In this document: one piece after another, positions 1-64,000 of the stretch
Layout of the letters: each line of letters starts with the position of its first letter
How positions within the stretch are numbered: position 1 is the stretch's first letter
Origin: Sedimentisphaerales bacterium
Lineage (GTDB): Bacteria > Planctomycetota > Phycisphaerae > Sedimentisphaerales > Anaerobacaceae
Direction: 5' to 3'
Length of the DNA stretch: 64,000 nt
Assembly (NCBI GenBank): GCA_963708075.1
Contig: OY970194.1
Coordinates: 1,152,001 to 1,216,000, forward strand
Notes under the pieces: generated by a model
Told to the model about the DNA's origin: nothing
What the model saw: only the letters and a program-made list of their open reading frames with translations
Databases searched by the model: none
Translations under genes and position numbers: made by a program

Positions 1-39
1 TCATGGTTCGTCTGGGGGCCGCTGGGGATCATCTTCTAC

Positions 40-627
40 GTGGGCGGGTTGTTCAATTCGCTTTGGCCATTCATGCTTATCCCGCTTCTAATCCTGCTGA
101 TTCCCTTGGCCGCGATCGGCCTGCCTGTACTGGCAATACGCACTGTAATTTGTTGGCGGAAGCTCTCAGATCGTGACAGGATGTTCTCGTCTTTCCTTAC
201 AATCGCACTGGCCGCTTTTGTGGCTTCGGCCGGCTTGACGTTTACCGCTATGGTACCCGGCCCCTATGACATGTTCCGCCGGGGCTTCACCCGGTATGTG
301 GAGAGCCGGACGGATGTCTCGGCGATCCAAGCCTGGCTGGGTATGCTGGACCCAAACGAGTATACGGATAAGTACGGGGCTAGGACGGAGAGACACTTCA
401 CCGGGTCCGAGCAGCCGCCGTGCGTCGCACGCCTGCACGCCGGGGGAGCCAGAGTCCAGCCGGATGACAAGGGCCGTCTGATGCTCCGAACAATTTGGGG
501 TGGAGGCCTGATCGGTCATTGGGGCATCGAGGTCGGCGACAAGAGCATGGAACCGCCGCCGGACTCCGAGGTGATCGGGTACCAGCCGCTTGCTCCGGGC
601 GCCTGGATCTGGTACGAGTTGGAGTGA
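40..627 (+). CDS. hypothetical membrane protein (may start upstream of the window)
   Basis: 195-aa ORF with two hydrophobic N-terminal segments and a soluble C-terminal part; no recognised motif. Confidence 0.6.
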   Translation: MGGLFNSLWPFMLIPLLILLIPLAAIGLPVLAIRTVICWRKLSDRDRMFSSFLTIALAAFVASAGLTFTAMVPGPYDMFRRGFTRYVESRTDVSAIQAWLGMLDPNEYTDKYGARTERHFTGSEQPPCVARLHAGGARVQPDDKGRLMLRTIWGGGLIGHWGIEVGDKSMEPPPDSEVIGYQPLAPGAWIWYELE

Positions 628-773
628 GGATGGCGCAGCGATACATGAACCTGACTCCAAAGCGCCGTGACCTCTTCCTCGCTACTGTGCGCGAGTAGAG
701 TCGAACGGTACAATCAGATGAAGCCGGCGTGAATCGCTGACGAGTGACTATTTTTAAGCAACCGTGGTGTCCG

Positions 774-1259
774 ATGACCAGGATCATACTGGTGATTCTT
801 GGTGCACTCCTGATACTCGCTGGAGTCGGTGCGTGCCTGCTGCAACATGTCATTAGCATTATCGACACGGGCTCGGTAGGGGTTCTAATTGCCCGCGGCG
901 ATTTCGATGTCGAGACACTCCATACTTTTCGCTTCACGCCGTGGCGCGAGCCAACAGCAGAGATTCAACCATTCCCATCCAGGCGCGAATCTCTTGAAAA
1001 GGGTCGGATCATTCGCTACCGGCAAGGCACGCGGATGGATCATCCTTTGTTTCGCCAGACATATTACGAGGCCGAGTACCTGATGCCTGATGGGAAGATG
1101 ATCATTGGCCCTGCCTTGGGCCCGGTGGCCTTCACGTCGCCCAACTACGCGGTCTCTATTCCCGTAATCCTCGGCGGGGCTATCATGCTCGTTCTCGCTA
1201 TGAGGCTCAGCCACAAGAAGTCAGAGCAAGCGGCCATTCAGGAATTCAGGCATGAATGA
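774..1259 (+). CDS. hypothetical membrane protein
   Basis: ATG at 774; N-terminal and C-terminal hydrophobic helices flank a soluble loop. Confidence 0.6.
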   Translation: MTRIILVILGALLILAGVGACLLQHVISIIDTGSVGVLIARGDFDVETLHTFRFTPWREPTAEIQPFPSRRESLEKGRIIRYRQGTRMDHPLFRQTYYEAEYLMPDGKMIIGPALGPVAFTSPNYAVSIPVILGGAIMLVLAMRLSHKKSEQAAIQEFRHE

Positions 1260-1441
1260 AGCCCGCCGGAGTAACGCTACCATAGTGGGGAGGATCCTAT
1301 GGCACAGCGTGTGCGTGACTCTGGTTCTCATGCAGGTTGGATGCCGGAGCGTGTATCGGCCTCAATGCACGGCATGGCGGCCGCGCAGTCTGGTGCGCAG
1401 GCAGAATCGAAGCCGGCGACTCTGAGATCAGGGAAACGATA

Positions 1442-2251
1442 ATGCTTGTGGTATCCATAGTAGCTCAATGCCTCTTCCTCTTTGCGGCCGTCATCGCCTC
1501 GGCAAGGCTCACCATCCGCAGCCGCAGTATTGCCGCGGGCGGACTGCGTTTGTATGGCTTTTTCATACTGTGGGCCATTCTGTTCTGCGTTGTTGTGCCG
1601 GCGGTCTTCACGGGTCTGATGGGCAGATCGGAGGTCATTGCTGTGTTCCCTGATGCTATCGGCGTGGTTCCTGTCATCTGCCTGTCCTGGATTCACGCAT
1701 TTGCTTTTGCCGGATTGGTGCGTCTGATTCATTGGGGCATGACCAGATGGGCCGGGGCCGGCAGGGTGCCGCGGTTTGAGGACTACAGCATTCAGACCGG
1801 CTACACGAACGTCGGTCACTTGCCGCATGCCTCGATTGAGGAGTTCTTCTCGCTGGCTGCAACGGGCGGCACTCCTGAAGAAGCCGTTGAGAATCTGAGG
1901 AAGCGGTTCGAAGAGAGAGTCAATCTGATGATGGAGAGTGGTGAGCGGATTCCTCGCCCCGGCAGTGGGAGAGCACGGCCGAGATTCGCGCCCAACGATC
2001 AAATAGAGGTCCTTCGGCCATTCGTGGACGAGTTCTGGTCGGAAATACTGGGCACATCCTATCTGACCTCGTTTGTCTCGAATGAAAGCCGATTGAGCTC
2101 TTGGGAACATTATGTGTCTGGTGGAAGACCCTCGCTGATTCAGAAGGTCAAGGAACGCTACGGCGTTGACATCACGGCATTCTACGATGACCCAATTCCG
2201 GATGTCCTGGGCCGAGTTCAAGAAGGTAGATCCCATGAGAAGAGACATTGA
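1442..2251 (+). CDS. membrane protein with HicB-like C-terminal region
   Basis: Three TM-like segments, then SIEEFFSLAATGGTPEEAVENLRKRFEERVNLMMESGERIPRP, resembling the HicB antitoxin N-terminal fold. Confidence 0.55.
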   Translation: MLVVSIVAQCLFLFAAVIASARLTIRSRSIAAGGLRLYGFFILWAILFCVVVPAVFTGLMGRSEVIAVFPDAIGVVPVICLSWIHAFAFAGLVRLIHWGMTRWAGAGRVPRFEDYSIQTGYTNVGHLPHASIEEFFSLAATGGTPEEAVENLRKRFEERVNLMMESGERIPRPGSGRARPRFAPNDQIEVLRPFVDEFWSEILGTSYLTSFVSNESRLSSWEHYVSGGRPSLIQKVKERYGVDITAFYDDPIPDVLGRVQEGRSHEKRH

Positions 2252-2747
2252 GAGTCTGGCACGCAGGATCAGGGTCCTGCTCACACTATTCACTGTTGGC
2301 TTGGTGGTTTCGGGGGTGACGGCGATTCCTCTGGCTCGCGAGATTGCGTTCCTTCAGAGGGTGGTGGGGGAGGGTTCGGCGGCACAGGTGTGGTGGCCTT
2401 CTCTATCGGCCTGGATTTCGCGCGTTCATCAGGGCATCGTGGAGACGGATCGGCAGTACCCGTTCATCCTCTACGGTACGGACTGGCTGGCCTTCGGGCA
2501 TATCGTCATCGCAATCGCGTTCCTCGGGCCGCTGCGCGACCCCATCAAGAACATCTGGGTGATCGAGTTCGGCATGATCGCCTGTATTCTTGTCATTCCC
2601 TGGGCTTTGATCTTCGGCCCGGTTCGCGGCATTCCCTTTTTCTGGCGGTTGATCGACTGCAGCTTCGGCGTCGTCGGCATCATCCCGCCATTCCTCGCCT
2701 GGCGATACACCCGCCGGATCATCGGGTGTTCCTCGATTCAGGGCTGA
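2235..2747 (+). CDS. conserved hypothetical integral membrane protein
   Basis: Overlaps the end of the upstream gene; hydrophobic, with YGTDWLAFGH, GPLRDPIKNIWVIEFGMIAC and WRLIDCSFG blocks that look family-conserved. Confidence 0.7.
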   Translation: MRRDIESLARRIRVLLTLFTVGLVVSGVTAIPLAREIAFLQRVVGEGSAAQVWWPSLSAWISRVHQGIVETDRQYPFILYGTDWLAFGHIVIAIAFLGPLRDPIKNIWVIEFGMIACILVIPWALIFGPVRGIPFFWRLIDCSFGVVGIIPPFLAWRYTRRIIGCSSIQG

Positions 2748-3049
2748 GTCATCGGATGATGCAAAATGCAGGGGTAGGCGCACGCACCCGTCTGTAAGGG
2801 CTCCGTAAGGTTTCGGTAAGCGACAACCGCGGCACCCTGGTGTGGAGCCGCGATGAGATGTAGCGAAGGCACTGTCGAAACGGCGCCGGGCGGAATCGCG
2901 TCGCCCGGCGCCGGACAGTGCGCAAGGTGGATTCGGATCGATCATCACAACGTGAACATCTGCGTAGCCTTCGGTGAGAGGCGTATCAGAAAGTAATCCA
3001 AAGCACCAAATTCGGATTTCGAGCTTTCTTCCTGGGGAGGTTCAATTCC

Positions 3050-3379
3050 ATGGCAGCGCTGGCCGAAAAACACTGCATCCCGTGCGAGAAGGGGTCCGAG
3101 CCGCTCAAGGGCGAAGAGATCGAAAGGCAGATGGAGCAACTGGACTCCGATTGGCACGCCGTGGACGAGCATCACCTTGAACGGCAGTTCACCTTCGACG
3201 ACTTCCGCCAGGCACTGGACTTCGTGAACAGGGTTGGCGAAATGGCAGAAGAGGAGGGGCACCATCCGGACATCTGCTTTGGCTACGGCAAGGCGAAGAT
3301 CGATCTGTGGACGCACAAGATCAACGGCCTGCACGAGAACGACTTCATCCTGGCCGCCAAGATCGACCATCTCTTGTGA
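3050..3379 (+). CDS. phhB: pterin-4-alpha-carbinolamine dehydratase
   Basis: GGAGG RBS; CxPC N-terminus, AEEEGHHPDI and WTHKINGLHENDFILAAKID motifs. Confidence 0.92.
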   Translation: MAALAEKHCIPCEKGSEPLKGEEIERQMEQLDSDWHAVDEHHLERQFTFDDFRQALDFVNRVGEMAEEEGHHPDICFGYGKAKIDLWTHKINGLHENDFILAAKIDHLL

Positions 3380-3722
3380 TTTACGATTTTGGCGTTGGGG
3401 GCAGGCTACAGGCTGCACTGAGAGGTACAAGACAGGTCGATTTTGATATCGCGGCGGGCTCTCGGGTCCATCGTGTCGCTATCGCATCTGCCGAGCGGCC
3501 GCGAGAAGGGTTTTTTTTACATTTTTTTGAGAATTCCATCCACATCGGCCGTCCGCCAACCGCCTCAAATATAGTAACAGGGTGGAAGTATGACTACGCA
3601 CGAACGTGCAATGGATGGCGTAGCCAGACGCGTTCGGCCGGGAGCAACACGGAATGGACAGGCCCCCGGCCTGCGCGTCGGTGTAAGTCCTTGATTTGCA
3701 GTCACTTACGCGGTGCAAAAGC

Positions 3723-3755
3723 AAAAGGGCCGGCTCCGGTGGTGGGTGCCGGCCC
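3723..3755 (-). terminator. putative intrinsic terminator of the PD40/LamG gene
   Basis: GGGCCGGC...GCCGGCCC stem followed on the minus strand by a T run, just after the stop at 3785. Confidence 0.5.
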
Positions 3756-3784
3756 CTCGCCGTTGCGCACACGCGCAACAGGGC

Positions 3785-5458
3785 CTACGGTTTCACGATT
3801 CGGTTGTAGATGCGGACGTCGTCGATCAGGCCGGACCAGAAGCTGCCCGCCGTCAGGTCCTTGCCCGTGCCAATGTGCAGGCCGCCATATGCGCTGGTGA
3901 CTTGGTTCTGCGTGTCCTGAGCAACCAGGACGCCATCGACGTACAGGGTCCTGCCGGCACCGTCAAGGACCAGCCCGACACGATGCCATTTACCGTCGGT
4001 GATGACCGCCTTGGAGACGATGTTGCGACCGAATCGGCTATCGCTTCTCAGCTCGCTCGCCAGAGCGCCTGTCGCGGCATCCACAATGAGCCAATTGGCG
4101 CCCATCTTCTGCGAGATGATCGCTTGGCCGGGAGCGCCGCCCTTGACCCAGGCGAAAATGCTGATGGGTTCCCGGGATGGGTCGCACACGTACCGGGTGG
4201 TTATGTGGTCGTCCACACCATCCAGTTGGATCGCTCCGCCGACCGCTCCTTCCTCCGGCTGCCAGACCGGGCCGCCGACCAGCATGCCATCGCACGCCTG
4301 CGTACACTCCGAGGCGACGATGCCCTCGGCCTCATCGAACTTCCAGCAGACCGTGAGGGTGGGGTCGTGAAACTCTTGCGCTGCGCACTGCGTCAGGACG
4401 GCCAGATCCTTCATATCGACGATGCCGTCGCCGAAGGGGGTCGGGCCGATATCGCACAGCGGATCATCCTTGCCCAGACTCTCCGTCATGATTCGCACCT
4501 CGGCCTCATCCACCTTCCCGTCGCCGTTTAAGTCCACGATGGGGCTGATGGAGGCCTCCCACAGATCCGTGTAGCCCCTGCCGCCGGGACGGTCGGAGCT
4601 GAAGTAGAGCGTGCGGCCGTCAGGCGACAGCGCGGGGTTGCCATCCCAGGAACCGCTGTTGACGGATGCACCGAGGTTCACCGGATGCCTCCATTTGTCG
4701 TTTGCCGTCTTCCGCACGCTGACCCAGATGTCCCACTGGCCCAAGCCGCCCGCACGATTGGAGCCGAAGAGCAGCACGAGGCCGTCTGTGGAGACGCTCG
4801 GTGCGCCATCGACGGCGGTGCTATTGACGGCCGACACATTGATCGGCGAGCCCCAGGGGCTCTCCGCGTCCGCGCGCGTCGCCATCCAGATATCGCACTG
4901 GCCGCGTCCGCCCGGCCTGACGGCGCTGCCCCATTCCGCGTCACAAAGGAACAGGGTCTTTCCATCGGCGCTGATCCACGGACTGACGTCATCGAACTGC
5001 GTATTGATGCCCGAGTCCAGCATTACCGGCGGTCCCCACGGTTCCTCCCGGCCGGCTCGCGTGGTCATATAGACGTCGTGGCCGCCGATGCCATCCTCTT
5101 CGCGAATACAACTGAAGTACATGGTCAGGCCGTCGGCCGAGAGGCTCGGTCCAAGCTCCTGGGCGGCGCTGTTGATCGTCGAGCCAAGGTTCTGCGGCTT
5201 CGACCACGGGGCATCGATGCTCGGGCGGCGCAGGACCCAGAGGTCCTGCACGCCGTACGTGCCGGTCCGGCAGGAGGAGTAGTAAAGCTCCAGCCCGTCC
5301 GGCGAGAGAGACGGATCATACTCGCACAATTCGCAGTTGACCGTCGGCCCGAGGTTCTTCGGCTCGCTGAACACAAAGTCCCCGCGTACCTGTCCCGTCC
5401 ACACTGCCGTGAGCATCACGGCCATCGTTGCTGCAATCGTCCTTCTTTGGGTCCTCAT
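3785..5458 (-). CDS. secreted protein with PD40 (TolB-like) repeats, dockerin/EF-hand-like linker and C-terminal LamG-like domain
   Basis: Signal peptide; repeated NLGxxVN...PSLSxDGLxLYFxS units; DLNGDGKVD; DGKWHRVGLV...LYVDG...WSGLIDDVRIYN. Confidence 0.88.
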   Translation of the reverse strand: MRTQRRTIAATMAVMLTAVWTGQVRGDFVFSEPKNLGPTVNCELCEYDPSLSPDGLELYYSSCRTGTYGVQDLWVLRRPSIDAPWSKPQNLGSTINSAAQELGPSLSADGLTMYFSCIREEDGIGGHDVYMTTRAGREEPWGPPVMLDSGINTQFDDVSPWISADGKTLFLCDAEWGSAVRPGGRGQCDIWMATRADAESPWGSPINVSAVNSTAVDGAPSVSTDGLVLLFGSNRAGGLGQWDIWVSVRKTANDKWRHPVNLGASVNSGSWDGNPALSPDGRTLYFSSDRPGGRGYTDLWEASISPIVDLNGDGKVDEAEVRIMTESLGKDDPLCDIGPTPFGDGIVDMKDLAVLTQCAAQEFHDPTLTVCWKFDEAEGIVASECTQACDGMLVGGPVWQPEEGAVGGAIQLDGVDDHITTRYVCDPSREPISIFAWVKGGAPGQAIISQKMGANWLIVDAATGALASELRSDSRFGRNIVSKAVITDGKWHRVGLVLDGAGRTLYVDGVLVAQDTQNQVTSAYGGLHIGTGKDLTAGSFWSGLIDDVRIYNRIVKP

Positions 5459-5654
5459 GGTTGCCGTCCTTTATGGTTTGCGGTAGCATTCTCGCCAGAT
5501 CCTCGCTCTCCGCGCGAAACCGGGCGCGGGAGCAGATCCGGGCTGGTGAAACGGTCGCCGAAATCGAATGATTCGCCAGCCCTTACTGTTTCAACACGAG
5601 ATCACGTCACATGCTTCGATTTGCCTGAGTTTCCGGTCTGCGTGCCGGTATCGG

Positions 5655-8600
5655 TTAATCCAGGTCGATAATCCATATTTCGTGGTGCCATTGGGCGTAC
5701 GGCCTCTCGACGGCCATGCGGGTCCCATTTTGCTGCGGCCAGGAGCACCATCCGAAGAAACCGTCCATCACCTTCGATGCCTCCTTTTTGTCGATGTCGT
5801 AAATCCATAGTCCGGCGCCCCAGTAGCCTCCGACCGTCAGTTGCCGTCCATCGGCGGACCAACTGAGAAACATGTGCTGTTTCACCGGCGGGCCGGCCCA
5901 GATCGTCACGGATCCCGTCGGCAGGTCCTTAATGCCTATCGTCATGTCGTCCTGCATGAAGGCGACGTGCTGCTCGTCGGGGGACACCACGGGGAACGCG
6001 TACTTGCAGGAGAGGATCTCTTGCAGATCGCTGTTGGCCGGGTCGATGGCGACGGAGTACATCTTCATATCGATGCGCGAATGATAGTAGAGCCGATTCG
6101 AGCTGCGTCCCCAGTTCGGCCAGCCGCCATTGGCGAGCAGTCGCGGGGCCTCCGTGCCGTCGGCCTTGATGATCCAGATTTCCTCCTGCTCCATCGGGGG
6201 ATGCTCGCCCTGGTTCTTCGTGGCCAGGTCCTGCAAGGACAGGACCTGGCGATCTCGCACGTAGGCGATGTACTTGCCGTCGGGCGACCAGGTGGGGTCC
6301 TTGCCGGGGATGGTCAGCAGCCGGGTCGTGCCTGTCTTGAGATGGAGGATTTCGATGCCGCTGGCGCCGAGCACGCCGCGGCTGTAGGCCAGCTCCGTTT
6401 CGTCGGGCGACCAGCTCGGATGAAAGCCCTCGGGTACCGCGCGAGTGCCTTTGGCGGCAAGCTGGCCGTACTCTGTGGCGGCCTGGTGCATCGCGACGAA
6501 CGCCGTGCCTTGCGGACTGCGGCCCTCCGGATGCCACGATCTCCCGGCCGAGAGGCTGTCGAAGACGTACCGGGCCGCCAGGCGGTCAATCGCCGCCTCC
6601 TTCATCCCCTGCGAGCTAAGGATCTCCTCGTATTTGGCCTGCGCCTTGTCATACTCGCCCATCGAGGTCAGGATGCAGAACAGGCGGAACTGGTGAGTCA
6701 CATCATCCGGCTGGAGTTGCAGGCATGCCTTCGTGTCGCTCAGAGCCTGCTCATAGGAACCCAGGCACAGGAACGTCTCGCATCGCTGGCGGTACAGCTC
6801 GGCCAGCCGCGAATCGCGTGGACCCATGAGCCCGGCGGCCTGGTCCTGATCCGCAATCGCCTCGCGAAGCAGCGAGCTGTCGTCCTGTTTCATCGCCATC
6901 GCCCGCCGCGCGATGCCCCGGAGCGCGTAGCCCGTAGGGTTCTTTGCCTGGCTGCCGATCATGATGCTCGCCTCGGTCTCCGTGTTGCGGTATTCACCCA
7001 TCGCGTAGTAGGCGGATGCACGAGCCTTGCGCGTCCCATAGTGAGCCGGGTCCAGGGACACGGCCTTGTTCAGCCAGTCGAGTGTCTCTCGCACGGTCGG
7101 GGCGGTCATGGCGCGCAGCAGGTAGGCGTCGGCCGTCCTGGGCATCAGCCGTTCGCCTTGCTGCAGGTGAATCTCGGCCTTGCTCTTCATGCGTGCGTCG
7201 TTCGGATTGGATTCGAGGTAGATTGCGGCGAGCAGGAAATGGGCATTGGCCGCGATCTCGGGACGCTCCTTGAGCAGACCCTGCAGTTGCTCGACGCCGG
7301 CGTCCGGGCCCTGGAGTTCCAGCAGCACACGGGCGTTGAGCAGGCGGGCTCGCGGCCCCACGGAGCGGCTGGACAGGATCGGCTTGAGCTCCGACACGGC
7401 CTGCTGGTATTCGCCCGCGGATAGCCGGTCCTCGACGAGTCCGAGGGCCCGCTCGTGATTCGTCCGTGTGCGCTGAATCGAGAAGCGGGCGTAGGCGATG
7501 CTCGTGACGAGCAGGGCCAGCACGATGACGGCGACGGCCGAGCCCGTGATCAACTGGGTCCGCTGCCTTCGCACGAATTTCTGAATGCGGTAGAGGGTGC
7601 TGGGGGAGCCGGCGAGGATCGGCTCGTGGCGCAGGTGCCGCTCGATGTCCTGGGCCAGGCCGTGCGCCGTCTCGTACCGGTGTGTCCGGTCCTTCTCCAG
7701 GGCCTTCATCACGATCCAGTCGAGGTCCCCCTTGATCAGCTTGCGGAGGAGTTCCGGGCTGGTGTGACGGCACTGGGCGACGTCGCCGGCCGTCTGGCCG
7801 AGCGTGCGGATCTTCGTCGATGGCTTGAGCGGGTCGGTCTCGCGGATGATCCGCTGCATCTCGGCATAGCCGCCGCTGCGGAGCGTCTCGCCGGCGAACG
7901 GTGTGCTACCCGTCAGCAACTCGTAGAGCAGCACGCCGAGGGAGTAGATATCCGTCCGTGTATCGACGTCGAGGCCGCTCATTTCCGCCTGCTCGGGACT
8001 CATGTATTCCGGCGTCCCGATCATCTGGGCGTAGCGGGTGAAGAGGGTTTGCTCGGTCAGCCGCTGGTTCGTCGCCTTGGCGATGCCGAAGTCGATGACC
8101 TTGGGCACGGGCTTGCCGTCGTGGAGCGTCACCATGACGTTGGACGGCTTGATGTCCCGATGGATGATGCCTTTCTGGTGGGCGTGCTGGACGGCGCTGC
8201 AGACCTGGTTAAACAGCTCCAGCCGGTCCCGTGTGTTGAGCCGGTTCTTGTCGCAGTACTCGGTGATGGACACGCCGCGGACCAGTTCCATGACGAAGTA
8301 GGGTCGCCCTGTCTCGGTGGCGCCGCCGTCGAAGACCTGGGCGATATTCGGGTGATCCATCAGGGCCAGGGCCTGGCGCTCCGCCTCGAAGCGGGCGATC
8401 ACCTGTTTCGTGTCCATGCCGAGCTTGATGACCTTCAGGGCGACCCTTCGCCGGACAGGGCGCTGCTGTTCGGCCATATACACGACGGCCATGCCGCCTT
8501 CGCCGATCTTTTCCAGCAGCTTGTAGCGGTCGATGGTCGTGCCGGGACCTTCGATCGCCATGGGCACTTCGAGCGTCAGTTGCAGCGAGTTCGCCGCCTG

Positions 8601-8771
8601 CTCCAGGAAGCTCTGCTCGCTGCGGTGCACCTTCAGAAGGGCCTCGAGACGATGAAGGAGGGTAAGGTCGTCACCGCAAGCCTTCTGAAGGTACGCCGCA
8701 CGCTCCTGTTCGCTGTCGAACCCGAGCGCCGCATCGAATATTGCCTCTTCGTTTCTGAACTCACTGACCAT
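5655..8771 (-). CDS. transmembrane Hanks-type Ser/Thr protein kinase with TPR and PD40 repeats
   Basis: IGEGGMAVVY, VALKVIK, HRDIKPSN, DFGIAK and GTPEYMSPEQ motifs; one TM helix; TPR-like helices; PxWSPDG repeats. Confidence 0.95.
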   Translation of the reverse strand: MVSEFRNEEAIFDAALGFDSEQERAAYLQKACGDDLTLLHRLEALLKVHRSEQSFLEQAANSLQLTLEVPMAIEGPGTTIDRYKLLEKIGEGGMAVVYMAEQQRPVRRRVALKVIKLGMDTKQVIARFEAERQALALMDHPNIAQVFDGGATETGRPYFVMELVRGVSITEYCDKNRLNTRDRLELFNQVCSAVQHAHQKGIIHRDIKPSNVMVTLHDGKPVPKVIDFGIAKATNQRLTEQTLFTRYAQMIGTPEYMSPEQAEMSGLDVDTRTDIYSLGVLLYELLTGSTPFAGETLRSGGYAEMQRIIRETDPLKPSTKIRTLGQTAGDVAQCRHTSPELLRKLIKGDLDWIVMKALEKDRTHRYETAHGLAQDIERHLRHEPILAGSPSTLYRIQKFVRRQRTQLITGSAVAVIVLALLVTSIAYARFSIQRTRTNHERALGLVEDRLSAGEYQQAVSELKPILSSRSVGPRARLLNARVLLELQGPDAGVEQLQGLLKERPEIAANAHFLLAAIYLESNPNDARMKSKAEIHLQQGERLMPRTADAYLLRAMTAPTVRETLDWLNKAVSLDPAHYGTRKARASAYYAMGEYRNTETEASIMIGSQAKNPTGYALRGIARRAMAMKQDDSSLLREAIADQDQAAGLMGPRDSRLAELYRQRCETFLCLGSYEQALSDTKACLQLQPDDVTHQFRLFCILTSMGEYDKAQAKYEEILSSQGMKEAAIDRLAARYVFDSLSAGRSWHPEGRSPQGTAFVAMHQAATEYGQLAAKGTRAVPEGFHPSWSPDETELAYSRGVLGASGIEILHLKTGTTRLLTIPGKDPTWSPDGKYIAYVRDRQVLSLQDLATKNQGEHPPMEQEEIWIIKADGTEAPRLLANGGWPNWGRSSNRLYYHSRIDMKMYSVAIDPANSDLQEILSCKYAFPVVSPDEQHVAFMQDDMTIGIKDLPTGSVTIWAGPPVKQHMFLSWSADGRQLTVGGYWGAGLWIYDIDKKEASKVMDGFFGWCSWPQQNGTRMAVERPYAQWHHEIWIIDLD

Positions 8772-8879
8772 AAGCCCTATCCTTTTTCTCCCCGACTACA
8801 GTGCGTCGTTCACCGGGCCGTTACCCCACCAAAATCAAAAAAACCACAGGGGGTTCCATCACGATGCGGGTACGACCTG

Positions 8880-9425
8880 TCATTGTCCCTGGCCGCCGGT
8901 CCGGATGCGGTGCCACAGACCGGCCAGGCCGCGGGCCTGCAGGAACAGAATGAAAGCGAGAACAAGCTGAATGACCGCCGGAATGCCGTATCGCCAGAAG
9001 TCCTGACGCATCCGCCCTGACGTCGGCTCAGAGACGTGCTGCGAGATGGCATAGTAGCCGGTCCAGACGGCCTGGGCGATCTGCGGAATAGCGTGAAGGA
9101 AGATCAGGACCGCCACGACGGCGAATCCGATGGCCTGTACGTCGCGACCGGTCAGGACGCTCGACATGCCGAGGGGCTTGTCCTCACCCACAAGCCGCGG
9201 CGCGAGATTCTGGCTGAACACGAGAAGTATCGCGCCGGCCGCTGCCGTCAGCAGCAGTGGAATCAGCATGATCACATACACCCAGGCCTCCGTGGCGGCC
9301 TGCGGACGATCGGATCGCAACGCATACACGAGGCCGCCGAGAGACTGGAAGAGCGGAAGGGCCTCGATGAATGCGTAGATCCCCAGCAACTTCAGGGCAA
9401 ACGATGCCAACTCATGTCTCGTCAT
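8880..9425 (-). CDS. hypothetical 4-TM membrane protein
   Basis: GGAGG RBS; four hydrophobic segments in two similar halves. Confidence 0.75.
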   Translation of the reverse strand: MTRHELASFALKLLGIYAFIEALPLFQSLGGLVYALRSDRPQAATEAWVYVIMLIPLLLTAAAGAILLVFSQNLAPRLVGEDKPLGMSSVLTGRDVQAIGFAVVAVLIFLHAIPQIAQAVWTGYYAISQHVSEPTSGRMRQDFWRYGIPAVIQLVLAFILFLQARGLAGLWHRIRTGGQGQ

Positions 9426-9473
9426 GATTCACCTCCCGAACACTATCTGCTCGTCGCTATTGTTGTGCACCGG

Positions 9474-10058
9474 CTACGAGCCGGTGGCCTTCGTAATTTC
9501 CAGGTGCAGCCAGGAGCGGGCATAGGCCCAATAGCGGTCGGCGGTGTTGTGTGAGATGCCCAGGACCGTGGCGGCCTGCTCGCCTGTCAGGCCGGCGAAG
9601 AAGCGGAGCTTCACCAGGTCGGCCTTGACCTTGTCTTTTTGGGCCAGCCTCTCCAGGGCTTCATCCAGGGCGATCAGGTCGTCGCAGGAGCCGCTCAGGG
9701 TCAGTCCCGTCTCGTCCGGCAGGCAGGCGATATCCTCCGCATCCGCCCGCTGGAGATTGCCGCCGCGTTTGAGCCGCTGCTTGCGCCGGGCGTTGTCGAT
9801 GAGGATTCGGCGCATCGCCTCGGCCGCGGCGGCGAAGAAGTGCCCCCGACTGTTCCAGGTCTGGCCCTCATCGCCGACCAGCCGGAGGTACGCCTCATGC
9901 ACCAGCGCCGTCGCTTGCAGGGTCTGTCCGGGGGTCTCCTTGGCGAGCCTCTGGGCGGCCAAGAGACGCAACTCCTCATAAACCAGCGGCAACAGCTCGT
10001 CCGTCGCCTTCACGTCTCCCCGTTCAATCGCAGTCAGAATCCGTGTTACATCACTCAT
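9474..10058 (-). CDS. ECF sigma-70 factor, planctomycete TIGR02999-type
   Basis: [53 protein letters not shown] and WAYARSWL motifs. Confidence 0.93.
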
Positions 10059-10278
10059 AGTAATGCCCAATCCGGCTCATCCATCCGACAACCGGTGTAT
10101 TCTCCTATGCAGACTGTGGTATTTCAACTACCCATGTGAAATTCGGCATGGACCAACGGCTCGGATCAGGTATAATAATGAGGCGTGCAGGGGGCAGGCT
10201 GTTGCGGCCGCCCCGGCATGCGGCAACCAAGGTAATTGGATACAGGCGTTGTGTAGAAATAGTCATGCATCCGTTCTC

Positions 10279-10671
10279 ATGCTGCTGTCGCTGGTAGGGG
10301 CGTTGAATGCCTCGCAGGCGATGGTCCTGTGCATCGGCCGCGACGGCCATGTGGCCATTGAGCCGGTGGGGCACAACCACTGCGCCGATGGCACGCACAA
10401 GTGTGAATCCGATGCGGCGGTGCATGATACGGTTCTGGTCCCGGATATGGGCGGCACGCACTGCGGGGGGTGCACGGACATTTCGGTGGCCCAGACCATC
10501 GGCAGCGACCCTGGGGCCTCTGCCGCGTCAAAGATAGTCTCCGCCGGCCTGTTCGCCGTCCTGGCGGCGCCGCAGACTCTGCCAGATGATGCTGCGTGCA
10601 TCGATTCACTGGCATCCGCACACCTGATCTTCGATCCCGTCCCCTTGCGCAGCATCGTGCTGCAGGTGTGA
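10279..10671 (+). CDS. small Cys/His-rich exported protein upstream of the efflux operon (start uncertain)
   Basis: VLCIGRDGHVAIE, HNHC..HKC and HCGGCTDI motifs; ends LRSIVLQV; sits directly before czcC. Confidence 0.65.
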   Translation: MLLSLVGALNASQAMVLCIGRDGHVAIEPVGHNHCADGTHKCESDAAVHDTVLVPDMGGTHCGGCTDISVAQTIGSDPGASAASKIVSAGLFAVLAAPQTLPDDAACIDSLASAHLIFDPVPLRSIVLQV

Positions 10672-10782
10672 TCTCCCACAACGATTGATTCGGCCCGGAT
10701 GGCGCGGCGACTCCGCGCGCGGGGCGGGCAATGCGCTCGCCGGCCCGGGGCAGATATGCCGTTCTCTGTGGGAGTATTGTCT

Positions 10783-12150
10783 ATGCACGTTCGTATGCTC
10801 GCGTCTGTTCTTCTAACCGTAGCCTTCGTCTGCGGCTGTCGATCTGTGGATCGGTCAACGGTCTCATCATCGATGAACAGCGCACCGACGCCGCCACAAC
10901 CAGTCGTATCGAGCGACGCCGCAGCCATCGAGCCGACGGGCACGATCACGCTGGCCGATGCCCTCGGTTTGTCGCTGGTCCACAATCCGGGGCTGAAGAC
11001 TTTCCCATACTCGCTTCGCGCGGCGGAGGCCCGCATGCTGCAGGCGGGTTTGCGGCCGAATCCGGAGCTTCAGGTGGAACTGGAGGAATTCGGCGGCAGC
11101 GGGGAAAGAAGTGGGTTCGATGCGACGGAAACGACGGTCCAGATCGGCCAGCCTATTGAGCTTGGCGGCAAGCGAGCCAAGCGGACTCGCGTGGCCGCTG
11201 TCGGCAAGGAGTTGGTGCAGTGGGACTACGAATCAGCCCGCCTGGACCTGATGCGCGAGGTTTCGCAGGCGTTTAACGGGGTGCTGGCGGCCCAGGAACG
11301 GCTGGCCCTGGCCGAGAAGGTCCTTGAACTGTCCCAGCAGGCGCACTCGGCCGTCGCCCAGCGTGTCGAGGCGGGGAGGGATTCGCCCGTCGATGCGCTG
11401 CGGGCGGGTGTCGTGCTATCGGAGAGCCGGATCGAACGACAGAAGGCGGAAAAGGCGCTGGCCGCTGCTCGTCGCAGCCTGGCCGCAACGTGGGGCAGCA
11501 ACGCACCGGCGTTTGTCACGGCAACCGGAGACTGGTACGAGATGCGGGTGCTGCCGGCTGTCGATCTATCGCCTGATGCCATCGTGGCCAACCCGGACGT
11601 GGCTCGCTGGGAGGATGAGCAGCGCGGCCGCCGGGCGGCGCTGGACCTGGAGAAGGCCAAAGCCATGCCCGATGTCACGGCCGCCGGCGGTGTGCGGCGG
11701 TTCGAGGAGACGGATGATGCGGCGTTCGTGGCTGGTCTGGCTGTGCCGCTGCCGCTGTTCGACCGCAATCAGGGCAGGATCGAAGAGGCGATTGCCGATC
11801 TGGCCGCGAGCCGTCAGCAGTATGAGGCTGTCCGCGTCAAGACTCTGGCGGCACTATCCGAGGCGGCCAGCGCCCTCGCCGCCGCGCAGGAGGAAGTGAC
11901 CGCGCTGAAGAGCGAGGTGCTCCCGGCCGCGCAGCAGGCCTTCGAGGCCGTCCAGCAGGGCTACCGCCAGGGCAAGTTCGATTACCTATATGTTCTGGAC
12001 ACCCAGCGCACATTATTTGAAACGCAGGCCCGTTATGTCCAGTCGGTCGAGGCGTACCACAAGGCGCTGGCCGACGTGGAGCGATTGACAGGGCGACCGG
12101 TTACTACGGATCTTAGACAATCTTCACAGGAGGCTTCCAATGAGAAGTAG
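10783..12150 (+). CDS. czcC: TolC-family outer-membrane efflux lipoprotein (CzcC-like)
   Basis: GGAG RBS; lipobox-like FVCGC; QAGLRPNPEL, QPIELGGKR, PLPLFDRNQG and GYRQGKFDYLYVLDTQR motifs. Confidence 0.88.
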   Translation: MHVRMLASVLLTVAFVCGCRSVDRSTVSSSMNSAPTPPQPVVSSDAAAIEPTGTITLADALGLSLVHNPGLKTFPYSLRAAEARMLQAGLRPNPELQVELEEFGGSGERSGFDATETTVQIGQPIELGGKRAKRTRVAAVGKELVQWDYESARLDLMREVSQAFNGVLAAQERLALAEKVLELSQQAHSAVAQRVEAGRDSPVDALRAGVVLSESRIERQKAEKALAAARRSLAATWGSNAPAFVTATGDWYEMRVLPAVDLSPDAIVANPDVARWEDEQRGRRAALDLEKAKAMPDVTAAGGVRRFEETDDAAFVAGLAVPLPLFDRNQGRIEEAIADLAASRQQYEAVRVKTLAALSEAASALAAAQEEVTALKSEVLPAAQQAFEAVQQGYRQGKFDYLYVLDTQRTLFETQARYVQSVEAYHKALADVERLTGRPVTTDLRQSSQEASNEK

Positions 12151-13407
12151 ATTCATACACGCCTGGGCATTCCTGCTCGTTCTTGCCATGCTTGGCCTGG
12201 GACTTGCCGGCTGCAAGAAAGAGCAAGCCCACGCCGAAGGCGACGGCCATGGTCACGGAGAGGCAGCAGCTCATACGGAGGTCGTGGACGGCGTCACGAT
12301 GTGCACCGAACATGGCGTACCGGAAGCTCAGTGCGGCATCTGCAAGCCCCAGCTCATCGGTCAACTGAAGGCCGGCGAGAGCCTGAAGGTGCGTCTGCCA
12401 TCCGCCGAATCCACGAAGATCGTGGGCGTCCAGATGGGCTCCCCCAAGATCGGCCTGACCACCGATGGTGTCGAGTGCTTCGCCGAGGTGAGCTTCAATC
12501 AGAATGCCCTGGCGCAGATCGTCGCGCCCGTCGGCGGCATCCTCCAGAGCGTGGACGTGGACTTGGGCGGCAAGGTCGAGGAGAGACAGATCGTGGCGAG
12601 GCTCTGGTCCGCTTCAGTGGCGGAGGCCATCTCCAAGGCCGTGCTCACGCACCAGACCTTGGAGCGGGAGCGCAAGCTCAGCGCCGACCGCGTAACCTCC
12701 CAGGCAACTTTGCAGGAGGCCGAGGCGGCGCACAATGCGGCCTGCCTGCCCTTGCGGACGCTGGGGTTCACCGAGGAGCGGATCGACGAATTCAGCCACA
12801 AGCCACAGGAGCAGGTCTTACTGGAGGTGCGTGCACCGTTTGCCGGGGAAATCGTCGAGCGCTCGGCCGTGCGCGGGGCCCTCGTCGAGATGGGCAAACC
12901 GCTGTTCACGCTGGTGGATCGCTCTGTCATGTGGGCAATGCTGCAAGTGCCCGAAACGGCACTGGCACGCGTGCAAGTGGGGCAGCCGGTGGAACTGGGC
13001 GTGGACTCATTGCCCGGCAAAGTGTTCACGGGCAAGCTGACGTGGATTGGGCCGGCGGTAAATGAACGCACGCGGATGACGCTCGCGCGGGCCGAGTTCG
13101 CCGACCCCAACGGCCTGCTCAAGGATAAGATGTTCGCCACCGCGCGGATTCTGACACGCCGCACGGAGAACGCCATGTTGCTGCCGCCGGAGGCGGTTCA
13201 ATACGTCGAAGGCAGGCCGCTCGTGTTCGTGCAACTGGCCGACGATCTGTTTGACGCGAGAGCCGTCCGACTGGGTGTGAAGTTCAACGGACACCAGGAA
13301 GTGCTGGCTGGGCTAATGCCGCAGGAGACCGTAGCTGTGACGCACACCTTCGCCCTCAAGTCGGCCCTATTGATGTCGCGCTTGGCGCAGGATGCGCGGA
13401 CGACTGA
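12140..13407 (+). CDS. czcB: RND periplasmic adaptor (CzcB-like) with His/Cys metal-binding N-terminus; probable 1-bp indel near 13381
   Basis: HAEGDGHGH and CTEHGVPEAQCGICKP; VRAPFAGEIV; a one-base shift gives the C-terminus SRLGAGCADD* (TGA 13405-13407), while the ORF as read runs to 13489. Confidence 0.85.
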
Positions 13408-13490
13408 GTCCCCGTTTGTAGTGACGCCGTCAGGCGTTTCTCGGTTCGTCCTGCGCGGGCACACGACAATGGCCTCAATGGAGATTTGAC

Positions 13491-16400
13491 ATGTTGAATT
13501 GGATCATCGATTTCTCGCTGAGAAACCGACTGCTCGTATGCATCCTGGCGGCGGCGCTGGTCGTCATTGGCGGGCGGACGCTGAGCATCCTGCCGATCGA
13601 CGCGTTTCCCGATACGACGCCGGTGCAGGTGCAGGTCAACACGACAGCGTCATCGCTGAACCCGCAGGAGACGGAAGCGCAGATCACGCTGCCCGTGGAA
13701 TTGGCTATCAGCGGCCTGCCCGGCCTGCAGAATGTCCGCTCGGTCTCGAAGTTCGGCCTCTCGCAAGTCGTGGCGACTTTTGACGACAAGACCGGCATCT
13801 TCAAGGCCCGCCAACTCCTCATGGAGCGGCTCCAAACGGTCGAATTGCCGGAAGACATCGAACGTCCGCAATTAGGTCCTATCGCCACCGGCTTGGGCGA
13901 AGTCTTCCACTACGTGGTCCGCTCGAAGGACCCCAACCGGACACTGACCGAGCTGCGGGAAATCCACGATTGGGTCGTCAAGCCGGAGTTGCGAAAGGTG
14001 CCGGGAGTGGCCGAGATCAACTCGTGGGGCGGCTTCGAGAAGCAATATCACGTGGTGGTCGATACCGAGCAACTCATCAAGTACCGCCTGACGCTGGAGG
14101 AACTGGTCGAAGCCCTCCAAGCCAATAACCAGAACGTCGGCGGCGGACAAGTGGTTCGCAGCGGCGAGTCGCTGCTCGTCCACGGCATCGGCCTGACCAC
14201 GAACGTCGAGGAGATCGGCAACATCGTGGTCGCCGCCCACGACGGCACGCCTGTGCGAGTGCGCGACGTGGCCACGGTCCAGATCGACCACGAGATTCGG
14301 CGCGGCGCGGTCACCGCCGACGGAAGAGGCGAGGCGGTCCTGGGCCTGGGCTTCATGCTCATGGGTGAGAACAGCGCCGTCGTGACCCACGCCCTCAAGA
14401 AGAAACTGGCCGAGGTGCAGAAGTTCCTCCCGGCGGATGTCGAGCTGGAAGTGCTCTACGATCGGACGGAACTCGTCGAGAATGTCATTCGCACCGTCGA
14501 GCACAACCTGCTGGCCGGTGCCCTGCTGGTCATTACGGTCCTCTTCGCCTTCCTGGGCAACCTGCGGGCCGGGTTGATCGTGGCGGCGGCCATCCCGCTG
14601 TCCATGCTCTTTGCGGGCAACTTCATGTTGCAGGCCGGTATCGCCGCGAGCCTGCTGAGCCTCGGCGCGATCGACTTCGGCCTGATTGTGGACAGCGCCG
14701 TCATCATGGTGGAGAACTGCGTCCGATACGTGGCACACCGCAAAGACAAGCCGTGGCTCGACACCATTCGGGATGCGGCCATCGAAGTCCGCAAGCCGAC
14801 GATGTTCGGCGAATTGATCATTATGATCGTGTTCCTGCCCGTGCTGACGCTCGAAGGGATCGAAGGCAAGCTGTTTCGACCGATGGCGTTGACGATGATC
14901 TTCGCTCTGGTGGGCTCTTTGATACTGTCGCTGACACTCATGCCGGTGCTGGCCAGCCTGTTGCTGCCTCGCACGATGAAAGAGCACGAACCATTGCTGG
15001 TCCGGATAGCCAAGCGAGTCTATACGCCGGCCCTGGACCTCGCCTTGCGGCTGCGAGTTGTCGTGCTCGTGGCGGCGCTGGCCATTGTGGCAGGCGGCGC
15101 GTTCCTGGCCATGCAGATGGGCGGGGAGTTTCTCCCGCGGCTCGGCGAAGGTGCCATCGTCGGGACCACTGTCCGGCTGGCGGGCATTTCCGTGGAGGAA
15201 TCGGTCGCGCAGAACGATCTGATCGAGCAGCGGCTCATGGCCGAATTCCCGGATGAAATCGAGCACATCTGGACGCGGCTTGGCACGGCGGAAGTCGCCA
15301 CGGACCCGATGGGCGTGGAGTTGGCCGATTTCTTCCTGGCCCTCAAGCCGCGAGAACAGTGGACGAAGGCTCGGACGCAGACCGAACTGACGGAGAAGAT
15401 GTACGAGTTCCTGAGCCAGGTGCCGGGGATGCGACCGGCCTTCAGCCAGCCCATCGAGATGCGCATGAACGAGCTCATCGCAGGCATTCGGGGCGATATC
15501 GGCATCAAGGTTTATGGTGACGATCTTGAAGAGCTGCGCCGGCTCGGCGGCGAGGTGCAGGCAGTCCTCGCCGAGATTCCGGGGGCCAGCGAGGCCTCGG
15601 TCGAACAATTGACCGGACAGACCTTCCTCCAAGTGCGCGTGGACCCGCAGGCCATCGCCCGCTTTGGCGTCCCGACGCGCAACGTGCTGAACGTGGTGGA
15701 AGCCGCGGGCACGAAGAAGGTGGGCGACGTGCGCGAGGGCCAGCGGCGATTCCCGCTCGTGGTGCGGTTGCCTGACCGGCAGCGCACCGACCCCGACGTG
15801 CTGGCGAACACACTGATCCCCACCGAGGCCGGGCCGGTGCTCCCGCTCAACCGCGTGGCGCGGATCGTAGAGACCGAAGGACCAGCCACCATCAACCGCG
15901 AGTGGAGCAAGCGGCGGATCACCGTTCAGTGCAATGTGCGTGAACGCGACGTGGCGGGCTTTGTGGCCGAGGCGAGGCAGAGGATCGCCGAGCACGTGAA
16001 ACTGCCGGAAGGTTACACCATCGAATGGGGCGGGCAGTTCGAGAACATGGAGCGGGCCAATCGCAAGCTGATGTTCGTAGTGCCGATGTCGCTGGCACTG
16101 ATCTTCGTGCTGCTGTTCTTCAGTCTCGGATCGTTCCGCGACGTGTTGATCGTGGCGTCCGGCATTCCGCTGGGTTTGGTGGGCGGCGTGCTGGCCCTGT
16201 GGCTACGGGACATGCCGTTCACGGTTAGTTCGGCCATCGGCTTCGTCGCCCTCAGCGGCGTGGCGATCCTCAACGGTCTTGTGCTGGTGACGTTCATCCA
16301 GCAGAAGATCGAAGCCGGACGGCCTATGGAGCAAGCCGTGCGGGAGGGTTGCTTAGTGCGGCTGCGTCCCGTCTTGATGACCGCCCTGGTGGCCGCCGTA

Positions 16401-16583
16401 GGGTTCCTCCCGATGGCTGTAAACGTGGGCGTTGGCGGCGAAGTCCAGCGGCCCTTGGCCACAGTCGTCATCGGGGGCATCTTCACCAATACCCTCCTGA
16501 CGCTGCTCGTGCTCCCGGCGCTGTACGTCCTGGCCCACAAACGCACACGAGGAGCCGGGACACCAGAGGGTGTGGGAAGCTGA
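13491..16583 (+). CDS. czcA: CusA/CzcA heavy-metal RND efflux permease
   Basis: 1030 aa; LPIDAFPD, SLGAIDFGLIVDSAVIMVEN, RLRPVLMTALVA and EVQRPLATVVIGG motifs. Confidence 0.96.
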   Translation: MLNWIIDFSLRNRLLVCILAAALVVIGGRTLSILPIDAFPDTTPVQVQVNTTASSLNPQETEAQITLPVELAISGLPGLQNVRSVSKFGLSQVVATFDDKTGIFKARQLLMERLQTVELPEDIERPQLGPIATGLGEVFHYVVRSKDPNRTLTELREIHDWVVKPELRKVPGVAEINSWGGFEKQYHVVVDTEQLIKYRLTLEELVEALQANNQNVGGGQVVRSGESLLVHGIGLTTNVEEIGNIVVAAHDGTPVRVRDVATVQIDHEIRRGAVTADGRGEAVLGLGFMLMGENSAVVTHALKKKLAEVQKFLPADVELEVLYDRTELVENVIRTVEHNLLAGALLVITVLFAFLGNLRAGLIVAAAIPLSMLFAGNFMLQAGIAASLLSLGAIDFGLIVDSAVIMVENCVRYVAHRKDKPWLDTIRDAAIEVRKPTMFGELIIMIVFLPVLTLEGIEGKLFRPMALTMIFALVGSLILSLTLMPVLASLLLPRTMKEHEPLLVRIAKRVYTPALDLALRLRVVVLVAALAIVAGGAFLAMQMGGEFLPRLGEGAIVGTTVRLAGISVEESVAQNDLIEQRLMAEFPDEIEHIWTRLGTAEVATDPMGVELADFFLALKPREQWTKARTQTELTEKMYEFLSQVPGMRPAFSQPIEMRMNELIAGIRGDIGIKVYGDDLEELRRLGGEVQAVLAEIPGASEASVEQLTGQTFLQVRVDPQAIARFGVPTRNVLNVVEAAGTKKVGDVREGQRRFPLVVRLPDRQRTDPDVLANTLIPTEAGPVLPLNRVARIVETEGPATINREWSKRRITVQCNVRERDVAGFVAEARQRIAEHVKLPEGYTIEWGGQFENMERANRKLMFVVPMSLALIFVLLFFSLGSFRDVLIVASGIPLGLVGGVLALWLRDMPFTVSSAIGFVALSGVAILNGLVLVTFIQQKIEAGRPMEQAVREGCLVRLRPVLMTALVAAVGFLPMAVNVGVGGEVQRPLATVVIGGIFTNTLLTLLVLPALYVLAHKRTRGAGTPEGVGS

Positions 16584-16600
16584 GGCAGCCGTGAATTGAC

Positions 16601-16690
16601 GAGTGGCAGCGGCAAGGCCGATGGGCTTGTCGATGGCTTGGTGGTATGCGCGAATGACCATCGGCAAGCTCGCGCTTACCGCTGCCACCC
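16601..16690. repeat. GGGTGGCAGC-family palindromic repeat
   Basis: ~90-bp imperfect palindrome GxGTGGCAGCGGCAAG...CTTACCGCTGCCACCC; relatives at 19688, 21540, 22373, 27215, 28566, 33244 and 58740. Confidence 0.8.
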
Positions 16691-16856
16691 GGAGAAGTCT
16701 CCAGCCGCTCACCCGTTCTCTACAGAAGGCCGTGAGACTCGGTCTCTTCGGCACAAGATTCGGCTTTTTCCCACCGGTCGGTTTCTGCACATGCCGGATG
16801 CCTTGTCGTAAGGAATGACAGGGGAGCGTGGTGTGAGGCAGAAATTGAGGTGAATC

Positions 16857-17363
16857 ATGACTGCGAAGAGAGTATCGACGCGGTTGGCTTTTGCGTTGGT
16901 GCTTGTGGCGGCAATGGGGGCTTGGGCCATGGGCGAGACCCGGCAGGTCAACACCACGCCGGTGTGGTACCGGATCTGGACCCCCAATCTCTATGGCCTG
17001 AACACGTATCATTACCTGGGTCCGATAGCGCCGTACGCCCCCGGCTTTTTCCCGCTGGACGGCTGGTACGGCGGGTACTATCCGCCGCTGTTTGAGCCTC
17101 CGCGGTATAGTCCGCTATTGCCGGGCTCGGTTCCTGCGCCCTGGCAGTATCGGGCACCGGATTGGTATTACCGCCAGCCGTACGCACCCTATGTGTATCC
17201 GCCGCCGTTTTACGGGGGCTACTACGCACCCAATGCGCACCAGTGGTGGTATTACCGCTACTACAACCAGCCCTGGAGTGGACCAGGCTGGCGCAGCTAT
17301 CGCGGCATGCGGGATCCCCGGCCCAATCCCCAAGCCCCAACCGCAGTTCCGCGCAGCCGGTGA
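16857..17363 (+). CDS. secreted Tyr/Pro/Trp-rich low-complexity protein
   Basis: GAGGTG RBS; signal peptide ending AWA; repeated YGGYY(A/P)P and YYxQP. Confidence 0.75.
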   Translation: MTAKRVSTRLAFALVLVAAMGAWAMGETRQVNTTPVWYRIWTPNLYGLNTYHYLGPIAPYAPGFFPLDGWYGGYYPPLFEPPRYSPLLPGSVPAPWQYRAPDWYYRQPYAPYVYPPPFYGGYYAPNAHQWWYYRYYNQPWSGPGWRSYRGMRDPRPNPQAPTAVPRSR

Positions 17364-17410
17364 AGACACGCAGGGCAGGCTTCTGCGCCGCTCTCATCGA
17401 GCCCCAATAG

Positions 17411-17442
17411 AAAGGGCTGCGGACACAATTGCCCGCAGCCCC
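17411..17442 (-). terminator. terminator hairpin between convergent genes
   Basis: GGGCTGCGG (17414-22) pairs with CCGCAGCCC (17433-41); short T tract on the minus strand. Confidence 0.55.
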
Positions 17443-17469
17443 TGAACATACTGCATTGCAGACTCACGC

Positions 17470-18136
17470 TTACAGCGCGTTGCGTCTGCGAAGATAACCC
17501 ACGAGAACCCATGCCAAGAGCGCCGAGCAGGATCGCCCCGGGAGCGGGGACTTGATAGATCATGTTCGGACCATCGAAGAAATCGGGAGCCGTCGGACCA
17601 TACGTCTGTGTCGGCCACGTAGGTGCCGGGTCCGAGCTCGTCGCAGTCCACACGGACTGTACGAACTGTACCCCATCACCATTGAACGTAGGTCCAGGTC
17701 CGCCAAGGTTACTATTGTGCTCGGGATTGGCGTCCGAGAAGCCGTACCCGACGATGGTGTACTGCCCGACCGGCAACGCCAGAGGACTGATCGGCTTGAA
17801 CCAGTAGTTGCTCGCCGCATCGAACCACATGCCCGCATCGCCCGCTGCAAACGTCATCGAAGCGATCACGTTTTGCTGCGCGTCGAACAGGACGGTCGTG
17901 AGCGGTGCCGCACCGGCTGCCAGGCCATCAGCTCCACTGTCGTATATGCCGAGTTCCAGGACCTGGAAACCGGAGGTAAGGACGTCGAAGGTCCAACCCA
18001 CACCGCTCCAGCCCTGGTTCCCGGTGGTCGTATTCGCCACATGCATGGTCGTAGGAACTGCGCTTGCCGACATTGGAAGAGCGGCCAGCAAGGCTGCGGC
18101 CACGACCGCCAACATCAGCTTGGTGCATCTTTTCAT
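17470..18136 (-). CDS. PEP-CTERM-like (VPAPG) surface protein; probable 1-bp insertion near 17506
   Basis: Signal peptide ending ASA; VPAPGAILLGALGMG; removing one base gives LVGYLRRRNAL* (stop 17470-17472). Confidence 0.85.
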
Positions 18137-18440
18137 ATCATCCTCCTACAACTCAAACGTCACTCCAAGAAAACGCTTCCGTGCCCCGTTCATGTATGCA
18201 TCTGCTGCCCAAGGGACACGCACTTTTCCCCATCAGGCTCATCGCGCGTCAAACCACACTTCTCCAGGCAGAAGCGTCCGACCTGCTCGGCCCGCAACTG
18301 GCGGCCTTTCTCATGCTGCCGACCGGCCGTTCCCAGACCCGGCCTATCCAGCCGCTAACAGGTATGGACACACGGAGGCTCTGCAAAATGCGCAATGGCT
18401 GATGGGGACGCTGATATACGCGCCAAGTTCTCGCAGGTCA
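18137..18440 (-). promoter_or_regulatory. conserved ~300-nt 5' leader, copy 1
   Basis: Colinear similarity with 19281-19584; lies between a sigma70 promoter and an AGGAGG RBS. Confidence 0.7.
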
Positions 18441-18446
18441 GCCCGT

Positions 18447-18475
18447 AGTATAGCCTCCCGGCCTCGACGTGTCAA
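18447..18475 (-). promoter_or_regulatory. sigma70-type promoter
   Basis: TTGACA-17 nt-TATACT on the minus strand. Confidence 0.75.
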
Positions 18476-18556
18476 CAGGAAAAACCAGTTTTTTTTGCAC
18501 TTGGGCCGGCCGCGTGACTGAATCATGTGCAGGCCCGGGAAGGGGAAATTTGGAGG

Positions 18557-18592
18557 AAAAAAAAGGCCGGCAGTCCCTGGGGACGACCGGCC
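18557..18592 (-). terminator. intrinsic terminator after the second PEP-CTERM-like gene
   Basis: GGCCGG...CCGGCC stem followed by T8 on the minus strand. Confidence 0.7.
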
Positions 18593-18638
18593 GTGAAGAT
18601 TCAAGCCTGCCAGGTACAGATGCAGTCACCTGGGCTTC

Positions 18639-19280
18639 TTACAGCGATCTTCGCCTGCGGAGCCAGCCGATCAGGCAAGTGCCTATGGCACCGAGAAGGA
18701 CAGCGCCCGGGGCCGGGATGGGAGTTCCCATTGCCAGGTTGTCGATTCCCGTGTTGATGCGCTCGCCACCCACGCTGGTCCAGTGGATTTTGGTGATCGG
18801 CTCATCGAGCACGATACCGAAGAACCACTGGCCTGCCGCACGCCCATCATAGAGCGTGACAGCAGGGGTAGGATCGCTGCCGTAGAACTCCACGACGACA
18901 TTTCCCAGGCCGTTGAGGTACGCATCATAACCGACCGCCGTATAGGAAAACGCACTCAGATCGATTGTGAAATCCTCAGGTCCGGTACCCGTCAGGATGC
19001 TGCTGGTCGTCAGCGGAACGCCGAAGTTGGTGTAGCCCGGAGAGGCCACCCAGACGTTGTTCGTTGGTGGTGTCCCTGCGTACGTGACGCCGTTACTCGT
19101 GAACGACGCCAACGCCGTGTCCTTCGGGACCACAGCCTCGAAGTCTTCGACTTGCAGGATGTTCACTGCGGCGTCGAAAGAGGCGTAGTCCATGTAAAAA
19201 GCAGGGACTGCCAAGCTTACGCTGCTCAGCGGCAAAAGGACCGCCGCCAGTGCCAGGCAAGCTGTTGTCAAACGTCCCAT
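18639..19280 (-). CDS. PEP-CTERM-like (IPAPG) surface protein
   Basis: AGGAGG RBS; signal peptide; C-terminal IPAPGAVLLGAIGTCLIGWLRRRRSL. Confidence 0.9.
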   Translation of the reverse strand: MGRLTTACLALAAVLLPLSSVSLAVPAFYMDYASFDAAVNILQVEDFEAVVPKDTALASFTSNGVTYAGTPPTNNVWVASPGYTNFGVPLTTSSILTGTGPEDFTIDLSAFSYTAVGYDAYLNGLGNVVVEFYGSDPTPAVTLYDGRAAGQWFFGIVLDEPITKIHWTSVGGERINTGIDNLAMGTPIPAPGAVLLGAIGTCLIGWLRRRRSL

Positions 19281-19584
19281 GTAATCCTCCTAAAGCTCAA
19301 TGTTCAATGTCACTCCAAGACACAGTCTCGGTATCTCCTCTATGTATCTGGCAAAGAGACACCCTGACCCCACATCCAGCCTGTCGCGCAGTAAACCAGT
19401 GCTTTCCCAGGCAGAACCGTCCGACCTGTTCGGGCCGCAAGCTGCGGCCTTTCCCCTGCTGCCGGCCGGCCGTTCCCAGACATGGCCCGTCCAGCCGCTA
19501 ACAGGTGTGGACGCATAGAGGCTCTGCACGATGCGCAATGGTTGATGTGGACGCGTGATATATGCGCCAAGTCTTCGCAGGTCA
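19281..19584 (-). promoter_or_regulatory. conserved ~300-nt 5' leader, copy 2
   Basis: Colinear similarity with 18137-18440. Confidence 0.7.
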
Positions 19585-19590
19585 GTCTAT

Positions 19591-19619
19591 AATATACCCC
19601 GGGGGCCCGGAAATGTCAA
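19591..19619 (-). promoter_or_regulatory. sigma70-type promoter
   Basis: TTGACA-17 nt-TATATT on the minus strand, at the same position relative to the leader as copy 1. Confidence 0.75.
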
Positions 19620-19687
19620 GTAAAAAGCGGACCATCTTCCCGCGAGGGCGTACGACAAGATTGTGGCAGAGCGAGGATTAGGCTCTT

Positions 19688-19777
19688 GGGTGGCAGCGTC
19701 AAGCGGCAGCTTGGCGATGGCGTTCTTGGGATGCGCCTCCACCATCGCCAAGGCCTGCGGCCTTGACGATGCCACCC
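19688..19777. repeat. GGGTGGCAGC-family palindromic repeat
   Basis: GGGTGGCAGCGTCAAG...CTTGACGATGCCACCC. Confidence 0.8.
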
Positions 19778-19831
19778 GGGTCGAGTGCCACTTTCTTGTC
19801 GTACACCCTCCCGCGAATCGTCACCTGGCCG

Positions 19832-21249
19832 TCAGTACTCCCGGTTTTTGAGAATCCCCGGCTGGGGCAGGGGGTACTTGCCGTCAGGGCCGGCGGGCAG
19901 GGGGGCGGGGGAGTCCATCGCCAGCTTGTCCACGTCGGGGGCGAACTCCTCCTCGCTGTTGAGCATCTCGTCGAATGTCACGATCTGCCCGGTATGGACG
20001 GCCCGGCGGGCCATGGCCGTGACCAGGGCGGCCTCTGTTCCTCGTTTCGTCTCGTTGAAAGGCTTGTCATTGCGAATGGCGTCGATCAGCTCATCCCACT
20101 CAAGTTGGTAGGGATTCGGCTCCGGCTGCGGGAACGACCAGGCGAGGTCCTCTTTCGCGAAGTTTTGTCCTTTATATATGCGGCATTTGCCGGGCGTGTG
20201 CATGAAGGTGGAGATCACGGCCGAGCCCCTCGTGCCGTGGGCGTAGCTGGCGAACTCCTCGTGACAGCCGGGCATGTGGCGGTTGTTGAGGAACAGCTTG
20301 GCCCCATCGGCGAACGTGTACTCGACGTCGTAGTGGTCGAAATTCTGGTCCACGGCATCGCCGCGATAGCAGCGTCCGCCCGCGCCCTGGGCCCGGACCG
20401 GCCAGGCGTCCTTCATCCAGCAGCACTCATCGACGTTGTGCGCAACCACGTCCTGGAACAGCCCGCCGCTGGCCCACAGAAAGCCCAGATAGTTGCGGAC
20501 CTGCCAGAGCAACTCGCTGATATTGCCCTGCCTGGGCCCCGCGAATCCCGCCGGGCCCTGCTGGCGGTAGGTTCGCATCATGGTGATGTCGCCGATCTGG
20601 CCGGACTTGATCCGGTCGTAAAGCTCCCAGCGGGCCTTGCAGTGCCGGCACATCAGTCCCACGCCCACCTTGAGGTTCTTCTTCACCGACTCCTCGCCCA
20701 GTTGCAGCATCTTGCGCGTGATCGGCCCGTCCACGACCACGGGCTTTTCCATGAACACATGGATGCCCTTGGCGATCGCATAGCGGAAATGCACCCAGCG
20801 GAACGCCACCGGCGTGGCGAAGATCGCGACATCGCCCGGCCGCAGGCAGTCCATCGCCTTTTGATAGGCGTCGAATCCGAGGAACCGCCGCTCCGGCGGC
20901 ACGTCGAGCTGGCTCGCCTGATACCCGCATCGACCCAAGTATCCGCCGACCCGCTCGTCCGCGGCGCGCTGGCCGCCTCGATCAGCCCGTCGTAGCTGCG
21001 TTTGATCCGGTCCTCGAACACATCCGCCATCGCGAAGAGCTTGACGGGAGCGACCCTGGTGGCCATCGCATTGGCCGCCGCCCCCGACCCTCGCCCCCCG
21101 CAGCCGACGAGCGCGACCCGGATCGTCTCATCCCCAGCCGCATACACCCGCGGCCCGACCGCCGCCAGAAACGCCGACCCCGCCGCCACCCGACCCGTGC
21201 CCTTCAAGAACTCCCGTCGTGACGTGCCCCGTGCATCGCTACCGCTCAT
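19832..21249 (-). CDS. Tat-exported Gfo/Idh/MocA oxidoreductase, frameshifted near 20930
   Basis: SRREFLK Tat motif and ALVGCGGRGSGAA in ORF 20683-21279; ATPVAFR, HVFMEKP and HNVDECCW in ORF 19832-20938. Confidence 0.9.
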
Positions 21250-21262
21250 AACAACCCCTCGT

Positions 21263-21302
21263 GATTTACGATTTACCATTTACGATTTACGATTTACCAT
21301 TT
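21263..21302. repeat. heptamer tandem repeat (G/C)ATTTAC x5-6
   Basis: gatttac gatttac catttac gatttac gatttac cattt. Confidence 0.85.
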
Positions 21303-21408
21303 GAGACCCACGCGTCACCCGTGACGCACAGCCAGATTGTATATCCCAAGTCGGCAATCTGAAATGGCAAATCCATTCACCCAATCCACCACGCCGAGCC
21401 ACACGCGG

Positions 21409-22090
21409 AAATTGGCTTTGTTTCGCACAACTGCCCATGCAGTTCACCGACAAACGGACCCGGCCGCCTGAATTGGCTTTGTTTCGCACGCCAGGCCCTC
21501 AGCGTGTAGTGCTTCGACTACTCTGATCTGGTGGATACCGGGTGGCAGCGGCAAGCGGGGTCTTCGGAGCTTGCCGATGGCGTGCAGACGCAGACACGAG
21601 CCATCGGCATGCTGGCGCTTGCCGCTGCCACCCATAATAAGCGATATTCTAAGCCTCGTTTCAGGGTGGCCGCAGTGGCAGGGTGTGCCGTGCACACCTT
21701 CTCCACGGGGAGGGAGTCCGCACTTGTCCCGGGCCCGGAAATTGGCTTTGTTTTCGCAGATACACAACGGATGACAATCTTTCATAACGCTTTTTCTGGA
21801 CAGCAGTTAGTGTTCGTCTGCCCTCCGGCCCATTGGCTTTGTTTCGCACGCCAAGCCCCGTTTGGAGTCCCGTAGGACAGGCTGTGACCGCCATTCGTCC
21901 GCCAGGCAAATTGGCTTTGTTTCGCACAATCGCTCGTTCCCTGCCGGGCGGCAGCGTCAAGCGAAGCTTGGCGATGGTCGTCCGGAGACGCCTCAGATTG
22001 GCTTTGTTTCGCATAACCATCCCTCAGCCGTCTTGTCGAATGGCTGACACCCGGCGTCCGCCACCAGGCAAATTGGCTTTGTTTCACGCG
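21409..22090. repeat. array of seven ATTGGCTTTGTTTCGC short direct repeats
   Basis: Copies start at 21411, 21472, 21741, 21832, 21910, 21997 and 22072. Confidence 0.9.
21540..21633. repeat. GGGTGGCAGC-family palindromic repeat inside the array
   Basis: Nearly identical to 27215-27308. Confidence 0.85.
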
Positions 22091-22613
22091 CCTTGACGCC
22101 CGCCTGCCGCGAGTCCTGCTTCATTGGTCATAGGAAACTCTCCGGAAATTTTTTGATTTCCGGCCCTCCGGCCTGGCTCGGTGTACCGGGTGAGATGTGG
22201 TCGTAAGACCATATATAGAGACGCTCCACGGGTCGGGATGTTGCAGGAATTTCCGCCACATGGTGAGAATACCCGCAAATGCCTGCGACACAGGGACTTA
22301 GGGCACCGGGGCGTTTGCGCCTTGCGATCTGGCCACTGTGCGTTGCCGGCCCCGTACTGTGGTGGCAAACACGGGTGGCAGCGGCAAGCGGAGTCTTCGG
22401 AGCTTGCCGATGGCGTGCAGGCACTGACAGGGACCATCGGCAAGCCGACGCCGGGGGCCGGACCGGCGCTTGCGTGGGCGTGCGGATCCGATGCAGAACA
22501 TGCTTACGCGAGCGTAAGCATGGCACCCAGCCCCTGTGATGTCATTCCGGCGCAGGGCCTGCCCTCGACCTGATCGGGGGCGGGAATCCAGACTCGCGGG
22601 ACCTTCAGAGTTC

Positions 22614-22690
22614 GTAGGGTGGGTCCTTGACCCACGCGGTCCTTTTTCGGCGAGACACTCTTTGACGCGTGGGTTGAGAACCCACCCTAC
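22614..22690. repeat. GTAG-class REP doublet
   Basis: GTAGGGTGGGTCCTTGACCCACGCG...CGCGTGGGTTGAGAACCCACCCTAC; same arms at 29779-29853, half copy at 36138. Confidence 0.8.
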
Positions 22691-22774
22691 AGGCTTGCCG
22701 GCAGCCGCGGTTGACGTTCAAAGGCCCTTGATGTACATCTCGCTGGTTTCCCGACAGATTCTCCAGGAAAGCGC

Positions 22775-22803
22775 TTGCACCGTCCGGGCGCCGGTGGTAG
22801 AAT
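22775..22803 (+). promoter_or_regulatory. putative sigma70 promoter
   Basis: TTGCAC-17 nt-TAGAAT with an extended -10 TG. Confidence 0.5.
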
Positions 22804-22999
22804 GCATTGCAACGAGAAACCGGATACCGAAGGCGGGCAAGGAATCGATCATATTCCGAGCCGTTATCATATTCTCGTGTCGCTTTTCATACGCCGCCCA
22901 CCTTCGCGAGGTCGCCGGATGCCAGTGTCACCGCCGCACGGAGGTCACAGCAGGACCGGCCGCGTGGCGCCCCGTGCCGTGCATTGAAGGAGGCGGAAA

Positions 23000-24793
23000 A
23001 TGGCGAAGAAGAGAACGATCCCCGCAATCATCGTCTGTGCCCTCACTCTCATCTATTGCCCGCCAACCCCCGGCAAGATCATCTACGTCGACGACGACGC
23101 CAATGGACTTGGCAATGGTTCTTCTTGGCAGGACGCCTACAAGTACCTGCAGGGTGCTTTGGCGGATGCAGGTACGCCGAATGAGCCTGTAGAAGTCCGG
23201 GTGGCGCAGGGTGTGTACAGGCCGGACCGCAGTGCAGCGAATCCTCAAGGGACCGGAGACAGCCATATCTCATTTGACATTCCACGTGGCGTCACGTTGA
23301 TTGGCGGTTTTGCCGGTCTGGCAGCGGATGATCCAAGTGCCCGGGATGTCAAGCGAAATGAGACAATCCTCAGCGGGGACCTGGCGGGGAACGATGCGCC
23401 GATTGCCAACCCCGCAAATATTGCCAACGACCCGACGCGGGCAGACAACTCTCATCACGTGGTTACGATCATGGACAAGGGAGTAGGCGACAATCTTGTA
23501 TTTGCGGGTGAGGCGGCTTTTGATGGTCTTGTCATAACCGCCGGGCACATGCACGGCCACGTGACCAGGGAACCACGTCCAAATTGGATCTCGGGCGGAG
23601 GTCTGTATGTTGAGTTGCTCGTCAGCACTCTTAAGGAGCCGGTGCCTCCGCGTGTGACTCTGAGAGACTGTGTCTTCAGGGACAACTTTGCCGATTGGCA
23701 TGGTGGAGGAATGTGGATTGAGGGGGGGCGGCTGACTTTGGAAAGGTGCTTATTCACAAGCAATGGCAGTGATCGAAGCGGTGGTGGGTTGCAAACACTG
23801 GGTAACGCAGTCGAATTGTTGGATTGTGACTTCATTGCCAATCGTACGACAGAGTCAGGGGGCGGCGGCGGATGGGCTTGTTCATCACCTGCTGCAGTGG
23901 CTACTCGCTGCAGATTCACTGACAATTCCGCTGGTTGGGGTGGAGCGATCGCTGGCAACATGAGACTTGTCACCTGTACCATAACTGATAATGTGGCGAA
24001 GTACTACGGAGGGGGCATCGCTGGAGGCGGTCGGAAGGGGGAGTTTACGAACTGCTACTTTGCAGGTAATCAAGCGGGCACGAATGGGGGAGCAATAGCG
24101 GCCGGAGACGCCCTTGCCTTGAGCAACTGTGTGCTTGTTGGCAATAAGGCGCTCGAGAGTGGGGGTGGGGTAAGCGGGGCCAACATGGATTTCCAATTCG
24201 GCAACTGTACCTTCACGGAGAACCTTGCCCCCGAGGGAAGGTTCTTGGCGGACAAGACTCGTGCCTCCGGGCAGTCCAAAGCCCAAGTTGACAATTGCAT
24301 CGTGAATGATGGCGAGAATGAGATATGGAACGAGCATACGAACCTGACAGTTCGATATACCGACCTACGGGGTGGAGCCTCGATGATTCACGATCCATGC
24401 GGCCTCATCGAATGGGGCCCAGGCAATCTGGATGCGGACCCGTGCTTTGCTGACCTTGGCTATTGGGACCCGAATGGAACGCCTGACGATGCGAGCGATG
24501 ATTTCTTCGTTGCCGGGGACTATCATTTGAAGTCGCAGGCCGGACGCTGGGACCCGAACAGCGAAAGCTGGGTCATCGACGACGTGACCAGCCCCTGCAT
24601 CGACGCCGGCGATCCGAACAGTTCGGTCGGTGATGAGCCGCAGCCCAACGGGGGGCGGATCAACATGGGGGCTTATGGGGGGACGGTGGAGGCGAGCAAG
24701 TCTGTGGCGCCACCGCAGGTTCTCCTATTGCCTCCCTTGACTCACCGCTGGCTTTGGGGCTATGATGGTGAAAAAGGAGACATCGACCCGTGA
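23000..24793 (+). CDS. secreted right-handed parallel beta-helix protein (PMP-like GGAI repeats)
   Basis: GGAGG RBS; IIYVDDDA...SSWQDAY; FxxNxAxxGGAI repeats; C-terminal GDYHLKSQAGRWDP...SPCIDAGDP...RINMGAYGGT. Confidence 0.88.
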   Translation: MAKKRTIPAIIVCALTLIYCPPTPGKIIYVDDDANGLGNGSSWQDAYKYLQGALADAGTPNEPVEVRVAQGVYRPDRSAANPQGTGDSHISFDIPRGVTLIGGFAGLAADDPSARDVKRNETILSGDLAGNDAPIANPANIANDPTRADNSHHVVTIMDKGVGDNLVFAGEAAFDGLVITAGHMHGHVTREPRPNWISGGGLYVELLVSTLKEPVPPRVTLRDCVFRDNFADWHGGGMWIEGGRLTLERCLFTSNGSDRSGGGLQTLGNAVELLDCDFIANRTTESGGGGGWACSSPAAVATRCRFTDNSAGWGGAIAGNMRLVTCTITDNVAKYYGGGIAGGGRKGEFTNCYFAGNQAGTNGGAIAAGDALALSNCVLVGNKALESGGGVSGANMDFQFGNCTFTENLAPEGRFLADKTRASGQSKAQVDNCIVNDGENEIWNEHTNLTVRYTDLRGGASMIHDPCGLIEWGPGNLDADPCFADLGYWDPNGTPDDASDDFFVAGDYHLKSQAGRWDPNSESWVIDDVTSPCIDAGDPNSSVGDEPQPNGGRINMGAYGGTVEASKSVAPPQVLLLPPLTHRWLWGYDGEKGDIDP

Positions 24794-25014
24794 CGACGAA
24801 AGAACTCATAGACGAGGTGGCTTCGCTGCCGGTGGAGGAACGGGCCATGGTGGCGGACTCGATTCTCCGCAGTCTGAATCCTCCCGAATCGGATATTGAC
24901 CGCAAGTGGGCGCAAGTCGCTCAACGCAGGCTTGCGGAATTGCGGTCAGGCAAAGTGAAGCCGATCCCCGGCGAGCGGGTCTTTGCCAAGGCTCGGAAGC
25001 GATTCGAAGAATGA
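24790..25014 (+). CDS. addiction module antitoxin (TIGR02574-like)
   Basis: 74 aa; LPVEERAMVADSILRSL...WAQVAQRRLAELRSGKVKPIPGERVF; coupled to the toxin by an ATGA overlap. Confidence 0.88.
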   Translation: MTTKELIDEVASLPVEERAMVADSILRSLNPPESDIDRKWAQVAQRRLAELRSGKVKPIPGERVFAKARKRFEE

Positions 25015-25304
25015 ACTTTTCCTTTCATCCGGAAGCCGAAGAGGAATTCCTCGGGGCCATGGATTACTATGAGGAACGCGAGGAGAATCTGGGCCTTGAT
25101 TTTGCCGCAGAGGTTTACGCTGCCGTCAGGCGTGCGGCGGAGCATCCAAAGGCATGGCCCATTCTCGATGGGGAAGTGCGCAGATGTCTGACGACGCGAT
25201 TTCCCTACGGCGTGCTCTATTCGGAGGAAGTGAACGGCATCTTCATCCTGGCGGTGATGCATCTCCACCGAGATCCCGACTACTGGAGGCATCGCCTCGA
25301 ATAG
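25011..25304 (+). CDS. RelE/ParE-family toxin
   Basis: FHPEAEEEF...YY...LGLDF, RRCLTTRFPYGVLY and ILAVMHLHRDPDYW motifs. Confidence 0.9.
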   Translation: MNFSFHPEAEEEFLGAMDYYEEREENLGLDFAAEVYAAVRRAAEHPKAWPILDGEVRRCLTTRFPYGVLYSEEVNGIFILAVMHLHRDPDYWRHRLE

Positions 25305-25334
25305 CCACGGGCACCCGCCAACTTCATCACGCCA

Positions 25335-26961
25335 TCAGCGACTGGGCCGCGCACTGTCACCCTCCGGCCAATTCCAAAGGAGAACGGCGGTTATGGACAG
25401 CGGCGGCAGGGACAGGTTCATCACGCCCTCTTCGATAGTAGCTGTGTCTTCCTGAAGGGCATTCTCGGCATGAGAACCGGAATGTCTCTGTGGCTGGGAG
25501 GTTGGAGAGCCTCAAGACCTTGCAGGTGCTTGCGGTGGCGGGGAAGTTGGCTATGGCGATGCGCACGTCTGTAGTTTGCGACAAGGACCGGTTCACTAAC
25601 ATGATCGTCAGGTCGTTGCTGTCGGGGCTGATGGATGCGTAGGCGGAGACGAGGTCCTCGCGATCCGACGTGGCCTGGACGCGGATCGGCTGGTTGTAGC
25701 GGCTGAACAGGTGCAGGACTTCCCACATGCCGACCTTCCAGCTCCAGGGCGTGAAGATCTCGACCCCTTCATCGGCGAAGACCCCGAGCGTGGAAGCATA
25801 CCAGACCGCCGTCACGTTGGGGTCGTCGCCCTCGATGCCCATCTCGGTGACACTCAGCGTCACGCCGTGGTTCGGGTCGAGGTACTGGTCGAGCCATGCC
25901 CGGCAGCGGGCGAAGATGTATTCCTTCCTGATGCTGTTGTCCCAGCCGGAGGAGCCGAGCCGCTTGACGCCGTTGGCGCCGGGATAGGTGTAGGTCTGGT
26001 CGAACCAGACGCGATGAAGTTGGACGATATCCGCTGGTTTCGTCTCGCCCGGATAGAAGTGGATGTCCAGCACGTCGAGCAATCGGATGCCGCTGACCTT
26101 CTGTTCGTCGCTGATGCGTTTGATGAAGTACTCCAGCCAGACATAGTTTCGGCCGCCGGACATGATCCGGCCGTTGTCCCAATTGTACCACTGCCATTCG
26201 TTCGCCGGCACCGGGCCGACGAGCTTGATCCCGGGGAACCGGGCGCGGGCCTTCTTCGCGACCTCGAGATAGGCCCGCATGAAGTCCTCGACCGGCGGCT
26301 GCTTCGGATACACGTCGTCGTGTGTGCCGCTCCAGATCTCCGGCTCGTTGTCCATGTTCCAGTAGAGCAGCCCGTTGGGGTCGAGCCCCAGGCCGTTCGG
26401 ATCGAACCAGTGGTCCAGGATGGCCGTCGTATCCTCGGCGGACCAGTCCATCAAGTACAGGCTCGTGTCGCCTTCTTTCTGGCCGCCTTCCGGCAGGGGC
26501 CCACCGCCTCCGGCCCAGTTGTTCCGCACGCCGTCCCACCACTGCGAGCGGTTGTATCCCCAATCGTTGAAATTGTGCGCCTTGGTGGAAGCGGCCTTGC
26601 CGATCAGTTGGAGCGACCACATCCCCTGCACGCCGGGCAGGTTCGCCTGCAGGCTCTTGGCCTCGAAATCCCAGTCGTGAGCATAGACGTTGTTATACCA
26701 GTCCGGGTGGCTGGACAGCTTCAGGGCCCAGTTGTACTTCGTGCTGTTGTTGCCGCCGCTTTCCCGCAGCATGCGCACGCCTGCGTCCCGGAGGAACTGC
26801 CAGTCCTTGGCCGCCGGCGGTTTCTTCGGATCGTCGGAGAGCGAGTTGTTCCGCCCGTACAGCCAGGGCGAGATCGCCTTGCGTCCCGACAGGGCATCCA
26901 CCTGAATCTCCGCCGCGAACGCACTGCCCGCCAGAACCAGAATCATCATCACACGCACCAT
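25335..26961 (-). CDS. secreted glycoside hydrolase family 44; probable 1-bp indel near 25478
   Basis: ISPWLYGRN, GGNNSTKYNW, YWNMDNEPEIWSGTHDDV, LLDVLDIHFYP, VTEMG; shifted frame restores SHAENALQ...LPPLSITAVLL. Confidence 0.88.
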
Positions 26962-27086
26962 GCTCACCAGACTCCTACCTGTATTCGATCCTCCACCTCC
27001 GCGACCCATTGTATCACAAACTGCCGCCGCGGACCAGCCCGTTCCTTCGGGACACCAGCGACTCACTCATAGGAGACTAATTGGCC

Positions 27087-27165
27087 GGGTGCCATGTCTA
27101 CGCTCGCGTAGACATGTTCCACTCGATGGGCAAGGCATGCTTACGCGAGCGTAAGCATGGCACCC
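27087..27165. repeat. GGGTGCCATG-family palindromic REP-like doublet
   Basis: GGGTGCCATGTCTACGCTCGCGTAGACATG...CATGCTTACGCGAGCGTAAGCATGGCACCC; the second half recurs at 22499-22528. Confidence 0.75.
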
Positions 27166-27214
27166 AAACCCTCAGGTTTCTTCCTGACACCCGCCGCGCA
27201 GCGGCTGACCGACC

Positions 27215-27308
27215 GGGTGGCAGCGGCAAGCGGAATCCTCGGAGCTTGCCGATGGCGTGCGGGTGTAGACACGAGCCATCGGCAAGCTGGCGCTTGCCGC
27301 TGCCACCC
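27215..27308. repeat. GGGTGGCAGC-family palindromic repeat
   Basis: Full ~94-bp palindrome lying between GH44 and the end of iscS. Confidence 0.85.
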
Positions 27309-27351
27309 GAACTTTGACGTGGTCAGATACCAGGGTTTGTGAGATGCAAGG

Positions 27352-28537
27352 CTATCCGCACTGGCCGCCGCAGCAGCATTCGCCGGGGCCGGAGGCGGCG
27401 CGGCGGGTGCGGGTGACGATTCTGGCGAGGGCCTGCAGAGCTTGTTCGATGTCGGCGGGGGTCGTGGTGCGGCCCATGCTGATTCGGATGGAGCCGAGGG
27501 CCTGCGCGGCGGGAAGGCCGATAGCCATGAGCACGTGCGACGGATCGAGCGAGCCGGAGGAGCACGCCGAGCCTGTAGAAACGGCGATGCCCTCCAGATC
27601 CAGAGCGAGCTGCACCGCCTCACCTCGGGTCTGGGCGAAGGAGACGTTCAGCGTCCCCGGCAGCGAATCCGTCGGATGGCCGTTGAAGGTCGCTTCGGGG
27701 ATCACTCTCTTGATGCCTTCCCTCAACGCTCGCTTGAGCATGGCCAGGTGCGTCGCTTCCTCGGCCATCTCCGCCTTTCGCATCTCGATGGCCTTGGCGA
27801 AGCCGACGATTCCAATCGTGTTTTCCGTGCCGGCTCTGCGGCCGCGCTCCTGGTGCCCGCCCCGGATCAGCGGCTGGAACGGTGCGCCCTCGCGGACGTA
27901 CAGGGCGCCGACGCCCTTGGGGCCGTAGAGCTTATGCGCGGAGAAGGACAAATAATGGGCGCCGATCTCATTGACGTTCACGGGGATTTTGCCGACGGCC
28001 TGCACGGCGTCGGTATGGAACAGGGCGCCTCGCTCCTGACACATCTTCGCGATGGGCCCGACGTCCTGGATTGTTCCGATTTCGTTGTTGGCAGTTATCA
28101 CGGAGACCAGGCCCGTCGCATCGCTCAGCAGGCCTTCGAGCTGATCGAGATAGATTTTGCCGGTCTCATCCACGTCGAGATAGTGGACCGGCAGGCCGAG
28201 ATCGGCCATGTGCGCCGCCGCTCGCAGGACGCAGGGATGCTCGATGCTCGTGGTGATGATCTCCCGCCTGGCTGAGGGCTGGCTGGACAGAGCATTGAAC
28301 ACAGCGTTATTGGCCTCGGACCCGCTGCCTGTGAAGACGATCTCCTCCGGCTTTGCCCCGATGAAGTCGGCGATCACCCGCCGGGAGTTCTCGACCAGCT
28401 CGCGCCTGCCTGCCGGCTTCGTGATAGCTGGAGGGATTGCCAAACACCTCCATTGCCTCCGTCATGGCCTTCGTCACTTCCGGATGCAGAGGTGTCGTCG
28501 CGTTGTGATCGAGATAGATGCTGCGAGGTTTATCCAT
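27352..28537 (-). CDS. iscS: cysteine desulfurase (IscS/NifS class), frameshifted near 28403
   Basis: [10 protein letters not shown] and FGNPSS in ORF 28307-28537; [30 protein letters not shown] and STGSACSSG in ORF 27352-28443. Confidence 0.92.
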
Positions 28538-28625
28538 GCTCTCTTTCTGTTATGTCAGGACGGTTGGGTGGCATCGGCAAGCTCCGAAGACTCCGCTTGC
28601 CGCTGCCACCCGTCGATTCATTCAT

Positions 28626-29705
28626 CTATGTCACCACACTCTCAATGATGCCGCCGCCGATGACGATGTCGCCGTCGTACAGCACTGCCGACTGGCCGGC
28701 GGTGACGGCGAATTGCGGCTCCTCAAATTCCAATAGAACCTTGTCGCCTTCGACTCGGATCCGCGCCTTGACTTCAGGCGAGCGGTATCGCACCCGGGCG
28801 CCAAGCTGCTTCTCCGCGGGCAGGCCGGCGGGGAAGATGCAGTCTGTCAGGCGGCAACCTTTGGCCATGGCCTGCTTTCGCGAGCCGACGATGACGCGGG
28901 CGTTTTCGGCGTCGAGCGCCACGACGTAACGGACGTGCTCCGTCCCGATCCCGAGGCCCTTGCGCTGGCCGATGGTGAAGTAGTGGACGCCGTCGTGCCT
29001 TGCCAGTACGTTGCCGTCGGTATCGACCACGTCGCCGGGTCGGCTGCCCAGCCGCGGCGCCAGGAACGAGCGGAGATCGTCCGGCACAAAACAGATCTCC
29101 TGGCTTTCCTTCTTTTGGGCCACGGGAAGCCGCCGCTCCTTCGCCATCGCGCGTACCTGCTCCTTGGTGTACTCGGCCAGCGGGAAAAGGATGTGCGCGA
29201 GCTGCTCGGAATTGAGGCGATATAGAAAGTAGGATTGGTCTTTCCGGCTGTCGGCGGCCTTGCCCAGATGATTCACGCCGTCTCGCTGCACGATCCGGGC
29301 GTAGTGCCCGGTGGCGAGGAATTCGACATCCATCGCCCGCATCATTTCGAGCAAACGGCCGAACTTGAGGTACTCGTTGCAGCGGATGCAGGGGTTGGGT
29401 GTCCTGCCCCGGGCGTACTCGCTGAGGAAGTCCGCCACGACCAGCCGCTCCAGGTCCTTCTCGAAACCCAGCACGTGGTGGCGGATGCCGAGGATCTCGG
29501 CCACGCGGCGCGCATCGGCGACGCTGTCGGCGCCGCAACAGGCGGGCCGGCCGGTCGTCGGCTCCGGCAGGCTGAAGCACATCGTTACGCCGATGACCTC
29601 GAAACCCTGGTCCTTCAGCAGGGCGGCGGCGACGGAGGAATCGACGCCTCCGCTCATTGCCACCGCGACGCGGCCCCTTGCAGGTTTTTGCACATCCATC
29701 GTCAT
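28626..29705 (-). CDS. mnmA: tRNA 2-thiouridine synthase
   Basis: AMSGGVDSS, TPNPCIRCN, ATGHYA, KDQSYFL, ESQEICF, TIGQRKGLG and GQSAVLY motifs. Confidence 0.97.
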   Translation of the reverse strand: MTMDVQKPARGRVAVAMSGGVDSSVAAALLKDQGFEVIGVTMCFSLPEPTTGRPACCGADSVADARRVAEILGIRHHVLGFEKDLERLVVADFLSEYARGRTPNPCIRCNEYLKFGRLLEMMRAMDVEFLATGHYARIVQRDGVNHLGKAADSRKDQSYFLYRLNSEQLAHILFPLAEYTKEQVRAMAKERRLPVAQKKESQEICFVPDDLRSFLAPRLGSRPGDVVDTDGNVLARHDGVHYFTIGQRKGLGIGTEHVRYVVALDAENARVIVGSRKQAMAKGCRLTDCIFPAGLPAEKQLGARVRYRSPEVKARIRVEGDKVLLEFEEPQFAVTAGQSAVLYDGDIVIGGGIIESVVT

Positions 29706-29778
29706 CCATTGATCCTTGGGCCGCCATACATGGGCCTTCGGCCCACCACGAGAAGATGAAGAAGGCCTTGGTCCGCTC

Positions 29779-29853
29779 GTAGGGTGGGTCCTTGACCCAC
29801 GCGGTCTTTCGAGCGAAAGATACGTTGACGCGTGGGTTGAGAACCCACCCTAC
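29779..29853. repeat. GTAG-class REP doublet
   Basis: Arms identical to 22614-22690, with a different central spacer. Confidence 0.8.
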
Positions 29854-30100
29854 ACGTCAACGCCACGTTCTCTCGCGGGGACTTGCCCATAATTTACTCG
29901 TTTGCCATCGACAAGACCTTCATACTTCTCCGGCCTGGAAAGAACTAATCTTGGGCGGCCCGGGCCATCCATGTATTTCCTTCTCCCGGCGTTCTTGTTC
30001 GATGAATTCACGATCGGCAGGAAAAGTCCCACCATAGTCATAGGGATGGTAGTCTTCGCACCGCGGGCTGTCAAGCTTCCTATCTGGGGTATCGTCGTGC

Positions 30101-30129
30101 TTGAAGGATATCGTCCGGCGTGCTACACT
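30101..30129 (+). promoter_or_regulatory. putative sigma70 promoter
   Basis: TTGAAG-17 nt-TACACT with an extended -10 TG. Confidence 0.45.
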
Positions 30130-30184
30130 TGCCGCCGGACCTGAACGCAATGGCCTGCGAATACCGCCAGTTAAGGATTGAGAC

Positions 30185-32401
30185 ATGGACCACTTCACAC
30201 GAGTCTTGAAATCCGTCCTCGCCCTGTTATGCCTCCTGATGCCTACCGGCACTGGTTTTGCGGCGTCTGCCCAGAAGGCACAGGTTGACACCTCCGCCTG
30301 GCTGCCGTACGAGATGCCGGACATCAAGAAGGCCAAGGGCACGGCCCTCGACATGTCGTTCCTGCTGGAAGCCCCAGCGGGCAAGCACGGCACTTTGACC
30401 GTCAAGGGCGACAAGTTCTTCTTCCTGGACGGCACGGAGGCACGCTTCTGGGGCGGCAATCTCTTCGCCGAGGCCAACTTTCCGACCCACAAACAGGCCG
30501 AAGCGCTGGCCGAGCGGATCGCGCAGACCGGCGCCAACATCGTCCGCATGCACCACCTGGACGTCGTGGCGCCCTGGACCGACTTCATCGTCCGCAAGAA
30601 CCTCTTCGGCGGCCAGAGCCCCGAAACCACGCGCGTGCTCGATAAGGAGATGCTCGATCGCTTCGACTACCTCGTGTCCTGCTTCAAGAAGCGGGGCATC
30701 TACGTCTTCCTGAGCCACCTGTCCAGCCGCAAAGTCATGCCCGCCGACGGCATCCCGCAGCCCGCCGAGTCGCTCGACGACATCTACGCCGGCCTGAAAA
30801 TCGAGGGCGAGTTCGACGAGTTCCTCATCCAGTTGCAGCAGGACTACTTGAAGAAGCTCCTGACGCACAAGAACCCGTACACGCGCCAGCCGCTGGCCGA
30901 AGACCCTGTACTCGCGATGACCAAGATCATCAATGAAGACTCACTGCTATTCCTCGGCGCCGGGCCGAACTTCAGCACGAACTCGGGCTACTACGCGCAG
31001 ATGCTGCAGGGCCGATTCAACGACTGGCTGGTGAAGAAGTACGCGACGCGCGAGACCCTGGCCAAGGCCTGGCAGCCGGCAGACCGCAAGGGCAAGGGGC
31101 TCGGCGAGGATGAGAGTTTCGAGAAGAAGAACATCGCGTTCAGCTACCAGTTCAGTTACGACTCGAAGGCTCGGTACAATCCCGCCTTCAGCCGGCAGCG
31201 CAATCTGGATATGTACGCGTTTCTGTACGACACGCAGACGGCGTATTACGACCGTATGTACGGATTTCTGCGAGCGCTGGGCGTGAGGTGCCCCATCGCC
31301 GGCAGCAACCACTGGATTTCCGACGTCGCCGATCTGCACGCGAACGCCGGGCTCGATTACGTGGACCGGCACGAGTACTACGCGCACCCGCACGGCACGT
31401 ACAACTACGTCCAGGGCCAGTCGGTCAGCCCGGCGACGCCCATGGTCAAGTCGGACTCGCTGGGCACGATTGGCGGCCTGGCGAATCGCCGGGTCCTCGG
31501 TCGGCCGTACACCGTTTCGGAATGGAACAACTGCCTGCCCAACCCGTACCGCGCGGAAGGGCCCGTGTTCATGGCCGCCTATGCCTGCCTGCAGGACTGG
31601 CACCCGATGCAGTACGCGTACCTGGCCTTCATCGACTACGAGCCCCAGGTGATCAACTCGTTCATGGTCCTGTATGACCCGGCTCATATGAATGTGCTGC
31701 CTGCGTCGGCCCTGATGTTCCATCGCGGGGACGTCAAAGAGGCCATGACCGGGTACTACGAGCGCGTCGCGGCGGGGGAGTTCATGGATCCGGCGTTCGC
31801 CCCGAAAAGGGATAATCGGCTCGCGCTGCTCGGGAAGTACGGCCTGGTGTTTGCGAATGTCGCGGAGGCCCGATTCCCGGCCAACCCGGACCTGTTGAAG
31901 CAGGCCTCCGACAAGACAAAGCAGGTGTACGATTCCGTCACGGGCGAGCTTCGCTGGGACCTGAACCAGGGCCTGCTGCGAATCGACTCGCCGCGAACGC
32001 AGGGCGTGGCCGGCTTTGCGAAGGGCCAGGCCGTCGCAACGAGCGACGTGATCTTCAATGTTGGCAACGAGTTCGCCGTCGTCATGGTCAGCGCCCTGGA
32101 TGGCGAGCCTATCCGGCAGTCGAAACGGATGCTGGTCTCCACGTCTGCCCGGGCGCAGTGGTCGGGCATGGAATTCGACGAGCAGAGCGGGACCATCACG
32201 AAGTCCGGCAAGCCGCCGTTCCTCATGGAGCCGGTGGTTGGGACCGTCAGAGTCAGGCACGACAAGCCGATCACGGTCTTCTGCCTCTCCTCCTCCGGCA
32301 AACGCTTTGACTACGCCCCCATGCAAAAGTCCGCGGAAGGCACAACCTTCGAGATGCGCCCCGCGAATCGATGCATGCATTACGAACTCGTGAGCAGATG
32401 A
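30185..32401 (+). CDS. secreted clan GH-A (GH5-like) glycoside hydrolase
   Basis: Signal peptide; APAGKHG, RFWGGN, NIVRMHHLD, LLTHKNPYT; putative acid/base INED and nucleophile VSEWN. Confidence 0.8.
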   Translation: MDHFTRVLKSVLALLCLLMPTGTGFAASAQKAQVDTSAWLPYEMPDIKKAKGTALDMSFLLEAPAGKHGTLTVKGDKFFFLDGTEARFWGGNLFAEANFPTHKQAEALAERIAQTGANIVRMHHLDVVAPWTDFIVRKNLFGGQSPETTRVLDKEMLDRFDYLVSCFKKRGIYVFLSHLSSRKVMPADGIPQPAESLDDIYAGLKIEGEFDEFLIQLQQDYLKKLLTHKNPYTRQPLAEDPVLAMTKIINEDSLLFLGAGPNFSTNSGYYAQMLQGRFNDWLVKKYATRETLAKAWQPADRKGKGLGEDESFEKKNIAFSYQFSYDSKARYNPAFSRQRNLDMYAFLYDTQTAYYDRMYGFLRALGVRCPIAGSNHWISDVADLHANAGLDYVDRHEYYAHPHGTYNYVQGQSVSPATPMVKSDSLGTIGGLANRRVLGRPYTVSEWNNCLPNPYRAEGPVFMAAYACLQDWHPMQYAYLAFIDYEPQVINSFMVLYDPAHMNVLPASALMFHRGDVKEAMTGYYERVAAGEFMDPAFAPKRDNRLALLGKYGLVFANVAEARFPANPDLLKQASDKTKQVYDSVTGELRWDLNQGLLRIDSPRTQGVAGFAKGQAVATSDVIFNVGNEFAVVMVSALDGEPIRQSKRMLVSTSARAQWSGMEFDEQSGTITKSGKPPFLMEPVVGTVRVRHDKPITVFCLSSSGKRFDYAPMQKSAEGTTFEMRPANRCMHYELVSR

Positions 32402-32432
32402 AGATACATCAAGCGGATCGTGAGGGCAGAAG

Positions 32433-33230
32433 ATGGCCGCAAGACAGAGGCGATGGTTCACGGGTGTGATGGCTGGAGTGCTGATGCTGCCGGTCGCTTG
32501 CGCTCTTCTTTGGGCGGGCCCGCAGGCGGCTGATCCAGCCAGTGCGAGGCCGGACACCTACCTCTCCGGTGCAGTGACTGAGTTGACGCGCCAGTGGCCC
32601 GCGAATCGGACCGTCAACATCGTTTGTCACGGGCACAGCGTCCCGGCCGGATACTTCCGCACGCCGGTCGTGGACACGTTCAACGCCTATCCGCACCTGC
32701 TCCATCGCGGGCTCAAGGAGCGATTTCCGTATGCCGTGGTGAACGTCGTTGTCACCGCCATCGGCGGCGAAAACTCCGAAAGCGGGGCAACGCGGTTCGA
32801 GCGCGATATACTGTCCTTGCGGCCGGATGTGGTCACGATCGATTACGGCCTGAATGACCGCGGCATCGGCCTGACTCGCGCGGAGGCGGCGTGGCAGGCG
32901 ATGATTGCCCGGGCCCAGGCCGCCGGGGTCAGGGTGATTCTCCTGACGCCCACGCCGGACATGGGGGCAAAACTCGGCGACCCGAACGATTCCCTGAACC
33001 AGCACGCGCAACAGATCCGCACGCTCGCCCGCAAGAATGCCGTGGCTCTCATTGACAGCCTCGCCTGCTTCGAGAATCGCATCCGCCGCGGCCAGTCGCT
33101 CGACGCCCTCATGTCTCAGGGCAACCACCCTAATCGCAAGGGGCACGAGATCGTCGCCGCCGAGCTGCTCCGATGGTTCCCCACACCCCCTCCGGTCGCG
33201 GACTCGAACAGCGCCCCCAGTGACAGGTAG
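32433..33230 (+). CDS. SGNH/GDSL hydrolase family protein
   Basis: Block I CHGHSV, block II AIGGENS, block III DYGLND, block V NHPNRKGH. Confidence 0.88.
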   Translation: MAARQRRWFTGVMAGVLMLPVACALLWAGPQAADPASARPDTYLSGAVTELTRQWPANRTVNIVCHGHSVPAGYFRTPVVDTFNAYPHLLHRGLKERFPYAVVNVVVTAIGGENSESGATRFERDILSLRPDVVTIDYGLNDRGIGLTRAEAAWQAMIARAQAAGVRVILLTPTPDMGAKLGDPNDSLNQHAQQIRTLARKNAVALIDSLACFENRIRRGQSLDALMSQGNHPNRKGHEIVAAELLRWFPTPPPVADSNSAPSDR

Positions 33231-33363
33231 CTGAAAGTCCTTCGGGTGGCAGTGCCGAACTGCCACCCGATGGATCCACTGCTGTTCGTCCACCTTCCCG
33301 GATGAGCCGCCGTTCGCAGGCGACGCTTACAACACGAGTCGGACCTGATTGTTGCACTGACCG

Positions 33364-34047
33364 TTAGCGACGACGGCGGAAGGTTCGCATCGCCCCGAGG
33401 CCGCACATCACCAGCAAGGCGCTGGCAGGCGCCGGGATCACGCAGACCGGCGGGGGGACCTCGGTGTCGAACGTGAGGTCATCCCATGCGACCCCGGCGA
33501 CATCGCCTGTCCCCCCGAGGAGTTCCACCGAATGGATTCCGGCGACGGAAACCTGCAGCGTCGCGCCGTCCATATCGACGCCTGTCGCGGAGCCGATGAG
33601 ATTGCCGCTCAGACCATAGGCGTTGAGCGAGATGGGCTGCAGGCTCGCCCACAGGTCGGCCCGAACAGAGACGAAATTGACGGTACTCGGGCTGGAAGCA
33701 TCGCCGGGCTCGAAGAAGCTGATCACGACGGGATTGCTGCGATCGTACGTGAGGACACCCTCCGGCGTGGTTCCGGCGATCGTGTTCACCCCGCTGGTGG
33801 CGTGATCCGGGCCCATGTTCAAAACGCTGACGAAGGAGCTGCCGGACGTGAACAGGACGCCCGCCGTGTCCAGCAGTTGATCGTACAGTCTCGACTCCAC
33901 GGGGACCGGCGCCGGGTTCTCGAACGGCATCCCTGTGAACTGCTCGAAGTTGATGACCGTGGGCGCTGCGTTCAAGGGCTGTCCGCTGAGGATCGCCAGC
34001 GACAGCGCCATGAATAAACCGGATGTAGCGACTCTCGATATTCGCAT
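33364..34047 (-). CDS. PEP-CTERM-like (IPAP) surface protein
   Basis: Signal peptide; C-terminal IPAPASALLVMCGLGAMRTFRRRR. Confidence 0.85.
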   Translation of the reverse strand: MRISRVATSGLFMALSLAILSGQPLNAAPTVINFEQFTGMPFENPAPVPVESRLYDQLLDTAGVLFTSGSSFVSVLNMGPDHATSGVNTIAGTTPEGVLTYDRSNPVVISFFEPGDASSPSTVNFVSVRADLWASLQPISLNAYGLSGNLIGSATGVDMDGATLQVSVAGIHSVELLGGTGDVAGVAWDDLTFDTEVPPPVCVIPAPASALLVMCGLGAMRTFRRRR

Positions 34048-34709
34048 GTCTCTCTCCTTCCTTCTGTCCCTCGACAAACGAGGGAAACGTAGTTGCACCC
34101 TCTACGTGAACGGGCAAAGGCAGACCTCTGCCGTTCGCACCTGCGTGAGCATGGATCGTTGGTATGCTGTGATCCCGCGGCCGAGCCGCTTCGATCTACC
34201 GGTAGATACAGTTCGCACGGCCCCCGTGTGGCGGCCCTGCGTCGCGCGTTGGCTCAGTGGGTCGGTTTCGGTTCTCCCGCATCCGATCTCCTTCACGCAT
34301 CCTCACGATGGCAACAGAGCACCTCGGGCTCGCGGGATCGCAGAGAATGCCCGCTCTCGCAGGGCGGAGAACCCTGCAACAGCCATGGGCTTTTCGATCC
34401 CGCCCGGGTACTTTGTCCATACCGCGAATGGTACAACCGCTCACTCGCACGGGCTATCGGGGAAATGCGGAACTTGGGCCCGCCATACACTCGGTTAGCA
34501 CTAGGAGATGCACTACCTCCTAAGCATCTCGCTGCCGCCAATGCGCGGAGAAAGCGGACCCCGCGTCCAGTAATTCCCGCCCCGTTCTCGCTCCCGCATA
34601 ACAGCAGTCGTCGCTGTCTTGGCAAAGGATGGACATGGTGGACGGGATGGACGACGTGGACAGCCCGAAACTGCCATCGCGTCCACCTCCACTCCCACGC
34701 CCCGGAGCT

Positions 34710-35765
34710 TCATAAACCCCGGTCGAGGGTCGCCACGGCAGCCAGCGTTGCCTGTACCGTCATGGCGGCGTTCTTGACGTCGCACCTTTCCGGGACATCT
34801 CCCTCGGCGTGGTACTCCGGGTCGCCGTAAGGCCAGGAGCCGATATTGATGACCGCCGCCGGGTAGCCGGCCAGGACAAACGAGCCGTCGTCGTCGCCGG
34901 GCTGTGGCCTCTCCGCAGTCCGCTGCTCCAGACCGATGGAATATCGAGCGTTCACCTCGCCCATCAGCTCGGCAAGACGCTTGCCTTCGGGCCTGGTATA
35001 CGCGGTCACGTTGGTCTTTCTTCCGGCGGCCGTCTCTTCCGCCGTCTTGGCTCCAATACCGTCCAGGTTGAAGACGGCGATGATATTGTCTCCGCGCGCC
35101 TTGGCTTTTTGTGCGGCGGTCCTGCTCGTCCACGGCGTGTGCTCTTCGTTGCACCAGAGAAATCGGATCGTGCTCTCCGAGCGGTACTCCGCGAGGACGC
35201 GTGCCGTCTCCAATACGCCGGCGGTCCCAATGGCGTTGTCATGAGCCCCCGGGGAATCGATCCAGCTTGGCGAATCCTTGTGGGCGAGCACGACGATGAT
35301 CTTATCCGGATGCGAGCGGCCCTTTTTCTCGGCATAGAGATTGTACGCCGTGTACCAGGGATCTTCCGCCTTGGGAGGCGAGTACTGGGCATGCTTGGGT
35401 TTGCTCGTGTCCCGCCGAAACGCCTGCACCTGAACGCCCTCCCGCTCGACGCGATATCCCCACGACTCCAGCTTCCCGGCCAGGTAGTCGTCGGCCTCGT
35501 AGAGCGTGTTCTTCTCATGGCCGGGCAGGGTCAGATTCAGCTTGCGATAGGGCAGCGGGTCCTTCGCAAGGTAGAAGACGTGCTTCGATATCCGCTCGGG
35601 ATCGACCTCGCCGATAAGCCGGCGAACGCTCGCCTCCACATCGTTGCCGTCACTGTCTCCCCTCTGTGGCGTCGTCCCCACGGCCAGTCCGCCCGACCAC
35701 GCCCCGAAACCGAGGCACACACAGACCCCGCAAGCAGCCAGCACGCTCAGCATTCCGTATTTCAT
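34710..35765 (-). CDS. M28-family metallopeptidase
   Basis: AGGAGG RBS; LAHKDS, PGAHDNAIG, NEEH, FNLDGIG and YH..GD motifs. Confidence 0.88.
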   Translation of the reverse strand: MKYGMLSVLAACGVCVCLGFGAWSGGLAVGTTPQRGDSDGNDVEASVRRLIGEVDPERISKHVFYLAKDPLPYRKLNLTLPGHEKNTLYEADDYLAGKLESWGYRVEREGVQVQAFRRDTSKPKHAQYSPPKAEDPWYTAYNLYAEKKGRSHPDKIIVVLAHKDSPSWIDSPGAHDNAIGTAGVLETARVLAEYRSESTIRFLWCNEEHTPWTSRTAAQKAKARGDNIIAVFNLDGIGAKTAEETAAGRKTNVTAYTRPEGKRLAELMGEVNARYSIGLEQRTAERPQPGDDDGSFVLAGYPAAVINIGSWPYGDPEYHAEGDVPERCDVKNAAMTVQATLAAVATLDRGL

Positions 35766-35949
35766 GAGTCCTCCTTTCATATCTGTTCTGGTGCATCATT
35801 GTGGCCTGCCGCCGTCAAGCGTGTCAACAATGACTTAGGAGTGCCTGCGCAGGTCTTCAGGCACTGTTCCAGGTGGCAGCGGCAAGCGTAGGCGGCAAAG
35901 TGATCTACCATCGCGACGGAGCCAATTGACGCGGACGCAAGGCAAATGC

Positions 35950-36490
35950 AACCGCAGATGAACGCGGATGAAGGGCCGGGACGCGAAGGAAATGCAACCC
36001 CACGGTCTCGTAGGGGCGAATCATCATTCGCCCTCGCAGCTTCGACACAGATTCCACGGATTGACACGGATTTCAAACGGAGACCCGACAATTGCCAACT
36101 GATTATCCACCACGGAGACACAGAGGCCACGGAGTATGTAGGGTGGGTTCTCAACCCACGCGGATTCTCGACCGCGAAGCCTTGCCCTCGCGAAGGCGGG
36201 GGACGCGAACCACCGAAAGGACAATCTCGCGCGGAGACGCCGAGACGCAGAGATTCTGTAGGGTGTGCACGGCGCACCTTCATGTCTATCAACCGCGAAT
36301 TACGCGAACCACGCGAAAACTGCCTTATGCATGTCATTGCGAGCGAAGCGCGGCAATCTCCCTCTTTCAACTGGGAACCGGCGACTGACAACTGCTTTTC
36401 CATCCGCAGACACCGTCCCGAGCAAAGCCGAGGGATTACGCAGATTTCCGCAGATTCGATCATCAATCTGAAATCACAAATCAAAAATCG
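35950..36490. repeat. mosaic of nonamer/heptamer triplets and REP-like hairpins
   Basis: Examples: CACGGAGACACAGAGGCCACGGAG, CGCGAATTACGCGAACCACGCGAA, AATCTGAAATCACAAATCAAAAATC, GTCATTGCGAGCGAAGCGCGGCAATCTC, GTAGGG hairpins. Confidence 0.75.
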
Positions 36491-36818
36491 AGAGCCCCCT
36501 TGCCTTCCCCGCCTGAATATGTCAGAATACTCCCCAGCGATTGACTCCGTGGTGACACTACGAAAAACGAGAGTCCCGGCCCGACGTGGGCCGGAGCGTT
36601 GTGGCGAGGTCAAAGAGGCGCCGTGGCTATGAAGGCCTGAACGCGTGGGATAAGTGGGATAAGGATAGGCCACATGGGCGGATTCCCAGTCGGCAGCTTT
36701 TCGTCAGGAACGCCACGAAAGGGGACGAGTATGGACTACCGGGAGAGAGCATTTAGAGACAAGTTCGCAAGCGCAGGTAAGCATCTCGGTGTGCCTCCTG
36801 ATCAAGTCATCTCTCTTA

Positions 36819-37924
36819 TTGATCTTTGAATAGTTAAAGTAAATCGCCGTGACGGATCGATATCTTCATGCATGAGAACCCCAGGAAAACCCGAAGAGCT
36901 CGAATGTCACCGGCTTCAGGCCTTCGCGTTGCTCGAAGCCGGTCACGGTCCCAGCGAAGTGGCCCGGAGACTCGGCGTCTCGCCGGCGGCTGTATCCCGG
37001 TGGAAGAAGATTTCTCAGCAGGCGGGACGGGACGGCTTGAAGGCCAAGCCGCATCCCGGCCGCCGGCCCAAGTTGACGGTCCGGCAACGCCAGAAGCTGG
37101 AACGGTTGCTGTTAAAAGGTCCTCTCGCCCACGGATATATGACCGACCTGTGGACGCTGAAGCGGATCGCCGAAGTGATCGAGAGGCGTTTCGGCGTCCG
37201 CTACGACCCTTCCGGGGTCTGGCACGTGCTGCGTGGCATCGGCTGGAGTTGCCAGAAACCCGAAGGCCGGGCGCGCGAACGCGACGAAGAGGCCATTGCC
37301 CGTTGGCGTCAACAAGACTGGCCGCGTATAAAAAAAAGCTCGGCATAGCGGTCGAAACATCGTTTTTCTCGATGAAACCGGCTTTATGCTCCAGCCGGTG
37401 GTCCGCCGGACCTGGGGTCCCCATGGGGATACGCCGCTCCTGTACCGTTGGGAGCGTCACGACCGCCTCTCCGGAATGTCGGTGGTCACGGTCTCGCCGC
37501 AGCGTCGGCATCTGGACCTGTACTTCGCGCTCCAAGAGCACAACATCCGTACTCCCGACATTGAGAACCCTCGTGGCGGAACTTCTTGAACATTTTCCCC
37601 ACGGGATCATCCTGGTCCTGGATCGTTGGCCCGTTCATCTGTCCGCCGTGGAGCAACTCCGGCGTCGGTTCCCTCGTCGAGTACAAATCGAATGGCTGCC
37701 GTCCTACGCCCCGCAACTCAATCCTGATGAACAGGTCTGGACGCGGACGAAGTACATGGACTTGGCCAACTTCTGCCCGGAGAATCTCACTGACCTCACG
37801 CAGGCGGTGCGACATTCGCTGGAGCAGACAAAAACTCACCAGTCTCTCTTGCGTTCGTTCTTCAAGCATGCTGGGCTTAGACTGTGACATCGTGTCACTT
37901 TTACTTTAACTATTCAAAGATCAA
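36819..37924 (+). mobile_element. IS630-family insertion sequence, 1106 bp
   Basis: Perfect 25-bp terminal inverted repeats TTGATCTTTGAATAGTTAAAGTAAA (36819-43, 37900-24); TA duplication at 36817-18 and 37925-26. Confidence 0.93.
36872..37887 (+). CDS. IS630 transposase (HTH ORF plus DDE ORF joined at an A8 run; extra indel near 37569)
   Basis: HTH VARRLGVSPAAVSRW and WTLKRIAEVI; DDE motifs FLDETGF, LVLDRWPVH and WLPSYAPQLNPDEQVW; A run 37330-37337. Confidence 0.92.
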
Positions 37925-38518
37925 TAAGGTGCGTGATGTAGTCCCATCGTACGATGAGTACCGTGAGATGCTGCGAGTTCTGGAGCATGAGGCAGGCCTA
38001 CACTGGTCAGAGGTTGACGGCAGTCTGCAAGGCCGGGGCTATCTTGTGACCCAGAATGATCAGAAGGTGCTCGTAGTCGAACACGAGACAGGCCTCGAGA
38101 TTCTCTATATAGCTGGTTCCATCGCGTCGCTCATCAGCCTCGTTCCCGTTGTCCTCCAATGCTGGGGAGCCGTCAGAGGGTATCTCGACCATCGCCACGC
38201 TCGCCAATTCAGGAATGTTGAGATTCGCAGACTGGATGGTAATGGAAAGCTTCAGGAAGACCGTTTGACTGGTGTGACAGGTCCGTCGACCTTTCCTCTG
38301 AGTATCCTAAGCACGGCCTTATCATCGGCCGCTCGGGTTCTGGACGCAAATCTCAAGGCGCTAGGGGAGGAAGTCCGGTCGTTGAACAGGCGGCTTGCCA
38401 TTGTAGAGAAGAAGTTGAAGCCTGCCAAGAAGCGGACGACCAGAAGGAAATAACTGATGACTGTCACCGATTACTCGGCTTCTCCATGAGCGCTAGCCAT
38501 CTGGAGGCATAAACGACT

Positions 38519-39097
38519 ATGGAATGGAAGCAATTTATTGCCAGCTTGGTATCAAGCCTCGCATGGCCGGCAGCCGTTTTCCTAATTCTATTCGTGTTCC
38601 GAAGTGAGCTCACGAAAATCGTAGGGCGCCTTGCTCATTTCAAGTACAAAGACTTGGAACTGGAGTTCGAGAAGGTCAGACAGCAGGCAGAAGAGCTGCG
38701 TGAGGAATTACCTCCAGAAGAGCCGGCGTCAGAGAACCCGGTCGTCGCCTCGCTCGAAGACCAAATTCTGGACGCCGTGGAGCGCGCTCCGTCAGCCGCG
38801 ATTCTGCTTGCGTGGTCTGCACTGGAATCGACCATTGCATCAGCTGTGACGAGATTGGCCGTTTCACCTGAACCGCCATCCTACAGATCTCCAGTGCACA
38901 ACATTCAGATGCTAACCAAGCATGCTGGCTTGCCAAGTAGATACGCGCAGTTACTGGACGAAATGCGCATGCTCAGGAACAAAGTTGCGCACGATCCTCA
39001 TTCCATGTCATCAATTACACAAGAACAGGCGCACAATTACGCGAACGTCGGACGCGACATGATTCAGTATCTTGAACAGATGCAGCGCAAGGGCTAA
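38519..39097 (+). CDS. N-terminal TM protein with C-terminal HEPN-like (DUF4145-like) domain
   Basis: SLAWPAAVFLILFVF TM helix; AILLAWSALE helix; Rx4H motif in LRNKVAH. Confidence 0.7.
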   Translation: MEWKQFIASLVSSLAWPAAVFLILFVFRSELTKIVGRLAHFKYKDLELEFEKVRQQAEELREELPPEEPASENPVVASLEDQILDAVERAPSAAILLAWSALESTIASAVTRLAVSPEPPSYRSPVHNIQMLTKHAGLPSRYAQLLDEMRMLRNKVAHDPHSMSSITQEQAHNYANVGRDMIQYLEQMQRKG

Positions 39098-39258
39098 CCT
39101 CTTGGGTGATAACGCGGCCAGCCATCCGCTATGGGCAGAAGTGATCGGTCGCGACCACAAGGGAAACCGGCGACGGTCACCTATTATGGGGAGGCGAAAT
39201 AAGTGGTGGCCCCTAATAACCTATTGTGATTATTCGGTCGTGAAAAGGAGTTGGAGCA

Positions 39259-40818
39259 ATGACTCTGAATGCCACGTCGCTTAATTGGGCGATTGACTTT
39301 GTAGCTAATCACTCAGACAGCGACCTCTTTCCCAGACTCCCTGAGATTGAGGCAATCCAGTCTCTTAGAAATGAATTCATCCAGTTAATCGAGGGCAAAC
39401 CTCTATCCGAGTTCCCCATCGGTGCACATCGACGTTTTATTGTGCCAAAAGACGAGGTCTCTTACAGACAAGCCACGCAGCTTCACCCGCAGGACTCCAT
39501 CCTTCTCTCTGCCGTGATCCATCAGTTCGGTCGTGGAGTAGAGGATAGGCGCCTTCCTGCAGACCGGGTTTTCAGCTACCGCTTTTCGCCAAGTTCAGAG
39601 CACGGCTTATATGGACGTCAGATAGGCTGGAACGATTTCTGGATGGCAGCGCAAGCGCACAGCTACAAGTGTCGCAAAATTCTCTATTGTGATATTGCCG
39701 ACTTTTACAACCAGATTTACCACCATACAGTTGAGAATCAACTGACTGAGTCCAGCTTCCCAAACCAAGCCGTGAAATGGTTGATCAAGCTCCTTGAGTC
39801 CACAACTGCCGGCGTTTCACGGGGTATCCCAGTAGGCCCGTATGGCATGCACTTGATAGCCGAGGCCACACTCATCCCTATCGACAATAGCATGTCCTCA
39901 AGCGGTTTCAACTTCCTGCGTTACGCGGATGATATTCTGCTGTTTTGCGATTCGGATGAAGCATCGCGCCGAGCACTTTCGACGATTGCTTTGGTAATTG
40001 ATAAGCAGCAGAGGTTGACTCTTCAACGCCACAAGACGAGGTTCTTTACGCCTGACGAATTCCGAACGCTCTGCGACGAGATGGTTGAAGACCGCCCGAT
40101 AAGCCTCGAAGAAGATAGACTCCTGAAGCTCATTAGAAAGTACTCTGAAGACGACCCGTACAGGGTGGTTTCATACGAGCAGATTTCTAGTGAAGACTGG
40201 AAGAAGGTGACTGACGAGATTGTTCGCAGGATCATCCATGAGTACCTTGCCGAGGAGGAAGTCGACTATATCCGCCTACGTTGGTTCTATAGGCGACTAT
40301 CCCAAATCGGCCACCCAGGCGCGATCGATATCTCCCTTGATGAGCTTGAGAGACTTGGCCCATGTTTCGCTAACGTGTGTTGCTATTTCCGCTCAGTTCA
40401 GGGGATTGACCCTGAGCGGTGGAAAGAGATTGGAGCGCGTCTGTTGAAGCTCCTTGATTCGGATGAAGTGAGAGACAATGAGTTCTTCAGGCTCTCGATA
40501 CTCAGTCTGTTCTCCAGAAATGCATACATCAATCACTTCAACGTCTTGGCGTCCCGATTTCAGGCGAGTGACGCCTCCGCAAGAAGGGAAATATTCCTCG
40601 CTGCAAGGAAGAACAACGCCATTGACTGGGTGCGTGAACACAAAGAAGACTATGACAAGATGGACCCTTGGCAGCGAATGGCATTTATGTTCTGTTGTGC
40701 AGACCTGCCGGCCGACGAAAAGAGACATTACATTAGCCGCTGGAAACCCGGGTGTCCGTTTGACAGCGTGCTTACGAAGTGGGCGAAGGGGGTGGGCGGG
40801 AGCAGGGGCAACTCTTGA
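39259..40818 (+). CDS. reverse transcriptase, UG/Abi (defence-associated) type with helical C-terminal extension
   Basis: AAGGAG RBS; VPK..SYR, DIADFYNQIYHH, GIPVGP, FLRYADD and LTLQRHKT motifs; long, apparently helical tail. Confidence 0.9.
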   Translation: MTLNATSLNWAIDFVANHSDSDLFPRLPEIEAIQSLRNEFIQLIEGKPLSEFPIGAHRRFIVPKDEVSYRQATQLHPQDSILLSAVIHQFGRGVEDRRLPADRVFSYRFSPSSEHGLYGRQIGWNDFWMAAQAHSYKCRKILYCDIADFYNQIYHHTVENQLTESSFPNQAVKWLIKLLESTTAGVSRGIPVGPYGMHLIAEATLIPIDNSMSSSGFNFLRYADDILLFCDSDEASRRALSTIALVIDKQQRLTLQRHKTRFFTPDEFRTLCDEMVEDRPISLEEDRLLKLIRKYSEDDPYRVVSYEQISSEDWKKVTDEIVRRIIHEYLAEEEVDYIRLRWFYRRLSQIGHPGAIDISLDELERLGPCFANVCCYFRSVQGIDPERWKEIGARLLKLLDSDEVRDNEFFRLSILSLFSRNAYINHFNVLASRFQASDASARREIFLAARKNNAIDWVREHKEDYDKMDPWQRMAFMFCCADLPADEKRHYISRWKPGCPFDSVLTKWAKGVGGSRGNS

Positions 40819-40904
40819 CTCTTGGGGAACTAAAGGGGTCCGGTACATTCTCCGCATTGCCAGTCATAAGTATTGGTCCGGCAATAACTTAAAATTGGCG
40901 GGCT

Positions 40905-41475
40905 GATTGTGGAATTAGAAGCGAAGTGTGAAGTTTGGTGTTTGATTTTTGATGTTTGATGTGAAAACAGGCGGGACGGCAGGACGGCGAGATTGCGGAT
41001 TGAAGACGTGGTTGGTGGTTGAAAATCTGCGTAAATCGGCGAAATCTGCGGATGAGAAGGCAGTTGACAGTGCTCAGTTGGCAGTTCACAGTCAGAGGGG
41101 TCGGGGATCAGGGGTCGGTTTCAATTCGTGGAGTCTGTGTCGGATCATTTCCTCTGTGGCCTCGGTGTTCTCTGTGGCTAAGGTTCCTGGATTCCCGAGC
41201 GGGTCGGGAATGACATCGCGGCGGGAGGGGGGCGGTGTGCGGAATGGGAGAGAAAGGGCGAAGTTTGATGTTTGAAGTGTGAAGAAAGGCGGCGGCGAGA
41301 TTGCGGCATGGGGAGTGGCGGACGGCTTGGCACGCCGTGTGAAACAAAGCCAATTCCTTGCGGATTGGCGGCGAGGAGATGCGTTAATCACCGTTCATCG
41401 GCGTCTTATCTGCGCCTGACAACGAGTTGTCAGTTCCCAGTCTGAAATCCGTGTGAATCCGTGGAATCCGCGTCG
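40905..41475. repeat. mosaic of heptamer/nonamer repeats
   Basis: Reverse-complement versions of the motifs at 35950-36490, e.g. AATCTGCGTAAATCGGCGAAATCTGCGG and CTCTGTGGCCTCGGTGTTCTCTGTGG. Confidence 0.7.
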
Positions 41476-41807
41476 AATGGGCTTCAAGGAGGGTGAAAAA
41501 TGCGTTAAGTCGCGTTGCGGGGCGAACTTAGGACGGGTCTTGGCGTATATAATAGTGCGAGATGAGCGGCCAGCCGGGCTTCGGGGCCCGGCGGCAGGGG
41601 AGAGGGTGGTGCGGAGAGGGAGAAGATAAGGTAACAAGGGCAGAAGGGAAAGAAGGCCGGGTGAAAGCCCCGACCCTCTTTTTCCTTCTGCGCTGTGCCT
41701 TCTGTTTGGCATAGGAGCGAGGAAAGGGCCGGAAAATGGCCTTTTCGAGCATGTTTTCGTGGGTGGCGAAGGATCGGAAAAAATTTTCGATTTTTCGCAT
41801 TTCGCCC

Positions 41808-41835
41808 TTGACGAGGGTCGAATAGCGGTTAGAAT
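41808..41835 (+). promoter_or_regulatory. rRNA promoter
   Basis: TTGACG-16 nt-TAGAAT with an AT-rich upstream tract; boxA-like GATCTTTGACAA near 41915. Confidence 0.65.
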
Positions 41836-42084
41836 ACAGAACTCACGGTGAACATGCAGCGTATACAAAACGCTGGTTCACCGGTTTTGTTGGTGGACCA
41901 AACAAGTTCGCCAAAGATCTTTGACAAGTGAACAGTTGAGCCTTAATACGAGCAGCGAAAGTGCGTTCGTCGCAGCGGGCAACCGTTGCGGCGGTTTCCA
42001 AAACTGGATTCAGCACTTTCGGTGCAAACCAGAGAGTGTTGAGCCATTACGACGGATCCGTTTAATCGCGGGTCCGATGAATCA

Positions 42085-43621
<1,537 letters not shown>

Positions 43622-43717
43622 GGGATTACTAGAACCCGGACCTGCTTATTGGCAGGACCGTGAGTAGTCAGGCACGATCGCTGCTCTAAGGCTCACTGTC
43701 ACTTGTTTTGGATATCT

Positions 43718-43748
43718 AAGCCCGGTCTTCGGACCGGGCTTTCTTTTT
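43718..43748 (+). terminator. intrinsic terminator after 16S
   Basis: AAGCCCGGTC-TTCG-GACCGGGCTT followed by TCTTTTT. Confidence 0.9.
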
Positions 43749-43796
43749 GCGCACCTAGCCCCTGAACGGAAAATGAATGAAGAGCAGAGCCCCTTC

Positions 43797-45997
43797 TCAG
43801 GTTTGCTTCAACTCGTCGAGGATGTTGGGCAACTCGGTGGCCAGGGTGTCGAGCTGCTTGGCTTGCATGACGATCTCTTGCACGAGAGCCTTTCTTCTGG
43901 CTTCATCGGCGACCAGTTCGGGGTCGAGCAGTTGCGAGGCGGATTCGGAGATGACTGCGAGGGCGGTCCGGGTATCGAACGTCGCAGTGTCGAGAATCAC
44001 GTTGCGGATGCGCGCTCGGCCCAATTCTGCCTCTGCTTTGATATGCTCCGCGGCTAATTCGGCGCCCTCTACGGCCAGGGCCGTTTGTTTGACGAACATC
44101 TCCAGGATGTGGAAATCATCTGGGTCCAGGAGCTGTTTCGGATCTTTTGGAAAGACTCCCAATACCCCCACGGTGTCGCGAGAACCAATCAATGGGATGT
44201 ATAGCCCTCGCGAGCCGGAGAACGTGTCCCTTCCGTTGCCGGCGATTCGACGGTGCTCGTGCACCCAACTCGCCACCGCCTGTTCGTTGACGGACAGGTA
44301 GTCCCGGGCGTCCCCCGCGGCGGTAAGGGCGCTTACGGTTCTCGTCGTCGGGTCGGGTGTCAAGACTATGGCGGGACACGCGAAGAAGCTCTGAATGTGT
44401 GAGAGCAGGATCTGGAAAAGCTCGTCCGGGCGCGAGGACTTGGCCAGATCGCGGCTGAGGGAGTAAAGGACTTCGGTTCTGCGTTCCCGCAGGTCCAGCG
44501 AGATCGTTTGCCCGCGCAGTTTGCCCGTCAGAGTCCCGATGATCAGGCCGACGATCAACATCACGGCGAACGTGAAAATGTATTCCTTATCCAGCACCGT
44601 GAAGGAATAGAATGGCGGGACGAAGAAGAAGTCGAAACAGGCGACGCTGAGGAGCGTGCCCAGGATCGAAATGCCCCTGCCGTGGCGAAAGGCCAGCCAG
44701 GCCATGCCCAGAAGATAGATCATGATCAAGTTGGCCGGCGCCAGATACGGATACAGAACCCTATTGATCGCGGTGCACAGGCCGACCGTGCCGATGGCCC
44801 ATAGAACGCCCTTCCAGGGAATCGGTGCGGCGGGCGCGCGTTGCACCCTGGGAGTCTCTTCGCCCGTTTCCCCGCTGATCAGGTACAGGTCGATCTCGCC
44901 GCATTTGCGGGCCAGCTGATCGACAAACGAGCCGAACAGCGCCTCCCGCAATCTCGGCCGGCCGGGTTTTCCAATGAGAATCCTCCCGATATTCTTCGAC
45001 CGGGCATAGGCCAACAACGTCTCGACCACGTCCTCGCCAGTCAATGTCACGACACTGGCTCCCATGGCTTCCGCCGAACGGAGCATCCCGGCGACCCGCT
45101 CCCGGTCCCCCGCCTTCAGGGGGAAGACGGAGGACTCGACGTGCACGACGGTCCATCCCGCTCCCAGATCGGCGGCCATCTGCCTGCCGGCGCGGATGAT
45201 CTGCATGGCGCACGGGCTGGAGCTGATGCTCACCAGGAAATCCTCTCCGACCTTCCAGACGGTCGAGACCGCATGGAGGTCCCGGTAACTGCGCAGCTTG
45301 CTGCCGACGCTGCGGGTGGTATACCGCAAGGCCAGCTCGCGCAGCGCGATCAGATTGCCCAGGCGGAAGAAATGCTCCGCCGCGAGTTCCGCCTGTGCCC
45401 CCAGGTAGACCTTTCCCTCGTCCAGGCGTTTGAGCAGTTCCTCCGTAGGAATATCCACAAGCTCGATGGCGTCGGCGCTTTCCACTACGGCGTCGGGCAC
45501 GGTTCGCGCACAATAATTCTCGTGATTTGAGCGACGATGTCGTTGACGCTCTCGCAATGCTGGACGTTAAGCGTCGTGTAAACGTCGATGCCGGCATCGA
45601 GCAATTCCTCGACATCCTGCCATCGCTTGGTGTGGCGCGAGCCGGGGGCGTTGGTGTGGGCGAGCTCGTCGACCAGGATCAGGCGGGGCCGCCGCTTGAG
45701 GGCCGCCTCCAGATCGAACTCCCCGATTTCGATGTTCTTGTAGAGAATGGATTTGCGAGGGAGGACCTCCAGGTCCTCCAGCAGGGCCTGCGTTTCCGGG
45801 CGATTGTGGGTCTCGACGACGCCCACGACCACGTCGATCCCTTCGCTCTTTCGGGCCCGCGCCTGCTCGAGCATGGTGTAGGTCTTTCCCACCCCCGCAA
45901 CGGCGCCGAAGAAGATTTTCACCTTTCCCCGCGTGGAGTACTGGGCCTGAACCTGCTTGAGGATCTGATCCGGACTGGGTCGTTCATCCATCGTCAT
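43797..45997 (-). CDS. kdpD: KdpD-like sensor (KdpD N-domain, USP, 4 TM, GAF) lacking the kinase core; frameshift near 45504
   Basis: GAVAGVGKTY, LVDELAHTN, YTTLNVQH, NLIALRELALR, FDFFFVPP; ends after a degenerate H-box TATFDTRTAL. Confidence 0.9.
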
Positions 45998-46572
45998 TGG
46001 GCACGCTGATCCAACGCCATATTCAACTGCAGGACGTTCACCACCGGCTCGCCGAACACGCCGGCGAAGCGTCCGGTGGTGTTCTCTTTCACGAGCCTGA
46101 GGACCTGCTCCTGCGAGACTCCGCGCACACGCGCCACGCGGGGGGCCTGGTAGAGGGCGCCGGCAACGCTGATATGCGGATCGAGCCCGCTGGCCGAAGC
46201 GGTGACCAGATCGACCGGAATCGGGCTCTTGTTCTCAGGGTCTGCACCTCGGAGCATCTTCACTCTCATTTCTACTTTCTCGCGCAACGCCGGGTTCAGC
46301 GGTCCCAGGTTGGAGCCAGACGAGGGCAACGGATTGTAGCCCGTCGGCGACGTGGCGGACGGACGGCCCCAGAAATACTTCGGATCGCTGAACTCCTGCC
46401 CGACCAGCGAGGAACCCACAGGTCTGCCACTTTCCATGATGATACTGCCGTCGGCCTGATGAGCAAAGGCAATCCGGGCGATTGCGGTGATCAAAAGCGG
46501 GTATAAGACGCCGGTCATCACCGTTAAGATCCCAAGGACCAGTATCGCGGGTTTGATCTGTTTGTAGAACAC
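45994..46572 (-). CDS. kdpC: K+-transporting ATPase subunit C
   Basis: YPLLIT, YFWGRPSAT, SSGSNLGP, DLVTASASGLDPHIS and VNVLQLNMALD motifs; GTG start. Confidence 0.96.
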   Translation of the reverse strand: MFYKQIKPAILVLGILTVMTGVLYPLLITAIARIAFAHQADGSIIMESGRPVGSSLVGQEFSDPKYFWGRPSATSPTGYNPLPSSGSNLGPLNPALREKVEMRVKMLRGADPENKSPIPVDLVTASASGLDPHISVAGALYQAPRVARVRGVSQEQVLRLVKENTTGRFAGVFGEPVVNVLQLNMALDQRAQ

Positions 46573-46588
46573 GGGTCCACCTTCTTTC

Positions 46589-48667
46589 TCATTCCACCAG
46601 GTGCAGCGCGACCAGAGCCATATCAATGAGTTTGATGCCGATGAACGGGGTGATGACACCTCCGAGGCCGTAAATGAGGATGTTGTCCCGCAACAGGCGG
46701 CTGGCGGAGGCGGTCTTATACGGGACGCCTTTGAGGGCGAACGGAATCAGCAGGATAATGATGATCGCGTTGAAGATCACCGCCGAGAGCACGGCGCTTT
46801 CGGGCGTGGCAAGGTGCATGATGTTGAGCTTGCCCAGCAGCGGGTACGTGCCGGTAAACGCGGCGGGAATGATCGCGAAGTACTTGGAGATGTCGTTGGC
46901 GATACTGAACGTCGTCAATGAACCCCGCGTGATCAGGAGCTGTTTGCCAATCTGCACGACCTCGATGAGCTTCGTGGGATTCGAGTCAAGGTCCACCATG
47001 TTGCCGGCCTCCTTGGCGGCCTGGGTCCCGGTGTTCATGGCGACCGCGACGTCTGCCTGCGCCAGGGCGGGCGCATCGTTCGTGCCGTCCCCGGTCATGG
47101 CCACCAGGTGTCCCTGGCTCTGCTTTTCGCGGATCAGCTTGAGTTTCATCTCGGGTGTCGCCTCGGCCAGAAAATCGTCCACTCCGGCCTCGCCGGCAAT
47201 GGCGGCCGCGGTCATCGGGTTGTCGCCGGTGATCATGATTGTGGCAATGCCCATGCGGCGCAATTGCGCGAACCGCTCCCGGATGCCGCCCTTGACGATG
47301 TCCTTGAGGTGAATAATCCCGACGACGCGCTCGTCGTCGCTGACCGCCAGGGGCGTCCCGCCGCTCCTGGCGATCTGGGCGGCCACTTCTTTCATCTCGC
47401 CGGGGAACGCGCCGCCCGCATCTTGCACGTACTTCTCAATCGCTTCGACGGCGCCCTTTCGGATCTTCCGGCCGTCGCCGAGATCGACGCCGCTCATGCG
47501 CGTCTGGGCACTGAAGGGGATGAACGTCGCGGCAAGCTCGTGCACCTGGCGCTCCCGGATGTTGTACCGCTCTTTGGCCAGCACGACGATGCTCCTGCCC
47601 TCCGGCGTCTCATCCGACAGGGATGCCAATTGCGCGATGTCGGCCAGAACCGCCTCGGCATGTCCCTTAGCTGGGATGAACGCCACCGCCTGCCGGTTGC
47701 CCAATGTGATCGTGCCGGTCTTATCCAAAAGCAACGTGTCGATGTCCCCCGAGGCTTCGACCGCCCGTCCGGAGGTCGCGATGATATTCGCCTGGATCAT
47801 GCGATCCATCCCGGCGATCCCGATGGCCGGCAGCAGGCCGCCGATGGTTGTCGGAATCAGGCAGACCAGCAGCGCCACCAGCACTGTAACGGTGACCGGC
47901 GATCCACCGCCTGACGATGACACGCTGTAGAGAGAGAAGGGCAAGAGCGTCACGGTCGCCAGCAGGAACATGATCGTCAGCCCGGCCAGCAAAATGCTCA
48001 GCGCGATCTCGTTCGGCGTCTTCTTGCGCTTGGCACCCTCGACCATGGCGATCATGCGGTCGAGGAAGGTCTCGCCGGGATTAGTCGTGACGCGGACGAT
48101 GAGCCAGTCCGAGAGCACCGTGGTCCCCCCGGTCACGGCCGACCGGTCGCCTCCGCTTTCCCGGATGACAGGCGCGCTTTCGCCCGTGATCGCGCTTTCG
48201 TTGACCGAGGCGATGCCCTCGATGACCTCGCCATCCATGGGAATCATGTCCCCGGCCTCCACCAGGACAACATCCCCCTTGCGAAGCTCGTAAGAGGAGA
48301 CCGGAGAACAGGCGGCGCCGAATCGCGGGGCCTTGAGCCTCTTGGCCACCGTGTCCTTCCTATGGCGTCGCAGGCTCTCGGCCTGGGCCTTGCCTCGCCC
48401 CTCCGCCAGCGCCTCCGAGAAATTCGCGAAAATCAGCGTGAACCACAGCCACACGGTGATGGCAAGAATGAATCGGGGCGGCGCTTCACCGTGGCCGAGC
48501 AGGGCCTGGACGTACAAGCCCGTGGTCAGGATGCTGCCAATGAGCACGACGAACATGACCGGATTCTTGACCTGATGAAACGGCGTCAGCTTCGTCAACG
48601 AGCCGACGATCGCTCCGACGAGGACTTGCCGGTTCAACACGGATGCTATTTTCCCTCTTTTGCTCAT
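46589..48667 (-). CDS. kdpB: K+-transporting P-type ATPase subunit B
   Basis: TGESAPV, LIPTTIG, DKTGT and [11 protein letters not shown] motifs. Confidence 0.98.
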
Positions 48668-48683
48668 ATCATCTCCGAACAGA

Positions 48684-50429
48684 TTATTGAGCCCACACCA
48701 TGAGGTGCTCCGCGATGGGCCCCAGCGCCAGCGCCGGGAAGAACGTCAACGCACCCACGATCAGGATGATCGCCACGAGAAAACAGACGAACAGCGGCGT
48801 ATGGGTGGGCAGCGTCCCCGCGCTGGCGGGAATGATCTTCTTCTTGGCCAGCGAGCCGGCGATCGCCAGGGCGGGGATCGCCAGCCAATACCGGGCGAAG
48901 AACATCGCGATTCCCAGGGCGATGTTGTAGAACGGCGTGTTGGCGTTGAGCCCGGCGAACGCGCTGCCATTGTTGTTGCCGGCTGAGGAGAACGCATAGA
49001 GCGCCTCGCTGAAGCCGTGGGCGCCGGGATTGGCCATCGAGCTCTTGCCCGCCGGAAGCACGACGGCAATCGCCGTGCCGGACAGGACGACCATCGGCGG
49101 GATCAGGACCATCAGCATCGCCATCTTCATCTCGTACGCTTCGATCTTCTTGCCCAAGTACTCCGGCGTGCGGCCGACCATCAGGCCGGTGACGAACACC
49201 GCCAGAATCACGAACGCGAGCATCCCATAGAGCCCCGAGCCGACCCCCCCGAAGATGACTTCGCCCAACTGCATCAGCCATATCGACATCAGGCCGCCCA
49301 GCGGCATGAAGGAGTCGTGCATGGAATTGACCGAGCCATTGGAAGCCGCCGTGGTCGCCGTGGCCCAGATCGTCGAATTGGTGACGCCGAACCTGGCTTC
49401 TTTGCCCTCCATGTTGCCCCCCGGCTGAAGCATGCTCGCGGATTGGTCGATGCCGAGTGCAGCGAGCGCGGGATTGCCTTGTTGCTCCATTTGCAGGCAC
49501 ACGTACAGGCAGGGGACGAAGATGACCAGCATGGCGGCCAGCAGGGCCCAGCCCTGTCGCGTGTCGCGGACCATGTGGCCGAAGCTGTAGCACAGCGCCG
49601 CGGCAATCAGCAGGATCGACACCATTTCGAGCAAATTCGAAAGGGGCGTCGGGTTCTCAAAGGGATGCGAGGAATTCACATTGAAGAACCCGCCGCCATT
49701 GGTGCCCAGTTGTTTGATGGCGACCTGCGAGGCCGCCGGGCCGCGAGGCAATACCTGGGTCGTGACGGTTTTTCCATCGCTTCCCGCATACGGCTGAATC
49801 AACTCGACTCCCTGTGCCGGCTTGAACGTCTGCACGACGCCCTGCGAGACCAGAGCGACCGACAGGATGATCGACAACGGCAGGAAGATATAGAGCGTCG
49901 AGCGGACAAGGTCCGCCCAGAAATTGCCGATGGTGCCCATCTCGCGGCGGCTGAAGCCCCGGATCATTGCGGCCAGCACGGCCACGCCCGAGGCCGCGGA
50001 GACAAAATTCTGGACCGTCAGGCCGAGCATCTGCGTCAGGTAGCTCATCGTCGTCTCGCCGGCGTAGCCCTGCCAGTTCGTGTTTGTGGCGAAACTCACG
50101 GCTGTGTTGAACGCCGACTCCGCGGACACCGCCGACAAGTGAGCGGGGTTTAGCGGCAACAGATGCTGGACCCTCTGCAACACGTAGACTACCACCAAGC
50201 CGAGGACGTTGAATGCCAGCATCGCGAAGGCGTACGTCTTCCACTGCATCTCTTGCCCCGGATCGATCCGACACAGGCGGTAGATCCATCGCTCGAACGA
50301 GCTGAGCCATCGATTCAAACCGGCCGGCTTGCCTTCAAGCACGTACGCCATGTAAAGTCCCAGCGGCTTGGCACATAGCACCAGAATCGCCAGGAAGATG
50401 ACGCTCTGCACCACGTTGCTGACAGTCAT
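48684..50429 (-). CDS. kdpA: K+-transporting ATPase subunit A
   Basis: [30 protein letters not shown] and NNGSAFAG motifs; ATG overlaps the kdpF stop. Confidence 0.98.
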
Positions 50430-50515
50430 GAGAACTTCTCCGGCTTGAGCAGGGCGATGAAAAGATAGATAAACAGGAGAAACGCCGCAATTCCGCCAAT
50501 CCAATAGACAATCAT
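50426..50515 (-). CDS. kdpF: K+-transporting ATPase subunit F (29 aa)
   Basis: [29 protein letters not shown], matching the YLxxALLxPEKF signature; TAAGGAG upstream. Confidence 0.92.
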   Translation of the reverse strand: MIVYWIGGIAAFLLFIYLFIALLKPEKFS

Positions 50516-50527
50516 TCCATCTTCTCC

Positions 50528-50609
50528 TTAGAGCCTGTCACACAGCCGGATGAACCCGACCGACAGGCCGACGAGAACCCACAACAATCCCGATGCACAG
50601 AAATTCCAT
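50528..50609 (-). CDS. small hydrophobic peptide upstream of kdpF (needs a 1-bp correction)
   Basis: Deleting one G of a GGG run near 50579 gives MEFLCIGIVVVLVGLSVGFIRLCDRL*. Confidence 0.55.
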
Positions 50610-50916
50610 GGTTCTATCTCCTCGAAAATACGTCTGCAGGCAGGCGGCTGGGAAGGCATAAGGAAGAACCTGAGCCTATGCTCCGGTTGCGTTCTCTACT
50701 CTATGCCTACGAGGTTAGCTGTCGGGCTCAGGCAGAGCGACCTTAATCAATCACTCGATATTCGCCCCGAGATCTTGCGATCCACTCCGGGTTCCCCGTT
50801 TTCTTCCTGTCTATTTGACGAGCCGAAAGCAAAGAAGAAACTCGGCTATATGAACCATTATGATAGGGCGGAGGCTTTGTCCAGTCAAGACATTCATCAG
50901 GAATCCGCGCTGATCA

Positions 50917-51009
50917 ACAATGGCGGGGACAAAGCGACGCAAAACCGCGAGGTAGAGCCAATCGCAAAAACCCCGCCCCAGTACGGATTGCAGGCTGGCA
51001 ACTCGCCTG
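50917..51009 (+). other. isolated 93-bp 16S rRNA fragment
   Basis: Matches 43308-43400 with 6 substitutions (hand count). Confidence 0.9.
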
Positions 51010-51031
51010 GCAGAAGTGCGGAATCGTCAAT

Positions 51032-51742
51032 TCATTCCCCGGGCTCCGGATGCTCGTCGGGGAAGTTCAGCCAGGCGTATTCGCCGAAGAGGGCGCGGGC
51101 TTTTTGGTCACGGGCTTTGGCGGCTTCGATTTCGGTGTCGAAGGGGCCGCCGTAGAAGTACTGGCCTTTGTGCGTGATCTTGAAGATCCATTTGTCGCTG
51201 CGGCGGTAGACGCCGATGTATTGCGAGGATTTTTTGCGTGAGGGACGGGTGTTGTGGCGATTTTGCTCGGAGGTGCAGTTGCGCAGGTTGGTCCGGCAGT
51301 TGTTCAGGCCGTGACCATCCTTGTGGTCCGTGACCTTGCCCGGCGGGGGGTTCATGATCATCCGGTGCATCGAGATCGACTTGCCGTCGATGACCGTGGC
51401 GGCGTAGTAGCGGCCGCGAGTGCACGTCGCGTGCCAGGTGTACTGGCTGAGCCACTCGTAGTCCGCGGCGTCCACTATCGCAAACAGGCCCTTTGTCAGG
51501 GCGATGTAGCGGATCTCGTTGTTTGGAGGCTGCGGCGGCGTCCCGCGCTGCGGGGGGACGTACCGGGCGCGGAAGTTCCGGCAGGCGGCGGCGCTCGGGG
51601 CGACGTCGACCAGCACGCCGGGGGAGTTCGGGTGATTCACGCACATCAGCAGGCCCGCCCAGCCGGTGCTCATGTCCCGCATAGAGCGGGTCCGGGGCGG
51701 CCGGCCTGAGTACACGCAATCGTGACACGTTCGCTTCGCCAT
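51032..51742 (-). CDS. HNH endonuclease/AP2-domain protein with Cys-rich N-terminus
   Basis: GGAGG RBS; MHRMIM, DHKDGHGLNNCRTNLRNCT...N, SQYIGV and FDTEIEAAKARD...FGEYAWLNFP motifs. Confidence 0.9.
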   Translation of the reverse strand: MAKRTCHDCVYSGRPPRTRSMRDMSTGWAGLLMCVNHPNSPGVLVDVAPSAAACRNFRARYVPPQRGTPPQPPNNEIRYIALTKGLFAIVDAADYEWLSQYTWHATCTRGRYYAATVIDGKSISMHRMIMNPPPGKVTDHKDGHGLNNCRTNLRNCTSEQNRHNTRPSRKKSSQYIGVYRRSDKWIFKITHKGQYFYGGPFDTEIEAAKARDQKARALFGEYAWLNFPDEHPEPGE

Positions 51743-51889
51743 AAGCCCTCCGGGCGGTAGTCGGTAGTCAGTTGCCGGTAGCCGGCTGGCCGGGGACGGT
51801 GCCCGGCCGGCGGCGGCCGTCGCAGGTCGTGCGTCCCCGCACGACCCCTTGGGCGAGCGCGGCCCGGCGACTGCTTGTGACGATGAGCA

Positions 51890-51918
51890 ATTGTACATAT
51901 GTTGCCACGGAGTGTCAA
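51890..51918 (-). promoter_or_regulatory. sigma70 promoter of the HNH-AP2 gene
   Basis: TTGACA-17 nt-TACAAT. Confidence 0.7.
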
Positions 51919-51969
51919 GGGAAAAATGCGGAATAAAGGGCGCAACGCCTTGATTGCGGATTTCGGATT

Positions 51970-52428
51970 GCGGAATGGGGCAGGGATCAGGGGTCGGGTG
52001 TCAGGGATCAGAATCGGCATTGCTCTTACCTTCCATCCTGTCCCCTCTGTACCCTCTGTGTCCTCTGTGGCTGGGACCAGAAGGAATCGGTGTGCCGTGC
52101 ACACCCTACGAAATCTGCGAAAATCGGCGTAATCTGCGGATGAAGAGCGGTAGTCGGTAGTCAGTTGTCGGTTGATGATTGCGGCGGGACGCCGGAGTGC
52201 GGAATTCGGAATGCGGAGTGCGGAATGGGGCAGGGATCAGGGGTCGGGTGTCAGGGATCAGAATCGGCATTGCTCTTACCTTCCATCCTGTACCCTCTGT
52301 GTCCTCTGTGGCTGGGACCAGAAGGAATCGGTGTGCCGTGCACACCCTACGAAATCTGCGTGAACCGGCGTAATCTGCGGATGAAGAGCGGTAGTCGGTA
52401 GTCAGTTGTCGGTTGATGATTGCGGCGG
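51970..52428. repeat. tandem duplication of a ~210-220-bp repeat mosaic
   Basis: 51970-52188 and 52220-52428 are near-identical; the linker recurs at about 52453-52497. Confidence 0.9.
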
Positions 52429-52589
52429 GGAGGGTGTGAGTGCGGAGTGAAGGGCGGGACGCCGGAGTGCGGAATTCGGAATGCGGAGTGCGGAATCAGA
52501 TAGGTGGCCGGAGGGGGGGCTCTGGATTGATTATTGCTGATGGATAATTGATGATTGGACAGGGGGCTTCGGCTGTCCTTTTGGGTCTG

Positions 52590-53216
52590 TTACCCGATCT
52601 TTCGCAGGGCGAGGGTGTGGACGGGGCGGCCGTCTTGGAGGTACTTGCGCTCGTAGTTCGTGCCGGTCAACTCGCCCTCGCGGGCGCCGGCGGGACGCGG
52701 GAATTCGATTTCCTTCAGTCTGCCGGTGAAGCAGGCCATCACCAGCTTGATCTGCTCGAAGTACTCGGCGTGGTCGGTGGCGATGTGGATCTCGCCGCCG
52801 GGCTTGAGCAGGCGGACCATGAGTTCGACGTTCGATTGCTGCAAGAAACGCCTTTTGCGCTGCCGCTTCTTCGGCCAGGGATCGGGGAAGTAGATATGGA
52901 AGCAGTCGACGGAGCCTTCCGGAACGAAGTCCCGCAGGAAGACCGGGGCATCGTCCCGCACCATCCGCACGTTCGTCAGGCCCCAGCGGCCGATGCGGTC
53001 GATCGCGTGGCGCCAGAACTTGCGGGCCCACTCGATCCCGAGGAAGTCCGCCTCCGGCTGGGCCTTCGCCTGGCTCACCAGGAACGTCCCCCGGCCCGAA
53101 CCGATCTCAATGTGCACCGGAGCGGAACGTCCGAAAACCTGGAGAAAATCAATCGGCTCGGACAACTTTTCCGCTTTTAACACCACGTCCGGATATTCTT
53201 TCAACTCCCGTGCCAT
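52590..53216 (-). CDS. trmB: tRNA (guanine-N7)-methyltransferase
   Basis: IEIGSGRG, FLGIE, YFPDPWPKKRQRKRR, IATDHAEY and TNYERKY motifs. Confidence 0.96.
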   Translation of the reverse strand: MARELKEYPDVVLKAEKLSEPIDFLQVFGRSAPVHIEIGSGRGTFLVSQAKAQPEADFLGIEWARKFWRHAIDRIGRWGLTNVRMVRDDAPVFLRDFVPEGSVDCFHIYFPDPWPKKRQRKRRFLQQSNVELMVRLLKPGGEIHIATDHAEYFEQIKLVMACFTGRLKEIEFPRPAGAREGELTGTNYERKYLQDGRPVHTLALRKIG

Positions 53217-53275
53217 CGTGCGTCCACGCCTAAAAGGAGCGAATCAGGTCGTCAATTGTAGGATTTCAAGGTCCC

Positions 53276-53304
53276 ATTATACAGGCCGCGCGGAAATGCG
53301 TGAA
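53276..53304 (-). promoter_or_regulatory. putative trmB promoter
   Basis: TTCACG-17 nt-TATAAT. Confidence 0.5.
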
Positions 53305-53443
53305 GCGGGGCGGGAAAATTTGCCGGCGACCGTTACTAAAGTGGCCTCGTATGGCACTCGACTAGTAGGAGTGAACTGATTCATGGGCTCCGCGTAGTCT
53401 TCAGCGTGTGGGACCGCCAGAGCCCGGAAAGGACTGTCTTAGG

Positions 53444-54148
53444 ATGATGCTGCAGATGGTCAAAGCCAAGCGACGGCAGGTTGTGGTGGACGTCAACACC
53501 CAGCGGGACTTCCTGCTGGCGGACGGTCCCGCCTGCATCCGGAACCACCGGCGGGTCCTGGCGCACATCCGTCGCGTCATGGCCTGGGCCCGCGTCAGAG
53601 ATCTTCCCGTCATCTCCACATGCGAGGTCTACCCGGATGTCAACGGCGACGGCGAGCCGAGGTATTGTGTCGATGGCACGCTCGGCCAGCAGAAGATCGG
53701 GTACACCCTGATGCAGAACCGGGTGAGCTTCCCGGCCGACGGCAATACGGACCTGCCGCGAGACATGCTGCGCCGCTACCAGCAGGTGATTCTGCACAAG
53801 CGATGTCCGGACCCGTTCGATGAGCCGCGGATCGACCGGCTGCTCAGCGAGGTCTGTGCGGCGGAGTTCATCGTCATCGGCGTCAGCGCCGAAGGGGCGG
53901 TCAAGGCCGCTGCTCTCGGCCTGCTCCAGAGGGATAAGAAGGTCAGCGTCGTCATTGACGCCGTCGGCTATCACGATAACCACGAGGCGAAGATGGCGTT
54001 TCGGAAAATGGAGGCCAAGGGGGCAAGCCTGATCGAAACGCGCAAGCTTGCCGGGATTTCCCATCTTCGCGTAGTTGGCGTTTGCCACTGCGAAACCTGC
54101 CAGCGAATGTACCAGAAGGCGATGATCGGCCTGCCGCAGGAGAACTGA
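53444..54148 (+). CDS. isochorismatase-family (nicotinamidase-like) protein
   Basis: VVDVNTQRDF, YCVDGTLGQQKI, LHK and IGVSAEGAV motifs; C-terminal CHCETC. Confidence 0.85.
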   Translation: MMLQMVKAKRRQVVVDVNTQRDFLLADGPACIRNHRRVLAHIRRVMAWARVRDLPVISTCEVYPDVNGDGEPRYCVDGTLGQQKIGYTLMQNRVSFPADGNTDLPRDMLRRYQQVILHKRCPDPFDEPRIDRLLSEVCAAEFIVIGVSAEGAVKAAALGLLQRDKKVSVVIDAVGYHDNHEAKMAFRKMEAKGASLIETRKLAGISHLRVVGVCHCETCQRMYQKAMIGLPQEN

Positions 54149-54303
54149 TTCCGGCTTCGGAGAAGGTGTAGAGGGTCTTACGTCGCACGTCTCAGGTCCT
54201 GAGTCTCCCCGCTCTCAGTATCATCACTTTTCCCTCCCCACGAGTGTATGGCTGATGTTCGTGGGGGACCGTGCATCCATCCATGGTCACACGTTCTGAT
54301 GTG

Positions 54304-54332
54304 TTGACAGGGCTGGGCTGAATGACTATAGT
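54304..54332 (+). promoter_or_regulatory. sigma70 promoter
   Basis: TTGACA-17 nt-TATAGT. Confidence 0.7.
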
Positions 54333-54383
54333 GCGCGTTCGCTTCACGATGCGCAGCTAAGGGATGGCCGGGTCGTTCAACCA

Positions 54384-57053
54384 GTGGAAGGGAATGAGAT
54401 GGAGCGTCTTTCGCACACCGCCCTGGAGGGTGTTTCACGCAACGGGTGTCGCTTCTGCAGGATCGCATCGCTTCTTGTCTTCGGGTGGTTGGTCCTCTGT
54501 ACATGTGTGGCGTCGACGGTTTCAGGCCGCCAGACGGGGACGAAGCCTTCGTCGGTGATCGTGGATGCCAACTATCCGGGCGGCAACATTATTGTCGAGC
54601 GGATCGAGGGCGATACCGTCTATCTTCGGCCGGACCTGCGGGACACGCAGGGCTGGTGGTTCTACTGGGGTTTCCGCGTCCGCGGCGTGCAGGGGCGGAC
54701 ATTGACGTTTCGCTTCAGCGGCGACAATCCAATCGGCGTGCGCGGTCCGGCCGTGAGCACCGACGGCGGTCGAACCTGGGCCTGGCTCGGCACAGAGGCT
54801 GTGCAGGAGGCGTCGTTCAAATACACCTTCCCGGCGAATGCGAGTGAGACCCGGTTCTGCCTGGCAGTGCCATATCAGGAGTCGAATCTCAGGGAGTTTG
54901 TCGGCAGGTACAAAGGCAGCCCGCACGTGAGTGTGCATGAGCTCTGCAAGAGCCGCAAGGGCCGGAGCGTCGAGCGCGTGCACGTCGGCAGGCTCGATGG
55001 CGATGCCAGGTTCAGGGTTCTTGTGACGGCGCGACATCATGCCTGCGAGATGATGGCGAACTACGCGATGGAGGGATTGCTGGAGGCCGTGCTGGCGGAT
55101 AATGACGATGGGTACTGGCTGCGGCGCAATGTCGAGGTCCTCGCGATTCCGTTCGTGGACAAGGATGGTGTCGAGGACGGCGACCAAGGCAAGAATCGCA
55201 AGCCCCGCGACCACAACCGCGACTACATCGGCCAGAGCATCCATCCATCCGTTGCCGCCCTGCGAACCTTCGTGCCGAACTGGTCGAATGGCAAACTGAC
55301 GGCGGCGTTTGACTTGCATTGTCCTTACATCCGCGGGCAGTACAACGAGGTTATCTACATCGTCGGCAGCTCCGATGAGGCGATGTGGCAACGGCAGCGC
55401 GAGTTCGGGCGGCTTCTCGAAACCGTGCAGAGCGGGCCGGTGGCTTATCATGCCTCCGACAACCTGCCCTTCGGCAAGGCCTGGAACACGGGGACGAACA
55501 CGAGCAGCGGCAAGAGCTTCAGCCAATGGGCGAGCGCCCTGGAGGACATCCGGCTGTCGGCGTCGTTCGAGATTCCCTATGCCAACGCGAGCGGCCAGCC
55601 GGTGACGGCCGACACCGCCCGTGCGTTCGGCCGCAGCCTGGCCAAGGCCATTCGCGCGTACCTGGAGCGCGTCAACGAACCTGACGGCAAGGCCACTTCG
55701 CCGCCGGTACGTGTCGATGGCGTGTTCCCGAGTCTGACGGTAATGGCGAAAGGCACGGGCAGCAATTCCGAGGCGGGCATCGGTGCCTTGATTCCCTGGG
55801 CACAGAAGCTCTGGGCGGTGGGGTACGTCGCGCACATCAGCGGGCAGGGCCTGGGCCTGTACGAGATCAGCGAGGACATGACGATGCGGCGGCACCCGGC
55901 CTCGGTCACGGGGACATTCGCCAACCGGATGGCGCATTGGCCGAGCGGGCAGGCCTTCATCGGCCCGTACGCGATTGACGCCGATGGCAATGTCCGCGTA
56001 ATCGAGGGCCTCAAGGGCGTTCGCCTGGCCGCCACGTGCGAGCACCTGACCGACCCGGCGAACAAGGTCTATTTCCTCGGCATGGAAGGGCGGTTCTGGG
56101 AGGCGGACGTCCATACGCTGGAGGTCACGCCGCTTTTCGATCTTGTGAAGGAGCTGGAGATCAACGCCACGCCGCACTTCAAGAGCGGCTATTCCGCCGC
56201 GGGACGCGTCGTCGTCGCGAACAACACCTATGACGAGCAGGAGTTCCAGGGCAAGCGTGACGCCGGACGCTTGGCCGAGTGGGACGGCAAAAAGTGGACG
56301 ATCATCGAGCGCAATCCTTTCGTCGAGGTCCACGGCAGCGCCGGCAGCGGCTCTTATGGCGGCAACACGATCTATGCGACCGGCTGGACCAGGTCGAGCG
56401 TCGTGCTGCGGGCGCTGGTCAAGGGCCAGTGGCAGCGATACCTGTTGCCGAAAGCGAGCCAGACGTGGGAGCACGCGTGGAACACGGAATGGATGCGGAT
56501 TCGCCACGCCGTCACGGAGCGGCTGCTGATGGATGCCCACGGCATGTTCTACGAGCTGCCGCCGTTCTCCTATGGCGGCCACATCTGGGGGATTCGCCCG
56601 ATTTGCTCGCACCTGCGCGTCGTGCCGGACTTCTGCTACTGGCGGGGCCTGTTCGTCATGGCCTCCGACCAGATCGACCACGACCAGGGCCAGCCGCAAT
56701 CCGGATTCTGGTTCGGCAATATCGATGACCTGTGGAAGATGGGCAAGCCTGCCGGCTGGGGCGGACCCTGGTGGAACGCGTCTGTTAAAGCAGGAGAGGT
56801 ATCTGACCCGTTCCTGATGACCGGGTTCGACAAAAAGGTGGTGCACCTCGCTCATCAGTCCGACCAGGAGGTGACGTTCACCGTGGAGGTCGATTTCCTC
56901 GGCGACGGGAGTTGGCGACCGTACAAGTCCTTCACGGTCGCCCCGCCGCAGCGGTATATCCATCACGAGTTCCCGAACGGTTTTTCCGCGCACTGGGTCC
57001 GCATAAGAGTAGACAAGGACTGCGTCGCTACTGTATACCTGTTCTACAACTGA
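54384..57053 (+). CDS. secreted M14-type zinc carboxypeptidase fused to an uncharacterised C-terminal domain
   Basis: TARHHACE, DGVEDGDQGKNR..DHNRDY, DLHCP and FEIPY motifs; ~450-aa Trp-rich C-terminal half; start uncertain. Confidence 0.8.
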   Translation: MEGNEMERLSHTALEGVSRNGCRFCRIASLLVFGWLVLCTCVASTVSGRQTGTKPSSVIVDANYPGGNIIVERIEGDTVYLRPDLRDTQGWWFYWGFRVRGVQGRTLTFRFSGDNPIGVRGPAVSTDGGRTWAWLGTEAVQEASFKYTFPANASETRFCLAVPYQESNLREFVGRYKGSPHVSVHELCKSRKGRSVERVHVGRLDGDARFRVLVTARHHACEMMANYAMEGLLEAVLADNDDGYWLRRNVEVLAIPFVDKDGVEDGDQGKNRKPRDHNRDYIGQSIHPSVAALRTFVPNWSNGKLTAAFDLHCPYIRGQYNEVIYIVGSSDEAMWQRQREFGRLLETVQSGPVAYHASDNLPFGKAWNTGTNTSSGKSFSQWASALEDIRLSASFEIPYANASGQPVTADTARAFGRSLAKAIRAYLERVNEPDGKATSPPVRVDGVFPSLTVMAKGTGSNSEAGIGALIPWAQKLWAVGYVAHISGQGLGLYEISEDMTMRRHPASVTGTFANRMAHWPSGQAFIGPYAIDADGNVRVIEGLKGVRLAATCEHLTDPANKVYFLGMEGRFWEADVHTLEVTPLFDLVKELEINATPHFKSGYSAAGRVVVANNTYDEQEFQGKRDAGRLAEWDGKKWTIIERNPFVEVHGSAGSGSYGGNTIYATGWTRSSVVLRALVKGQWQRYLLPKASQTWEHAWNTEWMRIRHAVTERLLMDAHGMFYELPPFSYGGHIWGIRPICSHLRVVPDFCYWRGLFVMASDQIDHDQGQPQSGFWFGNIDDLWKMGKPAGWGGPWWNASVKAGEVSDPFLMTGFDKKVVHLAHQSDQEVTFTVEVDFLGDGSWRPYKSFTVAPPQRYIHHEFPNGFSAHWVRIRVDKDCVATVYLFYN

Positions 57054-57101
57054 TTCGCGAGGCAGGGGGCAGATGATCACGCACTATTAAGGAGTCGAGA
57101 T

Positions 57102-58602
57102 ATGCAGCACATTGGCAAGCACATAGGTCCGGTCGTGGCCCTGTTTGTGTTGTTCGTTGGGCCGGCCGTGATGGGTCAGGACCTCGCCGAGTTCGAGAAA
57201 CGCCTGACGGAGTTCTCGCTGGATAATGGCCTGAAATTCCTCGTGCTCGAGCGCCACGAGGTCCCGGTCGTCTCCTTCCACACCTACGCCGATGTCGGTG
57301 CGGTCGATGAGGTCAAGGGGATCACCGGCATGGCCCACATCTTTGAGCACATGGCCTTCAAGGGCACCAAGACCATCGGCACGAAGAACTACCAGGCCGA
57401 AGCGGCCGCCATGGCGAAGATGGACGAGCTATTCAATGCCATCAAGCAGGAGAAACGCAAAGGCGACCAGGCGGACCCGGAGGTCCTCAAGAAGCTCCAA
57501 GAGCAGTTCGAGCAAGCAGGGGCTGAGGCGCAGAAGTACATCGTCAACGACGAATACGAGGAGGCGCTCACCCAGCAAGGCGCAGATGGTTTCAACGCCT
57601 ACACCAGCGAGGACGCGACGCAATACATCGTCAGTCTGCCGTCGAACAAGCTGGAGCTTTGGATGATGCTGGAAGCGGGGCGGTTCGCCAATCCGGTGCT
57701 GCGCGAGTTCTACAAGGAGAAGGACGTGGTCATGGAGGAGCGGCGGATGATGGAGAACTCGCCGACCGGGCGCCTGTACGAGGAGTTCCAGGGCATTGCG
57801 TTCCTGGCGCACCCGTACGGCGAGGGCGTGATCGGCCACATGAGCGACCTGCAGACCCTCACTCGCGGCGAAGCCGACGCATTTTTCCACAAATACTACG
57901 GCCCGAGCAATTTGACCATCGCGATTGTGGGCGACGCCGATCCGGCGAATGTGAAGCGATTGGCCCGGGAGTATTTTGCAGGCATTCCCAGCGGACCGAA
58001 GCCGGAGCCGGTCGAGACGGTCGAGCCGCCCCAGCGAGGCGAGCGGCGCGTCACGGTGGAAGACGCGGCACAGCCGATCATCCTGATCGGTTACCACCAG
58101 CCGAACGTGAATCATCCCGACAGCACGGTGCTTCAGGTCCTCGCCGATACCGTCGGCTATGGGCGGACCTCGAGACTGTACAAGAATCTCGTGAAAGATA
58201 AGAAGATCGCGGTCTCGGCCAACGCCGGACCGATGCTGAACAAGTATCCGGCCCTGTTCATATTCATGGCCGTGCCGGCTAAAGGCCGCACGAACCAGGA
58301 ATGCGAGCAGGCCATCTACGCGGAAATCGAGAAGTTCAAGACGGAGCTCGGTGACGCCGGAAGAGCTGCTCAAGGCGAAGACCCGCAGCCGGGCCGATCT
58401 GATTCGCCAGCTCGATTCCAACTCCGGGCTGGCCGCACAACTGACGTTTTACGAAGTGGTCACCGGCGACTGGCGCAATCTCTTCACCCAGTTGGACAGG
58501 ATCGACAAAGTGACCGCAGAGGATGTGCAGCGGGTAGCCAAGACGTATTTCACGACCAAGAATCGCACGGTCGGCACTATCGAAACGACCGCGAGCCGAT
58601 AA
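57102..58602 (+). CDS. M16 (pitrilysin-family) peptidase catalytic subunit; 1-bp insertion near 58350
   Basis: GMAHIFEHMAFKGT (HxxEH), FNAYTS, VVMEERR, HPY; C-terminus continues in ORF 58351-58602. Confidence 0.93.
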
Positions 58603-58614
58603 GGGGAGCCAGGT

Positions 58615-60195
58615 ATGAAAAACACGCCAATCACACGAGCTGTTCTGGTATTGATATGCGTCGCTCTGATCGCCGGATGCGCCGGCGGGACTTCGTCTCG
58701 ACCCAGCCCATCGGTGGCCAGCGAGCCTCAGACCTCGACGGGTGGCAGCGTCAAGGCCGAAGGCCTTGGCGATGGCGGATCGGTAAACCATCGCCAAGCT
58801 GCGCTTGACGCTGCCACCCAGACGCAGACGGGGCGGGGCTACAAGCAGTTGAAGTACCCGAAACTGCGCGACATCAAGGTGCCGGACGTGGAGCGGGTGA
58901 CCTTGCCCAATGGGATGCAATTGTTCCTGCTGGAGGACCATGAGCTTCCGCTGATCCACGTGTCGGCCGTGATTCGGACCGGCTCCGTGTACGAGCCGGC
59001 CGACAAAATCGGGCTGGCCGGCCTCACGGGCACCGTAATGCGCACGGGCGGCACGGCCAGCAAAACGGGCGATGAGATCGACGAGCAGTTGGAGCAAATC
59101 GCCGCGACGGTCGAGACGGGTATCGGTCGAAGCTCGGGCAGCGCATTCATGTCGGTGCTGAAGGAGGACGTCGATACAGGGCTTTCCATCCTGGCCGACG
59201 TGCTGATGAATCCGGCGTTTCGTGAGGACAAGATCGAGCTCGCCAAGATCTCCGCGCGCACCGGGATCGCCCGCCGCAACGATAACCCCGGCAGCATCGC
59301 ATCGCGGGAGTATGCCAAGCTGATCTATGGTCCCGAGAGCGCCTATGCCCGGCACACCGAGTATGCCACCATCGACAACATCAGTCGGGACGATATGGTG
59401 GCCTTGCATCGCAAATTCTACCACCCGAACAATACGATGATGGCCGTGTGGGGCGACTTCAAGACCGAGCAGATGGTCGCGAAGATCAAGGAGGTATTCA
59501 AGGACTGGCCCAAGGCCGATGTCGAGGTCCCGCCTGTCCCGGAGGTGAAATACGAATTCCGGTCCACGGTGAACGTCGTCACCAAGGAAGATATGAACCA
59601 GAGCGTCATACGGCTTGGCCACGTCGGCGGCGTGATGAGCGACCCGGACTACTTTGCGCTCATGGTGATGAACGAGATCCTGGGCAGCGGGTTCACCAGC
59701 CGGCTGTTCAAGAACGTGCGATCCCGGCAGGGGCTGGCCTACTCCGTTTTCGGCGTCTACTCGGCGGATTTCGACCATCCAGGCATGTTCTTCGTCGGGT
59801 CCCAGACGAAACTGCAGAGCACCGTCCACGCCACGGAGGCGATGATCGAGGAGGTGCGCAAGATGACGCAGAGCGAGGTCACGGATGAGGAGCTGGCCCT
59901 CGCGAAGGACAGCTTCCTGAACTCGTTCGTATTCAACTTCGAGAGCCGCGGCCAGATCGTCAATCGCCTGATGACCTACGTCTACTACGGCTACCCCGAG
60001 GACTTCCTGCAAAAGACGAAGGAGAATGTCGAGAAAGTGACGAAGGCGGACGTGCTGCGCGTGGCGAAAGAGCACCTGCGTCCCGACAAGGTCCAGATCC
60101 TGATCGTAGGCAAACCCGAGGAGCTGGACAAGCCCCCGTCCACCCTCGGCGAGGTGAAGGCCATCGACATCACGATCCCGTCACCGAAGCAGTGA
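58615..60195 (+). CDS. M16 peptidase non-catalytic partner, lipoprotein
   Basis: Lipobox IAGC; LPNGMQLFLLEDHELP; no HxxEH; SRLFKNVRSRQGLAY. Confidence 0.92.
   Translation: MKNTPITRAVLVLICVALIAGCAGGTSSRPSPSVASEPQTSTGGSVKAEGLGDGGSVNHRQAALDAATQTQTGRGYKQLKYPKLRDIKVPDVERVTLPNGMQLFLLEDHELPLIHVSAVIRTGSVYEPADKIGLAGLTGTVMRTGGTASKTGDEIDEQLEQIAATVETGIGRSSGSAFMSVLKEDVDTGLSILADVLMNPAFREDKIELAKISARTGIARRNDNPGSIASREYAKLIYGPESAYARHTEYATIDNISRDDMVALHRKFYHPNNTMMAVWGDFKTEQMVAKIKEVFKDWPKADVEVPPVPEVKYEFRSTVNVVTKEDMNQSVIRLGHVGGVMSDPDYFALMVMNEILGSGFTSRLFKNVRSRQGLAYSVFGVYSADFDHPGMFFVGSQTKLQSTVHATEAMIEEVRKMTQSEVTDEELALAKDSFLNSFVFNFESRGQIVNRLMTYVYYGYPEDFLQKTKENVEKVTKADVLRVAKEHLRPDKVQILIVGKPEELDKPPSTLGEVKAIDITIPSPKQ
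58740..58819. repeat. GGGTGGCAGC-family palindrome inside coding sequence
   Basis: GGGTGGCAGCGTCAAG...CTTGACGCTGCCACCC, closely similar to 19688-19777. Confidence 0.88.
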
Positions 60196-60434
60196 CCCTT
60201 GGGGCCTCCGTCCCCAAACCCCTGGCATTTTCCGCCTTGGGCCAATAGCATGACAGGAGAAGCAGAGAGCGCCCGTTCGTAGTGACGCCGTAAGGCGTTT
60301 CTCCGTAGGTTGCGCGTCCTCGCACGACCCTTTTGGCGAGGCCAAACGCATGCCGCGAGATGTTGCCGCAGAGTGGACTCCGAACTGGCACAGAGGAGCT
60401 TGTTTTGGTCCGAAGCATCTCGTACACTATTCAC

Positions 60435-60563
60435 ATGAGAGCGGCCAAGGATGATCTGCTTCGGGTGATTGATGAAAGCGGCAAAGACTACCTCTACCAT
60501 CGCAGCCAGTTTATCCTTGTTGAGTTTCCGGCAGAGGTAGAGCGGGCATTGACGAGGGTCTGA
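60435..60563 (+). pseudogene. 3' remnant of a small conserved hypothetical gene
   Basis: LRVIDESGKDYLY resembles a small-protein family motif I recall (RVIDESGEDYLY); N-terminus apparently missing. Confidence 0.5.
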
Positions 60564-60678
60564 CTGCTTATGCGGGGCGACCAAAAGGGCGCTGCGGGGA
60601 AAAGCAGAATGTCTCTTCTATTCGCCCTGGGCCGGATAGGTACGACAAGGCCGCGTACTCGCGAGAGGTCATTGAACT

Positions 60679-62052
60679 ATGCAGACAGTACTAGAGTATA
60701 TCAGGCATACAGGGCTGGTCGTCCGTGGCCACGTCAATATTGAAAAGGTTAGCCGCCTCTCGAAGGGCCAGGTCATAGACATCGCTGAGGATCTCGCGTC
60801 TCTGACGCGACCCGAAGAGCAGAATGCAGCAGGCGCAATCTGTACGCACTGCGCATCTGTCTCGTTGGGTGGCGGGCGTGACGACTGTGCCTGGGTAGAG
60901 TGCCGGAGGGAGCGTCTTGATGCTCTTGTGCGTTTCGCAGCATTCTACAGTGATCGTGTGTTCATACGCAACTTCTTCTGTGATTATGAGGACCATCAAG
61001 AATGCTCAGTAGACGAACTGGGGATGAGTCTGGCCGATGATGTGTCACTCATCCTCCACATCAGCCCATTATTGGAAAAGGGTCTACTGGCCCTTGCCTC
61101 GGAGGACTGTGTCTGTTTGGACTGCCTCGGAGAGGCACTGGGTTTTGGACCCAGATGTGGGCCAGAGTTCAAGCGTGCACGGGACAATCTCGCCAACGAA
61201 TTTCTCGACAGACTCTCTGCAACGGCAGTCCTGGAGCAAGGAGAGATATCGGTCGAAACATCGTGCCCAAAGCCGTACTCTGAGTGTGACCAGATTCTGA
61301 CGTGGCCTCAAACACCTTCCGCCCTGCGAGGCAAGGCGAGAATCATGAGCCAGCTTTCAACGGGGGCTCGGGTACGACTCTCTAAGACGATGATCAGGGC
61401 CTTGGGAGTCCACCGTGATCTCGCGGCGAACGTGGTGCATAGTGCGGTTTACCATGCGATCGTGAATCGCCATCTAAGCGCATCCTTTCTTACGAACAAA
61501 GAGTTGGAACTCGCTTTCTTGAACAGAGCTTCGGGCGACATGGCACTTGAACGAAGGAATGCAATCGCTATGAAACACCTAACCGCTCTTGTTCCTTTTG
61601 TCATTGACGTTCCTGTGAATAAGCTGTCTGCGCTACGCAGTCGAGAGGCAGAGAGTTTCTTGCGATTCCGTTCAGCATTCAACAAGACAATTGCTGAGTT
61701 CGGGAGTCGCGACAGCGGGTTCTCTGCCAAGGTAGCTCAGCAACTCTACGGTGATGTACTGGCGCCTGAATTGGCGCGACTCGACAATAAGGTGAAGAGG
61801 GCAAAGCGGGATCTAGTCAGTTCCGCAGCGCGACCACTTGTCGGCGTGGTTGGAGCAATCTCATTTGGCCTTCTGAGTGGCCTGATACCGGCGGAAGTGG
61901 CGCAGATTGCTCAGGCGGTTGGCATTACCTCATTTGGCTCAGCATTCGTTGAAAAGCTGATGGGACTTGGAGATGCCGAAAGAGCCGTTCAGCAGGACGA
62001 CTTCTACTTCCTTTGGAAAGTGAAAAGCCTTGCGAGGAGGCGGAAGGCGTAA
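60679..62052 (+). CDS. hypothetical protein, atypical composition
   Basis: 457-aa ORF with GAGG RBS; codon usage visibly less GC-biased than neighbours; Cys-rich N-half and hydrophobic C-terminal hairpin. Confidence 0.75.
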
Positions 62053-62267
62053 CATCCTTGGCCTGCATGGCGGTGGAAAACGGGGGAACGGGACGGTGTC
62101 AGGTACTTTTTCATGCCGTCTCACAGATCACGTCTCACTAGTTCTTGCTGGTCTCTCTGGGTTGGGCCTGGAGCCAAATAACGGCGTATCTTTCTTCATA
62201 TCATGCAACTGGCCCAAAGCGCAAAATGCCAGGGGTTCGGGGACGGCGGCCCCGGTCGCAGATCCGT

Positions 62268-62296
62268 TTGACCGCAGGGGGGTGTTGCGGTATAAA
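62268..62296 (+). promoter_or_regulatory. putative sulfatase promoter
   Basis: TTGACC-17 nt-TATAAA. Confidence 0.55.
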
Positions 62297-62362
62297 AGCC
62301 GGCATGGTGTCGCTTGCGCAACGCCATTCTCTGGATTCGTACAACTCGTCGGAGAGAGATTG

Positions 62363-63799
62363 ATGCAGACGCGAAGAGAGTTTTTGAAGGTGGCGGGAGC
62401 GGCGGCGGTGGGGCTGGGGGCGGTTGTGCCTGGGTGCCGGAGCGTGGAAGAGGGGCGAAAAGAGGCGGGCTCGCGGGACAGGCCAAACATCATCTTCATT
62501 CTGGCGGACGATCTGGGGTATGGGGATCTTGGCTGCTATGGGCAGGAGACGATTCAGACGCCGAATTTGGATCGCATGGCCGCCGAGGGCATGATCTTCA
62601 CCGATCATTACTCCGGCACCTGCGTGTGTGCGCCGTCGCGATGTTCTCTGATGACCGGCTTGCATACGGGGCATGCATACATTCGCGGCAACAGCGAGGT
62701 CAAGCCGATGGGTCAGTTGCCTCTGCCGCCTGAGACCGTGACGGCACCGAAGCTCTTGAAGCAGGCCGGCTATACCACGGGCTTGGTCGGCAAGTGGGGC
62801 TTGGGCGGGCCGGACAGCACGGGCATTCCGAACAAGCAGGGCTTCGACTACTTCTTTGGCTATCTGTGCCAGCGCCACGCGCACAACTACTACCCGGAGT
62901 TCCTCTTTCGAAATGAGGAGCGCGTCCCGCTCGGCAACGAGGTCACGCCGGTCAATCCGCCCGGCGGCGTAGCGACAAAACGCGTTCAGTACTCCAGCGA
63001 TCTGTTCACGGCTGCGGCTCTCGATTTCGTATCGCGCAACAAACGCAAGCCGTTCTTCCTGTACCTGGCCTACACGATCCCGCATGCAAACAACGAGGCG
63101 AAGCAGGACGGCATGGAAGTGCCATCCTACGGCCCGTATGCGAACGAGAATTGGCCCAAGCCGCAGAAGGGCCACGCTGCCATGATCACGCGGATGGATG
63201 CGGATATCGGCAGGCTGTTCGCCCGGCTGAAAGCCCTCGGGCTCGACAAGAAAACGCTGGTGCTCTTCTCCAGCGACAACGGGCCGCACAAGGAGGGCGG
63301 GGCGGACCCGGATTTCTTCGACAGCAACGGAGCTTTGCGCGGCCAGAAGCGCGACCTCTATGAAGCCGGCATTCGCGTGCCGCTGATCGCCCGCTGGCCC
63401 GGCCGGATTGCCGCCGGCTCGGGGACGAATCACGTCTCGGCCTTCTGGGATTTCCTGCCGACCTGCTGCGACCTGGCCGGCGTCACGCCGCCGGAGAACA
63501 TCGACGGCATTTCCCTCCTGCCCACCTTGCTCGGGGAGCCGGAGCGACAACAGAAGCATCCGTACCTCTACTGGGAATTCCACGAGCAGGGCAAGAAACA
63601 GGCCGTGCGTATGGGCGATTGGAAGGCCGCCCGGCTGAACGCGGCCAAGGACCCGAACGGGCCCATCGAGTTGTACAACCTCAAGGACGATCTCGGCGAG
63701 GAGCACAACGTCGCCGGCCAGCACCCGGAAATCACAGGGCAAATGACCCAGATCATGAAGGCGGCACGGACCCCCTCGGAGCGGTGGCCGTGGCCGTGA
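62363..63799 (+). CDS. Tat-exported arylsulfatase (Cys-type, formylglycine-dependent)
   Basis: [45 protein letters not shown] and ELYNL..D..E motifs. Confidence 0.96.
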
Positions 63800-63815
63800 T
63801 CTGCAGGAGGGCAGA

Positions 63816-64000
63816 ATGAGATCGTTGCGGCTGGCTTGTTGGGCATCGATACTGGTGTGGCTCGCGCCATCGATGGCGGCGGATCGCATCCGGCTCTCGG
63901 AGGACATGCTGATCAATCTCTCCGGTCAGCGGCCTGCTGTCGAACTCGTCGATGAGCAGGACCTTGCCGGCGATCCGCGCAAAGGCGATGCACAGCAACC
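63816..64000 (+). CDS. secreted protein, partial (runs off the window)
   Basis: AGGAGG RBS; MRSLRLACWASILVWLAPSMA signal peptide; open to the window end. Confidence 0.65.
   Translation, partial: MRSLRLACWASILVWLAPSMAADRIRLSEDMLINLSGQRPAVELVDEQDLAGDPRKGDAQQ

Follow-up and report, generated by a model that had tools for sequence, protein, structure and literature searches.

A duplicated promoter and long, probably folded 5' leader ahead of two PEP-CTERM-like genes in a Sedimentisphaerales bacterium

Two neighbouring PEP-CTERM-like genes in a 64,000-nt stretch of a Sedimentisphaerales genome (the window) are preceded by similar leaders, which raises the question of what these leaders do. The original prediction proposed a riboswitch or protein-binding leader, under selection for RNA structure, that controls a surface-protein regulon. 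Genes A and B lie in tandem on the minus strand, each with its own promoter and a leader of ~303 nt (Table 1); they had been called divergent, which is true of their sequences but not of their orientation. A TTGACA-17-TATAyT promoter was found ahead of each gene, as claimed, with 11 of 12 consensus matches in both cases (two sites observed vs 0.6 expected from shuffles) and the ATG 310 nt beyond the −10 box. Across 12 aligned leader copies the −35 and −10 boxes are kept and the spacer is variable. A probable terminator downstream of gene B would separate the gene B and gene A units.

Table 1. Observed and predicted features of the two promoter-leader units and their genes (window coordinates)
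Feature	Position	Strand	Remarks
Promoter B, sigma-70-type, TTGACA-17-TATATT	19591..19619	-	predicted transcription start ~19584
Leader copy B, ~303 nt, non-coding	19281..19584	-	BLAST and alignment; no frame open across all copies
5' block, copy B, direct repeat ACYTG-N5-ACYTG, unpaired in model	19568..19582	-	candidate operator or protein-binding site
Core domain, copy B, nested helices P1-P9, three-way junction P5/P6/P8	19369..19551	-	predicted
Hairpin P10, copy B, RBS-proximal	19330..19363	-	predicted; pairs kept, sequence variable
Pyrimidine tract (19317-19322) and Shine-Dalgarno (SD) AGGAGG (19286-19291), copy B	19286..19322	-	weak predicted anti-SD helix
Gene B, 213 aa, signal-like N-terminal helix, beta-sandwich domain, PEP-CTERM-like tail	18639..19280	-	
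Probable intrinsic terminator 3' of gene B, GC stem and U tract	18557..18592	-	by eye; absent from scanner list
Promoter A, sigma-70-type, TTGACA-17-TATACT	18447..18475	-	predicted start ~18440
Leader copy A, ~303 nt	18137..18440	-	alignment, fold, RNA contigs
5' block, copy A	18424..18438	-	
Core, copy A	18227..18408	-	
P10, copy A	18180..18220	-	
Pyrimidine tract, copy A	18167..18173	-	
SD, copy A	18142..18147	-	
Gene A, ~221 aa, beta-sandwich protein, PEP-CTERM-like tail, one-base frameshift	17470..18136	-	
Probable intrinsic terminator 3' of gene A	17410..17441	-	by eye; absent from scanner list

The duplication of the ~300-nt leader is real: copies A and B align colinearly with 74.9% identity over 331 nt (E 3e-55). 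Seven blocks had been listed as shared, and all occur in both leaders of the window, but some, such as TCTTGGAGTGAC, are missing from most other copies; the RBS-proximal stems (18181-18219 and 19330-19363) were recovered where predicted, both by reading and by folding. The mature proteins are dissimilar, as had been stated, and the only BLASTP match of note between them is a 13-residue C-terminal sorting motif. Read at the sequence level, promoter, leader, ribosome-binding site (RBS) and start codon constitute a single lineage-specific unit that was duplicated ahead of two unrelated cargo domains.

Both cargoes are predicted surface proteins, in the models of which N- and C-terminal helices flank a beta domain, and the genome has three matches to the exosortase family PF09721 above cut-off. 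The sorting motif of protein B is a PAP variant that scores below the PF07589 cut-off of 20.7 (14.2 bits, E 0.048); several homologues bear PF07589. Protein B has 210 homologues, and its structure model (pLDDT 83) yielded Foldseek matches to carbohydrate-binding module folds (E ~1e-4, TM ≤ 0.45 by query), which suggests a domain resembling carbohydrate-binding modules. In this assembly, the frameshift in gene A lies near 17506-17507, within the sorting tail; the L028 orthologue and two RNA contigs lack it, and the model of the intact L028 orthologue (pLDDT 87) gave no Foldseek match at E ≤ 0.001. The ESM Atlas returned only unnamed clusters (0.90-0.92).

There are two full leader copies in the 7.5 Mb genome, where no other BLAST match was better than E 0.05, vs ~34 PEP-CTERM-like genes examined. 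Collecting copies from relatives added ten more full copies, at 9 of 34 metagenomic loci and always directly upstream of an A- or B-type gene, but only in close relatives: upstream oxidoreductases are 89-95% identical among carriers, seven of the nine loci have a flanking gene in common with the window, and the extra copies trace to a single locus. Because the leader precedes only two of the ~34 genes and has so narrow a range, the proposed regulon is not upheld. A-type and B-type leaders are not separate clades, and window copy A groups with window copy B (95/94); gene conversion between leaders is only suggested, since the AU test did not reject a single A clade (p 0.074).

Wider searches agree with this narrow range. 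Among the GTDB genomes searched, the leader was found in none besides the source genome, and six matches from a GTDB pattern scan were not backed by HMM. At the DNA level, 60 relatives yielded a single match of 31 nt, without HMM support, and 400 genomes of the class gave short matches in 13 (E 6e-4 to 1e-2), none supported on follow-up. Model R1, which scores the 12 full copies at 96-163 bits (nine of them its own training rows), had no match in 150 family genomes; in 23 genus genomes the best E was 0.015 and all five inspected matches were inside long open frames, as were all four weak matches from 150 order and 150 phylum genomes (two from each). These genome samples overlap, and many of the genomes are incomplete. 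A-family genes were identified in 8 of 275 family genomes, with the leader absent at all nine loci retrieved. Viral contigs were covered by two pattern scans, with 8 and 120+ matches that were all chance-level, and by protein scans, which found nothing.

The reading that we favour, at a probability of roughly 0.5, is that the leader is a lineage-specific structured 5' untranslated region that passively protects the mRNA and sets the rate of translation, and that was copied together with its promoter. Transcription would proceed from just 3' of the −10 box, through the leader and into the gene. This is weakly hinted at by metatranscriptome contigs that bridge leader and coding region, with leader cover in four of eight runs compared; gaps in contig sets prove nothing (runs X4, X6, X8, and X11 are without leader cover), and the contigs are uninformative on strand, start site, half-life and expression level. 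For copy A, RNA contigs listed from two studies have their ends at 18422 and 18432, shortly 3' of the predicted start, and in one comparison 18456-18647 is without RNA contig cover. Very short uORFs aside, the leader is non-coding as judged from its reading frames, and it shows no conserved frame of the kind expected for a leader peptide or uORF attenuator: each sense frame has stops in at least nine of ten copies, frame-breaking indels are present, any antisense frame is open in one copy at most, and variation by codon position is 0.115/0.164/0.147.

The transcript is predicted to form a small hairpin at its 5' end, then a long nested core with P1/P2 as closing helices, then the variable hairpin P10. 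Variation among the leaders appears mostly compatible with one nested fold, for which comparative support is moderate, based on a set of only nine distinct, well-separated sequences. In the named structure 92.0% of 696 cells are paired, and both-side changes occur in 14 of 70 pairs; within the core, double changes fall in P1, P2, P3, P4, P7, and P8. None of 500 shuffles matched this pairing, although the shuffle control used for both counts ignores relatedness. The consensus energy of −62.9 compares with −36.6 for column shuffles (0/100) and with −53.4 ± 4.5 under a null that keeps column patterns and transition share (5/300 as low). An earlier relabelling null (0/150), which looked strongly significant, was replaced because its share of transitions fell short (0.49 vs 0.56). 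A slightly over-corrected null gave 14/250 for energy, without significance for the number of pairs, the double changes, or the kept fraction. For structures derived from single sequences, the kept fraction exceeded the null for one of five references on the sense strand; the G-U vs A.C strand test was mixed (21:10 and 16:7, yet 13:16); and P1 had a probability of ≤0.16 in 3 of 10 single-sequence folds. Among variants in RNA contigs, the pair is kept in 12 of 14 changes at paired columns, most of these letters being already in the alignment. In P10 of copy B, 92.5% of cells are paired and four of eight pairs show both-side change; over 14 copies the z-score of the P10 region averages −1.3, compared with −0.2 for 27 further PEP-CTERM-like genes. 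A pairing of the 5' CCUG with a CAGG of the core, considered by eye, was rejected because the L035 locus keeps the 5' block without that partner.

Of the proposed selection on RNA structure, what is upheld is that variation mostly fits this nested fold; strong selection is not upheld, given a corrected divergence of 0.26 in the leader core against values of 0.30 and 0.36 for four-fold sites in genes nearby. It is conceivable, if somewhat doubtful, that the core is largely an inherited passenger of a recent duplication, a GC-rich segment that folds incidentally, and that the promoter, 5' block, and 3' module (P10 and SD) are the parts that matter. The near-synonymous divergence of the core (0.7-0.9 of the synonymous rate; identity 0.78 vs 0.72-0.77 at synonymous sites) is in keeping with such a history, as are the close relatedness of the carriers, the location of most covariation measures within the null, and single-sequence z-scores of −1.7 to +0.4 for the nine full cores. 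So are the absence of the core from two paralogous loci of the genome, its shorter replacement in L035, and the short leaders of more distant homologues. A passenger would, however, sit less easily with the energy test (5/300), with the double changes in six helices, with the scarcity of core indels (212-218 aligned positions per pair, of 222 columns), or with the lower variability of paired than unpaired columns (0.108 vs 0.185, in a comparison that is partly circular). Under our preferred reading, the core would be a recent, dispensable elaboration within one lineage, the relatives of which have the same promoter type and 60-200-nt leaders. The leaders form a natural series: some are short, one variant has 205 nt, one form runs to 290-305 nt, and certain derivatives retain just the 3' module.

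That the leader is a new switch, responding to a ligand or a protein, seems unlikely. In this reading the three-way junction would bind a metabolite, or CsrA would bind GGA-bearing loops, and the pyrimidine tract would alternate between the SD and the 3' strand of P1. The leader has the size and branching of an aptamer plus expression platform; its junction and loops contain invariant unpaired bases; one CsrA is encoded in the genome; and c-di-GMP riboswitches lie upstream of PEP-CTERM genes in Methylophaga (PMC12530212). An anti-SD helix (5-bp consensus, −0.8 kcal/mol) is largely kept in 11 of 12 copies, and pairing between the tract and the 3' strand of P1 is predicted for both core-less paralogues as well as, with the stretch folded alone, for L036 and copy A. 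However, no coupling from the core to the RBS is predicted: in all ten copies examined, forcing or blocking P1 shifts SD opening by at most ~1 kcal/mol, and SD-to-start opening energies (2.7-9.4 kcal/mol) resemble the values for 24 further PEP-CTERM-like genes (median 6.3). A terminator scan found none within the leader, and the lack of both a leader terminator and P1-SD coupling argues for a passive structure rather than a switch. Pairing of the tract with codons 1-9 was striking in five B-type copies but not general: of 13 copies, just one exceeded synonymous recoding (fraction < 0.05). Conservation is also weak and the range narrow.

The expectation that no known family would match the leader was borne out; this, too, weighs against a switch. 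Rfam 15 gave no family at gathering threshold over the region, and at E ≤ 10 one chance-level eukaryotic lncRNA model per leader (13-15 bits); six weak matches at E ≤ 10 across eight homologous loci were all off the leader; and RF01051 (c-di-GMP-I) had no match in the genome at E ≤ 10, with 150 of 515 candidates scored. Likenesses to cobalamin, ZTP, and TPP riboswitches, hammerhead, 6S, SRP, and RNase P RNAs were without Rfam support. The riboswitch of the original prediction is improbable in view of the missing leader terminator, core-RBS coupling, and c-di-GMP-I match, and of the natural copies without a core. Slightly less probable than a switch in general is its most specific form: an undescribed switch class that evolved within one Sedimentisphaerales-like lineage, with the core as aptamer for a surface- or biofilm-remodelling signal and with translation gated by a tract that shuttles from the 3' strand of P1 to the SD or back.

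Very unlikely, in our view, is that the selected element is DNA, with the ACYTG-N5-ACYTG repeat just past the transcription start acting as a repressor operator and the remaining leader as spacer. The repeat has a 10-bp spacing, is unpaired in the model, belongs to the window of 16 columns with the highest conservation (13 are invariant; 791 of 20000 shuffles as high), and is retained in L035 with its different core. Nevertheless, among 469 promoter-like sites in the genome the block occurs only at the two leaders and one site with two mismatches, and an operator would leave the pair-preserving variation across the other 280 nt unexplained. Least probable is a decayed miniature mobile element with imperfect ~22-nt terminal inverted repeats (P1/P2): although inverted arms bound the core, which is missing from the shorter leaders of relatives, the 7.5 Mb contain no more than two full copies (the repeat adjoining promoter B, by contrast, has 301 BLAST pieces, 22 of at least 120 nt), every copy has the same position behind the promoter, and plasmid and phage collections had no leader match.

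For the passive 5' untranslated region that we favour, a functional analogue is offered by the slp leaders of Lactobacillus acidophilus and L. crispatus, for which the cited passages report a stabilised S-layer transcript and an effect on expression (PMC3666127; PMC10221546). In both settings a strong promoter is followed by a long untranslated leader, here one that is predicted to fold, and by a gene for a surface protein that is exported (as predicted here); the likeness is a functional analogy alone, and phylum and sorting system differ. Unlike the slp leaders as described, the present leader is duplicated ahead of two unrelated cargoes. By this analogy, the leader structures may slow 5'-initiated decay and hold upstream RNA off the initiation region, and the weak anti-SD helix may dampen initiation.

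The PEP-CTERM element of Proteobacteria likewise involves single-gene units with long non-coding upstream regions, but consists of a sigma-54 site and a PrsR activator site, in DNA upstream of a promoter that averages 71 nt from the start codon (PMC1569441), whereas the promoter here is of the sigma-70 type, 310 nt upstream, and conservation lies 3' of it. In Methylophaga nitratireducenticrescens, c-di-GMP riboswitches upstream of PEP-CTERM genes (PMC12530212) resemble our case as a structured leader repeated ahead of neighbouring genes; the present leader, in contrast, has no RF01051 or other Rfam match, is ~3x the 87-position model length, and belongs to a single lineage. Rhodopirellula-1, a candidate cis-regulatory RNA of Planctomycetes without an Rfam number in its source table (PMC2864571), has listed rows of 87-112 nt with different conserved ends, and showed no likeness when compared by eye alone.

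In the cited text, Haft et al. note long upstream regions, without a known control element, at PEP-CTERM genes outside Proteobacteria, and expect more motifs there (PMC1569441). This locus shows the content of one such region: a promoter and a long, probably folded leader that travel as a cassette. The natural leader series could be used for studying the gain or loss of a structured untranslated region. Were the leader ligand-responsive, it would be a new switch class, and PEP-CTERM genes outside Proteobacteria might be a hot spot of newly arising regulatory RNAs that replace sigma-54/PrsR control. If its sole role is to stabilise mRNA, it would illustrate a known principle locally and might prove useful as an expression part in Planctomycetota.

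Each of genes A and B, which are arranged in tandem on the minus strand, is preceded by its own sigma-70-type promoter with 11/12 consensus matches (ending at 19591 for B and 18447 for A), as the original prediction had proposed; two promoters of this type were found versus 0.6 expected. The promoter-to-ATG distance is 310 nt for both genes, and the two promoter-to-ATG stretches share 74.9% identity over 331 nt (E 3e-55), including all of the blocks named in that prediction. No conserved reading frame was found in the leader, the ~303-nt stretch between promoter and ATG; at the level of the sequence, it is duplicated and non-coding.

Each gene ends in its own GC stem and U tract, and A and B are therefore probably separate transcription units. 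Only a C-terminal motif is shared between the two proteins, in keeping with the dissimilarity of their mature parts already observed in the original prediction. In the predicted models of both, a beta-rich domain lies between helices at the N and C termini; the model of protein B is weakly like carbohydrate-binding-module folds (E ~1e-4, TM <= 0.45 by query), and that of protein A, built from the orthologue at metagenomic locus L028, has no structural match at E <= 0.001. Named homologues occur in Sedimentisphaerales and other Planctomycetota, which points to that lineage for this DNA. Protein B scores 14.2 bits against PF07589 (cut-off 20.7), PF07589 is present in some homologues, and three exosortases are encoded in the genome; to call A and B PEP-CTERM-like surface proteins is reasonable, as a prediction. 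A one-base frameshift in gene A near 17506-17507 is found neither in the L028 orthologue nor in two RNA contigs, and may be an assembly error; together with the seemingly split oxidoreductase upstream, it suggests indel errors in the assembly.

Features of the window and of contig C1 of the same genome
Feature	Position	Strand	Remarks
Gene A	17470-18136	-	tandem with gene B
Gene B	18639-19280	-	213 aa
GC stem and U tract ending gene A	17410-17441	-	seen by eye; unlisted by terminator scanner
GC stem and U tract ending gene B	18557-18592	-	seen by eye; unlisted by terminator scanner
168-aa ORF	16857-17363	+	N-terminal hydrophobic segment; Tyr/Pro/Trp-rich; no Pfam or NCBIfam match; kept at same locus in L032, L034, L038
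Strongly palindromic repeat, ~165 nt	19646-19810		between oxidoreductase gene and promoter B
Gfo/Idh/MocA-type oxidoreductase	19832-21279	-	apparently split between two overlapping frames near 20940-20990
Suggested non-coding repeat array	~21400-22450	both	ORF translations repeat similar short motifs
Full 16S gene	42084-43618
c-di-AMP riboswitch RF00379	50689-50857	-	68.6 bits; upstream of small membrane-protein genes, by eye presumably the beginning of a kdp operon for potassium uptake
Isolated 98-nt 16S rRNA piece	50919-51016	+	model positions 1229-1325, 74.5 bits; just upstream of c-di-AMP riboswitch; sequence differs from that of a full gene
Leader remnant	C1:448612-448730	-	precedes A-type paralogue
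Leader remnant	C1:2133315-2133434	+	precedes protein with same signal region, other body and other C-terminal anchor
Third A-type paralogue (L214)	C1:3526538	-	same promoter type, different ~200-nt leader

BLAST, HMM and covariance-model searches agree on two full leader copies in the genome, in which 34 PEP-CTERM-like genes were checked for promoters. Scanning metagenomes with the B family yielded 34 loci, nine of which carry 10 full copies (E <= 3e-53; those of L032 and L044 are identical), every one directly before a B- or A-type gene. The two copies of L028 are 93-97% identical to those of the window. Seven of the nine loci have a flanking gene in common with the window (identity of the upstream oxidoreductase: 89-95%), and no neighbour gene is visible in L028 and L029; the copies come from close relatives and belong to one locus. 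No credible copy was found in the other GTDB genomes searched. Distant homologues of A and B mostly keep a TTGAC-type promoter, with shorter and different leaders or with the genes inside operons. Locus L035 retains the 5' block and the 3' module (hairpin P10 and SD) with a shorter middle between them (205 nt), and the two remnants on C1 hold only the last ~115 nt, behind a duplicated open frame that we take, by eye, to resemble a STAS anti-sigma-factor antagonist. The L214 leader is unrelated to that of the window by HMM and covariance model. With two copies in the genome, the others at one locus in close relatives, and core-less variants, the predicted surface-protein regulon does not hold, and the core (the leader middle, P1-P9) can be lost. 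In the leader tree, window copy A groups with window copy B (95/94) and not with other A-type leaders, suggesting re-duplication or conversion; a single A-type clade is not rejected by the AU test (p 0.074).

In the RNAalifold prediction from 10 copies there is a small hairpin at the 5' end, P1/P2 form a long closing stem, P4/P5 are nested, P6/P7 and P8 meet at a three-way junction, P9 is small, and P10 stands apart as a hairpin ahead of the ribosome site; P3 and the 3-pair tip of P7 were added by hand. With these helices, 92.0% of the 696 cells are paired and both sides have changed in 14/70 pairs (0/500 shuffles, a control that ignores relatedness, with the structure derived from these same sequences). 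Stricter tests used nine sequences, L028B being left out as a near-copy, and a null in which rows sharing a letter were preserved and minority letters redrawn. The consensus energy of -62.9 was matched or undercut in 0/150 null alignments with transitions under-weighted, 5/300 with transitions matched and 14/250 with transitions slightly over-weighted; under the last, the number of pairs, the fraction paired, additional pair types, double changes and the fraction kept all lay inside the null. For single-sequence structures, the share of pair-keeping changes exceeded the tree simulation with L032 as reference (0/300) and did not with four others. Most strand-neutral pair sets hold more G-U than A.C variants (21:10, 16:7), but not every set does (13:16); single-sequence z-scores of the nine full cores ranged from -1.7 to +0.4. 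Among the listed RNA-contig changes at paired columns, 12/14 keep the pair, and of these 12 just 2 bring in a letter that the alignment lacks. The fold is most convincing around P10: as the original prediction described for the stem near the ribosome site, its sequence varies and 92.5% of cells pair, with a mean z of -1.3 (14 copies) versus -0.2 in 27 other genes, although P10 is missing from the minimum-energy fold in 3/14 copies. Overall, the proposed selection on RNA structure has moderate support. In L036 (about L036:2065-2090), an alternative, perfect hairpin of 8 bp stands, by eye, in place of P8 and would capture the 3' strand of P5.

The Rfam check, set beforehand, gave no match at gathering score in the window region, and at E <= 10 only chance-level matches in this region and 8 homologous loci. 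The leader is not a c-di-GMP-I riboswitch, nor the sigma-54/PrsR element that goes with PEP-CTERM genes in Proteobacteria (PMC1569441), and by eye it is distinct from Rhodopirellula-1 (PMC2864571). The literature on riboswitches and PEP-CTERM includes c-di-GMP riboswitches before Methylophaga genes (PMC12530212). A literature search, with subscription papers mostly outside it, found nothing that joins PEP-CTERM with RNA motifs and riboswitches, with highly expressed untranslated regions or with Sedimentisphaerales. The sequence family appears to be undescribed, and the kind of element already known.

Fifteen RNA runs from five studies cover part of the stretch, and eight were examined, all as contigs. 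Contigs with 2-9 differences span leader A into the start of gene A (three runs, one study); among the contigs listed, the upstream limits are 18422 in study P1 and 18432 in study P5, each in a contig from a related copy. Cover gaps lie at 18456-18647 in one set and 18438-18554 in another, and leader cover is absent in four of the 8 runs. These contigs hint, weakly, at transcription that begins at the predicted promoter and continues through the leader.

The simplest working model, with a probability of about one half, is a passive stabilising leader. The strong promoter would drive the message, the folded leader would protect it passively, and the SD would be weakly occluded; in 11/12 copies weak pairing of the SD with a pyrimidine tract is possible (-0.8 kcal/mol consensus). 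The closest system in its working is the stabilising leader of surface-protein mRNAs, as in the slp (S-layer protein) genes of Lactobacillus, where a long folded UTR gives half-lives of 14-15 min and supports translation (PMC3666127, PMC10221546). Membership in this class rests on a putative half-life effect: the fold is a prediction that has moderate support, and a stabilising role would follow by analogy.

That the core is an inherited passenger is somewhat unlikely, though its near-synonymous divergence speaks for this reading. Among six B-type copies the core has an identity of 0.78, versus 0.72 at four-fold sites in those genes (0.74-0.79 at oxidoreductase four-fold sites in four of the loci), and corrected distances are 0.26 for the core, 0.36 for B-gene and 0.30 for oxidoreductase four-fold sites; the leader evolves at slightly below the synonymous pace, which is not typical of an aptamer. 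A ligand or protein switch, the riboswitch or protein-binding leader of the original prediction, is improbable, even with CsrA encoded in the genome. The terminator scan found none in the leader, and predicted SD-to-start opening (2.7-9.4 kcal/mol, similar to 24 other PEP-CTERM-like genes, median 6.3) shifts by <=1 kcal/mol on core removal in 8/10 copies and by about 1 kcal/mol or less between P1 forced and blocked in 10/10, so that a switch is not predicted; RF01051 has no match in the genome at E <= 10 among the 150 of 515 candidates scored. An operator-only reading is very doubtful: the most conserved part of the leader is indeed the unpaired 5' block, an ACYTG-N5-ACYTG direct repeat just after the predicted transcription start (13/16 columns invariant, 791/20000), and among 469 promoter-like sites of the genome only one 2-mismatch site was found beyond the leaders. 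A decayed mobile element is scarcely credible, the leader contrasting with the true mobile-type palindromic repeat nearby, a MITE- or REP-like element that matches 301 BLAST pieces across the genome (22 with a length of at least 120 nt), with a similar element at the same site in L038, and empty sites in L030, L031, L032 and L036.

Narrow in distribution, under weak constraint and not predicted to act as a switch, the leader of these predicted surface-protein genes is real, new and testable.
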